Below are positions 1 through 64,000 of a stretch of DNA of 64,000 nucleotides, in pieces. The translations under genes were made by a program, and so were the position numbers. The DNA lies in NCBI GenBank assembly GCA_963666205.1, contig OY762654.1, positions 1,568,001 to 1,632,000 on the forward strand. Reading direction: 5' to 3'. Position 1 is the stretch's first letter. The number at the start of each line of letters is the position of its first letter. This DNA is from Synergistales bacterium. GTDB taxonomy: Bacteria; Synergistota; Synergistia; Synergistales; JAFGMB01. The notes below the pieces were generated by a model. It did no database searches, had not been told where the DNA came from, and saw only the letters and a program-made list of their open reading frames with translations.

Positions 1-495
1 TCCATGACTCTTTCTTGGCTTGACCACCATGGGAAACGTCAATTCACTGAAATTGATCTGATCTGTATCAGTGATGTCGAATAACGTCCGGGGACAGGGA
101 ATTCCTTTATCCATACATATCTTCATCGTATTTAGTTTGTCATAGGCCACATTAAAAAGTCCTTCATCCACTACTGCCACTTTTGCATACTTTTCGATCT
201 CTTTCTTGTGGTGTGAAAGGTGTTCCAGTGTTTCATCTGAAGTACCTATAACAACATCGATCTTCATATGTTTAACGATAGAGCATGTTTTCTCTATCAG
301 ATATTCAGAGTCACCTTTTATTTTCCTGTCCAGGATCTTTCTATGGGCATACCTTGTATTGTTTCCATTATCCAGCCTGGAAGAATTAAGGGTTACCACA
401 CGGCAGCCAAGGTCATGACAGGCCCTGGCAAAAGGCAGGGTCTGCCTGTCCTTACCGTCGATCAATAACACTACAATATCTTTGTAATCTTTCAT
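1..495 (-). CDS. ATP-grasp domain protein (partial, runs off left edge), polysaccharide-locus type
   Basis: Not in the ORF track. Manual translation from ATG 495 (SD GAGGT upstream): MKDYKDIVVLLIDGKDRQTLPFARACHDLG...AYDKLNTMKICMDKGIPCPRT...FPMVVKPRKSHG. The DK..T and FP.VVKP..S.G motifs are ATP-grasp-like. Confidence 0.75.
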   Translation of the reverse strand, partial: MKDYKDIVVLLIDGKDRQTLPFARACHDLGCRVVTLNSSRLDNGNNTRYAHRKILDRKIKGDSEYLIEKTCSIVKHMKIDVVIGTSDETLEHLSHHKKEIEKYAKVAVVDEGLFNVAYDKLNTMKICMDKGIPCPRTLFDITDTDQINFSELTFPMVVKPRKSHG

Positions 496-525
496 ATGAC
501 TGACCTCATCAATATCCGGACTGGA

Positions 526-1371
526 TCACAAAAGATCAAGATCTTCCCTGAGGAAGAGACCTATCGGTTTAGTTGGATCAGGAAAAGAGGAAAATAAGTG
601 TTCCAGTTTTTTTTGTGCCCAGGCAAGACCATAATAATGTCTGAACCTTAAACCCCATTTAATTGTTCTTATGTAAGGCTGATGAACATCTATTTCCCAT
701 GGATGAAAATAGAACAGATAAAATCCGTTTTCAGCAAGATATTTTTCAACAAGAATGTGAAAAAGAGAAAAAGGAATTAACCTGAAATATCCTCCCCCGG
801 ATATGGGAATAGTATTTTTTGCAAAGGACAAGACAGGTAAAGGACATTCAACAACGCCACTTTTATGAACAAAAGGACTATTGCAATCACCAGATTCCAG
901 TTTTCCGTATCTGGAATTTCTTTTGAACTTAATAAAACTTGAATCATATTTGAAACCATTTGTATGTAAAACATCCATAACAACTTCACTTACCGAAAAA
1001 CATGGTGCTCTGTACCCTATAACATCCCTGTCAATTATATTTTCAAGTATGGTTTTACTTTTCACTATATCCGTAACTATCTCTTCCTTACTCATTTTTG
1101 AATTCAGCTGGTGAGAATAACCATGCGAAGCAATTTCGTGTCCCCTTGAATAGATCTCGGAAACAAGGTCCGGCAATCTTTCAGCGATCCATCCCAGCAC
1201 AAAAAAAGTTGCCTTGAATTGATATTTATCCAGTAGGTCCAGAAGATCCCGTGTATGAGTTTCAACTCTGAGTTTCTGTGAATTCCAGCTGGAAAGAGGA
1301 AATTCAGATCGAAGGTTTTCAACCTGGAACCAGTCTTCAACATCAAAAGAAAGACATACTGTTTTCTTCAT
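526..1371 (-). CDS. Polysaccharide deacetylase (XrtA/DUF3473 type)
   Basis: SFDVEDWFQ, HEIASHGYSH, GYRAP.FS, GGGYFRL and FYFHPWEID motifs. GGAGG before ATG 1371. Confidence 0.9.
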   Translation of the reverse strand: MKKTVCLSFDVEDWFQVENLRSEFPLSSWNSQKLRVETHTRDLLDLLDKYQFKATFFVLGWIAERLPDLVSEIYSRGHEIASHGYSHQLNSKMSKEEIVTDIVKSKTILENIIDRDVIGYRAPCFSVSEVVMDVLHTNGFKYDSSFIKFKRNSRYGKLESGDCNSPFVHKSGVVECPLPVLSFAKNTIPISGGGYFRLIPFSLFHILVEKYLAENGFYLFYFHPWEIDVHQPYIRTIKWGLRFRHYYGLAWAQKKLEHLFSSFPDPTKPIGLFLREDLDLL

Positions 1372-1673
1372 AAAGGTATCCTCCAACAGAGCCTCATAAA
1401 ATAAAACGAAGGAATATCTGGAAGATCTTTAAATTAATGAAAAAGGAGAAAGTGGTTATTTTAAAACATATACGAGGTAAGATATAGATGATGTTATATC
1501 AGAAATGGGAAAGAGCTCTTCTGTTTAGTTGTTTAAAATATCTCATAATTTATATGTTAAGTCAAGAAATTGTCAAGCTGATAATTTCAGCTGATACCGA
1601 CCATCTAAATACCTTTATACTATTAACAGAATTACAGTATTATTCACTTGAGAATCCTTTTGAAGGGATGGTT

Positions 1674-2195
1674 ATGATAATGGATGAAAAATTGGAGGTC
1701 ATCAAGGGAGACATAACAAAACTGAAAGTGGATGCCATCGTGAACGCTGCAAACACTTCACTTCTGGGCGGAGGCGGAGTTGACGGGGCAATTCATCGGG
1801 CTGCAGGACCACAATTGCTCGAAGAATGCCGCACCCTTGGCGGATGTCCTACTGGAGATGCAAAGATAACAATGGCCTACAACCTGCCGTCAAAATACGT
1901 GATCCACACTCCCGGTCCCGTATGGAGAGGCGGAAAGAGGAGAGAATCAGAACTCCTTGCGTCATGCTACCGCAGGAGCCTCGAACTGGCCGTGGCTCAT
2001 GACTGCAATAGCATAGCCTTTCCAGCCATAAGCTGCGGAATTTACGGCTACCCCCTGGAACAGGCAGTTGGAATAGCGGTTGGCGAGGTTAGGGCATTCC
2101 TCGAAAAAGACAAAACACTGAAAAAAGTATATTTTGTCTGTTTTAGTGACGAGATCTACGGTGAATATGAAAGGGCTCTTTCTGAATTAAGCTAG
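1674..2195 (+). CDS. Macrodomain O-acetyl-ADP-ribose deacetylase (YmdB-like)
   Basis: [38 protein letters not shown]. Start is 1674 or 1680. Confidence 0.92.
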
Positions 2196-2309
2196 GAAAA
2201 ATATTTTGTCTTTAAGCTTAATACCGATAAAAAAAGAAATGGCACCCCTTCAAGCTGAATTTATATCAGATAGAAAGGGTCACCATTTCTGCAAAAATCT
2301 TGTATTGTC

Positions 2310-3782
2310 CTAGACAGGATAGGCTACATCTTCCTCCGCTTTCCCAAAACCGATATCTCTCTTGTATCTTCTGGCATATTTCCTCATGAGAAATTCTTCC
2401 GCCACCTGGGGAAATAGAACGTAACTCAATACATCCTCTGGCTTTATCATCCATATACCAAGTTTCTTCTTAGCTGACTTCAGTTCCGGTTCGATCTTTT
2501 CTCCGGGACGGCAGGTTATGGGTTCTTCATCACCAATAACCTTTTTCTGTATTTCAGGGTCTACATCTGCGGGAGGTTTACCGTAGTATCCAAGAATGTA
2601 ATTTTTCACTTCCTTTGGTACTATCTTCCATCTTTCCCCAACAAGAACATTCAAAGTTGCCTGGGTTCCTACTATCTGACTCGTAGGCGTTACAAGGGGA
2701 GGATAACCCATCTCTTTTCTTACCCTTGGCACCTCCTCAAGGACTTCCTTTATCCTGTGAAGGGCATTCTGTTCCCTAAGCTGATTTTCCAGATTGGAAT
2801 ACATTCCTCCGGGGATCTGATAGACAAGAACGTTGGTATCGGCACCTTCCATTTTGACGAAAATATCATCATACTTCCCGCGAATTGATTTAAAATGCTC
2901 AGCGACTGGAAGAAGACTGTCAAGGGTCAGTCCCGTATCGTAGGGGCCACCCTCAAGGGCTGCTGCAACAGATTCAGTAGCTGGCTGACTGGTCCGCATG
3001 GACATGGATGATATGGCACAGTCCACAACATCGGCTCCAGCCATGATTCCGGAAATATAGGCCATGGAAGCCATGCCGCTAGTGTAATGGCAGTGGATCT
3101 GGACTGGAAGACCCGTGGCTTCCCTGATGTTCGTTACAAGTTCATAAGAGACGGCAGCCGAGAGCAGACCAGCCATGTCCTTGATGCATATGGAATCGGC
3201 TCCCATGCCCTTCATCTCAACGGCAAGGTCTGCAAAGGTCTTAACGGTATGTACCGGGGAAAGGGTATAGGATATGGACATCTGGAGATGGGCCCCTTCC
3301 TTTTTGACCTGGTCCGCTGCGATCTCAAGGTTTCTCAGATCATTCAGCGCATCAAAGAGACGCATTATGTCTATTCCATTACCTACCGCCCTTTTTACAA
3401 ATTCCCTGACTGTATCATCTGCATAGTGCCTGTAACCCACAAGGTTCTGCCCTCTCAGAAGCATCTGGAGGCGGGTATTCTTAAAGTATTTTCTGAGGGT
3501 CCTGAGCCTTTCCCAGGGATCTTCATCAAGAAATCGCATGCAGGAATCGAAGGTCGCCCCTCCCCACACCTCAAGGGAATGATAACCCACCTCATCCATA
3601 CTTTCCAGAACTGGAAGCATATCCTCGATCCTAAGGCGGGTCGCCATCAGAGATTGATGAGCATCTCTAAGAACAGTCTCGGTGATCCCGACTTTCCTGG
3701 TGGAAGAGGTTTTCTCTTTACTATTCAGAAAATCCTTATCACGTTGCTTTACTCTTTTGACTTTTTTGACCTGATCTGTCAT
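2310..3782 (-). CDS. Pyruvate carboxylase subunit B / oxaloacetate decarboxylase alpha carboxyltransferase (no biotin domain)
   Basis: TVLRDAHQSL.ATR, EVWGGATFD, CIKDMAG, PGGM.SNL, GYPPLVTPTSQIVG. Confidence 0.92.
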   Translation of the reverse strand: MTDQVKKVKRVKQRDKDFLNSKEKTSSTRKVGITETVLRDAHQSLMATRLRIEDMLPVLESMDEVGYHSLEVWGGATFDSCMRFLDEDPWERLRTLRKYFKNTRLQMLLRGQNLVGYRHYADDTVREFVKRAVGNGIDIMRLFDALNDLRNLEIAADQVKKEGAHLQMSISYTLSPVHTVKTFADLAVEMKGMGADSICIKDMAGLLSAAVSYELVTNIREATGLPVQIHCHYTSGMASMAYISGIMAGADVVDCAISSMSMRTSQPATESVAAALEGGPYDTGLTLDSLLPVAEHFKSIRGKYDDIFVKMEGADTNVLVYQIPGGMYSNLENQLREQNALHRIKEVLEEVPRVRKEMGYPPLVTPTSQIVGTQATLNVLVGERWKIVPKEVKNYILGYYGKPPADVDPEIQKKVIGDEEPITCRPGEKIEPELKSAKKKLGIWMIKPEDVLSYVLFPQVAEEFLMRKYARRYKRDIGFGKAEEDVAYPV

Positions 3783-3825
3783 TACCTCATCTCTCCTCTC
3801 TCTAAAATAGTGAAGTTAAATGATC

Positions 3826-4545
3826 TCAATTATCTGAATACAGCCTTTCCAGACAAGACTTTGCAAGAGCCCAAAGGCTCGAAATACACATTTCCTCCGG
3901 TAATGACGATGCTCCATAAGCAAGAGGGATCTCCGTACACGCTGCTATAACCGGAACCTTTTTTTCAGCCCATAGCTTTTGAATAGCACTTTCAAGCTTA
4001 AGACCTCCTTCATGGAGCCGATTTGCCTTAACCAGTTCTATACTTACCTGGACATCTCTCTGGCATTCCCTGGAAGGATAGTATAGCTTACAGGATACCG
4101 AATCGGCATAATCACCGAAAATTCCACTTTTGGTTGTTCCTTCGGTAGCCAGGAACCATGCTCCCTGGGGGCTCTTTTCCCTTGCAAGGTCAATGGTTGA
4201 TTCTACTATATGGACAAGGGGGCAGGGAAGCTCATCCCTGAAGGTATTTATAAAATAATGTGCTGTATTACATGGCACAGCAAGGATATCAGCACCCCAG
4301 TCACAAACCCGCAACAAGCCTTCCTTCAGAGCAGGAAGGGGTGAAGGCCCCTTTCCCAGGATGGCACTGCTTCTATCGGGTATTGCAGGATTAGAGTAGA
4401 GAATGATCTTCGGGTGTTCCTGATCCCTTCCAGCTGGAGCCAGAACTGCCAGCAACCTGAGAAATTCTGCTGTAGCTGCAGGGCCAAGTCCTCCAAGAAT
4501 ACCCAGCACCTTTTCAGGTGACCCTGTCATTGAAGTATCTTTCAT
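3826..4545 (-). CDS. Aspartate/glutamate racemase family protein
   Basis: LGILGGLGPAAT, IPDRS, and both catalytic Cys motifs (PCNTAH, CTEIP). GGGAGG before ATG 4545. Confidence 0.9.
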   Translation of the reverse strand: MKDTSMTGSPEKVLGILGGLGPAATAEFLRLLAVLAPAGRDQEHPKIILYSNPAIPDRSSAILGKGPSPLPALKEGLLRVCDWGADILAVPCNTAHYFINTFRDELPCPLVHIVESTIDLAREKSPQGAWFLATEGTTKSGIFGDYADSVSCKLYYPSRECQRDVQVSIELVKANRLHEGGLKLESAIQKLWAEKKVPVIAACTEIPLAYGASSLPEEMCISSLWALAKSCLERLYSDN

Positions 4546-4631
4546 CGCTTTTTCCTCCCATTTACATAACTCTTTATGATACACGGTATTGCGAACTTTT
4601 CTCTTACATATTCATTCAGGTAATTATATAT

Positions 4632-4667
4632 AAAACGGCGGGAGTCAGAAGACTTTCCGCCGTTTTT
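4632..4667. terminator. Intrinsic terminator-like hairpin downstream of the MBL gene
   Basis: AAAACGGCGGGAGTC-AGAA-GACTTTCCGCCGTTTTT. Confidence 0.7.
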
Positions 4668-4707
4668 GAGGGGGGGGGTATTACAATCAAGTAGAATCTA
4701 CCGTTCG

Positions 4708-5520
4708 TTAAATTAATAGATCCATGCCGGTCTTTCCCAGAGAAACATTCTGCTCTCTTCTGTAAAGTTCAGCCGCAGCAAGGAAACCGGTACAATGACA
4801 TGGTATCCACTGTTTAACAGAGAACCTCTCAACCAGAACATCAACGATCCTGGAGGCATACTCTTTAGACTTTTCCCCAATATGCATACCACCAATTACA
4901 GAATAGAATTCCCTGGTCTGAAAGTGTGAGGAAATCTCTTCCATAATATTCACTATACCTGCATGGGCACAACCAAGTATCACGCTTAAACCCAATTCTC
5001 CTTCCACAACAATAGAGATGTCATCCTCAAAACTGTCCGTTTTCCAGCCTTCTCCTGAGGGCAGCTGCAGGTGCTTTGGAGTGGAGAAAAACTCAGGATC
5101 CCGTTTATCCATTGGAATCTCTACTGCCCAGACTTTGTCGGTAATGAGAGTCCTGCCCTTGACAGGGCGGAAATCAAGAGATCCTTTATTCATATGACAG
5201 CCTATAAAATAACGCTTGTCATTCTTAAACCTTGTATGGGAACACTCTATCCCGGGATGAGCCCATACCGGGATATTGCCGGCTTCAATAAGTATCTGGC
5301 CTAACATACTGGTATGGTCATAATGCCCATGACTCAATACAATCTGATCCGTCTTTTTAAGATCGATACCCAGTCTTGGAGCATTATGAAGGATAGATTC
5401 CCCCTGACCTGTATCTATCAATATGTTCTCTTTTCCCGTTTCGAGCCAGAAGCTTAATCCATGCTCCGCTTTGAGGTCCTGTCTACCGCATAGATTATCC
5501 ACAAGTATCGTTAATTTCAT
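4708..5520 (-). CDS. MBL-fold metallo-hydrolase
   Basis: AEHGLS, DTGQ, LSHGHYDH, GCAHAG, GGMH, PCHCTG. Confidence 0.88.
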   Translation of the reverse strand: MKLTILVDNLCGRQDLKAEHGLSFWLETGKENILIDTGQGESILHNAPRLGIDLKKTDQIVLSHGHYDHTSMLGQILIEAGNIPVWAHPGIECSHTRFKNDKRYFIGCHMNKGSLDFRPVKGRTLITDKVWAVEIPMDKRDPEFFSTPKHLQLPSGEGWKTDSFEDDISIVVEGELGLSVILGCAHAGIVNIMEEISSHFQTREFYSVIGGMHIGEKSKEYASRIVDVLVERFSVKQWIPCHCTGFLAAAELYRREQNVSLGKTGMDLLI

Positions 5521-5602
5521 TTAAGACACTCTCCCTTACGAAGGGCTTATTTCCTTATGTGAAACAATGGTCTTATCCGTTTCGTGTCCTCTTTCCCAAA
5601 GT

Positions 5603-6559
5603 TTAACTGATAAATGTCACCAGCTTGTCAGGGTCAATATTACCTCCCGAAAGGAATAGACAGACCTTTTCCCCGGGCTTGAAGCTTATCTGACCTTCCA
5701 GAGCTGCGGCAAGACCGATAGCAGCAGAAGGTTCGACCAGAACCTTTCCCTTAAAGATGATCTCTTTAAGAGCTTTGGTTATAAATTCATCATTGGCAGT
5801 AACAATTTCATCAACATACTGATCGATAAGGGGATAATTATGCTCCCCGGTCTTCGTTATCATGAGACCATCTGCAAGGGTCGGCCCCATGGGCACTTCT
5901 ACGGCATGACCAGCTTTCCTGCTTTCACTGTAACGGGGTATGCCTTCCGGCTCCACTCCTATGACCCGGACATGGGGATTGGTCGCCTTTAGTGCCAGAG
6001 CAACTCCTGCCAGAAGTCCGCCGCCGCCGAGAGGAACTATAACAGTATCGATATCGGGCTTATCCTGAATGATCTCAAGACCTGAAGTTCCCTGGCCTGC
6101 AATAAGGTCGGGGTCATTATAGGAATGAACAAGGGTATATCCCTTTTCTGCCTGGATCTCATACAGTTTTTTATAGCGCTGAATTGAATCAAAACCATGA
6201 AGTACAACTTCTGCCCCAAGGGCTTTTGTTCCTTCGATCTTTGAAACTGGTGCGTTTTCAGGGAGAACAAGAACCGCCTTTATACCCAGCATTTTCGAGG
6301 CATAGGCAACACCCTGGGCATGATTTCCGGAAGAAGAAGCAATTATACCTTTTGCTTTCTCTTCATCAGTAAGGGAAAGGATCTTGTTCGTAGCTCCCCG
6401 TATCTTGAAAGATCCGGTTATCTGAAGACATTCTGGCTTTAAATAAATTTCGCAGCCAAGAAGATCGTCCAGTTTATCTGCCCTCAGAAGAGGTGTATGT
6501 CTGACCCGCCCTTCAAGCCTTTGGGCAGCTTTTTGAATATCACTGAAAGTTATAGCCAT
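5603..6559 (-). CDS. PLP-dependent threonine/serine dehydratase (short form, no ACT domain)
   Basis: TGSFKIRGA, SSGNHAQG, PLGGGGL, EPSAA, SGGN. Confidence 0.9.
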   Translation of the reverse strand: MAITFSDIQKAAQRLEGRVRHTPLLRADKLDDLLGCEIYLKPECLQITGSFKIRGATNKILSLTDEEKAKGIIASSSGNHAQGVAYASKMLGIKAVLVLPENAPVSKIEGTKALGAEVVLHGFDSIQRYKKLYEIQAEKGYTLVHSYNDPDLIAGQGTSGLEIIQDKPDIDTVIVPLGGGGLLAGVALALKATNPHVRVIGVEPEGIPRYSESRKAGHAVEVPMGPTLADGLMITKTGEHNYPLIDQYVDEIVTANDEFITKALKEIIFKGKVLVEPSAAIGLAAALEGQISFKPGEKVCLFLSGGNIDPDKLVTFIS

Positions 6560-6576
6560 GTTATAAAATATCCCCC

Positions 6577-7752
6577 TTAACCGAGTAGTTTGTTCATTGC
6601 CTTCTGGATCCTGTCTGCTGCGGTCTCAAGATTATCCATTGAGGTAGCATAGGAGATCCGGAAGGAATATTTATTGCCTGGTCCAAATGCCAGCCCTGGT
6701 ATCACGGCTACTCCAGCTTCATTAAGAAGGTAGCTGCAGAGTTCTCCGCATTCCATCCCTGAATCTTTTATGTTCGGGAAAAGGTAAAAAGCTCCTCCAG
6801 GGGCAACACATGTCATACCCTTTGTTTCATTTATAGCTTTCAGGATGAATTCTCTTCTTTTTGTGAATTCTTCCACCATTTTCCGGGTCGGTTCCTGGCT
6901 TCCCTTAAGTGCCGCAAGGGCACCCCACTGGACCATGGTCGATGCGTGGGTCACCAGGTACATATGAAGTCTGACCATGATATCAATGAGTTCCATGGGG
7001 GCTGCTATATAACCGATCCTCCAGCCAGTCATGGCGTGGGATTTTGCAAAACCGTTAAGGACAATGGTCCTTTCACGCATACCTGGAAGAGATGCGATGC
7101 TTATACATTCATATCCAGGATAAATTATCCTTTCATATATCTCGTCGGATATAACCAGAAGATCATGTTTTCCTGCAAATTCGGCAACCTTTTCCAGAGT
7201 CTCCCTTGTCTGAATACCTCCTGTCGGATTAGACGGGTCAAGGATCACAAGCATTTTTGTTTTCTCTGATACCTTTGATTCAAGCTCTTTGAGATCTATC
7301 TGAAAATTATTGCTGTCCGAGATCGAATACTGCACAGGAACTGCCTGGTTAAATACTGGTACATGAGTATAGTTGACCCAGGAAGGATCGGGGACAAGAA
7401 CTTCGTCTCCAGGATCAAGAAAGGCCGTGAGGGCTATAAAAACTCCTTCTGCCACTCCCACTGTACAAATGATCTCTTCTGGAGAATAGGCAAGTTTATT
7501 CTCAACTGAAAGTTTCTCACAAATAGCTTCTCTGAGCTCCAATATTCCTTTGTTTGCTGTATAGTGAGTTGCTCCCTTTCTCACGGCATCTTCCATAGCA
7601 GAGATGATATGAGGGGGAGTATCGAAATCCGGCTCACCAAGTCCCAGACTTATGATATCTTTACCCTGGTCCCTTAATTTATTAACCTCCGCAAAAACTT
7701 TTCTTATTCCTGAAACAGGAACCTTTTCCATTTTTTTTGACTGCAGGAACAT
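6577..7752 (-). CDS. Class I/II PLP aminotransferase (AspC-like)
   Basis: GEPDF, PSNPTG, SDEIY, GFAKSHAMTGWRIGY. Confidence 0.92.
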   Translation of the reverse strand: MFLQSKKMEKVPVSGIRKVFAEVNKLRDQGKDIISLGLGEPDFDTPPHIISAMEDAVRKGATHYTANKGILELREAICEKLSVENKLAYSPEEIICTVGVAEGVFIALTAFLDPGDEVLVPDPSWVNYTHVPVFNQAVPVQYSISDSNNFQIDLKELESKVSEKTKMLVILDPSNPTGGIQTRETLEKVAEFAGKHDLLVISDEIYERIIYPGYECISIASLPGMRERTIVLNGFAKSHAMTGWRIGYIAAPMELIDIMVRLHMYLVTHASTMVQWGALAALKGSQEPTRKMVEEFTKRREFILKAINETKGMTCVAPGGAFYLFPNIKDSGMECGELCSYLLNEAGVAVIPGLAFGPGNKYSFRISYATSMDNLETAADRIQKAMNKLLG

Positions 7753-7833
7753 TCAAAAACCACCTCTACTTTAAGGCTAGATCAAAATATTTACTGTACC
7801 TTCATGTCCTTTAATTTCATCTTTGAAACAAGT

Positions 7834-7857
7834 GGGGACTGGGGTTACCCAGCCCCC
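7834..7857 (-). terminator. GC-rich hairpin after the TAXI gene (stabiliser or weak terminator)
   Basis: Minus strand GGGGGCTGGG-TAAC-CCCAGTCCCC with a poor U tail. Confidence 0.45.
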
Positions 7858-7877
7858 CGTAAACTGTAATAACGGTT

Positions 7878-8864
7878 CTATTTAAGGAGACCGACTTCCT
7901 TGAAGTATTTCAATGCACCGGGATGATAAGGGATCATCATGTCTTTCTCGGGTTCAACCAGTCCTGGTCCGAACTGAGAAAGAGCAGCAGCAACTGACCT
8001 GACGGTCTCATCGTTCTCGTAAAGAGCTTTGGTCATCTGGTATGCTAGTTCTTCGGGAAGTTCCTCACGGCAGACGATAAGATCCGCTGGGTCACCGGCG
8101 GTGATAACTTCATAATCCTGGTTGGTGTAAAGGTTTGCGGGAATGGTCCTTCTCTGGATCCACTGGTTGATCTTCTTCAGGTTCTCAAATGCCTCATCAG
8201 AAATGGGAAGCATTACGACCTTTCCGGTCACCATCAGTTCTGCAACCGCCGAAGCTCCGGGAGTAAGACCAAGGATTGCTCCATCTATCAGTCCGTCCGA
8301 CATCATGTCCACTGCCTGGCCGGCTTCGATATACTCAGGTTTAATGTCATCAAAGGTAAGACCATAAGCCTTCAGGATCTCGCGGCTGTCGACAACCCCA
8401 CCTCCGCCCAGTGGTCCTACTGCTATCTTTTTGCCTTTAAAATCAGCTATAGTTTTGATACCACTGCTTTTAAGAGCTGCAACCTGCTTGGCATCGAACA
8501 TGACTCCACCTGTTAGAGAACGAAGCCAGGGCATTTTCTCTTTGTACTTTTCGATCCCATTGAAAGCCCTGTTAGCTTCAACTGCTCTACAGACCGCAAC
8601 TTCAATGTCATTGGTTCTCAGCATATCAATGTTATTCACAGATCCGCCTGAAGCAATAGCAACTGCCTTCATATCCTTTATATTGCCATTCCATATGGTT
8701 GCCATTGCGATACCAAGAGGATAGTTCATTCCACCGACACTTGCGGTTCCTATAGTAATATGCGTAGTTTTTGCCATTGCAGGCAGAGTTCCGAAGGAAA
8801 TACACAGAACCAGTGCTGCCGCTATAAACAAAGAAATTGTTTTCAGTTTTCCCAGTTTAATCAT
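7878..8864 (-). CDS. TAXI-family TRAP substrate-binding protein
   Basis: Signal peptide, IGTA..GG..YP, ASGGSV.N, PYHPGALKYFKE. Confidence 0.92.
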   Translation of the reverse strand: MIKLGKLKTISLFIAAALVLCISFGTLPAMAKTTHITIGTASVGGMNYPLGIAMATIWNGNIKDMKAVAIASGGSVNNIDMLRTNDIEVAVCRAVEANRAFNGIEKYKEKMPWLRSLTGGVMFDAKQVAALKSSGIKTIADFKGKKIAVGPLGGGGVVDSREILKAYGLTFDDIKPEYIEAGQAVDMMSDGLIDGAILGLTPGASAVAELMVTGKVVMLPISDEAFENLKKINQWIQRRTIPANLYTNQDYEVITAGDPADLIVCREELPEELAYQMTKALYENDETVRSVAAALSQFGPGLVEPEKDMMIPYHPGALKYFKEVGLLK

Positions 8865-9007
8865 TTAGTTCCCCTCCTATATGATATATATTTATGTTAC
8901 CTGTTTCCAGTCGCAGTTATCTGAATATCCTGCTGAAATGAGATCATCACCTCCTCAGGTTCTCCCCTATAAGGTCCCTATCCTGATGTATGGGGACCTT
9001 TATGTAT

Positions 9008-10981
9008 TCATGACATGATGGTACTTAAATTTTTCTTTCTCTTCATGAATGCCACTAGAATGGCTATACCTGCTACTGAAAAACCGATTACATCCGAGCT
9101 TACACCAGGCATCATCAGTGAGAGCGCAGAACCCAGGAATATAATCCTGAGCCAGATGGGAAGGGAAAGGAAAAGAAATCCCTCAATGCCCACCGCAAGA
9201 AGAGCTGTTCCGATAAGACCTGTGGTTGCTGCCCAGGCTATTGCTGCATGGCTATCAGATATGAGAAGTATCTCAGGCGCATATATGAAGAAGAATGGAA
9301 CGATGAATCCCGCCAGTGCCAGGCGGAAAGCGGCCCAGCCAACCTGGTTTGTATCGGCCCCCGCCATACCCGCTCCAACATATGCCGAAAGTGCAACCGG
9401 TGGAGTGACAGTGGAAAGACATGCAAAATAGAAGACGAACATGTGTGCGGGAAGGCCGTCTATTCCCATCTCTCTGAGTATGGGCACAGCTATGGAAGCA
9501 GCAATGATATAACAGGCGCTTGTAGGAAGTCCCATTCCAAGTATTATCGAAACAATCATGCTGAGGAAAAGTGTAATGAGCATGCTTCCATGGGAAAGGG
9601 CTACGATGTTATCAGCCAGCACGATACCTATTCCGGTCATGGAAAGGACCCCTACGACAAAACCGGCATTAGCCATGGCTACACTTAAACTGACACAGGA
9701 TCTGGCGGATGCAACGGACAGATCGACCAGTTCTTTTACACCCATTCTGGTCTCTTTCCTTAACAGGGACAGTATCCAGGTAAAGACACAGCAGTAAAAG
9801 GCCGCATAGATAGGAGTAAATCCCTCAAACAGAAGGAAGACCAGTACAAAAATGGGAATAAGCATATGACCGTAGGATTTAAGAGCCTGTTTCACACTAG
9901 GCATTTCTTCCCTGCAGAGACCCTTGAGCCCGATCTTTCTAGCCCTCAGGTCTATCTGGAAATATACGGCCGCAAAGTAAAGGATGGCTGGAATAAGCGC
10001 CGCTGCAGCAATAGTGAGATAGGATATGCCCAGGAATTCTGCCATTATGAATGCGCCTGTACCCATGATGGGAGGCATTATCTGCCCACCCGTAGATGCA
10101 GCCGCCTCGATTGCTCCGGCAAAATAGGGTTTATATCCCACCCTTTTCATCAGGGGGATTGTGAATGCCCCGGAAGTGGCAACGTTGGTAGCGGAACTTC
10201 CATTGATCATACCTACCAGGGCACTTGCAAATACTGCCACTTTTGCAGGACCTCCAACCATTCTTCCTCCTATGGCCATGGCGAGATCGTTAAAGAGAGA
10301 ACCCAGCCCGCTCTTCCCAAGCAGATTCGAAAAGACTATGAAGAGGACCAGGTAGGTTGATGCAATTCCTATGGGCAATCCGAAAATACCCTGGGTGGTC
10401 AGGTACATCTGGTATATGAGCCTGTGAACTGAATATCCCCTGTGAGAAAGGACTCCGGGTATGTAAGGCCCAAGATATGCATAGAGAAGAAATGTGACGG
10501 CAAGGATGAGCAGACCAGGACCTGATACCCGTCTGCATGCTTCCAGGACAAGGATTATATACATGCCCCCGAAAATAAAATCTGTGGGGACTGCCCTGCC
10601 TGCCCGGAGTGCCAGTGAATCAATGTTGAAATAGGTAAATATTGTAAGGACAACTGTCAGGGCAATAAGTCCCATATCAAGATAACTGGGACGGCTTTTT
10701 ATACTTTTACGTTTTGCAGGATAATATATCCAGACCAGGCAGAGAATAAAGCCCAGATGGATAGCCCTGTGCTGAAAAGCCGGCGGCATTCCGAACCTTG
10801 AAGTAATGAGGTGATAAGCTATAAAGATACACGACAATACGACGACGGCTGTTTTCCAGAAGCCACCCATCTTGTTACGAAATCGTGATTCCCTGTCAAC
10901 TTTTCTTAGTACTTCCTCACCATCAATTACCTCTTTCTCATCTACCGATATAAATGAATCTTCCGGAATTTTTTTCCCCAC
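9008..10981 (-). CDS. TRAP transporter fused 4TM/12TM permease
   Basis: GGPAKVAV, EAAASTGGQIMPPIMG, GMGLPT, VTPPVAL. Confidence 0.93.
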   Translation of the reverse strand: MGKKIPEDSFISVDEKEVIDGEEVLRKVDRESRFRNKMGGFWKTAVVVLSCIFIAYHLITSRFGMPPAFQHRAIHLGFILCLVWIYYPAKRKSIKSRPSYLDMGLIALTVVLTIFTYFNIDSLALRAGRAVPTDFIFGGMYIILVLEACRRVSGPGLLILAVTFLLYAYLGPYIPGVLSHRGYSVHRLIYQMYLTTQGIFGLPIGIASTYLVLFIVFSNLLGKSGLGSLFNDLAMAIGGRMVGGPAKVAVFASALVGMINGSSATNVATSGAFTIPLMKRVGYKPYFAGAIEAAASTGGQIMPPIMGTGAFIMAEFLGISYLTIAAAALIPAILYFAAVYFQIDLRARKIGLKGLCREEMPSVKQALKSYGHMLIPIFVLVFLLFEGFTPIYAAFYCCVFTWILSLLRKETRMGVKELVDLSVASARSCVSLSVAMANAGFVVGVLSMTGIGIVLADNIVALSHGSMLITLFLSMIVSIILGMGLPTSACYIIAASIAVPILREMGIDGLPAHMFVFYFACLSTVTPPVALSAYVGAGMAGADTNQVGWAAFRLALAGFIVPFFFIYAPEILLISDSHAAIAWAATTGLIGTALLAVGIEGFLFLSLPIWLRIIFLGSALSLMMPGVSSDVIGFSVAGIAILVAFMKRKKNLSTIMS

Positions 10982-11002
10982 AATACCTTTCCCCCTACTG
11001 CT

Positions 11003-12217
11003 TTAATGATCAGATCTGTATACTGAAAGAATTTCAATAAATTCTTCAACTGAAAGAAGGCCTCTTTTTGCTGCTCCCCTGGCTTTAACTTCCTGTACTA
11101 CTTTGTTGATGGTATCGTCACCCAGATCAGTTATTCCCAGACTGGAAAGCATATATTCCACTGAGGCCTTACCACTCTTCTTCCCAAGAACAATTTCCCC
11201 TGTTCTTCCGGTAAGTGCCGGGGCTACTGCGAACATGGCAAGAGGTTTTTTCATAACCAGATCTACACCTATTCCTGACTCGCGGGTGTAGTTCCTTTCA
11301 CCTGTTACAGGTTTATTACGGGCAATACTGATACCCGATATTTCTTCCACAGCCCTGCAGAGAGGAAGGATCCTGTCAAAACGATAGTCTGTATCCATTC
11401 CCAGAAGGATCTGTAACCCCATTATCAATTCCTCCAGGGCTGCATTTCCCGTTCTTTCTCCAAGGCCGTTAACACAGCTGTGGACAACCTCGGCACCGGC
11501 TGCAACTCCTGCAAGCTCAGTGGCTACTGCCATCCCAAAATCATTATGGGTATGTACTTCAACAGGAAGTCCCGTCAGGGCTTTAGCTTTTCTGACAAGA
11601 TATTTGATGGTCTCTGGAAGAGCACACCCCATGGTATCCACTATTCCTACCGAATCCGGTGATGAATCCTTCACAATCCCTGTAAACAGATTTGTAAGAT
11701 CATCATTTCTTGCCCGAGTCGTGTCATAGGGGAAATAAACCACATAAAGTCCCTTTTCCTTTGCATAATTAATGCAGCTTACGCTTTTTCGGAGAACGTC
11801 TTCCCAGGTCCATCCGAACTGGAACTTAAGCTTGGGATAACCGATGGGGATTTCTATGATCACCCCTGTACATCCGCATTCAAGGGCCTTGTCTATATCC
11901 ACAGGAAGAGCACGGGCAAAGGAAAATATCTCGGCTTTAAGCCCAAGTCCTGCGATCTCCTTTATGGCCTGAAAATCTTCTTCCGATACGGCTGGCATAC
12001 CGCCTTCAATACGGTCGACTCCCACTTCATCCAGCAAACGGGCGATCCTGACCTTGTCCTCCTTCCGAAATACAACTCCGGGAGTCTGCTCTCCATCACG
12101 GAGGGTTGCATCATGGATCTTGACCTTTTTCGGCAGTTCGAACTGTTCAAGTACTTTTTCTTCGAAATTGTAGGGACTGATGCTCCATTTATCTTCCTGG
12201 AAATATTTTTCTCTCAT
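11003..12217 (-). CDS. LeuA/homocitrate-synthase-family DRE-TIM enzyme (atypical)
   Basis: DATLRDGEQTPG, HTHNDFG, NGLGERTGNA, LGKKSG. No regulatory domain. Confidence 0.85.
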   Translation of the reverse strand: MREKYFQEDKWSISPYNFEEKVLEQFELPKKVKIHDATLRDGEQTPGVVFRKEDKVRIARLLDEVGVDRIEGGMPAVSEEDFQAIKEIAGLGLKAEIFSFARALPVDIDKALECGCTGVIIEIPIGYPKLKFQFGWTWEDVLRKSVSCINYAKEKGLYVVYFPYDTTRARNDDLTNLFTGIVKDSSPDSVGIVDTMGCALPETIKYLVRKAKALTGLPVEVHTHNDFGMAVATELAGVAAGAEVVHSCVNGLGERTGNAALEELIMGLQILLGMDTDYRFDRILPLCRAVEEISGISIARNKPVTGERNYTRESGIGVDLVMKKPLAMFAVAPALTGRTGEIVLGKKSGKASVEYMLSSLGITDLGDDTINKVVQEVKARGAAKRGLLSVEEFIEILSVYRSDH

Positions 12218-12244
12218 AGAGCCTTCACCTTTCCTTTAGAACCC

Positions 12245-12448
12245 TTACTCTTCATCCACAACAATAGCCAGGTCCGGACAGGATCTTTCGCAAAGTCTGC
12301 ACTTTATACAGTCTTCCTGCCTTGCAGGAGCCATAACGTTGAAGCCTTTTTTATTCACTTCATCGGATATTTCGAATACTTTTTTAGGGCAGAGATTCTT
12401 GCAGAGACCGCAGCCCTTGCACAATTCCTTATGCACATGTACTGCCAT
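12245..12448 (-). CDS. 2[4Fe-4S] ferredoxin, 2-oxoacid:ferredoxin oxidoreductase delta subunit
   Basis: CKGCGLC...CP and CIKCRLC...CPDLAI. SD GAGGTG. Confidence 0.9.
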   Translation of the reverse strand: MAVHVHKELCKGCGLCKNLCPKKVFEISDEVNKKGFNVMAPARQEDCIKCRLCERSCPDLAIVVDEE

Positions 12449-13322
12449 GGCAGTCACCTCTTATCTGTCTGATTATCTCGACTATTTCCTGGGGAGTCCT
12501 TGCTACGCGGGCCCCTGCCTCTTTGAGTCTCGAGATCTTTGACTGGGCGGTACCTTTGTTGCCCTGGACTATGGCTCCGGCATGACCAAGGGATTTCCCC
12601 TCTGGCGCTGCCCTTCCCACTATCATGGAGACAACGGGTTTGGTCACATGCTCCGCAATGAAATCGGCGGCGTCTTCTTCCATAGTGCCTCCTATCTCTC
12701 CCAGAAGTATTATTACCTCCGTCTGGGGGTCATCCTGGTAGAGTTTTATGGCATCCCTCTGGGTCATCCCCCAGAGAGGTCCTCCTCCGAGAGCTATTAC
12801 GGTGGACTGACCTATTCCCGCTTCTGTAAGGCTTTTACCCACTTCATAGGAAAGGGCTCCGCTTTTGGATACGATGCTCACATTTCCTTCCCTGTACATC
12901 ATGGGAGGATGGGCTCCAAGCTTGCATTTGCCAGGTGCTATCATGCCCGCCGTTCCCGGTCCGAGTATGCGGGTCCCTTTCGCTTCCGCATAGGTGAGGA
13001 TCTCTATCACATCATGGGCGGGTATCTCCTCCATGGTCAGGACGAGGAACTTTATTCCGCTGTCAATGACTTCAAAGGATGAATCCTTCACAAACCGTGC
13101 AGGGACAAAGCTTATGGCCGCATCTATACGGTGTTCTGCTGCTGCTTCCCTGACAAGGTCGTAGACGGGTATTCCGTCCAGTTTCTGTCCTCCCTTGCCG
13201 GGAGTCACTCCCGCTACTATCCTGGTTCCGTATTCTTTCATGACCCTGGTCTGGAGGGCTCCCGATTTTCCGGTTATTCCAAGGACCAGTACGTTGGTGT
13301 TCTCATTTATAAGTGCTGACAC
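12429..13322 (-). CDS. sucD: Succinyl-CoA synthetase-like ADP-forming CoA ligase, alpha subunit
   Basis: GITGK, AGVTPGKGG, SKSG.L.YE, LGEIGG, and the phospho-His motif GHAGA. Confidence 0.85.
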   Translation of the reverse strand: MSALINENTNVLVLGITGKSGALQTRVMKEYGTRIVAGVTPGKGGQKLDGIPVYDLVREAAAEHRIDAAISFVPARFVKDSSFEVIDSGIKFLVLTMEEIPAHDVIEILTYAEAKGTRILGPGTAGMIAPGKCKLGAHPPMMYREGNVSIVSKSGALSYEVGKSLTEAGIGQSTVIALGGGPLWGMTQRDAIKLYQDDPQTEVIILLGEIGGTMEEDAADFIAEHVTKPVVSMIVGRAAPEGKSLGHAGAIVQGNKGTAQSKISRLKEAGARVARTPQEIVEIIRQIRGDCHGSTCA

Positions 13323-13324
13323 GG

Positions 13325-14452
13325 TTATTCCCTCCCTGCCATCTCGACGGATGTCTTTACTGCCTCAAGAAGGTCACGGCATATAGGAAGGCCTGCCGCC
13401 TTCATTATCTTTTCCCCTTCTTTTTCAAGGGTTCCGCACATCCTTACGGCAAGAGGAAGCTCAAGTCCCTTCTCATCACGGTAACGGACTATACCTTCTG
13501 CCATTTCGTCCATGCGGTTGAATCCTCCGATAAGGACAACCAGAAGACTCTTTACTTTCGGATCTTCCAGTACCCTCTCCAGAGCGCTGTACATTATCTC
13601 GGGACTGGTCAGCCCTCCCATTTCACAGAAACAGGCGGCTTCCCCTCCTGCATCCCTTATGAGATCCAGGGTGAGCATGCCCGTTCCGGCACCGTCAGAG
13701 ATGAGTCCCACTGAGCCGCTGTCAAGGGGTACGTAGGTTATGGTGTCGTCGCTATCCTCCTCGAAGTTGTCTCCCATGAGAGCCCGGTTCTCTTCGGTGA
13801 GGTTTTCATAGAGTCCCTTCTGCCTTGCCTTTGCCTTGTCATCCAGTACTACCTTGGCATCAAGGGCAAGGAGTCCCGACGGGGTTTCTACAAGGGGGTT
13901 TATCTCCACCAGTGAGGCATCTTTTTCTACAAATACTTCGTAAAGGTCATTGACGATCTTTCCGAGTTCCTTAACATCACTGTAACCCAGTTTTTTGGCC
14001 ATGTATCTTACCTGGTATGTAGTTATGCCCACAAAGGGATCAACAAAGAAGGTATATATCTGGTCAGGATCTTCATCGGCCACTTTTTCTATTTCCACTC
14101 CCCCTGCGGGGCTGAACATTACCATGGCACTCTTGCTGCCGGGAGGTATGGTGATGGATAGATAAAACTCCCGCTGTATTTCGGCAAGACCTTCTGCAAG
14201 AACAGCAACAACGGGGTGATCCTTGATGGTCATCCCGAGAATGTGCTTTATCGCTTCAAGTCCTTCTTCGCTGTTTTTGCAGAACCTGACCCCACCGGCC
14301 TTGCCTCTTCCTCCTGAGTAGACCTGGGCTTTTAGTACTGCCGGATATTCAATTTCCTCTATATCCGCTTCCGATGTCAGGACTTTTCCGGCGGGGACCG
14401 GAATTCCCTTTTCTCTAAAAAGTTTTTTCCCCTGAAATTCAAACAGATTCAT
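13325..14452 (-). CDS. sucC: Succinyl-CoA synthetase-like CoA ligase, beta subunit
   Basis: MNLFEFQGK, KAQV..GGRGKAGG, EINPL, ALDAK, GAG..M.TLD. Confidence 0.85.
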   Translation of the reverse strand: MNLFEFQGKKLFREKGIPVPAGKVLTSEADIEEIEYPAVLKAQVYSGGRGKAGGVRFCKNSEEGLEAIKHILGMTIKDHPVVAVLAEGLAEIQREFYLSITIPPGSKSAMVMFSPAGGVEIEKVADEDPDQIYTFFVDPFVGITTYQVRYMAKKLGYSDVKELGKIVNDLYEVFVEKDASLVEINPLVETPSGLLALDAKVVLDDKAKARQKGLYENLTEENRALMGDNFEEDSDDTITYVPLDSGSVGLISDGAGTGMLTLDLIRDAGGEAACFCEMGGLTSPEIMYSALERVLEDPKVKSLLVVLIGGFNRMDEMAEGIVRYRDEKGLELPLAVRMCGTLEKEGEKIMKAAGLPICRDLLEAVKTSVEMAGRE

Positions 14453-14455
14453 TGA

Positions 14456-15010
14456 TCATCCCTCTATATCCACAGATACTTCACCGGCCAGTTCTATGCC
14501 TGCATCTATGGCCTTCGTGTTCAGCTCATGGAACTTCTCCGGCAGCAGTTCCTTCATTGTGGAGACAAGGTCGTCCCTGCTGACAAATTGGGTAGCTCCC
14601 TGGAAGTAGCCCAGGACCACCATGTTGGCGCATATGCGGTTTCCCAGTTTTATGGCTGTTTCCGTGGCCGGAACCTCAAGTACCTTGGCCTTCGTTCCGT
14701 GAAGGTCATTCACCATATCGGGATCCACTATCAGGGTGCCTTCTTCCTTAAGGTAGGGAAGATAGCTGTCAAGGGCCGTCTGGAACATGGCGACCAGGAT
14801 ATCCTTCTTCTGGGTGGCCGGAGACATTATGGGTTTCTCGGAAATAATAAGCTCAGACTGGCACTGGCCTCCTCTTGCTTCAGAACCGTAGGACTGGGTC
14901 TGGACTGCATAGAGGTTTCTTTTCGTTACTGCGGCCGTGCCAAGGATGACTGCCGAAAGGACTATTCCCTGTCCTCCAAATCCGCAGAATCTTACGCTCA
15001 ACGGCTTCAT
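14456..15010 (-). CDS. 2-oxoacid:ferredoxin oxidoreductase gamma subunit
   Basis: GFGGQG, QTQSYG.EARGG, NMV.LG. ATGA overlap with the beta subunit. Confidence 0.92.
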   Translation of the reverse strand: MKPLSVRFCGFGGQGIVLSAVILGTAAVTKRNLYAVQTQSYGSEARGGQCQSELIISEKPIMSPATQKKDILVAMFQTALDSYLPYLKEEGTLIVDPDMVNDLHGTKAKVLEVPATETAIKLGNRICANMVVLGYFQGATQFVSRDDLVSTMKELLPEKFHELNTKAIDAGIELAGEVSVDIEG

Positions 15011-15831
15011 TCGCAATTCTCCTTTTCGTAAACCGAACTTCCAGCGAAGACCGGTTTTTTCTCGTTAACAAACTCGCCGGTCACAAATCTTTCGTCTCTC
15101 TCCTCTTCGCTGAGCTCAGCGGCTTTTCTGTCTGATATGGAATTTTCCTCTATCCATTTCATAAGGAAGGCTGGGTTGCCCGTTCCCATGGCATATCTGC
15201 CGAAGTGGGTGGGACACTGGGAGAGGATCTCTATTACTCCAAACCCTTCATGCTGAAGACCCTTTTTGATGAATCTGATCATTTCCATGGGACGGGCGGT
15301 TATGGTGCGGCTCACATAGGTCGCTCCTGCCGCTTCCGCTACCTTGCAGAGATCAAAGGGGGGTTCTCCGCTTCCATAGGGGGTGGTCATTGTAACTGCT
15401 GCTTTAGGGGTCATGGGCGCTACCTGGCCGCCCGTCATGGCAAAATTAAAGTTGTTAACCACTATCATGAGGACGTCCAGGTTCCGTCTGGCTGCCTGGA
15501 TAAAATGTCCTCCACCAATAGCTGCCGCATCTCCGTCTCCGGCAAATACGACTACCTTCGTTTCCGGCTTGTGCAGCTTGATACCAGTAGCCCACGGAAG
15601 GGTCCTGCCGTGTACTCCATGAAGGGTATCTGTCTTCATATATACGGGGATCCGGGCTGTACATCCTACTCCTGCCACGGTCACCATCTTCTCAAGATCC
15701 AGCCCGAGGTCATCCACTGACTTGAGAAATGCGTTAAGCACCTGGCCACAGCCGCAGCCGGGACAGAAGAAATGGGATCCTTCGGGCTCCCTGAAATATT
15801 TCTTCCTCAGTTCGTTTACAGGCTGGCTCAT
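15007..15831 (-). CDS. 2-oxoacid:ferredoxin oxidoreductase beta subunit (TPP-binding)
   Basis: CPGCG, G.GC, HGR, GDGD...IGG, MTGGQ..P, CPT. Confidence 0.93.
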   Translation of the reverse strand: MSQPVNELRKKYFREPEGSHFFCPGCGCGQVLNAFLKSVDDLGLDLEKMVTVAGVGCTARIPVYMKTDTLHGVHGRTLPWATGIKLHKPETKVVVFAGDGDAAAIGGGHFIQAARRNLDVLMIVVNNFNFAMTGGQVAPMTPKAAVTMTTPYGSGEPPFDLCKVAEAAGATYVSRTITARPMEMIRFIKKGLQHEGFGVIEILSQCPTHFGRYAMGTGNPAFLMKWIEENSISDRKAAELSEEERDERFVTGEFVNEKKPVFAGSSVYEKENCE

Positions 15832-16970
15832 TTCCATACCTCCCTGACTGCTGCAAAGATCTCCTCAGGGGAATGCACAAGACCCCTGTTCTTGGTTATC
15901 CTTGCTGTCCTGCAGTTTCCTCCGCATACCCTTTCAATTTCTCCTGCATATTTACCTATGTTCATCTCTACGCTGATCACCATTTTTACCTGCTTCGACA
16001 CTTCAAGGATCTGTCTTTCCGGCACTGGCCAGACTGTCTCAAGCTTTAACAGACCTGCCTTTATTCCGTTCTCTCTTGCCATTTCAACGGCGTCGAAACA
16101 GGGACGGGTCTCACTTCCGTAGGCCACCAGGACTAGTTCGGCGTCGTCCAGGTAGAATCCTTTCGTGGTACAGATCTTCTCCCTGTTTTCCGTTATCTTG
16201 CCGGTGATCCTTTTGTAAAGGCTTTCAAAGACATCTTCATCCCAGTCTATGGAACCTTCTTCCGAATGGGGATTAAGGGAATATACGGTGTGGTAGCCTT
16301 CTCCAAGGGCCGCAAAGTCCGGTACCCCATAGGGGGTGGCCTTGAAGGGCAGATATTCCTCGGGAGTGGAAGTGGTGTACTTCCTGTTCACTATCTCTAT
16401 CTCTTCCGCCCTGGGTATGTCGAGCCTTTCCCTCATCAGCGCTATGGTCGTCTCTGACATCACTATTACGGGGGTCCGATATTCTTCAGCCAGGTTAAAG
16501 GCCCTGACCGTGAAGTCGAATAGTTCCTGCACTGAGGACGGGGCAAGAACGATGAGTTCCGAATCTCCGCTGTGACCCCATTTCATCTGCATTACGTCCG
16601 CCTGAGTGGCAAAATTCTCGCCCCGGCATCTCTGTACATCAACTATTACCAGGGGTGCCTCTACTGCTACTGCATAGCCGATCCCTTCCTGCATATAGTT
16701 GAATCCTGCACTGGCCGTAGCCGTCATGGCCTTGGCTCCTGCCAGGGATGCTCCCGACAGGGCATAGATCGAACAAAGCTCATCCTCTCCCTGGAGAAAC
16801 CTCCCACCCAATGCGGGAAGCCTTTTGGACATCCTCTCGGATATTTCATTGGCCGGTGTTATCGGGTAGCCTGCAAAAAAATCGCAGCCCGCTGCCAACG
16901 CGCCTTCTACTGCTGCATAATTTCCTACCATAAAGTGAGTCCCCGTAAGAACTCGCTGCTCTTTTGTCAA
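15828..16970 (-). CDS. 2-oxoacid:ferredoxin oxidoreductase alpha subunit
   Basis: GYPITPA.EI, Q.EDE, AMTAT, VEMN.G. TTG start with SD AAAGGGG. Confidence 0.92.
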   Translation of the reverse strand: MTKEQRVLTGTHFMVGNYAAVEGALAAGCDFFAGYPITPANEISERMSKRLPALGGRFLQGEDELCSIYALSGASLAGAKAMTATASAGFNYMQEGIGYAVAVEAPLVIVDVQRCRGENFATQADVMQMKWGHSGDSELIVLAPSSVQELFDFTVRAFNLAEEYRTPVIVMSETTIALMRERLDIPRAEEIEIVNRKYTTSTPEEYLPFKATPYGVPDFAALGEGYHTVYSLNPHSEEGSIDWDEDVFESLYKRITGKITENREKICTTKGFYLDDAELVLVAYGSETRPCFDAVEMARENGIKAGLLKLETVWPVPERQILEVSKQVKMVISVEMNIGKYAGEIERVCGGNCRTARITKNRGLVHSPEEIFAAVREVWK

Positions 16971-17099
16971 TACTTTCGCCCCTTTCTGAAAAAATTAAAT
17001 TCCTGAACTCAAACAGCATCCCGGTCGTAATAAACAGGTCGATTCTTCGATACTCAAAATACAATGGAGGGTCAAAAGGAGTACCCCTTCCAATAACAC

Positions 17100-17138
17100 A
17101 AATTACCATGCACTATGTATTTTGTCAAATGTCAAATG
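17100..17138 (-). promoter_or_regulatory. Sigma70 promoter of the OFOR-sucCD-leuA-TRAP operon with an overlapping operator
   Basis: TTGACA (17128-17123), 17 nt, TAATTT with upstream TG. Contains a 24-bp element also present at 20866. Confidence 0.7.
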
Positions 17139-17168
17139 TTTAATCGTGGAGGGGAAATAGTAGTTCAG

Positions 17169-17217
17169 GAAATACACAAGAGGACAGGCTGATGAAGCCT
17201 GTCCTCTTGTGTATTTC
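17169..17217 (-). terminator. 22-bp perfect stem-loop after tctC
   Basis: GAAATACACAAGAGGACAGGCT-GATGA-AGCCTGTCCTCTTGTGTATTTC. Confidence 0.75.
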
Positions 17218-17242
17218 AATAATATTTTTAAAGTCCGGGATC

Positions 17243-18214
17243 TTACTTTGTCTGTTTGTACATACCCATATCGATGATCATTTCCATAAAGAACTTGCTC
17301 TGTTCTTTCATTAACTGCTTTGATTCTTCTGGCCCTAGTGCAAGGGGAACAGAACCGGACTCTTTCATGTACTTCTGATATTTTTCACCCTCAGCTGCTG
17401 CTTTAAAAGCCTGGTAGAGGGTTTCGACCACATCTTTCGGCGTTCCCTTGGGAGCTATGACCTGTCGATAGTTATCAATGGTGATGTTATACCCCTGTTC
17501 AATATAAGTCGGGACTTCAGGGAAGGCTTCAAGCCTTTCCTTGCTCATGACGCCCAGAGGCCTTATTTTACCTGCCTCGTATAAGGAACGACCAGTAACC
17601 GGTGCTGCCTGGCATGCGTCTACGTGACCTCCGGCAACAAGTTCAGGACCCTTTGATTCCCCGCCTGATTGACTGGCGATACGAAACTTGACACCGGCTT
17701 CCTTTTCGAGGAGAAGGAGGCCAAATCTGGTTATGGAACCCGGATTTGAGGCCGCTACAGTAATAGTTTCCGGAGCCTTGCGGGCAGCTTCCACAAATTC
17801 TTCAAGCGTTTTCCATGGCGCATCTTCCTTAACCCAGATGGCGCCTGGATCAGTGTTAAAAGTCATTATCGGTTCAAATGATTCATAACCAATTGGAATA
17901 TTGCCAAGATGTTTATGTGTGGATATGGTACCTGTTGTATTTCCAATGGTATATCCATTCGGTCTTGATTTTGAGATTTCAAGATAGGACTTGGCTCCTG
18001 AACCACCAGGCTTGTTCACAATTACGATTGGCTGTCCCAGGTGTTTCTCCGCCTCTCCGCAAAGAACCCTGCTGACCAGGTCAGATCCTCCTCCAGTGCT
18101 CCAGCCTATAAGGAACGTTACGGGTTTTGAGGGGAAATCCGCCGCTACTGCGGCACCGGCAACAAACAATACCAAAGACATTGTTAGTAATACAGTCAAT
18201 TTTGCTCTTCTCAT
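17243..18214 (-). CDS. tctC: Tripartite tricarboxylate transporter substrate-binding protein (Bug/TctC)
   Basis: Signal peptide, FP.KPV, GG.SD...R, NKPGGSG, P.VPT, APKGTP. SD AGGAGG. Confidence 0.9.
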   Translation of the reverse strand: MRRAKLTVLLTMSLVLFVAGAAVAADFPSKPVTFLIGWSTGGGSDLVSRVLCGEAEKHLGQPIVIVNKPGGSGAKSYLEISKSRPNGYTIGNTTGTISTHKHLGNIPIGYESFEPIMTFNTDPGAIWVKEDAPWKTLEEFVEAARKAPETITVAASNPGSITRFGLLLLEKEAGVKFRIASQSGGESKGPELVAGGHVDACQAAPVTGRSLYEAGKIRPLGVMSKERLEAFPEVPTYIEQGYNITIDNYRQVIAPKGTPKDVVETLYQAFKAAAEGEKYQKYMKESGSVPLALGPEESKQLMKEQSKFFMEMIIDMGMYKQTK

Positions 18215-18269
18215 TTTTCTTCCTCCTTTAAAATATTCTTCTTCATCTGTAACAGAGACTGATAGCAAC

Positions 18270-19787
18270 TCATGCATCTTCTTCTACTGATTCTTCCATT
18301 CGGGAAGATAATGATCCCTTTTTCCTCTTATGTTTCTGCCATAATGGGAACAGGATCACTAAAACAGTCAACAATATAAGCACCACAGATATGGGTCGGT
18401 GAAGGAATACAGCCATACCCTCATCTGTTATTTCCAGGGTGCTTCTAAGATTTGTTTCAACCATGGGACCCAGGATAAGACCCAGAATTATGGGTGGCGG
18501 CTTAATCCCAAACTGCTTTAACAGGAAGCCGACACCTCCAAAGATCACCATTATTCCAACATCAAAATAACTGTTCTGGAGGGCGTATGCCCCCACAACA
18601 CATAAAAGAGTAATGATAGGAAGCATAATCGTTTTCCTGATGGAAATAATGTAGGGAGCTGCCCCTGCCATCAGCAGACCTACAAACAACATTGCAAACT
18701 GGGCCAGCATTAGCCCGATGAACATGGTATAGACAAGGACCGTTTCATTAACAAAAAGCATGGGACCTGGCCTTAAATTGTGGATAAGCAAAGCTCCAAG
18801 GAGAATTGCCGCAGGAGAACTGCCTGGAATTCCAAGGGTGAGAAGAGGAACAAGTGAACCTCCTACAGCTGCATTATTTGCAGACTCTGCAGCTATAAGC
18901 CCATCAGGAATTCCAGTGCCGAAGCGTTCCGGTTCTTTCGAAGTCTGCATTGCCTGGTTATAGCTTATGATGGATGCAATGGTCCCTCCTGCTCCAGGAA
19001 GAACTCCAACTATTGTGCCGATAATACTTGACGGGATAAACCTGGAGAAAAGGAGTTTCATGTCGTCCTTGCCCGGAATAACACTTCCCACCTTCTGGAT
19101 GGCGGAAGTTACCAGATCAAGTTCCAGGCATTGGGTCAGGATCTCCGTCAGGCCGAACATCCCTATTACTATGGGGACATAGCTTATCCCGGACATAAGA
19201 TCAATCTGTCCGAAAGTAAAGCGGGGCATATTTGTAAAGGGATCAAATCCCACTGTAGCAAGAAGGAGCCCTATGGTTACTCCTATAAAACCTCTTATAT
19301 AGGACTTACTGGAAACGGCTACGATAGCACTTAATCCGAAAAGGGCCAGCATGGTATATTCTGCAGGTCCGAACTTCAGTGCAAAGTTAGCGAGCCATGG
19401 AGCAATGACGATCAGGCATACAACACCGAATATTCCTCCCAGGGTGGAAGCAAAGCTCGAAAGACCTATTGCCCTGCCTGCTTCTCCTCTTTGTGCCATG
19501 GGATAACCGTCAAGTGCAGTCATTACTGCCGGCGGAGCTCCGGGAATGTTAAGCAGTATCGCGGAAAATGAACCTCCATATATTGCCCCTACGTACATAC
19601 CCAGAAGCATTAATATGCCATGGGCAGGATCCATGTAAAAAGTTATAGGCAGCATGACCGCCAGTCCCATTGTGGCAGAAAGCCCGGGAAGAGCACCCAC
19701 AACTATCCCGAGAGCCGTCCCTCCAAAAATGAAAAGGAGCATAAGGGGACTGAATACTGTCTGCATGGCAGAGAAAAAATAATCCAT
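18270..19787 (-). CDS. tctA: Tripartite tricarboxylate transporter large permease
   Basis: GALPGL.ATM, YGGS..AILLNIPG, DGYPMA, ESANNA, LTLGIPG. Confidence 0.93.
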   Translation of the reverse strand: MDYFFSAMQTVFSPLMLLFIFGGTALGIVVGALPGLSATMGLAVMLPITFYMDPAHGILMLLGMYVGAIYGGSFSAILLNIPGAPPAVMTALDGYPMAQRGEAGRAIGLSSFASTLGGIFGVVCLIVIAPWLANFALKFGPAEYTMLALFGLSAIVAVSSKSYIRGFIGVTIGLLLATVGFDPFTNMPRFTFGQIDLMSGISYVPIVIGMFGLTEILTQCLELDLVTSAIQKVGSVIPGKDDMKLLFSRFIPSSIIGTIVGVLPGAGGTIASIISYNQAMQTSKEPERFGTGIPDGLIAAESANNAAVGGSLVPLLTLGIPGSSPAAILLGALLIHNLRPGPMLFVNETVLVYTMFIGLMLAQFAMLFVGLLMAGAAPYIISIRKTIMLPIITLLCVVGAYALQNSYFDVGIMVIFGGVGFLLKQFGIKPPPIILGLILGPMVETNLRSTLEITDEGMAVFLHRPISVVLILLTVLVILFPLWQKHKRKKGSLSSRMEESVEEDA

Positions 19788-19840
19788 AAAAGTTCTCCTC
19801 CTAAATACCGGTAATACGATGTTGTATCGACATCATGCTG

Positions 19841-20335
19841 CTAATTCATCCATAATGGCAATGGAAGTGGGACTCGAAAAAGAAGCGCGAATATGGCATA
19901 CATGACAAGAGAGACTGTTATCGCATTAAGAGCTAAGAACCAGACCTTCCTCTCCCCCAGAAAATACTGAACGATGGAAATGAAAATAATTGCTCCAGGG
20001 ATAAAACCGGTAAATCTCATTCCCCATGCAAAAACGATCACAGTGACAAGAATGGAGATCATACGATAGGTACCGCTGCAGTGAAATTTAAAACAGAATA
20101 TTGGAGATTCTTCCTTTTTCAAACCATGCCATACCAGAAGACTGCTTAAAAAAAGCAGAAGAGCCCCCAGAGAATAGGGGAAAAAGGTTGGAGAAATTCC
20201 CCTGTATCCCGCATCCTCATTCGGGAAATGCCATACCATCCAGAGTATCCAGATACTGAAAATGACCAGTATCGAGCCAATGAATGTAGCTCCATTTCTT
20301 AATAAACTGATCTTGAACTTCCTCGAGGTATTCAT
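19841..20335 (-). CDS. tctB: Tripartite tricarboxylate transporter small subunit
   Basis: 4-5 TM segments, P.FFP motif, C-terminal F...F.VPLP, position before tctA. Confidence 0.85.
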   Translation of the reverse strand: MNTSRKFKISLLRNGATFIGSILVIFSIWILWMVWHFPNEDAGYRGISPTFFPYSLGALLLFLSSLLVWHGLKKEESPIFCFKFHCSGTYRMISILVTVIVFAWGMRFTGFIPGAIIFISIVQYFLGERKVWFLALNAITVSLVMYAIFALLFRVPLPLPLWMN

Positions 20336-20344
20336 TATTATCGC

Positions 20345-20761
20345 CTAAGATAGATCTGCCCTGACATCCTCTTCTGGCACACCCTTTTCAGGTTCTTTAC
20401 GTTTCTGATCACAAAGCTGCAATCTCCATCCATCGGGATCTCGGAAACGAACATTACCTCTTCCTGTATGCCGATTCCGATAAGGCTCAGTATCGAATTT
20501 AATCCCTTTACTGACAAGTTCTTCATATGTAACTACTACATCATCAGCCCTGAATGCTATATGGTTCACACCTATGTTTTCTTCATCTATGACTGTATGT
20601 ATCTCAAAGACCGGCTGATTTTCTCCAGGTAGCTGAAGTTCTGCAGAACCTCCATGATGATCGGTCCACTTGATCAGCTTAAAACCGAGTTTCTGGAAAA
20701 ATTCAACGTGAACATTTACATCCTTAACGATGAGCTCAATATGATCTAACTGCGTTATCAT
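20345..20761 (-). CDS. VOC (glyoxalase/epimerase) family protein
   Basis: LDHIELIV.D, NHIAF, FRDPDG.RLQL. SD GGGGAGG. Confidence 0.88.
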   Translation of the reverse strand: MITQLDHIELIVKDVNVHVEFFQKLGFKLIKWTDHHGGSAELQLPGENQPVFEIHTVIDEENIGVNHIAFRADDVVVTYEELVSKGIKFDTEPYRNRHTGRGNVRFRDPDGWRLQLCDQKRKEPEKGVPEEDVRADLS

Positions 20762-20850
20762 CAATATTTCCTCCCCTGATTCCTTTGAATAATTTTCGGA
20801 TCTTCTGAAACATGAACTTACTGTTATTGAAAATATAATCAATCAGATGT

Positions 20851-20889
20851 ATGATATGTTATCAAATGTATTATGTCAAATGTCACATG
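20851..20889 (-). promoter_or_regulatory. Sigma70 promoter of VOC-tctBAC with a putative GntR operator
   Basis: TTGACA (20879-20874), 17 nt, TATCAT (20856-20851). Overlapped by the shared 24-bp element. Confidence 0.8.
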
Positions 20890-21006
20890 CCGGAATGGGC
20901 CCGTTTTTGGTAAAATATACTACCGGTGAGTAGTTATGGTATTATTCTGATTTGTTACATGTTTTTTCTTAAACGTTAAAAGATTAAAGAAAAGGATTTG
21001 GGAGAA

Positions 21007-21687
21007 ATGGCTGCTAAGAAAATATTTCATTCGTTAGGTGACCAGATCTTTGAAACTCTCAAAGAAATGATCGTGAACAATGATGTCGAACCGGGAGAGA
21101 TGCTTCAGATAGAGAGACTTGCTTCCGAGTTTGGAGTCAGTACTACTCCAATTCGTGAGGCTCTCACAAGACTCCAGTCTCTGGGTCTGGTTAAACAGGT
21201 TCGCAACAAAGGCGCCATAGTAACCCCTATAAGCGATAAAATGGCTCATGATGCATGGGAATTCAGAAGGGTTCTTGAAATATATGTTGTGGGATCTGCA
21301 GTAAATAAATGCACTCCCGAAGAACTTGAAAAAATGAGGGACCTTCTGAATAAGGTTCTTGAGGATACATCTGATTTTGATCTTTACAAAAAATCTGATC
21401 GTGAAATGCATAAACTTCTGCATAAATACTGCGATAATGAACTTATCAACAATTCCTTCGAACAGGTAAGCGATCTTGCACAGAGGGTTCGTTATTTCGC
21501 AGAGAGTTCTCCATGGAGAGACGAAGTTATCATTTCAGTGACCAATGAACATCTCCTGATTGTCGAATCCATGGTAAAACGAGATATTGAGATGACCCGG
21601 AAACATCTTCTTCAGCACCTTGTGAACGCTGAAAGAAGAACAATGAGAGCACTGGAAAGACTTCAGCAGGTCGAGGCAGAAGTCTGA
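21007..21687 (+). CDS. GntR (FCD) family transcriptional regulator
   Basis: LASEFGVSTTPIREAL HTH. FCD-type D..MH...N...EH..I residues. Divergent from the cluster. Confidence 0.92.
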   Translation: MAAKKIFHSLGDQIFETLKEMIVNNDVEPGEMLQIERLASEFGVSTTPIREALTRLQSLGLVKQVRNKGAIVTPISDKMAHDAWEFRRVLEIYVVGSAVNKCTPEELEKMRDLLNKVLEDTSDFDLYKKSDREMHKLLHKYCDNELINNSFEQVSDLAQRVRYFAESSPWRDEVIISVTNEHLLIVESMVKRDIEMTRKHLLQHLVNAERRTMRALERLQQVEAEV

Positions 21688-21745
21688 TCCTGGAGAATAC
21701 TTAAAAGGGTCACATTGATACATCACTATACAAAGGATTAAAAAC

Positions 21746-21781
21746 AGGAAGGGACTTTCCCGATCGGGAAAGTCCCTTCCT
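21746..21781. terminator. Perfect 36-bp palindrome between convergent gntR and livF
   Basis: AGGAAGGGACTTTCCCGA|TCGGGAAAGTCCCTTCCT, with A/T-rich flanks. Confidence 0.75.
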
Positions 21782-21888
21782 TATATAGTATAAAGAATAT
21801 CCGACTTATCTGCTTAAAACTGGAAAAGATCATGGCAGGCAGACGCGGTATTAATGCCATATATTTTTTTATACCCGGAATCAACAGG

Positions 21889-22605
21889 TCAGGAGATTGT
21901 TTTTCCCAGGTAGGCTTCCTGGACAACGCTGCTCCGCAAAAGCTCTTCGGCACTTCCCTGGAGGACTACATTTCCTCTTTCAAGGACATATCCCCTATGA
22001 GAAACAGATAATGCTATCTCTGCGTTCTGTTCCACGAGAAGGATGGAAATTCCCTGACTGTTTATCCTGACTATGTTATCAAATACTTCATCCACGATCA
22101 CCGGAGCAAGACCCATGGATGGTTCATCAAGGAGCAACAGGTCGGGACGGCTCATAAGCCCCCTGGCCATGACAAGCATCTGCTGCTCTCCCCCGGACAA
22201 TGTTCCGGCTATCTGTTTTATCCTTTCTTTCAAACGGGGGAACAGGGAAAAAGCCTTCTCCATATCCTCTTCAATTTCAGACCCGTTTTTTCTTGTATAT
22301 GCTCCCATTACAAGATTTTCCCTGACAGTAAGATCCGAAAATACATGTCTTCCTTCAGGGACATGGCCAATACCTGATTCAACTATTTTATGCGCCGGGA
22401 CGGAGGAGATCTCTTTGTTTTTGAAGATAACACTTCCGGAATGAATGGGAATAATATTCGAGATGGCAGACAATGTACTGGTTTTTCCGGCACCATTTGC
22501 TCCCAGAAGGGCAACTATCTCTCCGGCCTCAATGTTAAAAGAGATCCCCTGGACTGCATGGATCACGCCATAATACACATTAAGATCTTTAACTGTGAAT
22601 AACAT
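21889..22605 (-). CDS. livF: Branched-chain amino acid ABC transporter ATPase
   Basis: GANGAGKT, VPEGR.VF, LSGGEQQM, DEPSMGLAP, VEQNA. Confidence 0.93.
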   Translation of the reverse strand: MLFTVKDLNVYYGVIHAVQGISFNIEAGEIVALLGANGAGKTSTLSAISNIIPIHSGSVIFKNKEISSVPAHKIVESGIGHVPEGRHVFSDLTVRENLVMGAYTRKNGSEIEEDMEKAFSLFPRLKERIKQIAGTLSGGEQQMLVMARGLMSRPDLLLLDEPSMGLAPVIVDEVFDNIVRINSQGISILLVEQNAEIALSVSHRGYVLERGNVVLQGSAEELLRSSVVQEAYLGKTIS

Positions 22606-23374
22606 GACTTGATCTCCGTTTTCCTAAATATGCCTCAATCACATGGGGATCCTTCTGAACGTGATCAGGAGAACCCCTTGAAATTATCTTTCCGAAATTC
22701 ATTACTGCAATTCTTTCGCTCAAATTCATTACCAGACCCATCTGGTGTTCGATCAATAATATACCGAGAGAAAAATGCTCCCTGGAAAAGCGGATCAATT
22801 CAACAAGAGAATGAATTTCCCCGAGGGTCATCCCTGCAGCAGGTTCATCCAGAAGGAGTATTTTGGGCGTGATGGCGAGAGCACGCGCAATTTCGAGCCT
22901 TCGCTGCTGTCCATAGGGAAGGTTCCCCGCCAGTTCATCTGCCCGCCCTTCCAGACCGAACAGTTCAAGCATATGAAAGACCTTTTCACGAATAAGCTTT
23001 TCACCTTTTTTGAAGCTGCTATTTCGAATAACAGCTTCGAAAGAGCTGTATCCTGCCAACCGGTGGAAAGCTATCTCAAGATTTCGAAATACTGTCAGAT
23101 CCTTAAAGAGCCTGATATTCTGGAAGGTCCTTGCTATGCCCTTTTCTGCTATCCGGCTTGTTTTCTGCCCGATAAGGTTTTCGCCATCGAGCACAACACT
23201 TCCTTTAGAGGGGGGGTAGATCCCCGTAATGATATTAAAAACAGTTGTTTTTCCAGCTCCATTGGGACCGATCAATGCAACGATCTCTCCTGAATCAACG
23301 TCCAGGGAGAAATCGCTTACTGCAGTCAGACCTCCAAACTGTATGCTTATATCGCTGATCTTCAATAAACTCAA
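22589..23374 (-). CDS. livG: Branched-chain amino acid ABC transporter ATPase
   Basis: GPNGAGKTT, ARTFQNIRLF, LPYGQQRRLEIARA, DEPAAG, VIEAYLG. Confidence 0.93.
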   Translation of the reverse strand: MSLLKISDISIQFGGLTAVSDFSLDVDSGEIVALIGPNGAGKTTVFNIITGIYPPSKGSVVLDGENLIGQKTSRIAEKGIARTFQNIRLFKDLTVFRNLEIAFHRLAGYSSFEAVIRNSSFKKGEKLIREKVFHMLELFGLEGRADELAGNLPYGQQRRLEIARALAITPKILLLDEPAAGMTLGEIHSLVELIRFSREHFSLGILLIEHQMGLVMNLSERIAVMNFGKIISRGSPDHVQKDPHVIEAYLGKRRSSHVIHS

Positions 23375-23375
23375 T

Positions 23376-24353
23376 TTACTCCCCTCCCGTTCTGGTGCAC
23401 CACAGGAAAAAGCGTCTTTGTAAATACTTCAAGGGGTCCCTGCTTATGAAGATGATCAATAAAAGAGGATACAGGATCAGTCGAAGATCCTGGGAAAACC
23501 TTAATAATTCAGGAAGGACGGTAAGACCTATTCCTGCAATTACAGATCCGACGATACTTCCCATACCTCCTACGACGACCATAAGAAGGATCTCTATTGA
23601 CTTTATAAAGGTATATTGGGTTGGATGGGCCAGCTGGATCAGGTGTACAAGCATCCCTCCAGCCAGTGCAGCAAAAAAACAGCCGATAACAAGGGCATGG
23701 AGCTTGACTTTCAAGCTGTCAATACCCAGCGATTCTGCTGCAATTTCATCTCCAAGGATGGCTTCACAGTTCCGCCCCCTTGAAGAATGTATATATCTGC
23801 TTATGAAAACAACACTTATCCATGCGAGGAAGATCAGACTCCAGAGGTTACTGAGTTTTGGTATTCCATAAAAACCCCTTGGACCTCCCAGAAAATCCAG
23901 ATTATTCAAAGCCACTACTACTATCTGATTGAAACCCAGGGTCGCAATACAAAGGTAATCACCCGTGAGACGCAGGATTATCAAACCCAAAAAAAAGGCA
24001 ATCACTGCAGCGGCAAGGGCTCCGATCATAAGACTCAGAAGAAACAGAACAGTGCCTGAAAAAAAACCGGCTCCAGGTTTAAGGTGGAATACAGCTTTGG
24101 TCAAAAAGGCAGAAATATAGGCACCTACTGCCATAAAACCTGCATGCCCAAGAGAAAACTGCCCGGTTATGCCCGTTATCAGGTTCAGACTGAGGGTAAG
24201 GATCACATTACATAAACCCACCATTAAAACGAACATGATATATGGCGAAACCACCTGGAATCTGTCCAGGAAGATAAGGATGAGGGTCAGGATAAATGCA
24301 GTCACTGGCCATTTATATTTTACAAGAGATTGATAATTGAGGACTGATCCCAT
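23376..24353 (-). CDS. livM: Branched-chain amino acid ABC transporter permease
   Basis: GQFSLGHAGF, LRL.GDYL.IATLGF, GGMGS. Confidence 0.92.
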   Translation of the reverse strand: MGSVLNYQSLVKYKWPVTAFILTLILIFLDRFQVVSPYIMFVLMVGLCNVILTLSLNLITGITGQFSLGHAGFMAVGAYISAFLTKAVFHLKPGAGFFSGTVLFLLSLMIGALAAAVIAFFLGLIILRLTGDYLCIATLGFNQIVVVALNNLDFLGGPRGFYGIPKLSNLWSLIFLAWISVVFISRYIHSSRGRNCEAILGDEIAAESLGIDSLKVKLHALVIGCFFAALAGGMLVHLIQLAHPTQYTFIKSIEILLMVVVGGMGSIVGSVIAGIGLTVLPELLRFSQDLRLILYPLLLIIFISRDPLKYLQRRFFLWCTRTGGE

Positions 24354-24355
24354 CT

Positions 24356-25252
24356 CTACACCTTCTCCCTGGTACTTTTACCGAAGAGTCCAAAAGGTCT
24401 TATCAGCAATACAACGAGCAGCAGAAGGAAAAAAACCCCTTCGGCCATCTGTGAATTAACAGCCGTAGCAGCGGTTTCTATGATTCCCATAAGCATTCCC
24501 CCCACCATGGCTCCGGGAATACTTCCAATTCCTCCAAAAACAGCAGCAATAAATGCCTTTAATCCGGGCATTATCCCCATATAGGGACTTAAGCGAGGAT
24601 AAGTTATTGCGGTGAGTACCCCCGCGGCACCTGCCAGGGCTCCTCCGAGGGCAAATGTGGCCGAGATGACCCTCTCTACATTTACACCCATAAGCTTTGC
24701 CCCTTTAGGATCAAGAGAGACCGCCCGCATGGCAATACCAAGTTTTGTTTTCTTGATAATGAACCAAAGCATAAGCATCAGGCTTATTGCCATTACCAGG
24801 TTTATTATCTGAATGTTTGTAATAATAATGTTTTCGGTTAATGAAAAATTTTTGACATTTATTACATCTGGAAAACGTCTGAAACTCGGCCCAATGAATG
24901 GAAGGGCCCTGCAGCCATTCTCCAGGAGTAAAGAAACACCCATTGCGGTGATCAATGCCTTTAACCTGGGCTGGGACCTAAGGGGTTTATATGCAACTTT
25001 ATCCATGATAATAGCTCCCAGTGCACCAACCGCCATGGATGCCACAAAAGCAACGGGCAAAGGAACATGCAGGTTAACCAGAAAATATGCTACATATGCG
25101 GCGATCATCAGAAGATCACCATGAGCAAAATTTATAAGTTTCAGAATTCCATAGACCATTGTGTATCCCAATGCCATGAGGGCATAAATGGCGCCAAGCT
25201 GTATACCATTGATAAGCTGAATAATAACTAATTCCATATGACAAAGCACCAT
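24356..25252 (-). CDS. livH: Branched-chain amino acid ABC transporter permease
   Basis: ALGYTMVYG...LINFAHG, GLKAF.AAV.GGIG. Confidence 0.92.
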   Translation of the reverse strand: MVLCHMELVIIQLINGIQLGAIYALMALGYTMVYGILKLINFAHGDLLMIAAYVAYFLVNLHVPLPVAFVASMAVGALGAIIMDKVAYKPLRSQPRLKALITAMGVSLLLENGCRALPFIGPSFRRFPDVINVKNFSLTENIIITNIQIINLVMAISLMLMLWFIIKKTKLGIAMRAVSLDPKGAKLMGVNVERVISATFALGGALAGAAGVLTAITYPRLSPYMGIMPGLKAFIAAVFGGIGSIPGAMVGGMLMGIIETAATAVNSQMAEGVFFLLLLVVLLIRPFGLFGKSTREKV

Positions 25253-25261
25253 CCTTAAAAC

Positions 25262-25307
25262 CAGGGATCCTGTTCAGGATTCATAGATCACATCAACAGG
25301 ATCCCTG
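25262..25307 (-). other. Intercistronic stem-loop between livK and livH
   Basis: CAGGGATCCTGTT...AACAGGATCCCTG, a 13-bp stem. Such hairpins are common after binding-protein genes. Confidence 0.6.
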
Positions 25308-25365
25308 AACTATTTAATAACTCTTTTCTGACACCAGGAACGATGCAGGAAGAGATGTCAGAATG

Positions 25366-26499
25366 TTACTGGATGGGCTGATAACTCTTCATATAATCGA
25401 TCCGCCCGTCTTTGATAACGAGAATAGCAGCCGGGAGGGTCATGGGATCTCCGTTTTCATCAAGGGTAATATCACCCTGGGCAGCCTTCAATCCATTCGT
25501 TTTTGCGATGGCATCTGCAACTGCTCCTCTATCTTCTTTACCTGCGGAACGGATACCGTCAATAACCATTAGTGCGGCATCATACCCCATGATGGCTAAC
25601 AGATCGGGTTCTGAATTATATTTCTTTTTATACTCTTCGATAAAGAACCTTGTTTCAGTACGGGGATCCTCTTTTGAAAAATGACTGCAGTAATATGCTC
25701 CTTCCAATGAAACCAGATCAAGCTCTGGCGAATCCCAACCGTCAGAACCTACAAAAACAGCCTCAATACCGATATCTTTTGCCTGTCTGGCAATAAGGTT
25801 GGCATCATTGTAGAAATCCGAGAAAAAGAAAACATCAGGTTTTTTAGATTTGATAATACTTAACTGGGCCCTGAAGTCTACTGCCTGGGATGGATGGGTC
25901 TGAACCGTAACTACCTTTCCTCCCTCAGCTTCAAAAGTCCTTATAAAGACTTCGGCAACACTCTTGGCATAATCATTTCCAAGGTCATAAAGAACTGCGG
26001 CTGTTTTAGCAGATAATTCGTTTACACAGAATCTTCCCATTACCACTCCCTGAAAATCATCGGTCCAACAGCTTCTTGATACAAAATGCTTTTCAGGAGT
26101 GATGGCCGGATTCGTTCCTGTTACAACTGTGGGCACCCCGGCATCCTCCACTATGGAAGATACTGCCATACCGATAGTACTGGGAATTGGGCCGACAATT
26201 GCCAGCACATTGTCCTGCCCGATCAGTTTAAGGGCGGCACCTGCCCCGATAACAGGATCTCCCTGATCATCCTCATTCAGAAGCCTGATCTGCTTCCCCA
26301 GAACTCCACCATTCATATTTGCCTGTTCAACAGCCAGTTCAACACCATTTCTATGACTTTCTCCATAAGTCGATAAAGGCCCGGTAAGACACGCAATATT
26401 ACCTATTTTGATAGCATCACTGGAAGCCCACGTGGCACCTGCAGCAAAAATGATCATAAGGCTCACCGCAAAGAACATAAAAACTCTCTTACCCTTCAT
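25366..26499 (-). CDS. livK: Branched-chain amino acid ABC transporter substrate-binding protein
   Basis: Signal peptide, IKIG....LTG, GGVLGK, D..QG, GSDGWD, GYDA. Confidence 0.9.
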   Translation of the reverse strand: MKGKRVFMFFAVSLMIIFAAGATWASSDAIKIGNIACLTGPLSTYGESHRNGVELAVEQANMNGGVLGKQIRLLNEDDQGDPVIGAGAALKLIGQDNVLAIVGPIPSTIGMAVSSIVEDAGVPTVVTGTNPAITPEKHFVSRSCWTDDFQGVVMGRFCVNELSAKTAAVLYDLGNDYAKSVAEVFIRTFEAEGGKVVTVQTHPSQAVDFRAQLSIIKSKKPDVFFFSDFYNDANLIARQAKDIGIEAVFVGSDGWDSPELDLVSLEGAYYCSHFSKEDPRTETRFFIEEYKKKYNSEPDLLAIMGYDAALMVIDGIRSAGKEDRGAVADAIAKTNGLKAAQGDITLDENGDPMTLPAAILVIKDGRIDYMKSYQPIQ

Positions 26500-26628
26500 T
26501 CTGTTCACTCCCCTTATTCTGAGTCTAATTAAAGCTCCTTGAGTTCTTATTTCATGTAGAATTATTCATGTCCCTTTTCAGGAAGGCAAAAGGGAACTTG
26601 TTTTAGGATTATCTCGTCAGAAGAATTT

Positions 26629-27504
26629 TTAATATACCGGAGTTCCTTCCTTGTGGATCAGTATCTTGAAACATTCGATCAGGGAAGTGGTTATCGGTCC
26701 TGCAGTTGAATCGCCAATTTCTCTTCCATCAACCATTCTTACATGACATATCTCTGCTCCTGTTCCACAGACAAAGGCTTCGTCACATGTATACACATCC
26801 CCCAGGGTGATATCCTTTTCGCACGTGGGTATCTCCATTTCCCGAGCCATTTCAATTACTGTCTGACGGGTTATTCCATGGAGGATATTTGTTCTAAGGG
26901 GAGAATAGAGCACTCCATTTTTAACGATAAGAAAATTTTCTCCCGGTCCCTCTGCAACAAAACCCTGTACATCAAGAAGCAGAGCTTCATCGCAATCAGA
27001 AGCTGTGGCTTCCTGTTTTGCCATAATACCGTTAACATATGTGCCCACACATTTGGCACGGGAATCAAAACAGGCCGGGGGAAATTTCCTCACAGCAGAA
27101 GTTTTCATGGTTATCCCCGAATCTCCAAGGAAGGGCTTCCATGGATGAGCGAGGACTATAACAGTGGGATCATAGTCGGGATCAGGTCCGACTCCCAGAC
27201 CCATGCCACGGGTAATGATAGGCCTTATGTGGGCATCTCTGAGGCTGTTTTCACGAAGGGTATCTAAAACAATTTCTTTCAATTCATCTTTTGTCGATGG
27301 GATCTTTATCCCCAGGATCCTGGCTGAATCAAAAAGTCTGTCTATATGTTCATCCAGCTTGAAAACTTTTCCATCGTATTCTCTGATCCCCTCAAAAACG
27401 GCATCTCCATAGAGAAGACCTCTGTCAAAAGGTGAGATACCCGGCTCGTCAGCAGGAACAAATTTTCCGTTGATATAAACCTTTAACCCTGATAAATCGA
27501 TCAT
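26629..27504 (-). CDS. ilvE: Branched-chain amino acid aminotransferase (PLP fold IV)
   Basis: YGD.VFEGIR, H..RL..SA, catalytic K in RAK, EG.GEN, L.GITR, GTGAE. SD GGGAGG. Confidence 0.9.
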   Translation of the reverse strand: MIDLSGLKVYINGKFVPADEPGISPFDRGLLYGDAVFEGIREYDGKVFKLDEHIDRLFDSARILGIKIPSTKDELKEIVLDTLRENSLRDAHIRPIITRGMGLGVGPDPDYDPTVIVLAHPWKPFLGDSGITMKTSAVRKFPPACFDSRAKCVGTYVNGIMAKQEATASDCDEALLLDVQGFVAEGPGENFLIVKNGVLYSPLRTNILHGITRQTVIEMAREMEIPTCEKDITLGDVYTCDEAFVCGTGAEICHVRMVDGREIGDSTAGPITTSLIECFKILIHKEGTPVY

Positions 27505-27589
27505 TCTTGCATTCCTCCCTGTCTTTAGAACTGTGGATCCATTAAAAACTATCATCCTGATAATGTTCTATGCACATTGCATTACAGGT

Positions 27590-28426
27590 TTAATCCAATT
27601 TTGAGATTTCTTCAATATCTTCCCTGCTGATACCGGAAAATACATGTTCCTCTGAAGGAAACTGTTTCTGCTTAACTTCCTCATTAAAACTCTGAAGCGC
27701 CTTGATGATCTCTTCTCCTATCTGCTTATACTGCTTTACAAACCTGGGTACAAACTTGTCAAAAAGGCCAAGCATGTCATGGAAAACAAGAACCTGTCCA
27801 TCACAATATCTACCCGCACCTATTCCTATCACGGGTATCGATAAAGCTTCAGAAACAGCCCTTCCCAATTCCTCAGGAACACACTCCAGTACAATGGAAA
27901 AAGCTCCCGCTTCCTCAAGATATTTCGCTTCATCAATAAGCTTCTTCGCCGATTCCAGACTTTTTCCCTGGACTTTGAATCCTCCAAGGAGAGAAGCTGT
28001 CTGAGGAGTAAGACCGATATGACCCTGTACAGGGATTCCTGCTTCCACTATTGCTCTCACTACTTCCGGCCTTCCTCCTTCCAGTTTAACGGCATCGCAT
28101 CCTCCTTCTTTCATCATACGGTTGGCGCTGGAAATAGCCTGTGATATGCTTTCGTTATAGGATCCGAAGACCATATCTCCAATGATCATGGCAGATGGCG
28201 CTCCTTTTACCACTGGACGAATATGGTGGATCATTTCGTCAGTAGTAAGAGAAACTGTCCCCTCATTTCCCAACATAGTCATTGACAGAGAATCACCCAC
28301 CAGGATAATCTCTATCCCGGCTTTCTCGACAAGAACAGCCTGAGAATAATCATAAGCCGTAACCATGGATATCTTTTCTTTGCCTTCCTTCATTTTCTGC
28401 ATCTTTTGAATGGTAAACTTTGCCAT
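27590..28426 (-). CDS. panB: 3-methyl-2-oxobutanoate hydroxymethyltransferase
   Basis: TAYD, LVGDS, VKLEGG, GHIGLTPQ, VLECVP, IGIGAG, DGQVLV.HD. Confidence 0.96.
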   Translation of the reverse strand: MAKFTIQKMQKMKEGKEKISMVTAYDYSQAVLVEKAGIEIILVGDSLSMTMLGNEGTVSLTTDEMIHHIRPVVKGAPSAMIIGDMVFGSYNESISQAISSANRMMKEGGCDAVKLEGGRPEVVRAIVEAGIPVQGHIGLTPQTASLLGGFKVQGKSLESAKKLIDEAKYLEEAGAFSIVLECVPEELGRAVSEALSIPVIGIGAGRYCDGQVLVFHDMLGLFDKFVPRFVKQYKQIGEEIIKALQSFNEEVKQKQFPSEEHVFSGISREDIEEISKLD

Positions 28427-28455
28427 TCTTTTCAAACCCCTTTCAGCTTTTAGAT

Positions 28456-28492
28456 AAAAAAAAGGCCGGGACCCCTTTTAGGGTCCCGGCCT
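28456..28492 (-). terminator. Attenuator terminator in the panB leader
   Basis: Minus strand AGGCCGGGACCC-TAAAAG-GGGTCCCGGCC followed by T8, about 30 nt before panB. Confidence 0.9.
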
Positions 28493-28510
28493 GAAGGTTG
28501 CGGCTAAAGG

Positions 28511-28612
28511 TTAAACGCCAACATCCACTCCAGGAAGGACCCTGCAGCTTAGGACATCGACTACTACAACAACGGCAAAAGATATTCTCTTCGTAACACG
28601 TGAACGGTCCAC
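28511..28612 (-). CDS. Valine-rich leader (attenuator) peptide, 33 aa
   Basis: SD AAGGGGAG, 8 nt, then GTG. Translation MDRSRVTKRISFAVVVVVDVLSCRVLPGVDVGV* has 11 Val codons including 5 in tandem. Confidence 0.85.
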   Translation of the reverse strand: MDRSRVTKRISFAVVVVVDVLSCRVLPGVDVGV

Positions 28613-28659
28613 TGGACTCACTCCCCTTGAAGGAATGCATAGAATGTGAATTGGTGGCA

Positions 28660-28688
28660 ATTCTATAGAAGATTGCCCAAAAGGTCAA
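28660..28688 (-). promoter_or_regulatory. Sigma70 promoter of the leader-panB-ilvE-liv operon
   Basis: TTGACC (28688-28683), 17 nt, TAGAAT (28665-28660). Confidence 0.8.
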
Positions 28689-28887
28689 CCCTTTTTTCAG
28701 AATTTTCATGAAAGATCTTGAAAAAATCTGCATAATCTCTTTAACATCAACCTTTACATTTACATCCTGACACTCCCATGACCCTTTACAGGAAATTCTG
28801 CATATTCTGTAATTCCCGGGGGATCAAAAGTCAAAAGAGGGCAAATGCACATCCATCTTACCTCTTTCATATTCATGGAAAACAATT

Positions 28888-30294
28888 CTAGAGCATTGCT
28901 TCTACGGCCATCCCGCTCTCCTCAAGCACTGACTGGGCGGCGACCAGTCCGCTGGAGGCAGCCTGCACAATTCCCCGGCTCACTCCGGCTCCATCGCCCA
29001 CCATGTACAGGTTTTTCACCCCGGGGACTTCGAGGGTACTTTTTAACTCAAGCCTGAGCGAATAAAGCTTTATCTCAACACCATAAAGGAGGGTATCGCT
29101 GTGGTTTACTCCAGGCATGATAATATTCAGGGCATCGAGGAACTCGACAATATCTACAAGATGTCTGTGGGGCAGCACAAGGCTCAGGTCACCAGGCTGT
29201 GCATTGGCTGTTGGCGCGACCATTCCCCGCCTGATACGGGCCTCTGTGGATCGTCTTCCATCCCTGAGGTCGCCAAGCCTCTGAAGTAGTATGCCTCCAC
29301 CGGCCAGCATGTTGGCCAGTTTGCCTATATGGGTAGCATAACCTATGGGATTACTGAAGGGCTGTGTAAAATTCTTGGTCACCAGGATAGCAAAGTTGGT
29401 ATTCCTGGACTTTGTCTCTTTGAGACTATGTCCATTGACTGTCACGAGGTTGTGGGACCGGCTGTATTCTGTTACAACGAATCCGGATGGGTTCATGCAG
29501 AAGGTTCGGCAGCGGTCATCAAAGGTCGGAGTATTGTAGAGACACTTCACTTCATAGAAGTGTTCCGTAAGGTCCTCACATACGCTATCCGGGACCTCCA
29601 CCCGGACTCCTATGTCCACAGGCATGGAAGCGATGGGCAGCTGAAGTCTGTTCACTATGTTCTCCAACCAGGAAGCCCCGTCTCTGCCAGGAGCTACTAT
29701 TACACTGTCAGCATGGTAAATTCCATCATCCTTTAAAATTACACCTCTGGCTTTTCCTTTTTCGACTATTATGTCCTTGACAAAGGTGTTGAGCATGATG
29801 TCACATTTTTCTTTAAGGTCAAGATACATGTTATTAAGAACTTCTCTGGAAGCATCGGTACCTATGTGACGGATCCTTGCAGGAAGTACCTTTATCCCGA
29901 CACTGGCCGCTTTGCGTATGGTTTCCTTGACAATGGGGCCGCCGGGTTCATAACAGTGGTTGTCTGCACCAAAACTGACAAAGGTTCTATCAACCATATC
30001 AATATACTGATCCAGTCTCCCATCACCTATGTATTCCTCGAGGTTGCCTCCGAATCCGGTGGTGAGGGTAAGTTTGCCGTCCGAGGCAGAACCTGCTCCT
30101 CCCCAGCCTGATACTACACTGCAGACGGCACAATTGACGCAGGTTTTGGCCTTTCCCTCAAGGACAGGGCAATGCCTTTCCTTGATCACCTTTCCCTTGT
30201 CGATTATGAGCACTTTTTTGTTGTGCTTCACAAGTTCTGTAGCCGCAAATATTCCCGCAGGTCCTGAGCCGACAATTATGGCATCGTATTTCAT
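28888..30294 (-). CDS. FAD-dependent oxidoreductase (uncharacterised COG2509-like)
   Basis: IVGSGPAG, G.GGAG..SDGKL, RHIGT, DIGVRVE, RTFC.NP.G, VNGHS, GDGAG.SRG. SD AAGGAG. Confidence 0.85.
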   Translation of the reverse strand: MKYDAIIVGSGPAGIFAATELVKHNKKVLIIDKGKVIKERHCPVLEGKAKTCVNCAVCSVVSGWGGAGSASDGKLTLTTGFGGNLEEYIGDGRLDQYIDMVDRTFVSFGADNHCYEPGGPIVKETIRKAASVGIKVLPARIRHIGTDASREVLNNMYLDLKEKCDIMLNTFVKDIIVEKGKARGVILKDDGIYHADSVIVAPGRDGASWLENIVNRLQLPIASMPVDIGVRVEVPDSVCEDLTEHFYEVKCLYNTPTFDDRCRTFCMNPSGFVVTEYSRSHNLVTVNGHSLKETKSRNTNFAILVTKNFTQPFSNPIGYATHIGKLANMLAGGGILLQRLGDLRDGRRSTEARIRRGMVAPTANAQPGDLSLVLPHRHLVDIVEFLDALNIIMPGVNHSDTLLYGVEIKLYSLRLELKSTLEVPGVKNLYMVGDGAGVSRGIVQAASSGLVAAQSVLEESGMAVEAML

Positions 30295-30470
30295 AACTTC
30301 ATTCTCCTTTAGAAGAATTGGGTTTCCTTTATTCAGTATAACCTTAGACCCTTCAAAATGCATATTCCCCCAAATGGGGATTTTCTCACCAGGAACAGTC
30401 GAAATCAAACGATCTTTTTAGGACTATTTTCAGCTATTTCATCTTATTCATAGAACACCCTGCGGTAAAT

Positions 30471-30730
30471 CGATTTTTGATTGCCGATTTTTGATTTTAG
30501 ATTAAAAGCAAAAGTCAAGAACATATTTGATGGGCTAAAGCGACATCCTGTATTTCGGAGGTAAAAAGGTGTTTGTTTTTTCTCGTGCAAGATGGAGTCT
30601 CATCTTGCGCAGTAATACAATGGTTTAACGGTTCCCTTTGTGAACTTGTCGACTCATATGCGGTAAAACAGGTTTTGCCTCTGCTTTCCGATTTTCCCGA
30701 TTTCAATGCAAAATCGCAAATCTAAAATCG
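30471..30730. repeat. About 260-bp quasi-palindromic element bounded by inverted heptamer arrays
   Basis: 30471-30491 vs reverse complement of 30710-30730 match 18/21. Nested inner stems share the same centre (about 30598). Confidence 0.55.
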
Positions 30731-31297
30731 TGTGCCTCCAAGTTCGGCATGGCGGAAGCAGTTGGTTATATGGTCGTTAACCATCCCCACTGCCTGCATG
30801 AAGGAGTAGACGATGGTGGGCCCCGCAAAGTTAAAACCCTGTTTTTTGAGATCTCTGCTTATCCTTTCACCCAGAGGTGTATATGGAGGAAGCTCGCAAA
30901 CTCTACTCCACGAGTTCTGTATGGGAATTCCATCCACAAAATTCCATATATAGGCATCGAAACTACCATACTTCTCCTGTACTTTGAGGAACTGTCCGGC
31001 GTTTCTGACGGCCGACTCCAGCTTTCTTCGATTGCGGATGATGCCTCTATTATCAAGAAGATGGCCTATTTTTTTTTCATCATACCTCGCAACCATGAAG
31101 GGATCAAAGTTATCAAAGGCTTCCCTGTAGGCCTCTCTCTTTCTCAGAACAGTGATCCAGCTCAGTCCTGCCTGGGCTCCTTCAAGAACAAGAAATTCAA
31201 AAAGGGTTCTGTCATCATGGACCGGGACACCCCATTCCTCATCATGGTAAGTCACATAAAGAGGGTCAGTTCCGGCCCAGTCACAGCGGGTTATCAT
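30722..31297 (-). CDS. tag: DNA-3-methyladenine glycosylase I
   Basis: RC.W, YHDEEWG.P, LEG.QAGLSW, IIRNR.K, G.VNDH...CF. Confidence 0.95.
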   Translation of the reverse strand: MITRCDWAGTDPLYVTYHDEEWGVPVHDDRTLFEFLVLEGAQAGLSWITVLRKREAYREAFDNFDPFMVARYDEKKIGHLLDNRGIIRNRRKLESAVRNAGQFLKVQEKYGSFDAYIWNFVDGIPIQNSWSRVCELPPYTPLGERISRDLKKQGFNFAGPTIVYSFMQAVGMVNDHITNCFRHAELGGTRF

Positions 31298-32212
31298 CTA
31301 TTCGTACCCCCGGTTGGTGTTGAGGGTCTTTAGCATGGCGTACATGGCTCTGGTATAGGGAAATTCATCTTCATTCCGGGCATATTTCAGAACCCCTCCG
31401 GGTATGGTTTCCACTTCCATCCGTCTTCCGGCCAGGTTGTCCTGAAGCATGGAGGGAATATTGGTGGCCGTCTTGCGGATGTTATCCAGAAAGGTGTCCC
31501 AGAGTTCTTCCATTTCCAGGTTTATTCCTTCCCTACATGCAGCCTCCACGGTCTCCCTGCCTATTTCCTTCATTAATTCCAGGATAAGGGGGCTTGAGAT
31601 AAGACCTTCATTATTAAGCCCTGTCATGGCTGCACAGGTGTTGACCATGTTGTTTATGGTGAGCTTCTTCCATATGAAAGGCCTTGGGTCTTCCACGTAT
31701 TTCACATTAAAGGCACTCCTTTTGAGGATTTCCATCACCCAGACCATATCATATTCTGCACTCCATGGCCCCAGGACGATCAGGGCGCCTCCTGCCTCCT
31801 GGACAACTCCGGGAGCACGCTTTATGGCTCCCCAGTGGGCAACTCCTGCAGCTACCTTTTCCTCCCCGAATATGGAGGAGAGGGTCTCGGCGTTTCCCAG
31901 TCCATTCTGAAGGGTAAGTACCACTCCTCCCTTTTTCAGAATGTCCCTTAGAGGGTCCAGTTCTTCAGTGCTGAAGGACTTTACCAGCACGATGATCAGT
32001 TCTGTGGGTTCAAGGTCCTGCACTCTGTCCGATACAGAAGAAAGGATATAGTTCCGTGAACTGCTCCTGTCTTCCGACTCTATGGTGAGCCTTTTTTTCA
32101 ATGCATCAAGAGTGGCTCCCCGTCTCTGGTAGACCTGCACTCTGAAACCTCCATCCAGGAGTTTCGAGGCAAATATGCTCCCCAGGGCTCCACAGCCTGC
32201 TATGGTTATCAT
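31298..32212 (-). CDS. panE: Ketopantoate reductase family protein (paralog 3)
   Basis: GCGALG, VKS, LQNGLG, WKKL..N, SMLQD...GR..E. Confidence 0.85.
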   Translation of the reverse strand: MITIAGCGALGSIFASKLLDGGFRVQVYQRRGATLDALKKRLTIESEDRSSSRNYILSSVSDRVQDLEPTELIIVLVKSFSTEELDPLRDILKKGGVVLTLQNGLGNAETLSSIFGEEKVAAGVAHWGAIKRAPGVVQEAGGALIVLGPWSAEYDMVWVMEILKRSAFNVKYVEDPRPFIWKKLTINNMVNTCAAMTGLNNEGLISSPLILELMKEIGRETVEAACREGINLEMEELWDTFLDNIRKTATNIPSMLQDNLAGRRMEVETIPGGVLKYARNEDEFPYTRAMYAMLKTLNTNRGYE

Positions 32213-33153
32213 GAGAGCATACCTTCATTGTGCGCAGCAGCCTCATCCATGGAACGGATAAGGGAATAGAGAGTCCTGGTGTAAGGGAATTCGGCCCTTT
32301 CTTTTGCCAGCTCGAGGATCTGGCCAGCTATGCTTTCTATCTCCGTCTTCCTTCCCTTCTCCACATCCTGAAGCATGGATGAACGGTTCCGGGCGGTCAT
32401 CTCCATGGTTGATACCACCATTTTCCAGAGTTCCCCGCCATCCAGTTCAACATCTCTCCGCCTCGCCGCCGCCCGGGTCTCTTCACATATCTTCTGCATC
32501 ATTGCAAGGACGGGCTCAGATTTGAGAAGATCACCGTTCCGAAGTCCGGTAAGGGCGGTAATGGTGTTTATGGTAGCGTTCACAGCCACTTTTTTCCACA
32601 GAAAGGGTTTGGGATCGGTGACGTAAGAGACGTTCAGACCAGCTTCTTCCAGAAGATCACAGACCCATTTCATGGAGGTTTCTTTCTTCCATGGACCAAG
32701 GGTTATCTGCCCATCCCCTCCCCATCCGATCACCCCGGGAGAGATGCGGAATGCCGCGTAATTTGTTATTCCTGCCGCTACTTTTTTTTCGCCGAAACCC
32801 TTTACAAGGGTTTCGGCATTACCCAATCCGTTCTGGAGGGTAAGAACCACTCCATCTTCTTCGAGAATACTGCTTACGGGAAAGATCTGACCTGTATCAT
32901 AAGATTTCACCAGAACAAGTACCAGCCGTGTTTTTTCAAGATCTGAAGGGTCATCAGATATTCTCTTTAAGGAAAAGGTCCTGGTACTTCCATCTTTATC
33001 TCCATTTATGGTGATACCTCTGTCTCTGAGGATATCAAAGTGGGAACCCCTTCTCTGAAAGGCCTGGACTTCAAGGCCTCCTTCTATCATTCTGGCTGCA
33101 AGGAGACTTCCAAGGGCACCGCAGCCAGCTATGGTAACTAACATAGGCTTCAC
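32209..33153 (-). CDS. panE: Ketopantoate reductase (paralog 2, most canonical)
   Basis: GCGALG, VKSY, LQNGLG, WKK..VN..IN, NRSSMLQD..KGRKTEI. Confidence 0.88.
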   Translation of the reverse strand: MKPMLVTIAGCGALGSLLAARMIEGGLEVQAFQRRGSHFDILRDRGITINGDKDGSTRTFSLKRISDDPSDLEKTRLVLVLVKSYDTGQIFPVSSILEEDGVVLTLQNGLGNAETLVKGFGEKKVAAGITNYAAFRISPGVIGWGGDGQITLGPWKKETSMKWVCDLLEEAGLNVSYVTDPKPFLWKKVAVNATINTITALTGLRNGDLLKSEPVLAMMQKICEETRAAARRRDVELDGGELWKMVVSTMEMTARNRSSMLQDVEKGRKTEIESIAGQILELAKERAEFPYTRTLYSLIRSMDEAAAHNEGMLS

Positions 33154-33173
33154 TCCTCAGGAGAAGATCTGAG

Positions 33174-34100
33174 CTAGATGTTTCCCCTGCTCAGATCAAT
33201 GGCTTTAAGCAGGGAGTACATGGTCCTGGTATATGGAAAATCATTTTCATCAATTCCATATTTGAGTATCTCCCCTGCAATACTGTCTACTTCCATTTTC
33301 CTTCCTGTCTCCATATCCTGAAGCATGGAAGGTTTGTGATCAGGCGCTTTTTTCAGATTTTCCATAAAAAAAGCCCATATCTGGTCAAGATCCAGATCTA
33401 CACCTGCTCTTTTCCCCGCCTTAACTGCCTCTGAACCTATTCTTTTCATAAGTTCCAGAGAGAGATCGCTGTTATAGACCTCAAGGGGAGACATACGCGT
33501 GAGAGCAAATGTGGGATTGGCCATTACATTCATTACCAGTTTCTTCCATATAAGAGGCCTGGGATCCTCGACGTATTCGATCCGAATACCTGCGTTTTTG
33601 AGAATCCCTGCTATCCAGGACATTTCTTTTTTCCCGGATCTGGACCAGGGACCATAGGTTATGGCTCCCTTAAGCCCCTCCTTAACCACTCCAGGAGACA
33701 GGCTTACCCCTCCATAGGTGGTTATTCCTGCTGCTACCCGACCTTCTCCGAAGATATCTGAAAGTTTTTCGGCATTTCCAAGTCCATTCTGGATGGTCAG
33801 GACAATTCCGTCAGGATCCAGTCTCTCCTTGAGGGGAAAGATATCCGAAGTGCTGTAGGATTTCACCAGAACGAGGATCAGATTTGATGGAGACAGTTCC
33901 CATGCCTTATCCGAAACTGCGGCAAGAGGGAAGGTTCTCACCTCCATATTCTCTTCGGATACAAGGGTAATGCCCTGATCTTTCAGTACTTCCAGAGTTT
34001 TACCTGCCCGCTGAAAGACCTGTACCTGTAATCCCCCCCCGATCATATGGGCCGCCAGAAGGCCTCCAAGGGCACCACAGCCCGCTATGGTGATCAGCAT
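33174..34100 (-). CDS. panE: Ketopantoate reductase family protein (paralog 1)
   Basis: GCGALG, VKSY, IQNGLG, WKKL..N...NP, PSMLQD...GRK.E. Confidence 0.85.
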   Translation of the reverse strand: MLITIAGCGALGGLLAAHMIGGGLQVQVFQRAGKTLEVLKDQGITLVSEENMEVRTFPLAAVSDKAWELSPSNLILVLVKSYSTSDIFPLKERLDPDGIVLTIQNGLGNAEKLSDIFGEGRVAAGITTYGGVSLSPGVVKEGLKGAITYGPWSRSGKKEMSWIAGILKNAGIRIEYVEDPRPLIWKKLVMNVMANPTFALTRMSPLEVYNSDLSLELMKRIGSEAVKAGKRAGVDLDLDQIWAFFMENLKKAPDHKPSMLQDMETGRKMEVDSIAGEILKYGIDENDFPYTRTMYSLLKAIDLSRGNI

Positions 34101-34189
34101 TTTCCTGCCCCCTCTAAAAAAACACGAAAGTCCCCGAGCATAAAACCCGGGGATCCATTTTGAATTCCAATATCAAGGTTACCATAAAA

Positions 34190-34681
34190 TCAGTCGATAA
34201 ATTCACGTATGAAAGATTCCATAGCTCCATCAAGGATACCTGCGTGTTTCAATAACTTGAGTTCAGGATCATTAATAAAGGTTCCAGCAAAAAAAAGGGC
34301 AGAGTTTATTATGAGGTTTCCTTCCTCAATTCCCATGAGATAACCCACATAATGGAGATTGGAGGCATAAAAGCGGTTCCTGAAATCTTCAAGCTCGTTG
34401 CCTGTATCCAGAGGAGCTTCGTATACCCCCCCATCCATACATTCCACAAACCTGTCAACACATGGAGCTGTAAAACTGAAAAAAACAAGTTTTCCTTCCC
34501 TGTTCATCTGTTCAAAAACGGAGCTCCGGCTGATATCGATGGATACAGGCTGATCCCCAAGTTTTCCAACAATGTAAACGGAGCTGAAGGGATCGACGAA
34601 TTGATCTACCTCAAAATCTACAAGGCTATCGATAAATCCCTCAAGGTCAAATTTTTCGAGGGAAATTTTTAAAAGTTCCAT
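34190..34681 (-). CDS. Hypothetical acidic protein
   Basis: 163-aa ORF with SD AAGGAG, co-oriented between neighbours. No motif recognised. Confidence 0.7.
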   Translation of the reverse strand: MELLKISLEKFDLEGFIDSLVDFEVDQFVDPFSSVYIVGKLGDQPVSIDISRSSVFEQMNREGKLVFFSFTAPCVDRFVECMDGGVYEAPLDTGNELEDFRNRFYASNLHYVGYLMGIEEGNLIINSALFFAGTFINDPELKLLKHAGILDGAMESFIREFID

Positions 34682-34708
34682 CCATTTTTCTCTCCTTTAA
34701 CTGCAGTA

Positions 34709-36238
34709 TCAGAAAAGCAGGGTCTGCCTGTCTTTTTGCTCTGCAGCAAGCTGATAGGTACTCCATCTTGCAGAACCGAACCTGTCCAGGAGGCTGTAAT
34801 TCACAAGTTCTGAAAGTTCTCTCGTAGCGATCCGCGAGTCAACTCCTGTAAGCCTGCAATAATCACTGTTATTGATCCATCCCGTGTGCTTGATATGAGC
34901 GAGGGCATATCTCTGGCTCTCCGTAAGGGTTTTCCCCCTGTTGATTATATCCAGCCATTCCAGGGTTGGTCCATCGAAAAGGGTTCTGTTAGAAAGGACC
35001 AGCCGGAAACGGGCAAGGTCCACCTTGAAACCGGGAGGGGAAAGACGATCTTTCCTGCATGATGTCATTATGGCCGCAAGCCCCGATCCCCTGTTCTCAC
35101 ATAGAGGTCTGGATTCACCGGATGGAGAAAGATTTTCCAGGATGTTCATAAGGATCTCGTTTCTGGATGATTGTACTCCCACCTCTCCAAGGCTATCTGG
35201 TAGGATAGCCCCGTAAATGCCTCCCGGACTTATGATTTCAAGCCTGTCGGGGAATATGAGCATCTGTACCTGACATACCCTGGCCTGAGGGGAATAATCC
35301 CTGTGACCCAGAGCATTTATAATGCCTTCCCGGATAACTTCTTCAGGATATTCCCAGCGTTCTTCCCTGAACATTCCCCTTATGATGTCCCTTCTCTGCA
35401 TATTTCTCTTTGCGGTTTTTATAGTCTGAAAAACAATTTCAGAAATTGGACCTTCAATTTTGACATTATCGAGGAATCTCTCTCCCTCAGGGCCGATCTC
35501 TCCGGCAACAGGTGTGGGAAATCTCATCAGTGTAACGCAAAGGGAGGGAAAGAATTTCTGTGGGTAGGGGGCAAAACATAGCCATCCCGCAAGAGATACA
35601 ACATATTTCCCGTATCTGTCTCTGACAAGAACCTTGGAGGCCTCGAGGATCTCCTGGTCAGTCCACTTTGAAAATGGCGTGCCTGAGCGGTTTTTCATTC
35701 TCTCCAGAAATCCCTTTAACAGAATTGGATCCAGGTCTTTAAGGGAAGTACCTTCCATGGGTTCCCCATCATACCGGGGACTGGAGGAACTTTCTGTGAT
35801 TGACTGTATCTCGTAGGAAGAAAGGACCCGTTCTCCGTCACCTGCACGAATATAGGATCCCGTAAATATTCCCTTTCCCCTGTAATAACAGGGTTTATCT
35901 TCTGGTGGAAGCTCTCCTATCTCGACAAGAAGGATGTCCTTGTCGAGAATCCTGAATTCCTGAACAAGGGGACCGAGCCTCGGTGACATCTGGGAACAGA
36001 GCACATCTATTTCTTCCTGAAGATAGTGGCTCCTCTTCACTCCCGAAATTTCGAAACCGTTTTTTTCGTCCAGGCCAAGTATAATTGCCCCTCCACCTGG
36101 TGAATTGGCAAAGGCAGAAAGGGTTTTCCAAAGATCCTTCGGAAGTTCCTTTGTCCCTTCTATAGTCTGTACAGGTATCTTGTCGTGGATTCCTGTCTGA
36201 AGGTTCTTGATTAGGTCAAGCAATTCATACCGTGTCAT
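34709..36238 (-). CDS. AlbA_2 (Schlafen-like) + HATPase_c_4 (RecG C-terminal-like) + HTH protein
   Basis: SAFAN..GG.IILG.DE, PCY, Y.R.GD, EYP...IRE.I.NA..HRDY, DRLEI.SPGG, SRN, E.RGSG, C-terminal IN..Y HTH. Confidence 0.88.
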   Translation of the reverse strand: MTRYELLDLIKNLQTGIHDKIPVQTIEGTKELPKDLWKTLSAFANSPGGGAIILGLDEKNGFEISGVKRSHYLQEEIDVLCSQMSPRLGPLVQEFRILDKDILLVEIGELPPEDKPCYYRGKGIFTGSYIRAGDGERVLSSYEIQSITESSSSPRYDGEPMEGTSLKDLDPILLKGFLERMKNRSGTPFSKWTDQEILEASKVLVRDRYGKYVVSLAGWLCFAPYPQKFFPSLCVTLMRFPTPVAGEIGPEGERFLDNVKIEGPISEIVFQTIKTAKRNMQRRDIIRGMFREERWEYPEEVIREGIINALGHRDYSPQARVCQVQMLIFPDRLEIISPGGIYGAILPDSLGEVGVQSSRNEILMNILENLSPSGESRPLCENRGSGLAAIMTSCRKDRLSPPGFKVDLARFRLVLSNRTLFDGPTLEWLDIINRGKTLTESQRYALAHIKHTGWINNSDYCRLTGVDSRIATRELSELVNYSLLDRFGSARWSTYQLAAEQKDRQTLLF

Positions 36239-36389
36239 GTCTGATCGGCTCCTTCACAGGTTGAAGTATCCTTTTAAAGAATTATCTCATTTCTTGACAG
36301 GTACATCAATTCAGTCTTTAGATTCATTAAGAAACAGGGATTCACCGGAAAGTTCCAGATAGTATAAGAAATAAACAGAGGTTCAGAAT

Positions 36390-36512
36390 TGTGGAAAAGT
36401 TATACACCATTGTGGAAATCTTTCAGCATGATAAAGTGATATTGAATATTATTGTGGACAAATACACATATTCCTTTAATCCAGGGGACTTCACAAGCCC
36501 GACTGTGTATAA
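36390..36512. promoter_or_regulatory. Cluster of DnaA-box-like 9-mers
   Basis: TGTGGAAAA 36390, TTATACACC 36400, TGTGGAAAT 36411, TGTGGACAA 36453, TGTGTATAA 36504, compared with TTWTNCACA. Confidence 0.6.
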
Positions 36513-36540
36513 TTTGACCTGTAAAGGGGGGAGGGGCAAA

Positions 36541-36750
36541 ATGATCTGGTTCTTTGGCAACAAGAAAGAGCATAAAGGGAATGCGTGGATTTCTCCTGAA
36601 AAATGTACAGGATGTGCCATGTGCCTTGCTGTCTGCCCCGTAAAGGCAATCAGACTTGACGGTCAAATTGCCATGGTTGTGGATTCAAAATGCATCAGCT
36701 GCGGCATATGCTGTATAGCATGTCCCGAGAAAGCCATACACATAAAGTGA
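36541..36750 (+). CDS. 2[4Fe-4S] ferredoxin-like protein
   Basis: CTGCAMC...CP and CISCGIC...CP. SD GGGAGG and extended -10 TGTGTATAAT upstream. Confidence 0.9.
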   Translation: MIWFFGNKKEHKGNAWISPEKCTGCAMCLAVCPVKAIRLDGQIAMVVDSKCISCGICCIACPEKAIHIK

Positions 36751-36780
36751 TTCTTTCTTCCTTATCGTTCCATTGATTTA

Positions 36781-38424
36781 TCAGGGAAGAAAATCCATGA
36801 TCTCCCTGAAGGTAAAACCCTTTTCCTCCAGAAGGATCAGGCATGCATCTACAACATCTTCTTCGTAGAGAATACCCCTGTTATTTTTCAGTTCTGAGAT
36901 GGTTCTTTCCATTCCAAGGCTTGACCGGTAGGGCCTGTGGGAAAGCATGGCCTCCACCACGTCGGCCACTGCGAGTATCTTTGCTTCCAGCATTATCTCC
37001 GAAGCTTTGAGCCCCTGGGGGTAACCAGATCCATCCAGCCTTTCATGATGCTGGTATATCATCTCGGAAATAGGCCAAGGGAACTCCACGGTCTTCAGGA
37101 TCTCTTTTCCATAGTAGGAATGAGTCCTTATCATGTCCATTTCAGTTTCAGTGATCTTCCCGGGTTTGATAAGTATGGATGACGGGATCTTGATCTTCCC
37201 CACATCGTGAACAAGGGCAGCGTACCTGATGGGAATTATCTTTTCCTCAGAAAGGTTCATTTCCTCCGCAATGGCAACGGCAAGCTGGGATACCCGCTGT
37301 TGATGGCCCCCTGTGTAGGGATCCCCCACTTCAATTATCTTTCCAAGGACTTTGATCATGTCTTCCACATTATTAAGAAGCTGTATGTTTCTTATCTCAA
37401 GCTCCTCTTCAATTTTTTTTCTGAGAAGTACTGCTCCCAGAAGGTTACAATAAAGTCTCAGATCTTCAATATCTCTCTGTTTCCACAAAAAGACTTCTTT
37501 CAAGTTCCTGACACTTACAAATCCTACTGGCATATCTTCCATGAAAAAGGGAATATTGATCATTGATACGATATTGTTTGCCTGGAAAATTGACCTTTCC
37601 CTGGAACCCTCCTCGGGAATGAGGGCCACATCCTCCACAATAAACTGTTTTTCCGTGATTATCTTCTGATAGAACCAGGCAAGATCCGACAGGTCATATT
37701 CCCTTGAAGGGAAATTGTTTTCAGAATTCTCTTCAGCAGAATACTCATGGCTGCAATACATCCTGTTATTCTCCAGATTGAAGAGAAAAACAGATACATA
37801 ACTGGATCTGAAAAAACAACATATTTCTTTCAGTGATTTTGAGATGCTGAGGTCAACATCTTCGGAGGTCATAAAGGTTGATGATATATTCGCTATCAGG
37901 GATTCAAAACCAAGCCTCAGTTCAAGGTTACGTTCTGCATCTCTGATCTGGGAAAGATCTCTGTATACGGCATAGGCCGAAGCACCTGCCATACCCTTTA
38001 CAATTGGCATGGCAAGGATGGAAACTGGAAGAAGGGTCCCATCCTTCCTTCTCCGAACAGTTTCTATCAGGCTTCCACACCCCGAACGGGCTTTAAGTGT
38101 CACTTCACGGGCTTCCTCCTTCAGGCCGGAAGAGCGGGTTATAATCTGATCCAGATCTTTACCCTCAAGTTCTTTCCCGGAATAGCCGAACATCTCGCAG
38201 AATTTTTTGTTCACCCTGCAGATTAAGCAGTTTTCATCGACCATGACAACACCCTCGGGAAAGTTATCGAAAAAACACTGCCAGTAATTTTCTTCCTTTT
38301 CAAGCTGTATATTTTCTCTCAAGATCCCTGGACCGGACAGATCTTTATCTTCCATAATAAAAAGCTGCTCCGGTTCAAACACTATCTCCTCTTCTCCTGC
38401 TACAATGTCATGTTTCCTTAACAT
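36781..38424 (-). CDS. PAS-GAF-HD-GYP cyclic dinucleotide phosphodiesterase
   Basis: PAS (RRKDG), GAF-like middle, DPYT.GH..RV, HDVGK, HHERLDGSGYPQG, ADVVEAM.SHRPYR. Confidence 0.92.
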   Translation of the reverse strand: MLRKHDIVAGEEEIVFEPEQLFIMEDKDLSGPGILRENIQLEKEENYWQCFFDNFPEGVVMVDENCLICRVNKKFCEMFGYSGKELEGKDLDQIITRSSGLKEEAREVTLKARSGCGSLIETVRRRKDGTLLPVSILAMPIVKGMAGASAYAVYRDLSQIRDAERNLELRLGFESLIANISSTFMTSEDVDLSISKSLKEICCFFRSSYVSVFLFNLENNRMYCSHEYSAEENSENNFPSREYDLSDLAWFYQKIITEKQFIVEDVALIPEEGSRERSIFQANNIVSMINIPFFMEDMPVGFVSVRNLKEVFLWKQRDIEDLRLYCNLLGAVLLRKKIEEELEIRNIQLLNNVEDMIKVLGKIIEVGDPYTGGHQQRVSQLAVAIAEEMNLSEEKIIPIRYAALVHDVGKIKIPSSILIKPGKITETEMDMIRTHSYYGKEILKTVEFPWPISEMIYQHHERLDGSGYPQGLKASEIMLEAKILAVADVVEAMLSHRPYRSSLGMERTISELKNNRGILYEEDVVDACLILLEEKGFTFREIMDFLP

Positions 38425-38529
38425 GAAGACCTCCATCGGTTAATAGAATAAGGGAACACAGTCAGTCTATGGATCACTCATCACACTCTGATCGACAAAG
38501 CTTATCATAGTTTAATGTTTATACTCAAC

Positions 38530-38567
38530 AAAAAAAGGTTCCAATCCCCGTCGGGAACTGGAACCTT
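38530..38567 (-). terminator. Intrinsic terminator after the PPIase gene
   Basis: AAGGTTCCA...TGGAACCTT stem with a minus-strand T run. Confidence 0.7.
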
Positions 38568-38599
38568 CATTTTCTCGCAACATATACAAAGGGTATTAA

Positions 38600-39520
38600 T
38601 TAATTTTTGGCTTCAGGTGCCTTATCTCCGCTGTCTTCTTTCTGTTCCTCCGCTTTTTCCTCAAAGAACTCGGCAGGGTGCTTCGTCTTCAGTTCTGTAA
38701 GGGTCTCATCATATTTCCTGAACTGTTTCTCATTGAGGAGCTTTTCATTTATCTGTTCATTTACCTCAGCGAGTTCCTTGATCCTTTCAGGTTTCTTTTC
38801 ATCAACGCGGATTATGTGCCATCCATATTCTGTCTTGACAGGTTCGCTCAGGTTGCCTGCCTCAAGGGAAAAAGCCGCTTCCTCGAACTCTTTTACCATC
38901 TGCCCCCTGGCAAAAAATCCGAGTTCTCCTCCCTTTTCTTTTGAAGGACAGCTTGAAAATTCTGTTGCTGCCTCTTCAAAGGTCTTCTCTCCACCCTCAA
39001 GCATGGCAAGGATCTCTATGGCCTGATCCTCACTGGCTACAAGGATATGGGAAGCCTTGACCTGTTCCGGCTCCTTGAACTCTTCCTTATGCTCCTCAAA
39101 ATACTTTGCAACCTCTTCTTCACTTACAGTGATATCTTTCATAACCTCTTTCATAGCGTAGTTACTCATCAGGTTTTTACGGATATTTTCAAGGTCAGCC
39201 TTGAAATCATCCCTTTCAGCTACGTTGTTATCCTCTGCCCAGAGATAAAACAGTTCCTTGTTAACAAGCTCGTTGAGTATACGTTTTCTTCCGTAATCAG
39301 TATTGAACATAAAAGACTGCTGAGGAGGAAGCTGGGAAATTACCGCATCTACATCTTTAACCCTGATCTCCACATCGCCAACTTTAGCAAGGACCTTTTC
39401 TACATCCCTTTGCTCTTTTTCGGCAGGGACCTTTTCCTGTGCGAAAGCAACAACACTGAAGACCATTACAAAAACAAGAACGAGAAGTACTAATCTGGAA
39501 TATCTAGAAGATCCTGACAT
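38600..39520 (-). CDS. PpiC/parvulin-type peptidylprolyl isomerase (PrsA/SurA-like foldase)
   Basis: Signal peptide, ASHILV, S.CPS..GG.LG.F..GQMV.EFE, PVKT.YGWHII. Confidence 0.92.
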   Translation of the reverse strand: MSGSSRYSRLVLLVLVFVMVFSVVAFAQEKVPAEKEQRDVEKVLAKVGDVEIRVKDVDAVISQLPPQQSFMFNTDYGRKRILNELVNKELFYLWAEDNNVAERDDFKADLENIRKNLMSNYAMKEVMKDITVSEEEVAKYFEEHKEEFKEPEQVKASHILVASEDQAIEILAMLEGGEKTFEEAATEFSSCPSKEKGGELGFFARGQMVKEFEEAAFSLEAGNLSEPVKTEYGWHIIRVDEKKPERIKELAEVNEQINEKLLNEKQFRKYDETLTELKTKHPAEFFEEKAEEQKEDSGDKAPEAKN

Positions 39521-39612
39521 TTACATTCCTCCTAAAGGGAAATTTAAATTACCCGACAAGTCTATCATAAAGATAAATAACCCGATGGGTTGGAACAAAA
39601 AAACAGGTAATA

Positions 39613-40644
39613 TTACTTACCGGAATTATGATAGCTGTTATAGAACTCCTCATAATCTGCAAGCATGGTCTTCAGCAGGGCAGGCGTATCAAGACCATAG
39701 GGGCACCTGCTTGTACACTGACCACAGTTCCTGCATTCCCTTATCGTTTCCATTTTATTCTTCCACTCTTCTGTCATGTACTGCCGGAATGGTGCACGTC
39801 TCAGAAGAAAAGCCATGCGAGCAGCCTGTGGAATATCGATACCGGCCGGACAGGGCATGCAGTACCCGCAGCTGCGGCAGAAATTGCCTGCAAGGTCCTT
39901 TCGGTCCTTTTCTATCTTTTTGAACATATCTTCATCCAGTTCGGGAGGATCTTTCTCAAGGGCGAGAAACTGATCCAGTTCCCACTCCCTCTGGATTCCC
40001 CAGATGGGAACCACATTGTCAAACTTTCTGAAGAAAGCAAAGGGTATGGATGCATCGGTCACAAGACCGCCCGACAATCCCTTCATTGCGATCACACCCA
40101 CATCATGTTTTTTACAAAGGGATATGAGTTCCAGGTCCTTGTCTGCCGAGAGATGGTTCAGGGGAAACTGTATCGTATCGTACAATTCCGAGGCAGCCGC
40201 CTCCAGGGCCACATCAAGTGTATGGCTGGTCAGCCCTATAAAACGTATTTTACCTTCTTCCCTTGCTTTGAGGGCCTCATCGTAAAGACCGGTTTCATCA
40301 CCGGGCCTGGGCACTTTTTTGGCATTATGGAACTGATATATGTCAATATAGTCAGTTTTCATATTTTCCAGACTGGTTCCCAGATGTTCTCTGAGTTCCA
40401 CTCCATCCTTACCATGGCTTTTAGTGGAAATTACGATATCTTCCCTTAAATGAGCAAGGGAATAACCTATTTTTTCCTCGCTGTCCGTATAACTTCTGGC
40501 GGTATCAAAATAATTGATACCCCCTTCATAGGCTTTCTGAAGCAGATACTTTGCCTCATCAAAGGTAACCCGCTGTATGGGTAGAGCTCCAAAGGAACTT
40601 TTTGTGACCATGAGTCCCGTTCTTCCAAGCCGCATCCTATCCAA
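39613..40644 (-). CDS. Aldo/keto reductase with C-terminal 4Fe-4S domain
   Basis: LGRTGL, YFDTAR.Y..SE, STKS, DYIDIYQFH, CRSCGYC.PCP, CRNCGQC...CPY. Confidence 0.9.
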   Translation of the reverse strand: MDRMRLGRTGLMVTKSSFGALPIQRVTFDEAKYLLQKAYEGGINYFDTARSYTDSEEKIGYSLAHLREDIVISTKSHGKDGVELREHLGTSLENMKTDYIDIYQFHNAKKVPRPGDETGLYDEALKAREEGKIRFIGLTSHTLDVALEAAASELYDTIQFPLNHLSADKDLELISLCKKHDVGVIAMKGLSGGLVTDASIPFAFFRKFDNVVPIWGIQREWELDQFLALEKDPPELDEDMFKKIEKDRKDLAGNFCRSCGYCMPCPAGIDIPQAARMAFLLRRAPFRQYMTEEWKNKMETIRECRNCGQCTSRCPYGLDTPALLKTMLADYEEFYNSYHNSGK

Positions 40645-40781
40645 TACTGTTCCCTCCTTTACTGTAATGACAAACCTATTATACCTTCATTTCTCCAGAG
40701 AAATAACATGGATATCAGTTGATCCTGAAAACAGATCAAAGAAAGAAAAACAACGGATGGATAAATGATAAAGGGAAAAAC

Positions 40782-42986
40782 CTAGTAACCGAACATCCTG
40801 TAATTACCGCTAAGATAGTCATAGAGGCTGTAGACAACCCCTGTTTCTGGCAGTTCTTTTCCGGATATCTCACAGCATATACTGACAAGGGAGTAATATA
40901 GATCATCTCTCAGCCTTGCGGGCTGCAACTGGCCCCAGAGCTGTTCAGGCGTTTTCCATGCCCCTGGCTGACGGGCAGCATAATAGTTCCATTTGGACAA
41001 AAGGGAAAATTCCCTTTCCTGGCTATAGGAAAGGCTGCTCCCCCAAAGGGCTCCGGGGGGTATATTCAGATACATGCCGAGGTTGCTGTAATCCCGACCC
41101 CGGGTAAGTTCATCTGTCTTTGCTATCCAGAAACCTATGCCTAGATCATTCCACCATCTTGTAGCTGTAAGCTTGATCCCTTCATCCCCATCGATGAAGC
41201 GGCCCCACTCCGCCATGAGGTCCAGGTTATATAACGGATCGGAGTAACCTGCCTGAAGCCACCAGGCCCATTCCCATTCATCACTTCTGTAACTTCCGGG
41301 GTCGGTTTCAACCCTGCCTCCTCCTGTTATTTCCACGGGATCATCCGAGAGGGAGCAAAAACTCTCCGGATCTCTTTCATGGAAAAGACTCACTCTTGCC
41401 CCAGCCCACCATCTTCCGTCCTTTCCATAGAACCTTCCCCAGGCATTTCCGCCGAACCACTGGTCATCAAGCCATCCCGCCTCCATAAGGAAAGCACTGT
41501 CGTTTCCCGGATGGGCAAAACTGGCAACTCCTTTATAGATTCGGGTATAATCATTGACCTCCGGTTCCCACGGTATATCTGCATCATTGAGCAGGGGCTG
41601 ACGTACATCCAGGAACACTTCCCAACCGCTGGAGGTTCTCATCCTGTATATCCAGTCCACGCTCCACCGGTCCATGTAGGAATCGTCATCAACTGCATCT
41701 ATCCTCGGTTCGTAGGATATCATGGCCCGGAACTCTGAAACACCCTTCGCTTCGGTATCTCCAGGACCGGAACAGAAGAACCATTTTTCCCCATCTTCCA
41801 CCAGCCCGTTTCTGAACCATGTGACCTCCGTTTCCCGGTTGTCATTCACAAGTATCTCTCCCATTCTCAGAAGGGCCACATGTGAGCCAGGAACATCCAC
41901 CCGTGCCACGGGGTCTCCCCGGACCTTCACGACCAGGGTCATGACCTTTACATCCCATGGCAGAATAAATGATGCGTGGTAAATGACCCTTGCCATTGCC
42001 TCGGCCTGGGATGAATAGCCAATATTCTCATAAGCCAGAAGGATCTTCTTCTCACCTATGAGGACTTCCACATCCCTGATACCCAGGTTCTGGCCCAGTT
42101 CCTCCACAAGCCTGGCCGACAGTTTGTTCAGGTCTGTCCTGTTCCAGTCAGGTAATAGAATATCTTCATCAGGAGGCCTGGAACATCTTTTCTTTCTGCC
42201 CCCAAAGACAGGTTTTGAAAAATCAAGGTTCCAGGAAACAGAAAGGGACCATTCTTCATCCCTCTGTCTGCTTATTCCAAGGTCCAGTCCCACATCTGTT
42301 CTGGCATGTATCCCAAAGTTCCAGTTTTCATCAGTTTCATGAGGGTCAAAACCGAATAATTCCCTTTCCTTCTGGCTGGGATCCAGATCACAATACTCTG
42401 CCTTAAGCTCCAGACTGTCATTCAGCATCCAGGACAGACCTCCGAAGAAACCGTTATACCGATCCGAACCATAACCCGCAGAAAGAGCCAGTTTTTCCCA
42501 TTCCCAGGTGGCTACAGCATATAAGGCTTCCTGTATTCCATCTTCAAGAAGATCCGTCCCCCCAACGGCAAGGGAAGGAGTCCAGCCATTACCTGAGTAA
42601 AGAAGAAGTTTCAGATCCACTCCTCTTTCACTATGGCTTTTGGAAATCCCGTATTTGTAGAACCCGTCGGAGGACCCAATATATCTGAGGTTGAATTCCA
42701 TCCATGGAAGGTAGCCAAGGGTAACATACCAGGTCCTGTAAGGATCACTCCATGAATGGCCGATCCAACCCTTTCCATCACCCGGCATCTGGGCAGTAGG
42801 ACATTCATAGAGGCCAGTAAAACCTGCATTGGAAGGGGATGCAGCCTCTAAAACATCTGTTGTGGTAATAAGGGAAAAGTGAAGAGTCAGGATAAGAATC
42901 ATCATTACCCTGGTTAAAATTTCGTTCACCTCCATAGGATAAGGCTTCATTCTCACCCAAAGGACAATCTGGTTTACCTGGAACAT
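40782..42986 (-). CDS. YjbH/GfcD-like outer-membrane protein (start uncertain)
   Basis: SNAG.TGL...PTA, PYR, LPW.E, D.KL, P.LAVG..D, GRF..GD.G. Divergent from the polysaccharide export genes. Confidence 0.75.
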   Translation of the reverse strand: MFQVNQIVLWVRMKPYPMEVNEILTRVMMILILTLHFSLITTTDVLEAASPSNAGFTGLYECPTAQMPGDGKGWIGHSWSDPYRTWYVTLGYLPWMEFNLRYIGSSDGFYKYGISKSHSERGVDLKLLLYSGNGWTPSLAVGGTDLLEDGIQEALYAVATWEWEKLALSAGYGSDRYNGFFGGLSWMLNDSLELKAEYCDLDPSQKERELFGFDPHETDENWNFGIHARTDVGLDLGISRQRDEEWSLSVSWNLDFSKPVFGGRKKRCSRPPDEDILLPDWNRTDLNKLSARLVEELGQNLGIRDVEVLIGEKKILLAYENIGYSSQAEAMARVIYHASFILPWDVKVMTLVVKVRGDPVARVDVPGSHVALLRMGEILVNDNRETEVTWFRNGLVEDGEKWFFCSGPGDTEAKGVSEFRAMISYEPRIDAVDDDSYMDRWSVDWIYRMRTSSGWEVFLDVRQPLLNDADIPWEPEVNDYTRIYKGVASFAHPGNDSAFLMEAGWLDDQWFGGNAWGRFYGKDGRWWAGARVSLFHERDPESFCSLSDDPVEITGGGRVETDPGSYRSDEWEWAWWLQAGYSDPLYNLDLMAEWGRFIDGDEGIKLTATRWWNDLGIGFWIAKTDELTRGRDYSNLGMYLNIPPGALWGSSLSYSQEREFSLLSKWNYYAARQPGAWKTPEQLWGQLQPARLRDDLYYSLVSICCEISGKELPETGVVYSLYDYLSGNYRMFGY

Positions 42987-43364
42987 CTAAAGAATTTTTT
43001 ACGTCTGGTATGGAAATTCATGAACAATTTCTGCAGTCTGGAAAGGAAAATCCTTATCTGAGGTAAGGAAAAACAATTCGACATTCGTTATTTAAGAATA
43101 ATTCTCAAAAATAAGATTACAACATCTTTACATATAATGCAATGTAGTAATATAATGAAGCGAATAGATTACTTCTTTAACATTTCTTTCAGATGAATAA
43201 CTGCTTAGTTTTTCATTTCAGCCCCTTTCACCCAAGTGCATTTTAAATTGAATTCCCTCTTTATATTTCTTAAAGAATTACCAGTTATCATCAATATTTT
43301 TCAATCCAGAGTAATTAAATCACTATCAACATCACGAAAAACCTTATTAAAGGGAGGTATTTAT

Positions 43365-45554
43365 ATGAAGCCTCGACTGCAGATAATTATTTACGTATTT
43401 CTTTCATTTTTTCTCCTTTTCTCATGCCTTGCCCTTCTTGCCCCGGCAGCTCCATTCAGCAACAACATCCCCCAGCAGGGACCGGGTATGTACATACCGG
43501 CTAAACCTGGAGAGGAAGGGTTTCAACAGTTTCCCTGGGAAACACTCTCATCTGACCAGGGTTCAGGATATACTCTCCCGGAAATACAAACGCCGCCGCC
43601 TCCTCCGAGTCAACAACAGCAGACTCAGGTCACCAGTATAACAAGTCCGGATATAAAAGATTTTATTTCAGGAGCTCATCCTTCCGAGATAACAAAGCTG
43701 CTCCCACGTTTCGGATATTCCTTTTTTAATGCCCCCTCAACTACCTTTACACCCCTTCTGGATATTCCGGTAGGTCCTGATTACATTCTGGGTCCGGGAG
43801 ACAGTCTTCGGGTATCCATATGGGGATTCCAGGAAGGTCAGTATACTCTCGAAGTTGACAGGAACGGTAATATCTCCCTGCCTGGAGCTGGAGTGATAGG
43901 AGTGGCAGGACTCACTTTCGAGCAGGCAAAATGGGCCATAGAAAAGGCATATTCCCAGTATTTCACCAATTTCGAGATCAATATCACCATGGGACAGCTC
44001 CGTACAATAACCATTTATGTGGTGGGTCATGCCAACCGCCCTGGTGCCTATTCCATATCCTCCCTTTCCACCATCATCAACGGACTCATTGCAGCCGGGG
44101 GACCAGGCTATTCGGGTACATTAAGGAATATACAGCTCAAACGGAACGACAGGGTGGTCTGTACCTTCGACAGCTATGACCTTCTCTTAAAGGGTAATAA
44201 AAAAAATGACAGGAGGTTAATGCCTGGAGATGTAATATTTATTCCTCCTGTCGGGGCCCTTGCCGGAATAACTGGAGATGTCAAAAAACCCGCCTATTAC
44301 GAGCTGAAGGGAAACACCAGGCTTTCAGACCTTGTTGAAATGGCAGGCGGTTTCACCGGCAGTTACTTCAGAGGAAGGGTTCAGATAGACCGCACCATGG
44401 GACACGAATACCGAACAGCCATTGGAAACGACCTGAAAGGACTCAAGGAAGACCCGAAAAGAAACATTTTCATTCAGAACGGAGACCTGGTAAAGGTCTT
44501 CCCAGTCCATGAGAAGGACTCCTTCGCCTTCCTGTCCGGTGCCATTTCAAGACCGGGCAGATATGCTATTCAGCCCGGATCCACCAGAGTGGGGGAGCTT
44601 CTGAGAAGGGCTGGAGGCCCCCTTTACATGGCTTCTGAAACTGGGGAGATAACAAGAGTACATGTGACCCAGGCCGGACCGCAGACCGAGAGATTCATCT
44701 TCAATGTGGGAAGGGCTATGAACGGAGATCCTGATCATGATTTCAGACTTGAACTTAATGACTACATCACTGTAAGAACTGTCCCCGAATGGGATCTTTA
44801 CAGAACAGTGCGGATACTGGGCGAGGTCAGATACCCGGGTATCTACTCGGTCCAGAAGGGTGAAAGGCTTTCAGATCTTCTGGAAAGAGCGGGTGGATAC
44901 ACTTCAAGCGCCTTTCTCAAGGGATCATTCCTGGCACGAAAAAGCGTGATGACAAACCAGCAGAGGGAAATAAATAAGATGCTTGAAAGACTCGAAACAA
45001 GCCTCTACGGAAATGCAGTTGAGGGCGTTTCGACCGCACTGAATCCCGGGGATGCTGAGTTGAGTGTTCTGGAAAGGGAACAGCGGCAAAGATTCCTGAC
45101 AGCCCTGCGCCAGGTGAAACCCTCGGGCAGGATGGTTGTCAATCTCCCTGAAAATTACCGTCTACTCAAAGGGACCCCCTACGATGTTGAGCTTGAACAG
45201 GGAGATTCACTCTACATACCCAAACCTCCGGAGTCCGTGAACGTCGTGGGATCCGTTTTCAATCCAACATCCTTCACATACAGGCCCAACCAGAAATTCA
45301 CAGAATACATAAAACAGGCTGGAGGATACACCATCAATGCCGATCAGAAGAGAGTCTACCTCGTGCGGGCCGATGGAACGTCCTTAAGAGCCTTTGAGAA
45401 AAAGAAACCCCTTCTTGTTAAGGATGGGGACACCATCGTTGTTCCCGAAAAGATCTACGTAAAAAGCAACAAGCGGGATACCGCATACGTTATAGACATG
45501 CTTTACAAATTATCCATAAGCGTTGCGGTAGTTACAGACGCGTTCAATGATTAG
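43365..45554 (+). CDS. SLBB-repeat polysaccharide export protein (Wza/KpsD-like)
   Basis: DY.LGPGD, VD..G.I.LP, repeated V.G.V..PG.Y and L...AGG units. SD GGGAGG. Confidence 0.9.
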   Translation: MKPRLQIIIYVFLSFFLLFSCLALLAPAAPFSNNIPQQGPGMYIPAKPGEEGFQQFPWETLSSDQGSGYTLPEIQTPPPPPSQQQQTQVTSITSPDIKDFISGAHPSEITKLLPRFGYSFFNAPSTTFTPLLDIPVGPDYILGPGDSLRVSIWGFQEGQYTLEVDRNGNISLPGAGVIGVAGLTFEQAKWAIEKAYSQYFTNFEINITMGQLRTITIYVVGHANRPGAYSISSLSTIINGLIAAGGPGYSGTLRNIQLKRNDRVVCTFDSYDLLLKGNKKNDRRLMPGDVIFIPPVGALAGITGDVKKPAYYELKGNTRLSDLVEMAGGFTGSYFRGRVQIDRTMGHEYRTAIGNDLKGLKEDPKRNIFIQNGDLVKVFPVHEKDSFAFLSGAISRPGRYAIQPGSTRVGELLRRAGGPLYMASETGEITRVHVTQAGPQTERFIFNVGRAMNGDPDHDFRLELNDYITVRTVPEWDLYRTVRILGEVRYPGIYSVQKGERLSDLLERAGGYTSSAFLKGSFLARKSVMTNQQREINKMLERLETSLYGNAVEGVSTALNPGDAELSVLEREQRQRFLTALRQVKPSGRMVVNLPENYRLLKGTPYDVELEQGDSLYIPKPPESVNVVGSVFNPTSFTYRPNQKFTEYIKQAGGYTINADQKRVYLVRADGTSLRAFEKKKPLLVKDGDTIVVPEKIYVKSNKRDTAYVIDMLYKLSISVAVVTDAFND

Positions 45555-45582
45555 CTGATCAGACAGGAATGGAGGAAGGGAA

Positions 45583-46740
45583 ATGCCTGAAAACTGGAAT
45601 TATCCTCCTGAATCAGGGGAACCCGGAAAGGGAAAAAGAATTCGGGTCCATGATCACTTATACCGGAATATGGATCTTCTCAAATTTCTGAGAGAAAATC
45701 TTGGGAAAATCCTGATTTTTACTGTTTTATGCTCTTTGATCGCTTTTGTGATCATTTCGTCAATTCCTCCTAAATATAAAGCTCATACTTCCATTCTGCC
45801 AGTGAAGATGAATCCCCAGGCTGAGGATTTTTTTCAGGAAATGGGAGTCCAGAAAGCAAGGAATAATGAAAAAGCCTCTATTGATGACGTCGTTCTTGGC
45901 ATTCTTCAAAGCAGAACAATAAAAGACAAGATCATAAAAAGATTCGATCTTATGACCGAATTCGAGACAGACAAACAGGACAAAGCCAGAAAAGCGCTGA
46001 CCGATATGATCCAGGTGAATTCAGAAGCAACTACAGGGATAATAACCATCTCTGCTCTTAATAATGACCCTGAGAAAGCATCAAAACTTGCGAACGGGTA
46101 TGTATCTGCTCTGGAGGAGCTCCTCCAGGAACTTGCCATTACTCAAGCCTCCAGAGAAAGACTTTTCCTTGAAAAACAACTCGGGGAAACCCAGGAGAAA
46201 CTTATCAAAGCCGAAAACGAGCTGAAAGAATGCCAGAAAGAAATGGGCATTCTTGACGTTGAAAAACAGGCAGCCACTATTGTTCAGTCCATGTCAAGTC
46301 TTAAAGCCGCCCTCTGTGAAAAGGAGGTGGAACTCAGCGCTGCGATGACCTATGCAACACGGAAAAATTATCTGGTCCGAAGCCTTGAGGCTGAAGTACA
46401 GGAAATAAAAGATCAGCTTCGCAAAATTGAAGTTGAAGCAGCTGATAATGAACCTTACGCCAATACCCTTCAATTCCTTCCCGATGCCGGAATGGAATAT
46501 CTGAGGAAAGTAAGAACTCTGGAGTTTTATGAAACTCTCTACAATACGGTTCTATCGCAATACCAGAATGCAAGGATGGCTGAGGCAAAAGAGACCCTTA
46601 TGGTCCAAATACTTGACAGGGCAGTTCCACCCGATTCAACAGAAGGCCCCGGAACCATCATCGTCGTATTTTTTGCAGGTATTACAGCTGCATTCTTCTC
46701 CTTTTCCTTCCTTTTCCTGAAAAAGATGTTTATTGGATGA
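45583..46740 (+). CDS. Polysaccharide co-polymerase (Wzz/GumC-type, no kinase domain)
   Basis: Two TM segments flanking a coiled coil, P.Y.A...I, LQSR, ILD.A.PP. Confidence 0.85.
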   Translation: MPENWNYPPESGEPGKGKRIRVHDHLYRNMDLLKFLRENLGKILIFTVLCSLIAFVIISSIPPKYKAHTSILPVKMNPQAEDFFQEMGVQKARNNEKASIDDVVLGILQSRTIKDKIIKRFDLMTEFETDKQDKARKALTDMIQVNSEATTGIITISALNNDPEKASKLANGYVSALEELLQELAITQASRERLFLEKQLGETQEKLIKAENELKECQKEMGILDVEKQAATIVQSMSSLKAALCEKEVELSAAMTYATRKNYLVRSLEAEVQEIKDQLRKIEVEAADNEPYANTLQFLPDAGMEYLRKVRTLEFYETLYNTVLSQYQNARMAEAKETLMVQILDRAVPPDSTEGPGTIIVVFFAGITAAFFSFSFLFLKKMFIG

Positions 46741-46806
46741 TCAAAGGAAAAAGACAGGGCAAGTTAACCATATCATCAGAATATAAGGACAGGGAGGAGA
46801 GGTATC

Positions 46807-48171
46807 TTGAGGCTTAGACTTAGATCTCCCATGATCATCATGTTCATCCTTGATACAATATTCATATGGCTGGTCATCATACTTTACGGCCATCCGGCCT
46901 CAGTCATGGAAATATTCCACTCTTTCATGGTCTATCTTATATACATCTGTTCACTCTATTCGTTCCGTTCCTACGAATTTCTAAGATTCATGAAACCCTA
47001 CGACTGCATATCAGGCACCTTGAAAGGTGCCTTGATCGGCGGATCTGTTAATTATCTTATTTCTGTCTTCTCTATGAGCTATATACCCGCTAATCTCAAT
47101 CACCTGCTTCTGCTGGGTGGAATGGTATTCTTCCCCCTTGAAAGATTCGTTATCTGGCAGATCTATGATCGTTTTATTGAACCTGTCCCCATGATGGTAG
47201 TAGGCTCCAGAGATAAATGGGAAAATATACTTTGTGAAATGATTTCAACCATAAATAACAAGATCCTGATAGTGGGATATTGTGATCCGGAAATATATAA
47301 ATTTGAAGAATTCCTTAAACTGAATCCTCATATTTCCCTGGCCCTCATCACTGAAGAACGCTTTTTAAATGAACCTCTCGTAAGAAAAAAATGCCTTTTC
47401 CTGCTGAAGAAAAATATTGATATCATTTTTCTTCCTCATTTTGCAGAAAATCTCCTAAATCGAATTCCTATTGGAATTGCCATAGAATTCAAGAATTATT
47501 ACGAATTGATATTCAACCAGAAAGAATATGATCCCAAGAAAAGGATCTTTGAAGTTGTCTTCTCGATCTTTGCAATAATTGCCGCATCACCTCTGATGCT
47601 TATGATATCTCTTGTAATACTGCTTGAATCAGGATTACCCATCATTTTTTCCCAGCAAAGAACCGGACTTGATGGTAAGCCTTTCGTTATGCATAAATTC
47701 AGGACCATGTCAAAACCCCAAGGCCTCCACAAACCGGATTTCGCAACAAACGAAGTTTTCAGAATTACAAGATCAGGCCATTTCATAAGGGCCACCCATA
47801 TGGATGAATTACCCCAGCTGTTTGACGTTCTCCTGGGAAATATGAGCCTTATAGCTCCAAGACCGGAACAGACAGAATTTGCAACGGAATACTCTGACAA
47901 GATCCCCTTTTACCACTACCGTCACAGAATACCGCCTGGCATAACCGGTTGGGCTCAGATCAACTATCAGTATTCTTCATGTCTGGCAGAAACAATATCC
48001 AAAGTTGAATATGATCTCTTCTATATCAAGAACCATACTCTGTTCCTGGATATGAAGATTCTGTTAAAGACTGTTGAAACTGTCCTCTCCATAAGGGGAC
48101 TTGAGATCACTGTTCCCGAAAAAGAAGAGGGGAATATAAGAAAAGAACTTACCGATGAAGAATCAGGTTAA
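46807..48171 (+). CDS. Polyprenyl-phosphate glycosylphosphotransferase (priming sugar transferase)
   Basis: N-terminal TMs, KR.F, HKFRTM, DELPQL, PRPE, PGITGWAQ, YDL.YI. Confidence 0.92.
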   Translation: MRLRLRSPMIIMFILDTIFIWLVIILYGHPASVMEIFHSFMVYLIYICSLYSFRSYEFLRFMKPYDCISGTLKGALIGGSVNYLISVFSMSYIPANLNHLLLLGGMVFFPLERFVIWQIYDRFIEPVPMMVVGSRDKWENILCEMISTINNKILIVGYCDPEIYKFEEFLKLNPHISLALITEERFLNEPLVRKKCLFLLKKNIDIIFLPHFAENLLNRIPIGIAIEFKNYYELIFNQKEYDPKKRIFEVVFSIFAIIAASPLMLMISLVILLESGLPIIFSQQRTGLDGKPFVMHKFRTMSKPQGLHKPDFATNEVFRITRSGHFIRATHMDELPQLFDVLLGNMSLIAPRPEQTEFATEYSDKIPFYHYRHRIPPGITGWAQINYQYSSCLAETISKVEYDLFYIKNHTLFLDMKILLKTVETVLSIRGLEITVPEKEEGNIRKELTDEESG

Positions 48172-48414
48172 TTAACTGAAATATGATGGGGGTCAGAGTT
48201 GTTCCAGAACCCGCATGGATCCTGAATAAAACCTTGATTGCATTTATACAGATGCGATCCTCATGATATTTTGATCTTTTACCCGGATCACAATCTTTTC
48301 ATTACCCCAATCAACTCTACACAGGAAACATTATCTGATTACTGTAAAAACACTCACCATGCCTTTCACCCAACTACCTTTCATTCTCATAAACTGAAAA
48401 AAGGAGGAATTTCA

Positions 48415-49689
48415 ATTAATTACGACCAGAATATCAGCTACCCTCAGGAGAACATATCTGACCAGGACCAGACAGGATTTCTGAAATACGCAAACGATCT
48501 GGCATGGATAATTATTATTCTCAGCATGCATATCATGTATTTCAACCTTGGAAATATCCTTAGAACAAATATCACTTCATCATTGGCCTTACGGCTCATT
48601 GGTATGACCATGTTCATTATTCTCAATATCAGGCTTCGAAATTCCCAGTTGAATCTACTTCTTCTGCCCATAACCCTTTTCTGGGTTTTTTTCCTGCTTA
48701 ACCTGAATCTGTTCTGGTTATGGAATAGAGGATGGAATATTTTCGAGGTCTTTAAACAGGTTGTTCTACTTTCTTTGGGTCTATTCTCTGTTTTTGCAGC
48801 ATCACAGAGAAGCAGCCTGAAGAACAGTCATTCATTTCTCAAGATATATTTCTGCTTTCTACGCCTGAATATCCTGTTTATTCTTCTCCAAATTATACTG
48901 AACCACTTTTTCAAAATTAATCTTATCTTTCCATGGCAGGGAACACCTTTGCTTGCCGGATCTTTCAGACCTTGTGGGTTATTGGGAGAACCAGCCCACG
49001 CGGGTATCTTTTTCATGGGGATCCTTTTTTTAAGAAGCCAGCATATCAGGGAAAGAAGATCTCTCCTGATATGGAGCATATTGGCTCTTTTCTTTACCTT
49101 CTCCCTTATTTCCATAATCGTAGCCTCAGCCCTTACTGTAAAAATATACTTTTCTCTTGATAGGGTATCCAGAAAATACCCTCTGCTTATCTGCATCGCA
49201 GTGCTGTCCATATTCATAATCTACAGGGACCACCCAAGAATAATAAGGATACAGGGCTCTCTTTCATTTTCAGGAGGATCGGCATACCCCAGGGTAATAC
49301 AGGGATTAAAGATCTATGGCGGGTTAGATCTGAAAGAAAAGTTCTTCGGTATCTCTCCCGGCAACGATCTTGTAAAATCAGAAAAACTGGCCCGACAAAC
49401 CCGGAACAGGCCATATTTCGACGATTTTATAAGCGGGATGATGGGCGAACTTATCTCTTACGGTCTGATTCCTTCTATTATGATCAACCTCCTGATTCTC
49501 CAGTGTCTTTATTTCAACAGACATCCAAAATGGATAATGTTATTTGTCATATTAATGCGTTTCGGGACTCAGTTAGGCATTGATAACCCTTTTCTGCCAT
49601 TTATTCTCATGCTTTCTATCTTCAGCAGCTCAGGACCAGATATTAGCTCAGTTGGAACCGCAGCATCTGGAAAGGATGTCGTAAATTGA
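48415..49689 (+). CDS. Putative Wzy polysaccharide polymerase (start uncertain)
   Basis: About 10 hydrophobic segments, RP.GL.GEPAH, GS...R, FG...G. Low GC and locus context. Confidence 0.7.
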   Translation: MNYDQNISYPQENISDQDQTGFLKYANDLAWIIIILSMHIMYFNLGNILRTNITSSLALRLIGMTMFIILNIRLRNSQLNLLLLPITLFWVFFLLNLNLFWLWNRGWNIFEVFKQVVLLSLGLFSVFAASQRSSLKNSHSFLKIYFCFLRLNILFILLQIILNHFFKINLIFPWQGTPLLAGSFRPCGLLGEPAHAGIFFMGILFLRSQHIRERRSLLIWSILALFFTFSLISIIVASALTVKIYFSLDRVSRKYPLLICIAVLSIFIIYRDHPRIIRIQGSLSFSGGSAYPRVIQGLKIYGGLDLKEKFFGISPGNDLVKSEKLARQTRNRPYFDDFISGMMGELISYGLIPSIMINLLILQCLYFNRHPKWIMLFVILMRFGTQLGIDNPFLPFILMLSIFSSSGPDISSVGTAASGKDVVN

Positions 49690-50834
49690 AAGTCGCACTT
49701 ATCGATCCCTTTCAGCGAGGCCACCATAGAAGTTATTCCACCATTCTCTCTGAAGGACTGTTGGAGAAGGGCATTGAAACAGTGTATATGGGCAATAAGG
49801 AGATAGCTGACTATTTAACTGAAAAGGGGATTCAGGCCCATCCTTTGAATTTACGGGATCATAATAATCCGATTATCCGAGAGGGCGCAAAGTTCGCATT
49901 TGTAAAAAAGGCTTTATCATTAAGTAGAGGAAATGTAGATATTGTCCATTTTCTCTACGCTGACAGGTTCATCAGGTCCCTGGGATTTTTCAGTAACCCT
50001 GAAAATGATTCCCCCTTATGTGCAACCATTCACTGGGGATATCTGCTTCCAGAATTCTATACAGGAAGGAAATTGGATAGCATCAAATGTTCTTCTGAAA
50101 ACATGGCCCTTGGGAAAATTATCAGGAACGGTTCCAGAATAATGGTTCATTCAGAAATTCTTTCGAGAAGGTTCGCCCAATGTAATGGAACTGACTCTTT
50201 TGATCCTGTTCCATATCCGATCGAGATAGACCCGCATGACACTTTTGATTCTGAAGGGTTCAGAAAACAGATGGACATTCCTCAAAACTGCACACTCCTA
50301 CTTTGTTTCGGGGAGGCACGATACGAAAAAGGTTTTGACCTTGCCATCAGATCTCTTTCCCATCTTCCTGAATATTTTCATCTCGCCATATGCGGCCCCG
50401 AAAAAGACCTGAAAAAGGATGATCTTTTTAATCTCGGACAAAAAATGGGTGTATCCCCCAGGCTTCATCTTAACCTTCGCTATGTATCTGAAAGTGAGAT
50501 GATATGCTGGTTCATGGCATCGGATCTTCTCCTCATACCTTACAGGAAACCTTTTTCCGGCCAGAGCGGTCCCCTTATAAATGCCGCAAATCTTGGGCTT
50601 CCAGTAGTTGTCTCAGATCTTCCACTTTTGAGAGAAACGGTTGAAAAATATACAATTGGGAAAATTTTTGAAGAGGGAAACCTGAACTCCCTTGTCAATA
50701 CAATACTGGCCATATCCAAAGATCTGTCAAAGGTCAGGAATCTTACCTTTATAAAAGATCATTCTCCTGAAAAATTCGTAGATTCTGTTATCAGAAGCTA
50801 TTTGAGAACTCTTTCTCAAAAAGAAGGGCAATAA
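49686..50834 (+). CDS. GT4-family glycosyltransferase
   Basis: GHH..Y, FG..R.EKG.D, PY....QSG....A...GLPVVVSD. Confidence 0.88.
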   Translation: MKVALIDPFQRGHHRSYSTILSEGLLEKGIETVYMGNKEIADYLTEKGIQAHPLNLRDHNNPIIREGAKFAFVKKALSLSRGNVDIVHFLYADRFIRSLGFFSNPENDSPLCATIHWGYLLPEFYTGRKLDSIKCSSENMALGKIIRNGSRIMVHSEILSRRFAQCNGTDSFDPVPYPIEIDPHDTFDSEGFRKQMDIPQNCTLLLCFGEARYEKGFDLAIRSLSHLPEYFHLAICGPEKDLKKDDLFNLGQKMGVSPRLHLNLRYVSESEMICWFMASDLLLIPYRKPFSGQSGPLINAANLGLPVVVSDLPLLRETVEKYTIGKIFEEGNLNSLVNTILAISKDLSKVRNLTFIKDHSPEKFVDSVIRSYLRTLSQKEGQ

Positions 50835-50836
50835 TA

Positions 50837-52183
50837 TCAGTTTTGGACGTTCATAGATGAAATGATCATGGTTTTCCTGTTTATCACATAAATGGTTGAA
50901 GGTATAACAGAAACAAGAGATATTAATGCCACATATGTAACTGAAAGGTCAAATCCTGAAAAGATCAGGCCTGTCAGGAGAATGAGATTGCCTCCTGTCT
51001 GGATAAGATTGAAAATAAAGCAGTAACTTACTCTTCCCATTCCGATAATAAAATAGTAAGAGGGAACCCCCATAAGGCTGAAGAATGTAGCACCAAGGAA
51101 CAGGCGGAAAACGGGGAGAAGGATAGAATTAAAGCTGCTCCCAAGCCACATCCTCAGAAGCTGCTCACATAAAATAAAAAGAGGAAGGTAGAGAAAAAAA
51201 CCTGCAAGAACAATGATGCGGTTAGCTCTTTCATTTATGTCTTTGAGATGCCTTAGTCCTTCGTTAGAATACAGGGTTGAAAATTTACTCACCTCTGGAA
51301 CAAACGCCCTGAATCCACTTTCCACAAGACTTCTTATCTGCATTGAGCCATTAAAGGCAATTTCATATACGGGTACAAAGCTCAGACCGATATAACGTGT
51401 AATTATGAGTTTGTTGAAGGGATTTACAATGATATTCAAAAGCATTGTTCCAAACATGCCGCTTCCGAAAGTCAATAATCTTTTAAAACAGGATAGATCC
51501 CTGAAATCCAGTATAAAAGGGGAAAAACCCGTTATACTCACAAAAATAAAGAGAGTCGCTCCGCATACAAGTAAATATGATAGAGAAGCTCCTGTAAAAA
51601 GGGCTTTTATGCCGAATCCCATGCGAAGGCCTATAACAGAGAAGCTCACCGTCAGGATCCTGTTTATTAACAACATATAGTTTGACAGATCCATTCTTCC
51701 CAGCCCCGAAATACCTGCATTAAGGCTTTCAACAAGCATGACAAAAATTGAAAGGATACCTGTGGGAACAAGGAAAATCGACACGATCCGGGAATTCTCT
51801 GAACTGAGGTTGAACAGGGAAACTATATATGAATTCCCAAAATGTACAACAAAGACAATAAAAAATCCAATCAATATGAGCAATATGCATGAATTGGTCA
51901 TATATATCCTTACCTTACGGATATCATCCCGTCCGAACTCTTCTGCCACAAGCTTTACAAGAGCAGGCTTTATCCCGAGATTACCTATCTGGGCAAGACT
52001 TAGAACAATGGTAAGGATCAACCATATACCATACTGCTCAAAGCCGAGAAATTTCAGATAGAGAGGATAGGAAAGTATCGAAACAACAATATTTACAGCC
52101 GTACAACCTACCCCTGAGAGAAAATTTCTTCCAAGCTGATCTGTATGAAATGCCTTTAATAAGACATTTGTAATTTTTTTCAT
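50837..52183 (-). CDS. Wzx-type oligosaccharide flippase
   Basis: About 12 TMs, P.YL..LG.EQYG.W, LG...A, P.VS, WLG. Confidence 0.85.
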   Translation of the reverse strand: MKKITNVLLKAFHTDQLGRNFLSGVGCTAVNIVVSILSYPLYLKFLGFEQYGIWLILTIVLSLAQIGNLGIKPALVKLVAEEFGRDDIRKVRIYMTNSCILLILIGFFIVFVVHFGNSYIVSLFNLSSENSRIVSIFLVPTGILSIFVMLVESLNAGISGLGRMDLSNYMLLINRILTVSFSVIGLRMGFGIKALFTGASLSYLLVCGATLFIFVSITGFSPFILDFRDLSCFKRLLTFGSGMFGTMLLNIIVNPFNKLIITRYIGLSFVPVYEIAFNGSMQIRSLVESGFRAFVPEVSKFSTLYSNEGLRHLKDINERANRIIVLAGFFLYLPLFILCEQLLRMWLGSSFNSILLPVFRLFLGATFFSLMGVPSYYFIIGMGRVSYCFIFNLIQTGGNLILLTGLIFSGFDLSVTYVALISLVSVIPSTIYVINRKTMIISSMNVQN

Positions 52184-52245
52184 TTTGAACCAATGGATAT
52201 TTGAGAAAAAAACAAGCCTGAAATCTGAAGCATAACAGAACTCCT

Positions 52246-52995
52246 TTATGTCGAATATATATGTTGTCTGATCTTATGCTTGATAGAACGTGAAATCCTT
52301 TTCATGGGAGAAATATTGAGAGAAGTATTGGAAGTTCCCATAAATCCTTCAAGTTCAGGAACAACTGGCGGAAGAGACCACTTTCTATCCTGGGATAATC
52401 CAAGATGGACAGCCCTTGCCAGGACGTGTTCAAAGAAAACTCCTCCTGTATCATCAATTATTTCAGAAAGGGGAAACAGGTAATTAAGGAAAAAATATCT
52501 GGAACCTGTGAAGACCTGGCTGTCAGAATATCGAAGATTCTCTCTGAAGGTACATACTGCATCAAGATCAGGATTGTTTCTCAGGAAATCCGTAAGGAGG
52601 TACATATTTTTTACAAAATATCGTCCATTAACTTTTATTAAAAAGGGGTTCCCCCACTTATCCACTATCCCTGAACGGTCAAGGATATATTTTAAAGTCA
52701 TCATCTCTCCATATCCCTTACCCCGAGAACGGGGGAAGTCTTGCCCGTAAAAACTCAGAAATTCTGTTTCACATCTTCCTCCTACTGCCGCCATTTCTTC
52801 AAATTCTAAAAGATCGGCCCCCGAATTCTCACAGAATATTATCCCGTCAAGACCATCCGTTCTCAGCCATTTGGCCAGGGCCTGTTTGTAATCCTGATAT
52901 CTCTGTTCCTTATCGGTCCTTTTCATGAAAGAAATACCCGACGGATCCACAGTAGCTGTAAGGATAAGACATACTGCCTTTTTCTCGTCATTCAT
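52246..52995 (-). CDS. Hypothetical polysaccharide-locus protein (possible glycosyltransferase)
   Basis: Soluble 249 aa with ILTAT, R...Y, ENS, GKGYGE, K.NGRY and FE motifs. Lies between the epimerase and flippase genes. Confidence 0.6.
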   Translation of the reverse strand: MNDEKKAVCLILTATVDPSGISFMKRTDKEQRYQDYKQALAKWLRTDGLDGIIFCENSGADLLEFEEMAAVGGRCETEFLSFYGQDFPRSRGKGYGEMMTLKYILDRSGIVDKWGNPFLIKVNGRYFVKNMYLLTDFLRNNPDLDAVCTFRENLRYSDSQVFTGSRYFFLNYLFPLSEIIDDTGGVFFEHVLARAVHLGLSQDRKWSLPPVVPELEGFMGTSNTSLNISPMKRISRSIKHKIRQHIYST

Positions 52996-53046
52996 TTTTG
53001 CTCCCCCCCCTTTTTAATGGTCCTGAAGATCCTTTCCCTATCGGGA

Positions 53047-53598
53047 TTACTCATTATAGATAAAAGGAGTTCTGAACTGTTCAAAAGAAATGAACTTCCC
53101 ATCCCTTTCCGATAGCACCGGATCAGGGTCGGGCCACTGCATATTTATGGAACTCCACAAAATTCCAGAATCGCTCCCGGGATGATGAACTGATGAGGCC
53201 CTGTACATTACAATGGCCTCATCAGTGAGGGTATAGAAACCATGGCCAACTCCGGGAGGGAGATAGAGCATTCCAGCCCTCTCAGGCTCTATCTCAACCG
53301 AAAACACCCTTCCGTAGGAAGGAGAACCCTTTCTGAGATCCACTATTACGTCCAGGATTTTTCCCATTGGACAGAACACCGTTTTAAAATGCTCATGGGG
53401 AGGTGTCTGGAAATGAATTCCCCTGAGAACCCTTTTCCGGGAAACGGAATAATACCCCTCAGCGATCCTGAAATCCAGACCTCTTTCTTTCAGAAGATCC
53501 CGGTTGAGATGTTTCACGAATCTTCCTCTCTCATCCCGGAAGATATCCGGAAAGATGATGTAAACCCCGGGGATCTCTGTGTTCCTTATATCCAGCAT
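53047..53598 (-). CDS. NDP-4-keto-6-deoxyhexose epimerase (RmlC/RfbC cupin family)
   Basis: D.RG.F, S...VLRG.HFQ, DV.VDLR.GSP, HGF, SERD. Confidence 0.9.
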   Translation of the reverse strand: MLDIRNTEIPGVYIIFPDIFRDERGRFVKHLNRDLLKERGLDFRIAEGYYSVSRKRVLRGIHFQTPPHEHFKTVFCPMGKILDVIVDLRKGSPSYGRVFSVEIEPERAGMLYLPPGVGHGFYTLTDEAIVMYRASSVHHPGSDSGILWSSINMQWPDPDPVLSERDGKFISFEQFRTPFIYNE

Positions 53599-53603
53599 CC
53601 CTG

Positions 53604-54911
53604 TCACCTTCTGAAATAGGAACGAACTGTATTTATCATGTGATCCAGCATCTCCCGGGTAAGTCCAGGATATACCCCTATCCACAAGAGGTTGTTCATT
53701 ACGTAATCAGTATTTGCAAGTTCCTGGGGAACACGATGGACCTGTCCCTTGAAGGCGGGCTGCTTGACCAGGTTCCCTCCGAAAAGAAGCCTGGTGCCTA
53801 TCCTGTTTTTCTCCAGATGATCCACCAGTGCATTTCTTGAAGAATAACTCCCCTCCCTTAACCCCATGGGAAAGCCAAACCAGGATGGTTCTGAGCGTCT
53901 TTCAGCATCTGTAAAAAGTAACACATCTTCCAGATCTGCAAGGCCCTCCCTCAGAAAAGAATAGTTCTCCCTCCTCTTCGTTATGAACATGGGGAGCTTC
54001 TTCATCTGGGAACATCCCACAGCCGCCTGCATATCAGTAACTTTAAGGTTATATCCCATGTGTGAATAGACGTATTTGTGATCATAGCCGAAGGGTAGAT
54101 CTCCATGCTGTTGAGCGAACCTCTTTCCACAAATATTTGACTGACCGGGTCGGCATCGGCAATCCCTCCCCCAGTCCCGGATGGAACGCACTATTTCGGC
54201 CATTTCAGGATCATCAGTGACCACTGCTCCACCCTCTCCCATTGTTATATGGTGGGCAGGATAAAAGCTGAAGGTGGAGAGATCACCGAAAGTCCCCACC
54301 TTCCTGGAATCATAAAGGGATCCCAGGGCATCACAGCAGTCCTCCACCAGCCATAGTCCGTTATCTCTGCAGAAGGAACATATCCTTTCCACATTGAAAG
54401 GATTACCCAGGGTATGGGCTAGCACAACTGCCCTGGTTCGAGGAGAAAGGGCCTTCTCCAGATTTTCAGGATCAACGTTACAGGAAGGAATAGAAACATC
54501 AACATACACCGGAACTAATCCATTCTGATAAATAGGGCTTACTGTGGTGGGAAACCCTGCCGCCACAGTTATCACCTCATCCCCTTCCTTAAGGGAACGA
54601 CTTCCCAGCCGGGGAGATCGAAGGGCGCTTATGGCTACGAGATTTGCGGAGGATCCCGAATTGACCAGAAGACAGCTTGATACACCTATATATTCTGCAA
54701 ATTGTTTCTCGAACCGCTCAGCATAGGGACCGCTTGTAAGCCAGAAATCCAGGGACGCTTCCACAAGAAGTGAAATATCCTCCTCATCAAAAACCCTTCC
54801 ACTCACTTGTACAGCGCTCTTTCCAGGTATGAAATCATCAGGAGGAAAGGAAGAGAAATAATACTGTTTTACCATTTCCAGTATCCTATTTCTGATATCC
54901 GTACAATCCAT
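53604..54911 (-). CDS. rfbH: CDP-4-keto-6-deoxyglucose 3-dehydrase (E1, DdhC)
   Basis: NSGSSANL, AHTLGNP, EDCCDALG, SFYPAHHITMGEGG (His at the PLP-Lys position), WGRDC.C.......C, YDHKY. Confidence 0.93.
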   Translation of the reverse strand: MDCTDIRNRILEMVKQYYFSSFPPDDFIPGKSAVQVSGRVFDEEDISLLVEASLDFWLTSGPYAERFEKQFAEYIGVSSCLLVNSGSSANLVAISALRSPRLGSRSLKEGDEVITVAAGFPTTVSPIYQNGLVPVYVDVSIPSCNVDPENLEKALSPRTRAVVLAHTLGNPFNVERICSFCRDNGLWLVEDCCDALGSLYDSRKVGTFGDLSTFSFYPAHHITMGEGGAVVTDDPEMAEIVRSIRDWGRDCRCRPGQSNICGKRFAQQHGDLPFGYDHKYVYSHMGYNLKVTDMQAAVGCSQMKKLPMFITKRRENYSFLREGLADLEDVLLFTDAERRSEPSWFGFPMGLREGSYSSRNALVDHLEKNRIGTRLLFGGNLVKQPAFKGQVHRVPQELANTDYVMNNLLWIGVYPGLTREMLDHMINTVRSYFRR

Positions 54912-55983
54912 TGGCTCGCTCCATAAATTCGTTTACCTGCCCCAGACCGAACTGGTACATATCCCCACCTCTATAAAGGGTTTTAACCCAGTCTATGGTA
55001 TATTCAAAGGCATTTTCAATATCCAGAGATGATCGCCATCCCAGGATGGATCTGACTTTACTTGTATCCAGGGAAAGAAATGAAGTTTCATGGGGCTGGT
55101 CAGGAGACGAAACATCAACCCATGAACCGCTACCCCATTTCCGGATGATCAGCTCCACACATTCTTTCACCATCATAGGACGACCCTCTGTGGGACCGAA
55201 GTTCCAGGCTCCGTTGAGCACTCCCTTGCTCTTGAACATCTTTGAAGCCAAGAGAAGGTAGCCTCCCAGAGGATCAAGCACATGCTGCCATGGCCTCACA
55301 GCTTGAGGGTGCCTTATACTTATGGATCTTCCCTCCAGGAGAGATCCCATACAGTCCGGAATCAGCCTGTATTTCGACCAGTCCCCGCCACCTATTACAT
55401 TTCCCGCTCTCACTGTAGCTACAGAAGGCCTGATACAACCTTTCCGAGGATCGAAAAAGGAGGCTATGTAGCTTTCCACTATCTTTTCGACACAGGCTTT
55501 ACTTGAACTGTAAGGGTCCTCCCCTCCAAGAATATCGTTCTCCCTGTATCCCCAATCCCACTCCATGTTCCTGTAACACTTATCACTGGTTATAATGAGG
55601 ACAACTTCAACAGAAGATGTCTTACGAACGGATTCGAGAAGATTGACTGTACCCATAATATTGGTCTCAAAGGTCTCTCTCGGATCCTCATAAGATGGGA
55701 TGACAAGAGCCTGAGCAGCCAGATGGAATATGAATGTGGGCAAGTAGGACAGAATAACCTCTTTCAATCGGGAAGAATCTCTAACATCACCTCTTATATC
55801 AACCATCCGGGCAGACAATCCGGAAACAGCAAAGTTATCCTTCTCTGTGGAAACATGATCGGAATAGCCAACCACTTCTGCACCAAGGGAAAGAAGCCAC
55901 ATGGAAAGCCAGGATCCTTTGAATCCCGTATGACCTGTTACCAGAACACGTTTCCCCCTGAAAATATCTTCAAAAGACTCCAT
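54886..55983 (-). CDS. rfbG: CDP-glucose 4,6-dehydratase
   Basis: TGHTGFKGSWL, HLAAQ, TSDKCY, DPYSSSK, RAGNVIGGGDW, RPWQHVL. Confidence 0.95.
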   Translation of the reverse strand: MESFEDIFRGKRVLVTGHTGFKGSWLSMWLLSLGAEVVGYSDHVSTEKDNFAVSGLSARMVDIRGDVRDSSRLKEVILSYLPTFIFHLAAQALVIPSYEDPRETFETNIMGTVNLLESVRKTSSVEVVLIITSDKCYRNMEWDWGYRENDILGGEDPYSSSKACVEKIVESYIASFFDPRKGCIRPSVATVRAGNVIGGGDWSKYRLIPDCMGSLLEGRSISIRHPQAVRPWQHVLDPLGGYLLLASKMFKSKGVLNGAWNFGPTEGRPMMVKECVELIIRKWGSGSWVDVSSPDQPHETSFLSLDTSKVRSILGWRSSLDIENAFEYTIDWVKTLYRGGDMYQFGLGQVNEFMERANGLYGYQK

Positions 55984-55984
55984 G

Positions 55985-56758
55985 CTACCAGACCTTCCAG
56001 AAAGCATTTCCACTGTTCCATAGCTCATTCAGGTAGTTAACGTCCCTTTCATGATCCATACAGGCCCACTGACCTCCATGACGGTAAACCGCGATTTCTC
56101 CTTTTCCTGCAAGCTCCTGAAGGGGACCTCGCTCAAAATCGCAGTTTTCATCCTCTGTGAGATAATTCATAAGTTCCATGTTGAAAACCATAAACCCTCC
56201 ATTTATAAACCCCTGGGAAGTCTGGGGTTTCTCCTCAAAACAGCATACCCTGTTCTCTTCTATCACAAGCTCACCGAACCTTGAGGGAGGATGAACTCCG
56301 GTAAGGGTAAGAATTTTTCCCTGATCCTTATGAAACCTGATTAGATCATCAATAGGAATATTACCCACTCCATCACCATATGTAAGAAGGTTGATACCGG
56401 GATCAAGAAAGGGTTCCACCTTTTTGAGCCTTCCTCCCTTAAGGGTATTGAGTCCCGTGTTGATAAGGGTGACCTCCCAGTTATTCTCTTCATGACCATT
56501 GATAAAATCCACAGAATCATTTTTCAGATCTATGGTGAAATCGTTGTTACAGCTCCTGTAATGAAGAAAATAATTCTTTATGACCTCCCCCTTGTATCCA
56601 AGACATATGATGAATTTTGTTATTCCAAAGAAGGAGTAGATCTTCATGATATGCCAAAGGATAGGTTTCTCACCAATGCAGACCATTGGCTTTGGGATTA
56701 CACTTGTTCTCTGCCCGAGTCGGGTTCCGAAGCCACCTGCCAGAATTATTACCTTCAT
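55985..56758 (-). CDS. rfbF: Glucose-1-phosphate cytidylyltransferase
   Basis: ILAGG.GTR, PKPMV, LGYKG..IK.YF, TYGDG, INGGF, W.CMD. Confidence 0.95.
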   Translation of the reverse strand: MKVIILAGGFGTRLGQRTSVIPKPMVCIGEKPILWHIMKIYSFFGITKFIICLGYKGEVIKNYFLHYRSCNNDFTIDLKNDSVDFINGHEENNWEVTLINTGLNTLKGGRLKKVEPFLDPGINLLTYGDGVGNIPIDDLIRFHKDQGKILTLTGVHPPSRFGELVIEENRVCCFEEKPQTSQGFINGGFMVFNMELMNYLTEDENCDFERGPLQELAGKGEIAVYRHGGQWACMDHERDVNYLNELWNSGNAFWKVW

Positions 56759-56928
56759 GGATAGCCCCTTTCGCAAAAAAGCAAATTGACACGGATAAGA
56801 TCCTCTTTTCACTTTTTTGCTACATAAAAGGTATTCCAGGAAAAGACTTATTAAGGAGGATGGTTCGTATATGGTTGGTCTTAAAAGTGGATATGGAAGG
56901 AGAAAAGCACTATATGTCTATGTAATGT

Positions 56929-56957
56929 ATTATAATAATAAAAAGATGATATTTCAA
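56929..56957 (-). promoter_or_regulatory. Sigma70 promoter of the rfbFGH operon
   Basis: TTGAAA (56957-56952), 17 nt, TATAAT (56934-56929). The AT-rich context lowers specificity. Confidence 0.6.
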
Positions 56958-57006
56958 CTTAATAGATAATGTGCCAGTATCCGGATATCCGCAAGGAGAA
57001 GAGATC

Positions 57007-57411
57007 ATGAAAAAAAGCAGGCTGTTATTTGGTTTCCTGTGGTTGATGGCTCTCATACTAATCGTATTGGTTTCGATCATAAAGGGTTTCAGAGAAATTC
57101 ATTTTTTATGCTTACTGGAAAACTGGATACCCTTTGCTGACAAGGCAGCACATCTTGTTACATATATGTTTATGGCTTTTACTGTTACACTTTTTTTCAA
57201 GGGTAGCATATTAATGATATATTCAGTACTGGGCCTATGCCTCCTGGGAATAGTTCTGGAGATAATCCAGTTGCACGTGGCAGGAAGAACCTTTTCCTTT
57301 CTGGACTTAGCAGCAAACATAATTGGAGTTATTATCGGGTTTTCCATGGCATGGCTTGTTATGTCTCTTTTTCAGGGAAAAACTTCCTCCGGAATGAAAA
57401 AGGGCTGTTAA
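57007..57411 (+). CDS. VanZ family membrane protein
   Basis: DK..H...Y, E..Q....GR.....D..AN..G. Confidence 0.85.
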   Translation: MKKSRLLFGFLWLMALILIVLVSIIKGFREIHFLCLLENWIPFADKAAHLVTYMFMAFTVTLFFKGSILMIYSVLGLCLLGIVLEIIQLHVAGRTFSFLDLAANIIGVIIGFSMAWLVMSLFQGKTSSGMKKGC

Positions 57412-57454
57412 TTCCGGAGGAATCAGATTCTGTTAAGGATCTTCTTCAGACGGC

Positions 57455-58984
57455 TCAAGAATCCTTCGTAATTATCTCCAAAGCCAGATCCATATCAACC
57501 TCTTCCCGCTTACCATCACCAAGCCACAGTTCGACCTTGCCCTCGGAAGCACCCCTTCCAACGACTATGGTAAAGGGCAGGTCCAGGATCTCTGCATCGG
57601 CAAACTTTACCCCACCCCGCATTTCCCTGTCATCCACCAGAACAGAAAGACCATTCTTCTCAAGGTCTTTCTCTATTTTTTGAGCCAGCTCTACTGCCTC
57701 GGCATTTTTCATGGACGGGATGGTTACAAGGGCATGGAAAGGAACTATTGAATCTGGCAGGGAGGTTTCCACTCTGAAGATTGCAGTCAGAAGGGATTCA
57801 GTCTGGACTGTCCCCTTCCAGAATGCCACCGGTGCTGGTTCATTGGACCCGTCCAGATAGGTGAGATCCTCTATCCTGCTCTTTGGACCAACCTTGAGAT
57901 AAAGGTCACAAAACTTTGTGAAATAGGTATCCTTCAATTCCCTTCCGCATTTGGGACATTTGTCTCCTGACTCAAGACTTGAAAGGTCTGCCATGGAATG
58001 GACACGAAAATCCCTTCCCCAGCAGGCACCTCTAAGATGAAAATCCTTTTTGTTTGCCCCGATAATTACATCTGAAGCTCCTTCAACACTTTTATCTGCA
58101 ACTATCAGTATATTTTCCGGCAGGCCTGCCGGGCCAAGAAAACCTTCCACATTCCCTATAGAATCAGCTATTTCCCGTGAAGTGGCAGGTCTGATATCTG
58201 GAACTCCAAGATGGGCAGCAAGTTTCGTTTCATTTACATTCCTGTCACCCCTGACAAGAACCGCAATAATTGAGCCTTCGTCAGGAGACGGGACAAATAG
58301 CATGGTCTTGACACACTTAAAGGGCTGTATATCCATAAAGCTGCAGAGATCTGCTATGGTCTTTATTCCCGGAGTGTGAACTTCTTTCATCTCCCCCGGA
58401 GAAGGGTTGGGATATTCAGTAAAAGGAATAAAGGATTCCGCCGTACCGCGCCAGCTGCAGTTGCTGTCCGAACAGGCAAGGCCCTTCTCTGAACGGTAAT
58501 AACCTTTGTCGGATCTTACTCCAAGGACATACCTCTGCCCACTTACGGAAACATCTTTCCACGAAAAAAGTTGTATCCCGAGACCTGTAACGAGAATCTC
58601 CATTTTTTCCCAGAAATTCTTTAATTCTTCCTCGGCAGTATAGAAGTCATGGGAATAACCTGCCAGCAATATTTCACTGTTTTTCTCTTCAAAAAGGATA
58701 AAAGGAAGATGACGGTAACTCTGGATAACTCCCCTTGCTATTGAAAGACCTCCATCATAAGCAAGGGAGGAACTGACTGGTTGAAATGACATGTTCATAA
58801 GTTTTTCCCTTAAAAAATCATGAAGTCTGCCCCTTATCATCACTCCCATCGGCAGGAGAGAAAGCCGGTTGCCATCACTTGAGAAAGAAGCATATCCCCT
58901 TCGAATCATGGACGTAAGGCCTGGATCTGTAACATGGGCAGGATTTTCCTTCATGGTAGGAAGAAGGAGAGAAGATATTTTCAT
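57455..58984 (-). CDS. Prolyl-tRNA synthetase paralog with degenerate catalytic domain and intact INS (YbaK-like) editing and anticodon-binding domains
   Basis: ProRS N-terminus (PT.KE.P, LP.G), INS (TPGIKTI, VKT, RGD..VNE.KL, GFLGP, GAN..D.H), anticodon domain (DDR...G.KFADA). Class II motifs 2 and 3 are not recognisable. Confidence 0.85.
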   Translation of the reverse strand: MKISSLLLPTMKENPAHVTDPGLTSMIRRGYASFSSDGNRLSLLPMGVMIRGRLHDFLREKLMNMSFQPVSSSLAYDGGLSIARGVIQSYRHLPFILFEEKNSEILLAGYSHDFYTAEEELKNFWEKMEILVTGLGIQLFSWKDVSVSGQRYVLGVRSDKGYYRSEKGLACSDSNCSWRGTAESFIPFTEYPNPSPGEMKEVHTPGIKTIADLCSFMDIQPFKCVKTMLFVPSPDEGSIIAVLVRGDRNVNETKLAAHLGVPDIRPATSREIADSIGNVEGFLGPAGLPENILIVADKSVEGASDVIIGANKKDFHLRGACWGRDFRVHSMADLSSLESGDKCPKCGRELKDTYFTKFCDLYLKVGPKSRIEDLTYLDGSNEPAPVAFWKGTVQTESLLTAIFRVETSLPDSIVPFHALVTIPSMKNAEAVELAQKIEKDLEKNGLSVLVDDREMRGGVKFADAEILDLPFTIVVGRGASEGKVELWLGDGKREEVDMDLALEIITKDS

Positions 58985-59203
58985 TTTGATCAACCTTTCA
59001 ATCTGGAATTACGCATAATAACGTGATTCAGAACAACTCAGACATAAACATTTTTATTATAGATCAGCGCAGAGAATAATCAGATCATATTTTAACTTAG
59101 TCAATAATGGTCAGTTATTACACACACTTTTTCGGTAGATTTACTTTAAATGTCATATAACAATCTCAAAAATTTCAGAATATATTTATGTTTCAGGGGT
59201 AAT

Positions 59204-59236
59204 AAAAAACAGGCCTATTTTCCAGGCCTGTTTTTT
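59204..59236. terminator. Bidirectional-type intrinsic terminator downstream of usp
   Basis: AAAAAACAGGCCT-ATTTTCC-AGGCCTGTTTTTT. Confidence 0.8.
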
Positions 59237-59369
59237 GTAAATCGGACAATAATTATTATGGAATCAGGATATTCTGATGTCTATGTGTTTCCGGACCTCA
59301 TATTCCCGGTCATTTTCTGAAGATTTAATGGCTTAAAATCCAAAATCAAGATTCAAAAATCCCCAATTG

Positions 59370-59831
59370 TTACAGTGGCATTTCCCCCGGCCTGTAAATA
59401 AGGACCGAACAGGAGGCATATCTGGCTATATTGGTAGTAGTGCTTCCTACGAACATCTGCTTTATGGGACTGTCGTCACGGTATCCTGCAATGATGAGGG
59501 AATATTTACCTTCTTTAGACTTTTTGATAACCTCATCGGCCGGGTTGCCCTCTTCAATAAAAAGCTGATGCTCATGTTCAGGTGCACCGGGATATTTTGT
59601 TTCGGCATCTTCAAGCCATTTCTTGACTGTAAATTTATAGGCTTTTATCGCATCCTTGAGCACATCTTCGGGGATCCAGTTTTTATATCCCTTCCAGGGT
59701 GTTGAGGGGTGCTCAAGAACATGAATAAAATCGAGTTGAAGATCCATTTCATGTGCTATCTTGTGGCTATAGGCCACAAGATCCTTTGAGAGGTCACTAA
59801 CACCAATGGCTACAAGCACTTTTCCAGGCAT
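59370..59831 (-). CDS. Universal stress protein
   Basis: KVLVA, HV, G.PA..I, GS....I...A.CSVL. Confidence 0.88.
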   Translation of the reverse strand: MPGKVLVAIGVSDLSKDLVAYSHKIAHEMDLQLDFIHVLEHPSTPWKGYKNWIPEDVLKDAIKAYKFTVKKWLEDAETKYPGAPEHEHQLFIEEGNPADEVIKKSKEGKYSLIIAGYRDDSPIKQMFVGSTTTNIARYASCSVLIYRPGEMPL

Positions 59832-60040
59832 TTATACTCCTCCTTAAATAAATTAATGAGAAAAATATTCCCGAACAAACTAAATCATTGATTAAATAGT
59901 ATACCAGTTCAGAAAGATTATTGTTATTGAGCGATCCCATTATGAAAAATTTCGATTGTCTGAAAGATCGGGACTTTTCACCATATTTTTCTACTGAAAA
60001 TTGTTATACAAGAATTTATTAATAAGATCTTTTCATGTAG

Positions 60041-60076
60041 TAATAAAGGGGGAGGCTATAGCCTCCCCCTTTATTA
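60041..60076. terminator. Perfect 36-bp palindrome/terminator after the hypothetical gene
   Basis: TAATAAAGGGGGAGGCTA|TAGCCTCCCCCTTTATTA. Confidence 0.75.
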
Positions 60077-60090
60077 TGTTTATAACACTA

Positions 60091-60873
60091 TTATGGTATG
60101 GGAAAGTAAATAACGTGGGATCCGTCATCTCTTTCTCGATCGATTACCCTGTAGATTCTGCCCCTGATCCTGTCCCATGCGTAATTACCCATATTCACGA
60201 TCTGACCTGAACCATTAAGAAAGGTGAAGTTCCTGCTTACTGCCCAGTTATTTCCAACATATCCTCTAACAGGTACAGCAAGAGGAAGCTTTCCCTTAAC
60301 TTCTGGCTCGGTCCAGTTTCCAATAACAGGATTCATTTCCTTATCCTTAAGCATATTGATTATCGAAAGATATTCAGCAGGAGCTGTTTTCATAAAGTGG
60401 TACCTTGACCTTGACGACCGGGAAAGGTCGTTTAAAAAATTTCTTGCAAGCCATGCTGAACCTTTCCTGTCCATCCGGACCAGCTCAAGGGATGCAACAT
60501 ATACCGCATCTATAGCTGCAAGAGGTTTTGGAATTATTCCCGGATACCAGAAACCTTCAACATCGTTCCATCTTCTTATATCCGAATCAGGATATAGCTC
60601 ATCGATCAATTTGATAGCGTTAGCAGCTCTTTTTTCTGGATCTATACTTTCATTCCAGAGAGTTCTCCATAGATCATAACCTGTCTTTTTATCAGCCTTG
60701 AGTTTCAGTTCCCTTAAAAGTTCCCCGGCATTTTTTTCCCAGTTTGAAGAATTAAGGTAACTTGAATAAAGCTCATCGAAAGATTTTTCAGAAGCATTTA
60801 TTCGCGGTACATAAAGAGAAAATAGAAGAGAAAATGCAAGGAAATAAAAGATTATTTTTTTTAAATACTTCAT
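60091..60873 (-). CDS. Hypothetical exported protein
   Basis: Signal peptide MKYLKKIIFYFLAFSLLFSL..INA. SD GAGGTG. Confidence 0.7.
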   Translation of the reverse strand: MKYLKKIIFYFLAFSLLFSLYVPRINASEKSFDELYSSYLNSSNWEKNAGELLRELKLKADKKTGYDLWRTLWNESIDPEKRAANAIKLIDELYPDSDIRRWNDVEGFWYPGIIPKPLAAIDAVYVASLELVRMDRKGSAWLARNFLNDLSRSSRSRYHFMKTAPAEYLSIINMLKDKEMNPVIGNWTEPEVKGKLPLAVPVRGYVGNNWAVSRNFTFLNGSGQIVNMGNYAWDRIRGRIYRVIDRERDDGSHVIYFPIP

Positions 60874-61062
60874 TTTTCTCACCTCACAATTTTTTTTTGC
60901 CATTAATGGATTATGGGACATAGATGAAAGTTTTAAAAGTTAGAAGATATAAACAATAATTATAATAATTATAACTTTTATTACCTATATGTAAAGAACA
61001 CTTATACCTGAATAAAACCGGTGGGGAAATAATATAACTGTTTAATTGGTAAAATAGATGAA

Positions 61063-61563
61063 TTAAGAGGGTTTTCTGCTGTTTTCGTCAGATCCGAACC
61101 TTTTTCTGTATGTAGCCTTCAGATTTGCAAGGGCCCTGGCAAGTTTTTCATCATCCAGCCTTTTTTCCATATATTCGAGTTCCCTTTTAACATCCTGAGG
61201 GGAAGGGTTTATTCTTATAGTATTCCGGGTCTGTTGAGATGAAGAGTTTTTTCTTTCCTGCCGTCCAACGTAAACCTTAACACCGGATATATCAAGGTCC
61301 CATATTGATTTTATCCTCTCTCTGACTGTACCAGCCCTCATTTTTACCTGCTGTGCAACAGAAGAGCTTGAAGCAATAACTACAAGATGATCTTCTTCCA
61401 GACCTGAAACACTGCTTTTTCCAGCAAGAAGGGGACCAACAACCTCGATCCAGTTCTGACTTATTTCAGAAATCTTCATTCTCTTTAACACCTTCGGATG
61501 AAGAGCACCTGTTATAAGTCCCGAAAGCTTCCTTGGTCTACTCCTGAACCTTTTCTTCGCCAT
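61063..61563 (-). CDS. DUF721 / DciA-like protein
   Basis: Basic N-terminus, W.EVVG..LA, L.V.A.SS..AQ, I.V.VG. Confidence 0.65.
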   Translation of the reverse strand: MAKKRFRSRPRKLSGLITGALHPKVLKRMKISEISQNWIEVVGPLLAGKSSVSGLEEDHLVVIASSSSVAQQVKMRAGTVRERIKSIWDLDISGVKVYVGRQERKNSSSQQTRNTIRINPSPQDVKRELEYMEKRLDDEKLARALANLKATYRKRFGSDENSRKPS

Positions 61564-63445
61564 TTTTTACCTTCTTCCTCTGTCTCTGGGCATGAAGAAC
61601 GACCGACAGCAATTGGAGGTCCGTTGGAGTAACTCCTGATATACGGCTTGCCTGCCCAAAGGTACCAGGTCTCACCTTTTCAAGCTTCTGGCGGCTTTCT
61701 GAAAGCAATCCCGGAACTGTTCCATAATCAAAATTCTCGGGTATCCTGACCGTTTCCATCTTACTTAGCCTTTTTACCTGCCTGTACTGTCTTTCGATAT
61801 ATCCTTTGTATTTTATCTCTATTGAAATACTGTTTATTTCTTCATCGCTTAAAGTCTGAAGAGGAGGGGAAAAATTAGAAATAAGCCCATAGTCAACTCG
61901 AGGTCTGCTCAAAAGTGTCGCGGCAGGCACAGACTCATCAAGGGGTGCTGATCCAACCTCAGCAAGCCTGTTGTTTAACTCTTCCGAAGATCTTATCCTG
62001 GCATTGTATAACCTTTCAATTTCATCATCGATTTTCTTCCATTTGGAAATCAGAAATTTCCATTTTTCATCATTCACAAGTCCCAGTCTTCTTCCTATCG
62101 GGCAAAGTCTCCTGTCAACATTGTCATGTCTGAGTAGCAATCGGTATTCACATCTGCTCGTTAGCATCCGATAAGGTTCTTTGGTACCCTTGGTCACAAG
62201 GTCATCTATAAGAACACCTATATATGCCTCTGACCTGTCAAGAACAACAGGCTCCTCTCCCTTCAGGTAAAGAACCGCATTTATGGCTGCCATAAGGCCC
62301 TGGGCCCCTGCTTCCTCGTAACCGGATGTTCCGTTTATCTGACCGGCACAGTAAAGTCCCCTTACCCTTTTGGTTTCGAGACTGGGTTTAAGCTGGGTGG
62401 GAGGCATAAAATCATACTCTATGGCATAACCTGGTCGAATTATCTTTGCATTCTGGCATCCTGGTAAGGAATGTGTCATTTCTACCTGTACATCAAAGGG
62501 AAGACTTGTAGAAAAATTCTGCATGTAAATTTCCTTACTGTTCCTTGCTACAGGTTCAAGAAAAACCAGATGGCTGGATTTATCGGGAAATCCCACGACC
62601 TTGGATTCTATGGACGGACAGTACCTTGGGCCAACTCCTTCTATTCTTCCCGAGTAAAGGGGCGAACGGTCGAGGTTGTTCATTATTATTTCGTGGGTCT
62701 GGGGATTGCTCCTGGTTATATAACATGCGATTCCTTCATGGACCTTTTTTTCTCCCCAGATGTCAAAACAGAGGGGTTCATCAGAGCTGTCCTGCCTCTG
62801 AAGGGAATCCCAGTCAACCGTGTCTGCATGGATACGAGGGGTAGTACCCGTCTTCATTCTCCCTACCTCAAAACCAGCTTCCCTCAGTGACCCTGTAAGT
62901 TCCGTTGCTGCCACCTGTCCCAGGGGTCCGGATGGAAATGATGTCATACCTATATGGACAGCCCCTCCAAGATAAGTTCCGGTGGTAAGGATAACTGCAG
63001 GCGCGTAAAACACAAGGCCAAGCCTTGTCTCCACACCTTTTATGCAGTTATTTTCTACAATGATCCCGGTAACTATATCCTGGAAAACATCTAGATTAGC
63101 AGTATTTTCGAGGGCGAGAATATAATGATCGTGATATTCATGAAGGTCACACTGGGCACGAAGAGCCTGAACGGCAGGACCCTTTGATGTATTAAGCCAT
63201 CGTATGTGCATGGTAGAAGCATCGGCTGCCCTTGCCTGTTCTCCTCCAAGGGCAGATATCTCCATTGTAAGGTTCGCCTTTGCCGGACTTCCAATGGAAG
63301 GATTACATGCCATGAGAGCCACATTGTCATGATAAAGGTTTATCATAAGAGTCCTGGAACCCATCCTTGCTGCCGCAAGAGATGCCTCGCATCCGGCATG
63401 TCCTCCGCCTACGACAATAACATCATAATCTGAACTTATATCCAT
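61538..63445 (-). CDS. mnmG: tRNA uridine-5-carboxymethylaminomethyl modification enzyme MnmG (GidA)
   Basis: GGGHAGCEA, CNPSIG, LN.SKGPAV, KTGT.PR, GPRYCPSIE, GQINGTSGYEEA, EPYRM.TSR.EYRL. Confidence 0.97.
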   Translation of the reverse strand: MDISSDYDVIVVGGGHAGCEASLAAARMGSRTLMINLYHDNVALMACNPSIGSPAKANLTMEISALGGEQARAADASTMHIRWLNTSKGPAVQALRAQCDLHEYHDHYILALENTANLDVFQDIVTGIIVENNCIKGVETRLGLVFYAPAVILTTGTYLGGAVHIGMTSFPSGPLGQVAATELTGSLREAGFEVGRMKTGTTPRIHADTVDWDSLQRQDSSDEPLCFDIWGEKKVHEGIACYITRSNPQTHEIIMNNLDRSPLYSGRIEGVGPRYCPSIESKVVGFPDKSSHLVFLEPVARNSKEIYMQNFSTSLPFDVQVEMTHSLPGCQNAKIIRPGYAIEYDFMPPTQLKPSLETKRVRGLYCAGQINGTSGYEEAGAQGLMAAINAVLYLKGEEPVVLDRSEAYIGVLIDDLVTKGTKEPYRMLTSRCEYRLLLRHDNVDRRLCPIGRRLGLVNDEKWKFLISKWKKIDDEIERLYNARIRSSEELNNRLAEVGSAPLDESVPAATLLSRPRVDYGLISNFSPPLQTLSDEEINSISIEIKYKGYIERQYRQVKRLSKMETVRIPENFDYGTVPGLLSESRQKLEKVRPGTFGQASRISGVTPTDLQLLSVVLHAQRQRKKVKNGEEKVQE

Positions 63446-63515
63446 GGTCCTCACCTTTTATCCCGGATTTGCATACTCTTATCCTGATCTGAATTATATA
63501 TCAACTGACCTTCGG

Positions 63516-64000
63516 CTAAATGACCTCGAACTCTATTATGCCCAATTTACCGTAATCTGCCCTGTAATTTCCCTTTTCGGCCAATACCATGGAACCCATA
63601 GCACCTGTCAGGAGAAAGTGACCCTTCCTGATGGTATATCCGTCTTCAATTATCCTGTTGACAAGCCAGAGTGAAGACTCCCACTGGTCATCTTTCCAGG
63701 TATTGCTCCCGACTCCGCTGTCTATTTTCCTACCTTCATGGTAAAGGCATACTTCTGCATTATTGATATCAAATTTATCTGAAGAAATCCTTATTCCTTC
63801 CAGAGAACCGGAAGCTATAACGTTACAGGCAATCAGGTCAACCACTTTATAATTATCAAGATCAGCAAAATTATGATCGGGAAATTCAATAGCAGGCATT
63901 ACCTCTGCTATTAGATCTTTCATTTCCTTCACGCTACTGACAGGACTGGAAATATCCGATCCTGGAACAAGTCCTATCTCGGTTTCAATTATCATCTGCC
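63516..64000 (-). CDS. 2-keto-4-pentenoate hydratase / FAH-family protein (partial, runs off right edge)
   Basis: E.EIG, PAIE.PD, N, G.G, WL.N, G...LTGA. Confidence 0.8.
   Translation of the reverse strand, partial: QMIIETEIGLVPGSDISSPVSSVKEMKDLIAEVMPAIEFPDHNFADLDNYKVVDLIACNVIASGSLEGIRISSDKFDINNAEVCLYHEGRKIDSGVGSNTWKDDQWESSLWLVNRIIEDGYTIRKGHFLLTGAMGSMVLAEKGNYRADYGKLGIIEFEVI

Follow-up and report, generated by a model that had tools for sequence, protein, structure and literature searches.

A candidate valine-responsive leader-peptide attenuator ahead of panB and its multi-copy family in Synergistales

Leader-peptide attenuation of transcription is a textbook mechanism, known from the trp, his, leu and ilv systems. 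To our knowledge, documented leader-peptide attenuators are few and mostly confined to single loci, and we know of no enterobacterial leaders that occur as many paralogs on one homologous scaffold with differing codon blocks, as the Synergistales family described here does. The closest counterparts of the present locus are the enterobacterial leaders of ilvGMEDA (ilvL), ilvBN (ivbL) and the trp, his and leu genes, with which it shares an SD-led short ORF, a run of cognate codons, a terminator ahead of the first gene, mutually exclusive protector, antiterminator and terminator pairings and the stalled-ribosome logic proposed below. The enterobacterial leaders differ in having no sequence relationship to the Synergistales family, which comes from the phylum Synergistota and whose targets include panB and transporters. 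Lineage-specific uORF attenuators acting on branched-chain genes have also been recognized by comparative genomics in Staphylococcus aureus (a Leu-rich attenuator peptide, PMC5794164) and ahead of Corynebacterium ilvB-II (PMC10272879); as reported, each of these elements occupies a single locus and has one specificity, whereas the Synergistales family comprises at least six block types and at least 10 copies per genome in the host genus. T-box leaders (RF00230) provide an analogy only: there, too, a duplicated terminator/antiterminator scaffold is re-targeted by a small specificity element towards similar targets (amino-acid synthesis and transport), but this element is a specifier codon rather than a codon block, and sensing relies on direct tRNA binding rather than, as presumably in Synergistales, on the translating ribosome.

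The locus lies in a 64,000-nucleotide stretch (the window) of a Synergistales bacterium genome (GCA_963666205.1, contig OY762654.1, positions 1,568,001 to 1,632,000), and coordinates are counted from the first letter of this window. Based on sequence comparisons, the element is very probably a ribosome-mediated (leader-peptide) transcription attenuator that controls panB-ilvE-livKHMGF and senses valine via charged tRNA-Val. Its anatomy was read directly from the window sequence, with every element found on the minus strand at the coordinates given here. A sigma-70-like promoter is formed by TTGACC (28688-28683), a 17-nt spacer and TAGAAT (28665-28660), matching 10 of 12 consensus positions, and it is also present in the ortholog of a second genome of the same genus (G001). 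As a promoter scan of the 2-kb region returned 5 promoter-like sites versus 3.2 expected, the promoter on its own constitutes weak evidence. The transcription start of the panB leader would fall a few bases past the -10 box. A Shine-Dalgarno (SD) sequence, AAGGGGAG (28628-28621), lies 8 nt 5' of a GTG start codon (28612-28610), which opens the leader ORF MDRSRVTKRISFAVVVVVDVLSCRVLPGVDVGV (28612-28511) of 33 codons followed by TAA (28513-28511). Val accounts for 11 of the 33 codons; the regulatory block (28573-28553) consists of a tandem run of Val codons 14-18 (GTT GTT GTA GTA GTC, 28573-28559), then GAT and Val codon 20 (GTC, 28555-28553). Between the leader ORF and panB, 29 nt before the panB ATG, an intrinsic terminator ('3:4') combines a 13-bp stem (28492-28463; 10 G-C pairs, 4-nt loop, -29.4 kcal/mol) with a T8 tract at 28462-28455. 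The original prediction, which had described this promoter, the SD and GTG-initiated ORF with its 11 Val and five tandem Val codons, and a GC-rich stem plus T8 just before panB, was confirmed on all of these points. The excess of the whole arrangement over chance rests on the family-level tests presented below.

The first structural gene downstream, panB (28426-27590, minus strand, ATG at 28426), encodes 3-methyl-2-oxobutanoate hydroxymethyltransferase (NCBIfam TIGR00222, 321 bits versus a cut-off of 207.55) and is followed by ilvE (27555-26629, minus strand) for a branched-chain amino-acid aminotransferase (TIGR01122, 302.8 bits versus 245.55). Behind these, on the same strand, lie five genes resembling livK, livH, livM, livG and livF of branched-chain amino-acid ABC transporters (26508-25366, 25252-24356, 24353-23376, 23374-22589 and 22605-21889), whose products find Liv models as their top NCBIfam matches, all under the equivalog cut-offs, and are assigned at family level only. 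Strong minus-strand terminators within 21000-29000 are limited to the leader's own and one after livF (21781-21746; 16-bp stem plus T-run), the likely end of the operon. As no other strong terminator intervenes, the seven genes plausibly form a single transcription unit, which agrees with the operon panB-ilvE-livKHMGF as previously proposed, albeit with the liv genes at family level. The same genome carries a second panB paralog with 49% identity.

Folding of the 206-nt leader, which had been suggested as a check, gave a structure more stable than all 200 of 200 shuffles (z = -3.38) and revealed three mutually exclusive predicted structures. The protector (anti-antiterminator, '1:2') hairpin at 28561-28517 on the minus strand has a predicted energy of -23.0 kcal/mol; its outer stem pairs GUCGAUGUCC, comprising the last Val codons, with GGAUGUUGGC, while its inner hairpin GCUGCAGGG..CCUGGAGU is the family-conserved part and corresponds to the RNAalifold consensus. 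The antiterminator ('2:3'; 28543-28480, minus strand, predicted -30.0 kcal/mol) overlaps the terminator 5' arm and pairs AGGGUCC, CCUGGAG and GUUG with CAAC, CUUCAGG and GGACCCU; the complementarity noted in the original prediction is real. For the full-length leader, the minimum-energy fold consists of protector plus terminator. Ribosome stalls were simulated by masking the RNA to 13 nt beyond the A-site, which was set in turn to Val codons 14-18 and 20, and the antiterminator became the minimum-energy fold in six of six cases. When the terminator 3' arm was left out, the antiterminator was favoured thermodynamically even with no ribosome modelled; therefore, the off state must hinge on the kinetics with which the protector folds during transcription and on the position of the ribosome. 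A different protector had been suggested earlier, in which the start-codon segment TCCAGTGGACC / UCCAGUGGACC pairs with GGTCC..CTGGA. The two segments are indeed complementary at this locus, but the pairing falls outside the minimum-energy fold and is not kept in the G001 ortholog, and the segment was rejected as a conserved protector. The fold models, the consensus structure and the family-wide pairing counts instead support the hairpin predicted to form between the last Val codons plus AGCUGC and GGAG..GGAUGUUGGC (28561-28517) as the anti-antiterminator.

From these features we infer a response to valine, ribosome stalling and an RNA 3' end at the leader, which would operate as follows. After transcription has begun a few bases beyond the -10 box, a ribosome would load at the SD and GTG and translate the 33-codon leader. 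With plentiful Val-tRNA, it would pass the Val block, proceed to the TAA and cover or pass the CCUGGAG arm, upon which the 13-bp terminator with its T8 tract would form and transcription would end at about 28455-28462. If the leader remained untranslated, the protector (28561-28517) would sequester the CCUGGAG arm, and termination would result as well. With scarce Val-tRNA, the ribosome would stall on codons 14-20, its footprint would melt the 5' strand of the protector, and AGGGUCC..CCUGGAG would be left free to pair with CAAC-CUUCAGG-GGACCCU. The antiterminator formed in this way would pre-empt the terminator and allow RNA polymerase to enter panB.

With regard to scope, the original prediction needs correction, as the element is not peculiar to panB but is one member of a multi-copy family across the order. 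Since BLASTN with the leader as query returned mostly terminator-only matches in 40 relatives, a covariance model (R1) was used, built from 13 sequences with the RNAalifold consensus of protector hairpin and terminator as its structure. At E<=1e-3, R1 matched 100 of the 151 genomes that were sampled from the order, which cover 45 of 51 genera; by family (f1 to f10), the positive genomes numbered 4/4, 3/3, 14/38, 28/38, 8/8, 8/9, 3/3, 3/5, 19/19 and 9/23. The genome under study holds at least 12 full-length copies at E<1e-5, i.e. at least 11 besides the panB leader, and genomes of the host genus contain at least 10 copies each (10 and 13 among the examined matches). The examined set comprised the best 140 listed matches of other genomes together with the own-genome copies, re-aligned to R1, which gave 151 rows (150 unique), while about 150 lower-scoring R1 matches were left out. 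The copies share a scaffold consisting of the core AGCUGCGGGUCCCYUCCUGGAG, a stop codon 18 or 21 nt past its CCU, and a terminator with GGCCGGGAYCC. An exact 21-nt core pattern, narrow enough that divergent relatives outside the order may be missed, was furthermore scanned over one genome per species for 185,579 species. It occurred at 34 loci; the full element was present at 13, all from Synergistales, Synergistaceae, Acetomicrobium or Dethiosulfovibrio records, and the other 21 were dismissed as chance matches to the 21-nt pattern, without the rest of the element.

To evaluate the leader ORF at family level, the conserved CCU within CCUGGAG served as the anchor in each copy, and all three frames were scored for a start codon with an SD that matches in 5 or more of 6 positions, an ORF of 15-45 codons and a stop within 60 nt. 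The CCU-GGA frame passed in 120 of 150 copies and the other frames in 4 and 5 of 150; by these criteria, a clean SD-led ORF is missing from the remaining 30 copies. Of the taxa represented among the examined matches, 68 of 76 genomes and 26 of 32 genera contain passing ORFs, as does every one of the 10 families. SD and start lie upstream of the 5' end of the model and were therefore not selected by the R1 search, whereas the stop, found exactly 18 or 21 nt past the anchor in 132 of 150 copies, falls within the model, which may to some extent have favoured this position. Comparison of the 12-codon blocks (121 of 150 passed the filters, 107 of them unique) yielded 68 pairs differing at 1-7 positions, in which differences at codon positions 1/2/3 amounted to 80/56/119. 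Synonymous changes made up 84 of 204 changed codons in the leader frame versus 33 of 195 and 20 of 239 in the shifted frames. The regulatory block thus carries a coding signature.

Compensatory pairing, the second property that the original prediction had proposed to look for, was detected in antiterminator, protector and terminator across the family-wide copies. Protector and terminator pairing was counted on an alignment of 100 distinct rows (A4): standard pairs occupied 96.1% of the cells versus 87.6% in shuffles, with none of 500 shuffles reaching the observed values, although A4 was fitted to the tested structure, which favours it. Changes on both sides were seen in 16 of the 20 protector and terminator pairs, and sliding the partner by one column lowered pairing to 59-63%. 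Pairing reaches 90.9 and 96.7% in the helices of the inner protector hairpin, where 4 of 7 pairs have changed on both sides, and the terminator shows compensatory changes in 12 of 13 pairs across the family. For the antiterminator, own and swapped arms were compared in 137 copies with a called leader and no N (108 non-redundant). Cognate arms reached a mean duplex energy of -23.5 kcal/mol versus -19.4 kcal/mol for non-cognate arms, and none of 5000 permutations was as low. Among the 108 copies, the pair formed by the middle base of CCYGG is U-A in 61, C-G in 34 and U-G in 6, and that formed by the central base of GGGUCCC is U-A in 65, G-C in 20, U-G in 10 and G-U in 6, in tables that derive from energy-minimising duplex prediction and hence lean towards pairing. 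As the copies are related to one another, the permutation and covariation counts overstate independence.

Downstream genes were named by NCBIfam for 33 exemplars and otherwise assigned by BLASTP to these exemplars. The composition of the 12 codons preceding AGCUGC was then tabulated after collapsing identical blocks and dropping copies without a called leader or with an in-block stop. Given as means per 12 codons, leaders of panB (n=2) contain 6.5 V; those of a short ACT gene plus ilvC (n=5) 5.2 I and 2.8 V; those of ilvN (n=27) 2.9 L, 2.9 I and 3.1 V; those of leuA (n=10) 4.3 L, 1.6 I and 0.6 V; and those of leuC (n=2) 3.5 L. Leaders of an amino-acid ABC binding protein (n=4) average 6.0 F and those of NSS-type sodium transporters (n=7) 3.6 I, 2.4 L and 2.3 V, while the single copies ahead of homoserine dehydrogenase and a sodium:solute symporter contain 3 M and 2 T, and 4 F, 2 Y and 1 W, respectively. 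Several of these classes have one or two members only, and 28 further distinct blocks have no classified downstream gene. No fewer than six kinds of codon block occur on the scaffold (Val, Ile, Leu, mixed branched-chain, Phe/aromatic and Met/Thr), and the targets behind the family leaders include biosynthetic genes, several transporter families and panB. An example within the genome under study is a pair of tandem paralogs, found in a search with the leader, ahead of an 83-aa ACT-domain (ilvN-like) gene and ilvC; their peptides, MKGTSFIKIQHINVIIIAIIISCGSLPGAFVGC and MKGTSFVKIQYINIIIIAIIINCGSLPGAFVGC, each have 33 codons in the same register, with Ile replacing Val. Across paralogs, the regulatory codons thus track the function of the downstream gene, and we infer that the block of about 12 codons ahead of the core determines the specificity of each copy.

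The combination of a Val leader with panB was found only in the host genus. G001 shows the same arrangement of Val leader and panB, and its leader VKHSRVTKRVSFDVVVVVDVLSCRVLPGVDVGV retains all five Val codons, one of them synonymously altered from GTA to GTC, on a scaffold that is 97% identical. The expectation that orthologous panB leaders would conserve the Val run was borne out in this genome, yet R1 placed a Val leader before panB in only 2 of 30 panB loci from 25 genomes, i.e. in 2 of the 25 genomes with a panB match, both from the host genus. In other genera among these, orthologous panB genes (65-75% identity) are followed by a panE-like gene and lack such a leader. The panB scaffold is nearest to the leaders of ilvN-like/ilvC genes and NSS transporters (74-76% identity), which suggests that the panB leader arose by recent duplication, possibly as a genus-level offshoot of an Ile/Val ilvN-ilvC leader, and was then re-coded to valine. 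The Val-specific case is thus built on one ortholog and the analogy with paralogs. That panB should be induced under valine scarcity would be unexpected on physiological grounds, since 2-oxoisovalerate, the precursor of valine, is consumed by PanB.

The conserved frame, SD, start and stop, the coding signature, the covariation and the codons tracking the downstream gene together support the ribosome-mediated attenuator that was originally proposed, and three other explanations were weighed against it. The core is very strongly conserved, including third codon positions, and many copies per genome could be explained by a single shared regulator, as expected if the conserved RNA were a site for a protein or small ligand governing the terminator, comparable to TRAP, PyrR or a riboswitch, and the ORF were incidental. 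We consider this very unlikely, as the pairing of the core in protector and antiterminator accounts for its conservation, no Rfam family was matched at the locus or at 10 other family loci, and an incidental ORF would neither retain its frame, stop and SD-led start in 120 of 150 copies, compared with 4-5 of 150 for the other frames, nor show an excess of synonymous changes, nor possess a codon block that varies with the downstream gene. Alternatively, the hairpin and T8 tract could act, without sensing any amino acid, as a constitutive or leaky terminator or as an insulator that stops transcripts running on from the oxidoreductase gene upstream, the Val run having arisen by chance in a spurious ORF. 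No terminator-like site is present between the stop of that gene (28888) and the leader promoter, and metatranscriptome contigs extend upstream of the predicted promoter, to 28769, both of which would fit such a role. Retention of the Val run with a synonymous change in the ortholog, Ile, Leu and Phe runs at the equivalent scaffold position in paralogs, and a conserved and co-varying antiterminator nevertheless make this explanation highly improbable.

The small ORFs might also encode functional hydrophobic micropeptides of a membrane or lipoprotein-signal-like type, with the terminator merely ending a short transcript. Such a function would agree with the resemblance of most leaders to signal or transmembrane peptides, seen in a K/R-rich N-terminus, a hydrophobic core and an L-I-S-C-G motif resembling a lipobox, and with weak sub-threshold Pfam/NCBIfam matches to small membrane proteins (PetM, stannin), none of which reaches the cut-off. 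It would not explain the many copies without Cys (..IISSGS.., ..IISRGS.., ..IIGHGF..), nor the many non-signal-like blocks that fit the downstream gene (FFFSFFF, SYYFYYWF, MFGMGTMTT), nor the C-terminal half, which is conserved at the nucleotide level and complementary to the terminator 5' arm. In addition, a simple ORF finder called an ORF on the same strand, starting no more than about 400 nt downstream, for 132 of 150 copies, with some calls in GC-rich genomes looking spurious. Thus, we regard micropeptides as the least probable of the three alternatives and extremely unlikely, and retain leader-peptide attenuation as the preferred reading.

Searches for known elements were consistent with a family that has so far gone undescribed. 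Rfam returned nothing relevant for the locus at E<=10, and none of 10 further family loci gave a match at E<=0.01; sub-threshold matches at the locus (RsaE, mmgR and others) align to the terminator hairpin only and were discarded. T-box (RF00230) matches were absent from 27500-29500 at E<=10, and elsewhere in the genome six were found, three of them above the cut-off. None of 20 family leader peptides reached a Pfam or NCBIfam cut-off; the best match to a known leader was that of a non-panB copy to PF08046 (IlvGEDA_leader; E = 0.29, 11.2 bits versus a cut-off of 25), and the panB leader had none. In the literature covered, to which the cross-phylum attenuator survey by Lopatovskaya et al. 2010 (Mol Biol 44:128; cited in PMC4833913) does not belong, no leader-peptide attenuator was found for Synergistetes/Synergistota or for panB. 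Thermovirga lienii was analysed by Stav et al. 2019 (PMC6429828), whose Table S1 lists no uORF candidates for this species. Judged from sequence, the attenuation mechanism appears to be of a known kind, and the Synergistales family appears to be new and modular.

We lean slightly towards the view that one ancestral leader-peptide attenuator was duplicated and re-programmed across Synergistales by swaps of the roughly 12-codon block before an invariant RNA switch, giving rise to a genome-wide amino-acid-starvation regulon. Such a regulon would be a ribosome-based counterpart of the T-box system. If the attenuator reading is true, it adds the phylum Synergistota, which comprises amino-acid-fermenting anaerobes, to leader-peptide attenuation and ties a panB paralog to valine status. 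The family would moreover provide a natural series of homologous switches differing mainly in their codon block, in which codon identity, number and position could be related to specificity and gain, and which would equally be suited to studying how attenuators evolve by duplication and re-coding. Annotation would benefit as well, as genes of unknown role behind Phe, Tyr or Ile/Leu/Val leaders receive functional hints, and dozens of short hydrophobic ORFs as well as spurious longer ORFs become open to reinterpretation. The 96-codon ORF at 28443-28733 is an example of the latter. In addition, the core encodes a near-universal Pro-Pro-Gly, at which ribosomes might also pause in a manner dependent on elongation factor P.

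Metatranscriptome contigs from four runs were placed on 26500-28900; such contigs reveal neither strand nor level nor RNA ends and may derive from carried-over DNA. Contigs of three runs, all from one study, cover 28518-28769 and thereby most of the leader ORF together with the promoter region; the fourth run, which belongs to a different study, has coverage over panB that extends to 28430, with strand and level unreadable in both cases. No contig of the four runs spans the terminator, where contigs could not reveal RNA ends in any case. One low-depth contig variant carries TTG in place of the GTG start and GTC in place of GTA at one Val codon.

The attenuator family represented in the window by the Val leader ahead of panB-ilvE-livKHMGF recurs elsewhere in the same genome, including as a tandem pair of near-identical, Ile-rich 33-codon leader attenuators (G000:C1:2316504-2316876, plus strand, outside the window; approximately 1120-1605 of extracted locus L002). 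Each of the two leaders carries its own SD, ORF and terminator, and the pair is followed by an 83-aa ACT (ilvN-like) gene and ilvC. The same tandem pair is also present in G001, a second genome of the same genus.

Further family copies were located in the source genome on the minus strand (G000:C1 1468207-1468329, 1090628-1090751, 992563-992690 and 1479567-1479698) and on the plus strand (1188078-1188207, 1189484-1189610, 911222-911344, 2320024-2320155 and 1749019-1749142). These copies differ in the codon block preceding the conserved core and in the gene that follows: SFFSFFF is paired with an amino-acid ABC binding protein, SIIIVLII with a fumarylacetoacetate-hydrolase-family hydratase, NLLGLL with leuC, LFIVFIYII with an aminotransferase and YVYFIYFIIF with an unknown membrane protein. 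No gene was called downstream of SYYFYYWF. A degenerate copy with a Leu block has a terminator that appears decayed. In G001, the copy L241 (C8:505685-505811) has a block containing VVMFGMGTMTTS and directly precedes homoserine dehydrogenase; this single example suggests a Met/Thr-sensing version of the attenuator. The leader of an NSS transporter in another relative (L151, G051:C43) has a 12-nt insertion within the conserved core that lengthens the ORF to 62 codons, and may therefore be a decaying or altered copy.

In most copies the core encodes ..S-C-G-S-P-P-G.., with L-P-G instead in the window (28528-28543, minus strand). Pro-Pro-Gly is a strong, elongation factor P-dependent pause motif; its presence may be relevant, or may be a mere by-product of CCUCCUGGAG pairing. 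Many family leaders, including that of the window (28511-28612, minus strand), also resemble lipoprotein signal peptides, with a basic N-terminus, a hydrophobic run and L/I-I-S-C-G, and could be mislabelled by gene callers or signal-peptide predictors. A 96-codon ORF at 28443-28733 (minus strand), which spans promoter, leader and terminator in a frame other than that of the leader, is almost certainly spurious, although of the type annotated as a hypothetical protein.

Six T-box matches were found in the source genome (G000:C1 2844706, 435222, 315533, 824150, 776848 and 777122), three of them over the Rfam cut-off and two in tandem, so that tRNA-sensing and ribosome-sensing attenuators coexist there.

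The source genome contains two panB paralogs, at 49% identity to each other. Outside this genus, the panB orthologous to that of the window stands immediately ahead of a panE-like gene. In the window, panB is instead joined to ilvE-liv, with a panE-family gene approximately 3 kb upstream (sites: window 27590-28426, minus strand, for panB, and 31298-32212, minus strand; own genome C1:1114698-1115480).

Follow-up and report, generated by a model that had tools for sequence, protein, structure and literature searches.

The locus examined here raises the question of what an intact homologue of prolyl-tRNA synthetase (ProRS) is for once its aminoacylation site is gone. The gene, referred to below as copy A, lies in a window of 64,000 nucleotides (the whole stretch of DNA analysed) from a genome of the order Synergistales, and an earlier note made from the letters alone had read it as a trans-editing factor or a regulatory partner. 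The trans-editing interpretation is supported by the present analysis. The explanation we favor, at a rough probability of 0.6, is that copy A deacylates mischarged tRNAPro in trans, guided by the anticodon, on behalf of a ProRS without an INS editing domain, an activity which is inferred.

Results

The gene and its surroundings

Copy A runs on the minus strand from an ATG at 58984, which is the start used in relatives, to a stop codon at 57457-57455, giving 509 aa; an alternative in-frame TTG upstream at 58993 would give 512 aa. The ORF list and a 22-row alignment bear out an intact frame of about 509 aa, colinear with bacterial-type ProRS. Neighboring genes encode VanZ, Usp, DciA, MnmG and sugar-nucleotide functions, and this synteny is kept in a close relative (G001). 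Promoter-like sites upstream at 59283-59255 and 59104-59076 are consensus matches only, and neither a T-box nor any other known RNA element was matched in 58985..59369 by Rfam at E<=1. A regulatory RNA for copy A was rejected as a candidate after Rfam was run on 56500-61500 at E<=1, where there were only four sub-threshold matches, at about 59999-60199, none of them upstream of copy A and none a T-box. Contigs from RNA libraries of three studies map onto copy A, with run X1 covering 57422-59006. They are compatible with transcription without showing it, DNA carry-over not being excluded, and gaps in them (59047-59153 in all runs, most of copy A in X3 and X6) are uninformative.

Table 1. Copy A, its domains and its upstream region, in positions of the window.
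Feature	Residues	Position	Strand	Basis
Dead ProRS gene (copy A), 509 codons plus stop		57455..58984	(-)	ORF list and translation
N-terminal half of class II core, shrunken	1-190	58415..58984	(-)	Alignment with canonical ProRS
INS editing domain (K226, GFLGP loop, GAN..H316)	191-335	57980..58414	(-)	Pfam tRNA_edit
C-terminal half of core	336-410	57755..57979	(-)	Alignment with canonical ProRS
Class IIa anticodon-binding domain (ABD)	411-509	57458..57754	(-)	Pfam HGTP_anticodon
Upstream intergenic region, probably with copy A's own promoter		58985..59369	(-)	Consensus promoter-like sites

Loss of one active site and retention of the other

Catalytic residues of motifs 2 and 3, of the proline-binding loop and of the TxE set were scored over 13 alignment columns, each with a conservation of 94% or more among 113 canonical ProRS. 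Of these proteins 110 keep all 13 residues; copy A keeps none (0/13). This scoring was adopted after regular-expression motif classes had been set aside, because they called L104 degenerate although it scores 625 bits, above the proS cut-off. The losses described in the earlier note all recur in the 22-row alignment, where the proline-binding segment (W..SGRW/LGPTHEE, here SGRW...PTHEE) is missing over about 36 columns against canonical ProRS, motif 2 lacks about 18 columns and is reduced to a short remnant (LFEEKNS...EILLAGYS), TKFCDLYL stands in place of the EVG..F.LG (EVGHIF) segment, and FWKGTVQTES in place of motif 3. The motif-1 region is still present in the remnant of the N-terminal core, and four cysteines (C343 and C346 of a CPKCG pair, C171 and C176) are shared by every one of the 22 rows. 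Pfam found no tRNA-synt_2b match (PF00587) in copy A, and the bacterial proS models NF006625 and TIGR00409 of NCBIfam gave 212.3 bits (cut-off 558) and 119.6 bits (cut-off 306.7), so neither cut-off was met. Judged by its sequence, copy A is not classifiable as a ProRS and cannot be filed as one.

The other two domains were read in the earlier note as retained, and the reading stands. Pfam places tRNA_edit (PF04073) on residues 204-324 with 82.5 bits (cut-off 25.5, E 3e-23) and HGTP_anticodon (PF03129) on residues 420-506 with 47.1 bits (cut-off 21, E 3e-12). The INS motifs CVKTML with its conserved lysine (K226), GFLGP and GAN..DFH (H316) are all found, as is DDREMRGGVKFADAE, the ABD motif noted as DDR..G.KFADA. 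Where the 113 canonical ProRS are at least 90% identical, the N-terminal core of copy A matches them at 19/90 columns, INS at 21/21, the C-terminal core at 7/26 and the ABD at 18/25, with 7/25 changed there. Three canonical proteins outside the 113, used as controls, keep 81-85/90, 19-20/21, 24/26 and 21-24/25 in the same order. Retention in copy A is thus selective by domain, far beyond chance. K226 aligns with K279 of Enterococcus faecalis ProRS (2j3l), and I210 and L213 align with I263 and V266 of the same structure, residues which we take to line an alanine-sized INS pocket.

Two points from PMC3973320 bear on function: a K279A mutant is editing-dead, and INS does not recognize tRNA by itself but depends on the ABD to read G35 and G36. 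It is because of this dependence that the mechanism proposed here is called anticodon-guided. All three tRNAPro genes of the genome have G35, G36, C1:G72 and A73.

Predicted structure

Structure prediction, a check suggested in the earlier note, returned a confident ProRS-like fold. The AF2 model of copy A has a pLDDT of 89.8 and a pTM of 0.83, Foldseek ranks E. faecalis ProRS 2j3l/2j3m as closest to it in fold (query-based TM 0.74-0.77), and the Foldseek result and the colinear alignment agree on the domain order core-INS-core-ABD. A homodimer is also predicted, with a score of 0.77 against 0.00 for the best of three controls, at least 97% contact agreement among runs and a partner pLDDT of at least 85; the mark used was reached by 20/30 proteins whose solved structures are pairs of identical chains, against 1/23 of those solved as single chains. 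The predicted interface (residues 5-9, 33-51, 63-86 and 100-103) falls in the motif-1 region of the N-terminal half. ProRS dimers have already been solved structurally, and this predicted dimer demonstrates likeness to ProRS which may come from model memory.

Selection on copy A

An ortholog survey and per-domain dN/dS had been proposed as checks, and both point to a maintained gene. Seven close homologues of 507-509 aa are intact and 65-98% identical to copy A. Purifying selection is evident in an overall dN/dS of 0.21 (G000, the present genome, vs G001), with values below 0.3 in all four parts: 0.26 in the N-terminal core, 0.19 in INS, 0.25 in the C-terminal core and, lowest, 0.08 in the ABD. 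These values come from a single genome pair, in which dS varies along the gene from 0.28 to 1.9. Among the eight copy A sequences, invariant columns make up 62% of INS, 54% of the ABD, and 44% and 40% of the core remnants. The real ProRS of the genome is under stronger selection (dN/dS 0.06 vs 0.21). Elsewhere in this genome a different INS-like gene is interrupted by five stops, and dead genes here therefore do decay.

The real ProRS and other genes of the INS superfamily

A functional proS was to be sought elsewhere in the genome, and it is present. The only scoring ProRS is archaeal-type (TIGR00408, 553 bits, cut-off 437) at G000:C1:693446-694867, where there is no PF04073 match, i.e. no INS. 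Across Synergistales, archaeal-type models score over cut-off in 76/81 genomes and bacterial ones in 0/81. The genome also has a ProXp-ala-like gene (5vxb, E 7e-22), YbaK over cut-off (172 bits vs 153) and a ProXp-x-like gene (2cx5, E 3e-27), so that its intact INS-superfamily genes number five, including two dead-ProRS copies. Editing of Ala-tRNAPro may already be covered by others of these genes, and a simple story in which copy A fills in for the missing INS is incomplete, given the ProXp-ala-like gene and the second dead ProRS.

The second paralogue, copy B, sits in a selenoprotein-reductase operon in the order GrdG/E-like, selenoprotein B-family (Sec349), GrdA-like (Sec), GrdX, dead ProRS and Na+ transporter, and is translationally coupled to the grdX gene by a 4-nt overlap. 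The two copies diverged anciently, a single clade being rejected by the AU test (p 3.4e-6; 24 rows, LG+G4, the tested group having been named after the first tree was seen). Copy A keeps 18/25 ABD invariants vs 10/25 in copy B and evolves faster (79% vs 92% amino-acid identity between G000 and G001). Reductase genes adjoin a family member at 7/41 Synergistales loci in a tblastn search with the neighbors of copy B. Linkage of copy A itself to such an operon was considered and rejected, there being no reductase genes among its neighbors or at the copy A locus of G001.

Distribution of dead ProRS

The Synergistales dead-ProRS clade occurs in 45/81 genomes of the order. It stands apart from canonical ProRS in a FastTree phylogeny of 259 rows (74 leaves, support 100), in which labels are still based on regular expressions and "degenerate" and "partial" are approximate, and in a quick IQ-TREE run of 45 rows (35 rows, SH-aLRT 100). 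All 50 Synergistales dead-ProRS sequences keep at most 2/13 catalytic residues, and the same two deletions are found in 15/15 family rows of the 22-row alignment. Many families of the order have intact members; in G016 the copy is broken by an in-frame TAG. The ABD is decayed (8-13/25) or absent in other members, and among the forms without it, which are 409-445 aa long, a single cluster at 90% identity has 83 members; the core function of the family therefore cannot always need the anticodon.

Among the 81 Synergistales genomes, 8 have both a dead ProRS and a ProXp-ala-like gene, 37 only a dead ProRS, 17 only ProXp-ala and 19 neither, and four families (f5, f6, f7 and f9) have dead ProRS with no ProXp-ala-like gene. 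The two kinds of gene are thus partly complementary, the link being neither obligate nor exclusive; relatives are not independent. Similar proteins recur outside the order, e.g. in Anaerolineae. The wider family is large: among its 149 best representatives at 50% identity, a class II core is undetectable in 93, and no more than 4/13 catalytic residues remain in 109. Taxon names were obtained for 4/10 wider-set clusters, and the spread beyond Synergistales and Anaerolineae is unresolved.

Discussion

The history proposed here is that an ancestor of Synergistales had its bacterial ProRS replaced by an archaeal-type enzyme and that the displaced gene survives as a proofreader, copy A being a second, anciently diverged paralogue of this relic. 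Because the archaeal-type ProRS has no editing domain, it would release some Ala-tRNAPro. Copy A, as a homodimeric class II core scaffold holding an intact INS hydrolase and an ABD, would bind tRNAPro through G35 and G36, for which there are no binding data, the tRNA 3' end would be placed in the INS pocket, and INS would hydrolyze the wrong amino acid and free tRNAPro for recharging. Deacylation, alanine as the substrate and action in trans are likewise inferences without activity data. The motif-2 loop of ProRS contacts the acceptor end. In copy A this loop is deleted, and it is only an assumption that the 3' end reaches INS, a point that counts against the explanation we favor.

Four other explanations could be offered. 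The earlier note had argued against a decaying pseudogene, and we agree that such a reading, or that of a neutral relic, is already contradicted and hardly tenable: the original activity is indeed lost, copy A evolves faster than copy B, and the family member is lost or broken in some lineages, as in G016, but eight copy A frames are intact down to 65% identity with a dN/dS of 0.21, the fold is confidently predicted, and the family forms one clade with intact members in many Synergistales families. A role for copy A as partner to the real ProRS, or as its regulator, in a heterodimer or complex is also very improbable. The reported dependence of YbaK on a ternary complex that includes ProRS (PMC3973320) lends this idea some precedent, yet the real ProRS is archaeal-type and of another lineage than the bacterial-type copy A, and the model supports a homodimer through the motif-1 interface.

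Two further possibilities leave copy A a role at tRNA. It may be a proofreader with a different job, removing serine, cysteine or 2-aminobutyrate from tRNAPro or attending to a subset of tRNAs, with five INS-superfamily genes dividing the labor. Five intact genes are unlikely to be maintained as simple duplicates in function, copies A and B separated anciently and have unequal ABDs, and amino-acid specificity in the superfamily is described as relaxed in PMC11295145; we nevertheless consider this reading unlikely, with the full set of INS invariants plus I210 and L213 kept and no sequence sign of an altered pocket. We are more doubtful still of a non-hydrolytic binder or regulator of tRNAPro that senses, sequesters or is tied to reductive amino-acid fermentation of the proline/glycine type. 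The coupling of copy B to grdX and the reductase genes beside family members elsewhere in the order are what suggest it, but copy A has no such neighbors, with the same synteny in G001, complete INS catalytic positions are unexpected in a mere binder, and co-expression with a reductase that depletes amino acids would suit a proofreader as well.

Returning to trans-editing by copy A, the closest known protein is E. faecalis ProRS (2J3L/2J3M), its best PDB sequence match (E 1e-39), which has the same colinear arrangement of core, inserted INS and C-terminal ABD and dimerizes through the N-terminal region predicted for copy A; copy A differs in having none of the 13 catalytic residues scored, no proline-binding loop and no motif 2, and in its replaced motif 3. 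With ProXp-ala, YbaK and ProXp-x it shares the hydrolase fold family PF04073, and with ProXp-ala the proposed job, clearance of Ala-tRNAPro for an INS-less ProRS. Those proteins are of about 150-180 aa and, like ProXp-ST, single-domain, whereas copy A, at 509 aa, has its own ABD and a core remnant as scaffold for the predicted dimer, with an INS that clusters with the cis-INS of ProRS. The statement in the earlier note that known trans-editors are single-domain agrees with the 2024 review, in which every member of the INS superfamily is a single-domain protein save the INS domain itself (PMC11295145). Recognition differs as well, in that ProXp-ala relies on G72 and A73 of the acceptor stem and YbaK lacks tRNA specificity (PMC3973320, PMC11295145). 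In PMC11295145, a figure legend gives ThrRS-ed an ABD alongside a hydrolytic domain. Crenarchaeal ThrRS-ed resembles the present case in that charging and proofreading are split over two genes and the proofreader keeps the synthetase ABD, and differs in being archaeal and of another synthetase family with an unrelated editing fold; moreover, copy A and the real ProRS would not be halves of one ancestor but a native relic and a foreign-type replacement. HisZ and the HisRS-like domain of GCN2 kept a class II scaffold after loss of aminoacylation and act as regulators or sensors, whereas copy A retains a complete second, hydrolytic site.

Current understanding assigns trans-editing of tRNAPro to small proteins of a single domain, which recognize the acceptor stem or no part of the tRNA at all. 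If the explanation favored here is true, there would be a third strategy, in which the anticodon reading of the parent enzyme is reused for proofreading, and a native synthetase displaced by a foreign type would not have been lost but stripped to its second active site. A literature search found no description of such dead ProRS, and the supplements of INS-superfamily surveys cited in PMC11295145 might list them. As a tentative generalization, which we think more probably wrong than right in full, dead ProRS could be recurrent, undescribed multidomain anticodon-guided trans-editors that arise whenever an INS-less archaeal-type ProRS is adopted, independently in Synergistales, Anaerolineae and others. 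In this genus, copies A and B would then have split roles, A with a near-canonical ABD and its own promoter, and B with a decayed ABD in the reductase operon, coupling proofreading at proline codons to amino-acid fermentation. Genes of this kind are annotated as "prolyl-tRNA synthetase" or "hypothetical protein", and ProRS counts and predictions of fidelity or drug targets that rest on such annotation will be wrong for these lineages.

Results

Searched against 5.8 billion proteins, the dead prolyl-tRNA synthetase (ProRS) of the window, here copy A, gave a list of 120 matches; among the matches listed, seven were 65–98% identical and 507–509 aa long with only the two Pfam domains tRNA_edit and HGTP_anticodon, and the remaining 113 were canonical ProRS at about 25–37% identity. 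The latter served as a reference set in which 13 catalytic columns were at least 94% conserved, with all 13 residues present in 110 of the 113 versus none in the window protein. Scored on columns at least 90% identical in this set, the window protein kept 19/90 in the N-terminal core, 21/21 in the editing domain (INS), 7/26 in the C-terminal core and 18/25 in the anticodon-binding domain (ABD), where three canonical ProRS outside the set kept 81–85, 19–20, 24 and 21–24, respectively. The claim of the earlier note that the synthetase active site is lost and INS and ABD retained is thus confirmed, and each motif string it quoted was located at its place in an alignment of the window protein, 14 relatives and 7 canonical ProRS (22 rows). 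There the proline-binding segment and motif 2 were cleanly deleted, and other sequence stood in place of motif 3 and of the EVGHIF segment. Pfam detected no class II core in the window protein, only the two domains, and bacterial proS models reached 212 bits (cut-off 558) and 120 bits (cut-off 307). A TTG lying in frame at 58993 would lengthen the protein by three residues; all relatives use the ATG start.

Coordinates and properties of copy A, its surroundings and related genes of the source genome
Feature	Location	Strand	Details
Dead ProRS, copy A	window 57455-58984	-	intact ORF by ORF reading, 509 aa; ATG at 58984, stop 57455-57457
tRNA_edit (Pfam)	copy A residues 204-324		82.5 bits
HGTP_anticodon (Pfam)	copy A residues 420-506		47.1 bits
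Intergenic region	upstream of copy A		385 nt, promoter-like sites
276-aa ORF	window 60091-60921	-	signal-peptide-like N-terminus
249-aa ORF	window 52246-52995	-	
Real ProRS	C1:693446-694867		archaeal-type
Dead ProRS, copy B	C1:1001059-1002657, outside window		507 aa from conserved ATG, 32% identical to copy A
Selenoprotein genes by copy B	L131:8000-9951 = C1:1002999-1004950	- (L131)	TGA read as Sec
Copy-B operon			order GrdG/E-like, selenoprotein B-family (Sec at 349), GrdA-like (Sec), GrdX, dead ProRS, Na+-dependent transporter
INS/YbaK-like gene fragment	C1:2486487-2486819, outside window		5 in-frame stops (2 TAG, 3 TAA)
YbaK gene			172 bits (cut-off 153)
ProXp-ala-like protein			matches 5vxb, E 7e-22
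TTHA1699/ProXp-x-like protein			matches 2cx5, E 3e-27

Structure prediction, which the earlier note had proposed as a check, gave a ProRS-like fold: the AlphaFold2 model from the 22-row alignment had pLDDT 89.8 and pTM 0.83, and Foldseek matched it best, along its full length, to E. faecalis ProRS 2j3l/2j3m (query TM 0.74–0.77). Residues 1–500 were predicted as a homodimer with a score of 0.77 versus 0.00 for the best of three controls, with at least 97% of contacts agreeing between runs and partner pLDDT of at least 85; 20 of 30 proteins solved as one-chain pairs passed the mark used, as did 1 of 23 with single-chain structures. The predicted interface (residues 5–9, 33–51, 63–86 and 100–103) is the motif-1 side of the former core. 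Because ProRS dimers have already been solved, the pass indicates likeness to them, and the predictor may merely be reproducing known structures. If the remnants of the catalytic core serve as a scaffold, their continued selection would be explained.

Between the source genome and its congener, dN/dS of copy A was 0.21 overall (N-core 0.26, INS 0.19, C-core 0.25, ABD 0.08), with 0.22 for copy B and 0.06 for the real ProRS. These figures are merely indicative because they come from a single pair of genomes, with dS varying along the gene from 0.28 to 1.9. Across eight copy-A sequences, the share of invariant columns was 62% in INS, 54% in ABD, and 44% and 40% in what is left of the core. The closest relative preserves the gene order Usp, VanZ, nucleotidyltransferase and 276-aa ORF around copy A, and a relative at 79% identity occurs in a MAG labelled Acetomicrobium hydrogeniformans. 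With intact homologues and per-domain values all below 0.3 in that pair, the view that copy A is not a decaying pseudogene stands. Judged by its sequence, the INS/YbaK-like fragment of the source genome is a genuine pseudogene from the INS superfamily. RNA-library contigs from three studies map onto copy A, those of one run (X1) spanning 57422–59006, which is compatible with transcription without proving it.

The source genome is a single 2.95-Mb contig, 100% complete, and only one of its ProRS passes the curated cut-off, an archaeal/eukaryote-type enzyme (TIGR00408, 553 bits, cut-off 437) on which the tRNA_edit model found no match. The functional proS that the earlier note had proposed to look for is therefore present elsewhere and lacks INS. 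The three tRNAPro genes (UGG, CGG, GGG) all have C1:G72, A73 and G35-G37.

The archaeal-type model was above cut-off in 76 of 81 genomes sampled across Synergistales (69 high-quality, 32 genera) and the bacterial model in none of the 81. The proposed ortholog survey found profile matches to the dead-ProRS family, placed in Synergistales by the record titles of related loci, in 45 of the 81 (38/69 high-quality genomes, 19/32 genera), with internal stops among the matches only in G016 and two copies only in the source genome, its congener and G071. None of the 50 Synergistales sequences examined kept more than 2 of the 13 catalytic residues. The Synergistales sequences formed one clade of 74 leaves (support 100) in a 259-row FastTree phylogeny built without three duplicate loci or proteins shorter than 400 aa, and the clade recurred in a 45-row IQ-TREE quick tree (SH-aLRT 100).

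Discussion

The simplest reading of these patterns is that the catalytic site was lost before Synergistales radiated, after an archaeal-type ProRS took over charging. Copy B grouped with relatives of its own family, with the copy-A clade (7 rows, SH-aLRT 100) basal to the whole clade, and an AU test (24 rows, LG+G4) rejected A and B as a single clade (lnL difference 58, p 3.4e-6), with the tested group picked post hoc from the tree. Copy A is therefore not a recent duplicate but either an ancient paralogue or a gene transferred within the order. Its ABD is better preserved than that of copy B (18/25 versus 10/25 invariant positions); ABDs of one large subclade keep 8–13 of 25, and some members of 409–445 aa lack the domain entirely (P0137 and relatives; Synergistales genomes G059 and G070). 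One 90%-identity cluster of this ABD-less form has 83 members, which makes the form common in some Synergistaceae.

The phenomenon seems to recur beyond Synergistales, because in each of two Anaerolineae genomes an archaeal-type ProRS (582, 581 bits) occurs together with a bacterial-type one that scores below threshold (276, 207 bits). The family profile was run against 1.84 billion representatives, and of the best 149 matches tRNA_edit was found in 148, ABD in 132 and a detectable class II core in only 56; of the 13 catalytic residues, 109 kept at most 4, 28 kept 5–10 and 12 kept at least 11. In the 259-row tree, where class labels are approximate, degenerate ProRS were interleaved with canonical ProRS from other lineages. 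A genome labelled Terriglobales (G083, locus L104) has archaeal-type (555 bits) and bacterial-type ProRS (625 bits, above cut-off); the latter has FRDH for FRDE and GSYQIG for GxYGIG, keeps 10/13 key residues, and might represent decay of this kind in its first steps.

K226 of the window protein corresponds in alignment to K279 of E. faecalis ProRS, a numbering that we take to be common to E. coli and E. faecalis ProRS. In published work (PMC3973320), INS itself is without tRNA recognition, Ala-tRNAPro editing by E. coli ProRS requires reading of G35/G36 by the ABD, the K279A mutant is dead in editing, ProXp-ala reads G72/A73 and YbaK reads nothing. Since INS itself lacks tRNA recognition and the ABD reads G35/G36, a protein with INS, ABD and a scaffold holding both is the minimal unit capable of INS-type editing. 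We infer that the window protein acts as a dimer and, guided by the anticodon, edits mischarged tRNAPro in trans, its deacylase activity being itself an inference; the ABD would read the tRNAPro anticodon and INS would remove the wrong amino acid in trans, most likely from Ala-tRNAPro. This simple account is strained by the source genome, which carries a ProXp-ala-like gene and a second dead ProRS besides copy A, and a division of labour in which copy A differs in its substrate, in the tRNAs it serves or in its regulation remains a live alternative. Partial support for the trans-editing reading comes from distribution: among the 81 genomes, 8 have both a dead ProRS and a ProXp-ala-like gene, 37 the dead ProRS alone (including four families with no ProXp-ala-like gene), 17 ProXp-ala alone and 19 neither, with the caution that related genomes are not independent. 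Anticodon-guided trans-editing, one of the readings offered by the earlier note, is supported as far as computation goes.

The full-text literature searched, which included few subscription journals and no supplements, yielded no account of a ProRS that is catalytically dead yet retains INS and ABD. A 2024 review counts ProRS-INS and eight families in the INS superfamily, members other than the INS domain being single-domain proteins (PMC11295145), and the AARS Online paper has only ProRS-A, ProRS-B and ProRS-M (PMC11580382). The nearest concept is crenarchaeal ThrRS-ed, which like the dead ProRS joins a hydrolytic domain to an ABD (PMC11295145). The dead ProRS sits where trans-editing factors and dead synthetase paralogues overlap.

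Copy A is solitary, with VanZ, Usp, DciA, MnmG and sugar-nucleotide enzymes as neighbours, and no known RNA elements were found in its upstream intergenic region. The 276-aa ORF has a 38% identical counterpart beside the copy-A gene in a close relative; neither it nor the 249-aa ORF matched a Pfam family at E≤1e-5. Copy B (locus L001/L131) overlaps grdX by 4 nt, and 7 of 41 Synergistales loci have the same reductase genes next to their dead ProRS; the reductase subunits do not reach the cut-offs for sarcosine, glycine or betaine. Reading TGA as Sec extends the 348-aa selenoprotein-B-family ORF to 436 aa, with TSTUGTCTRC at the site, and also opens the next, GrdA-like ORF with CFVUTAAGAMD.

Four cysteines border the INS insertion of the window protein (C171, C176, C343 and C346, as CxxxxC and CPxC, at about 58457–58474 and 57947–57958) and are invariant across all 22 aligned dead and canonical ProRS; they look like a putative zinc site at the INS-core junction that has outlasted catalytic death. 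Within copy A, dS against the congener copy was 0.28 in INS and 1.9 in ABD, and the X1 contig over 57422–58037 had 22 differences where those over 58060–59006 had none, which together suggest recombination within the gene between strains.
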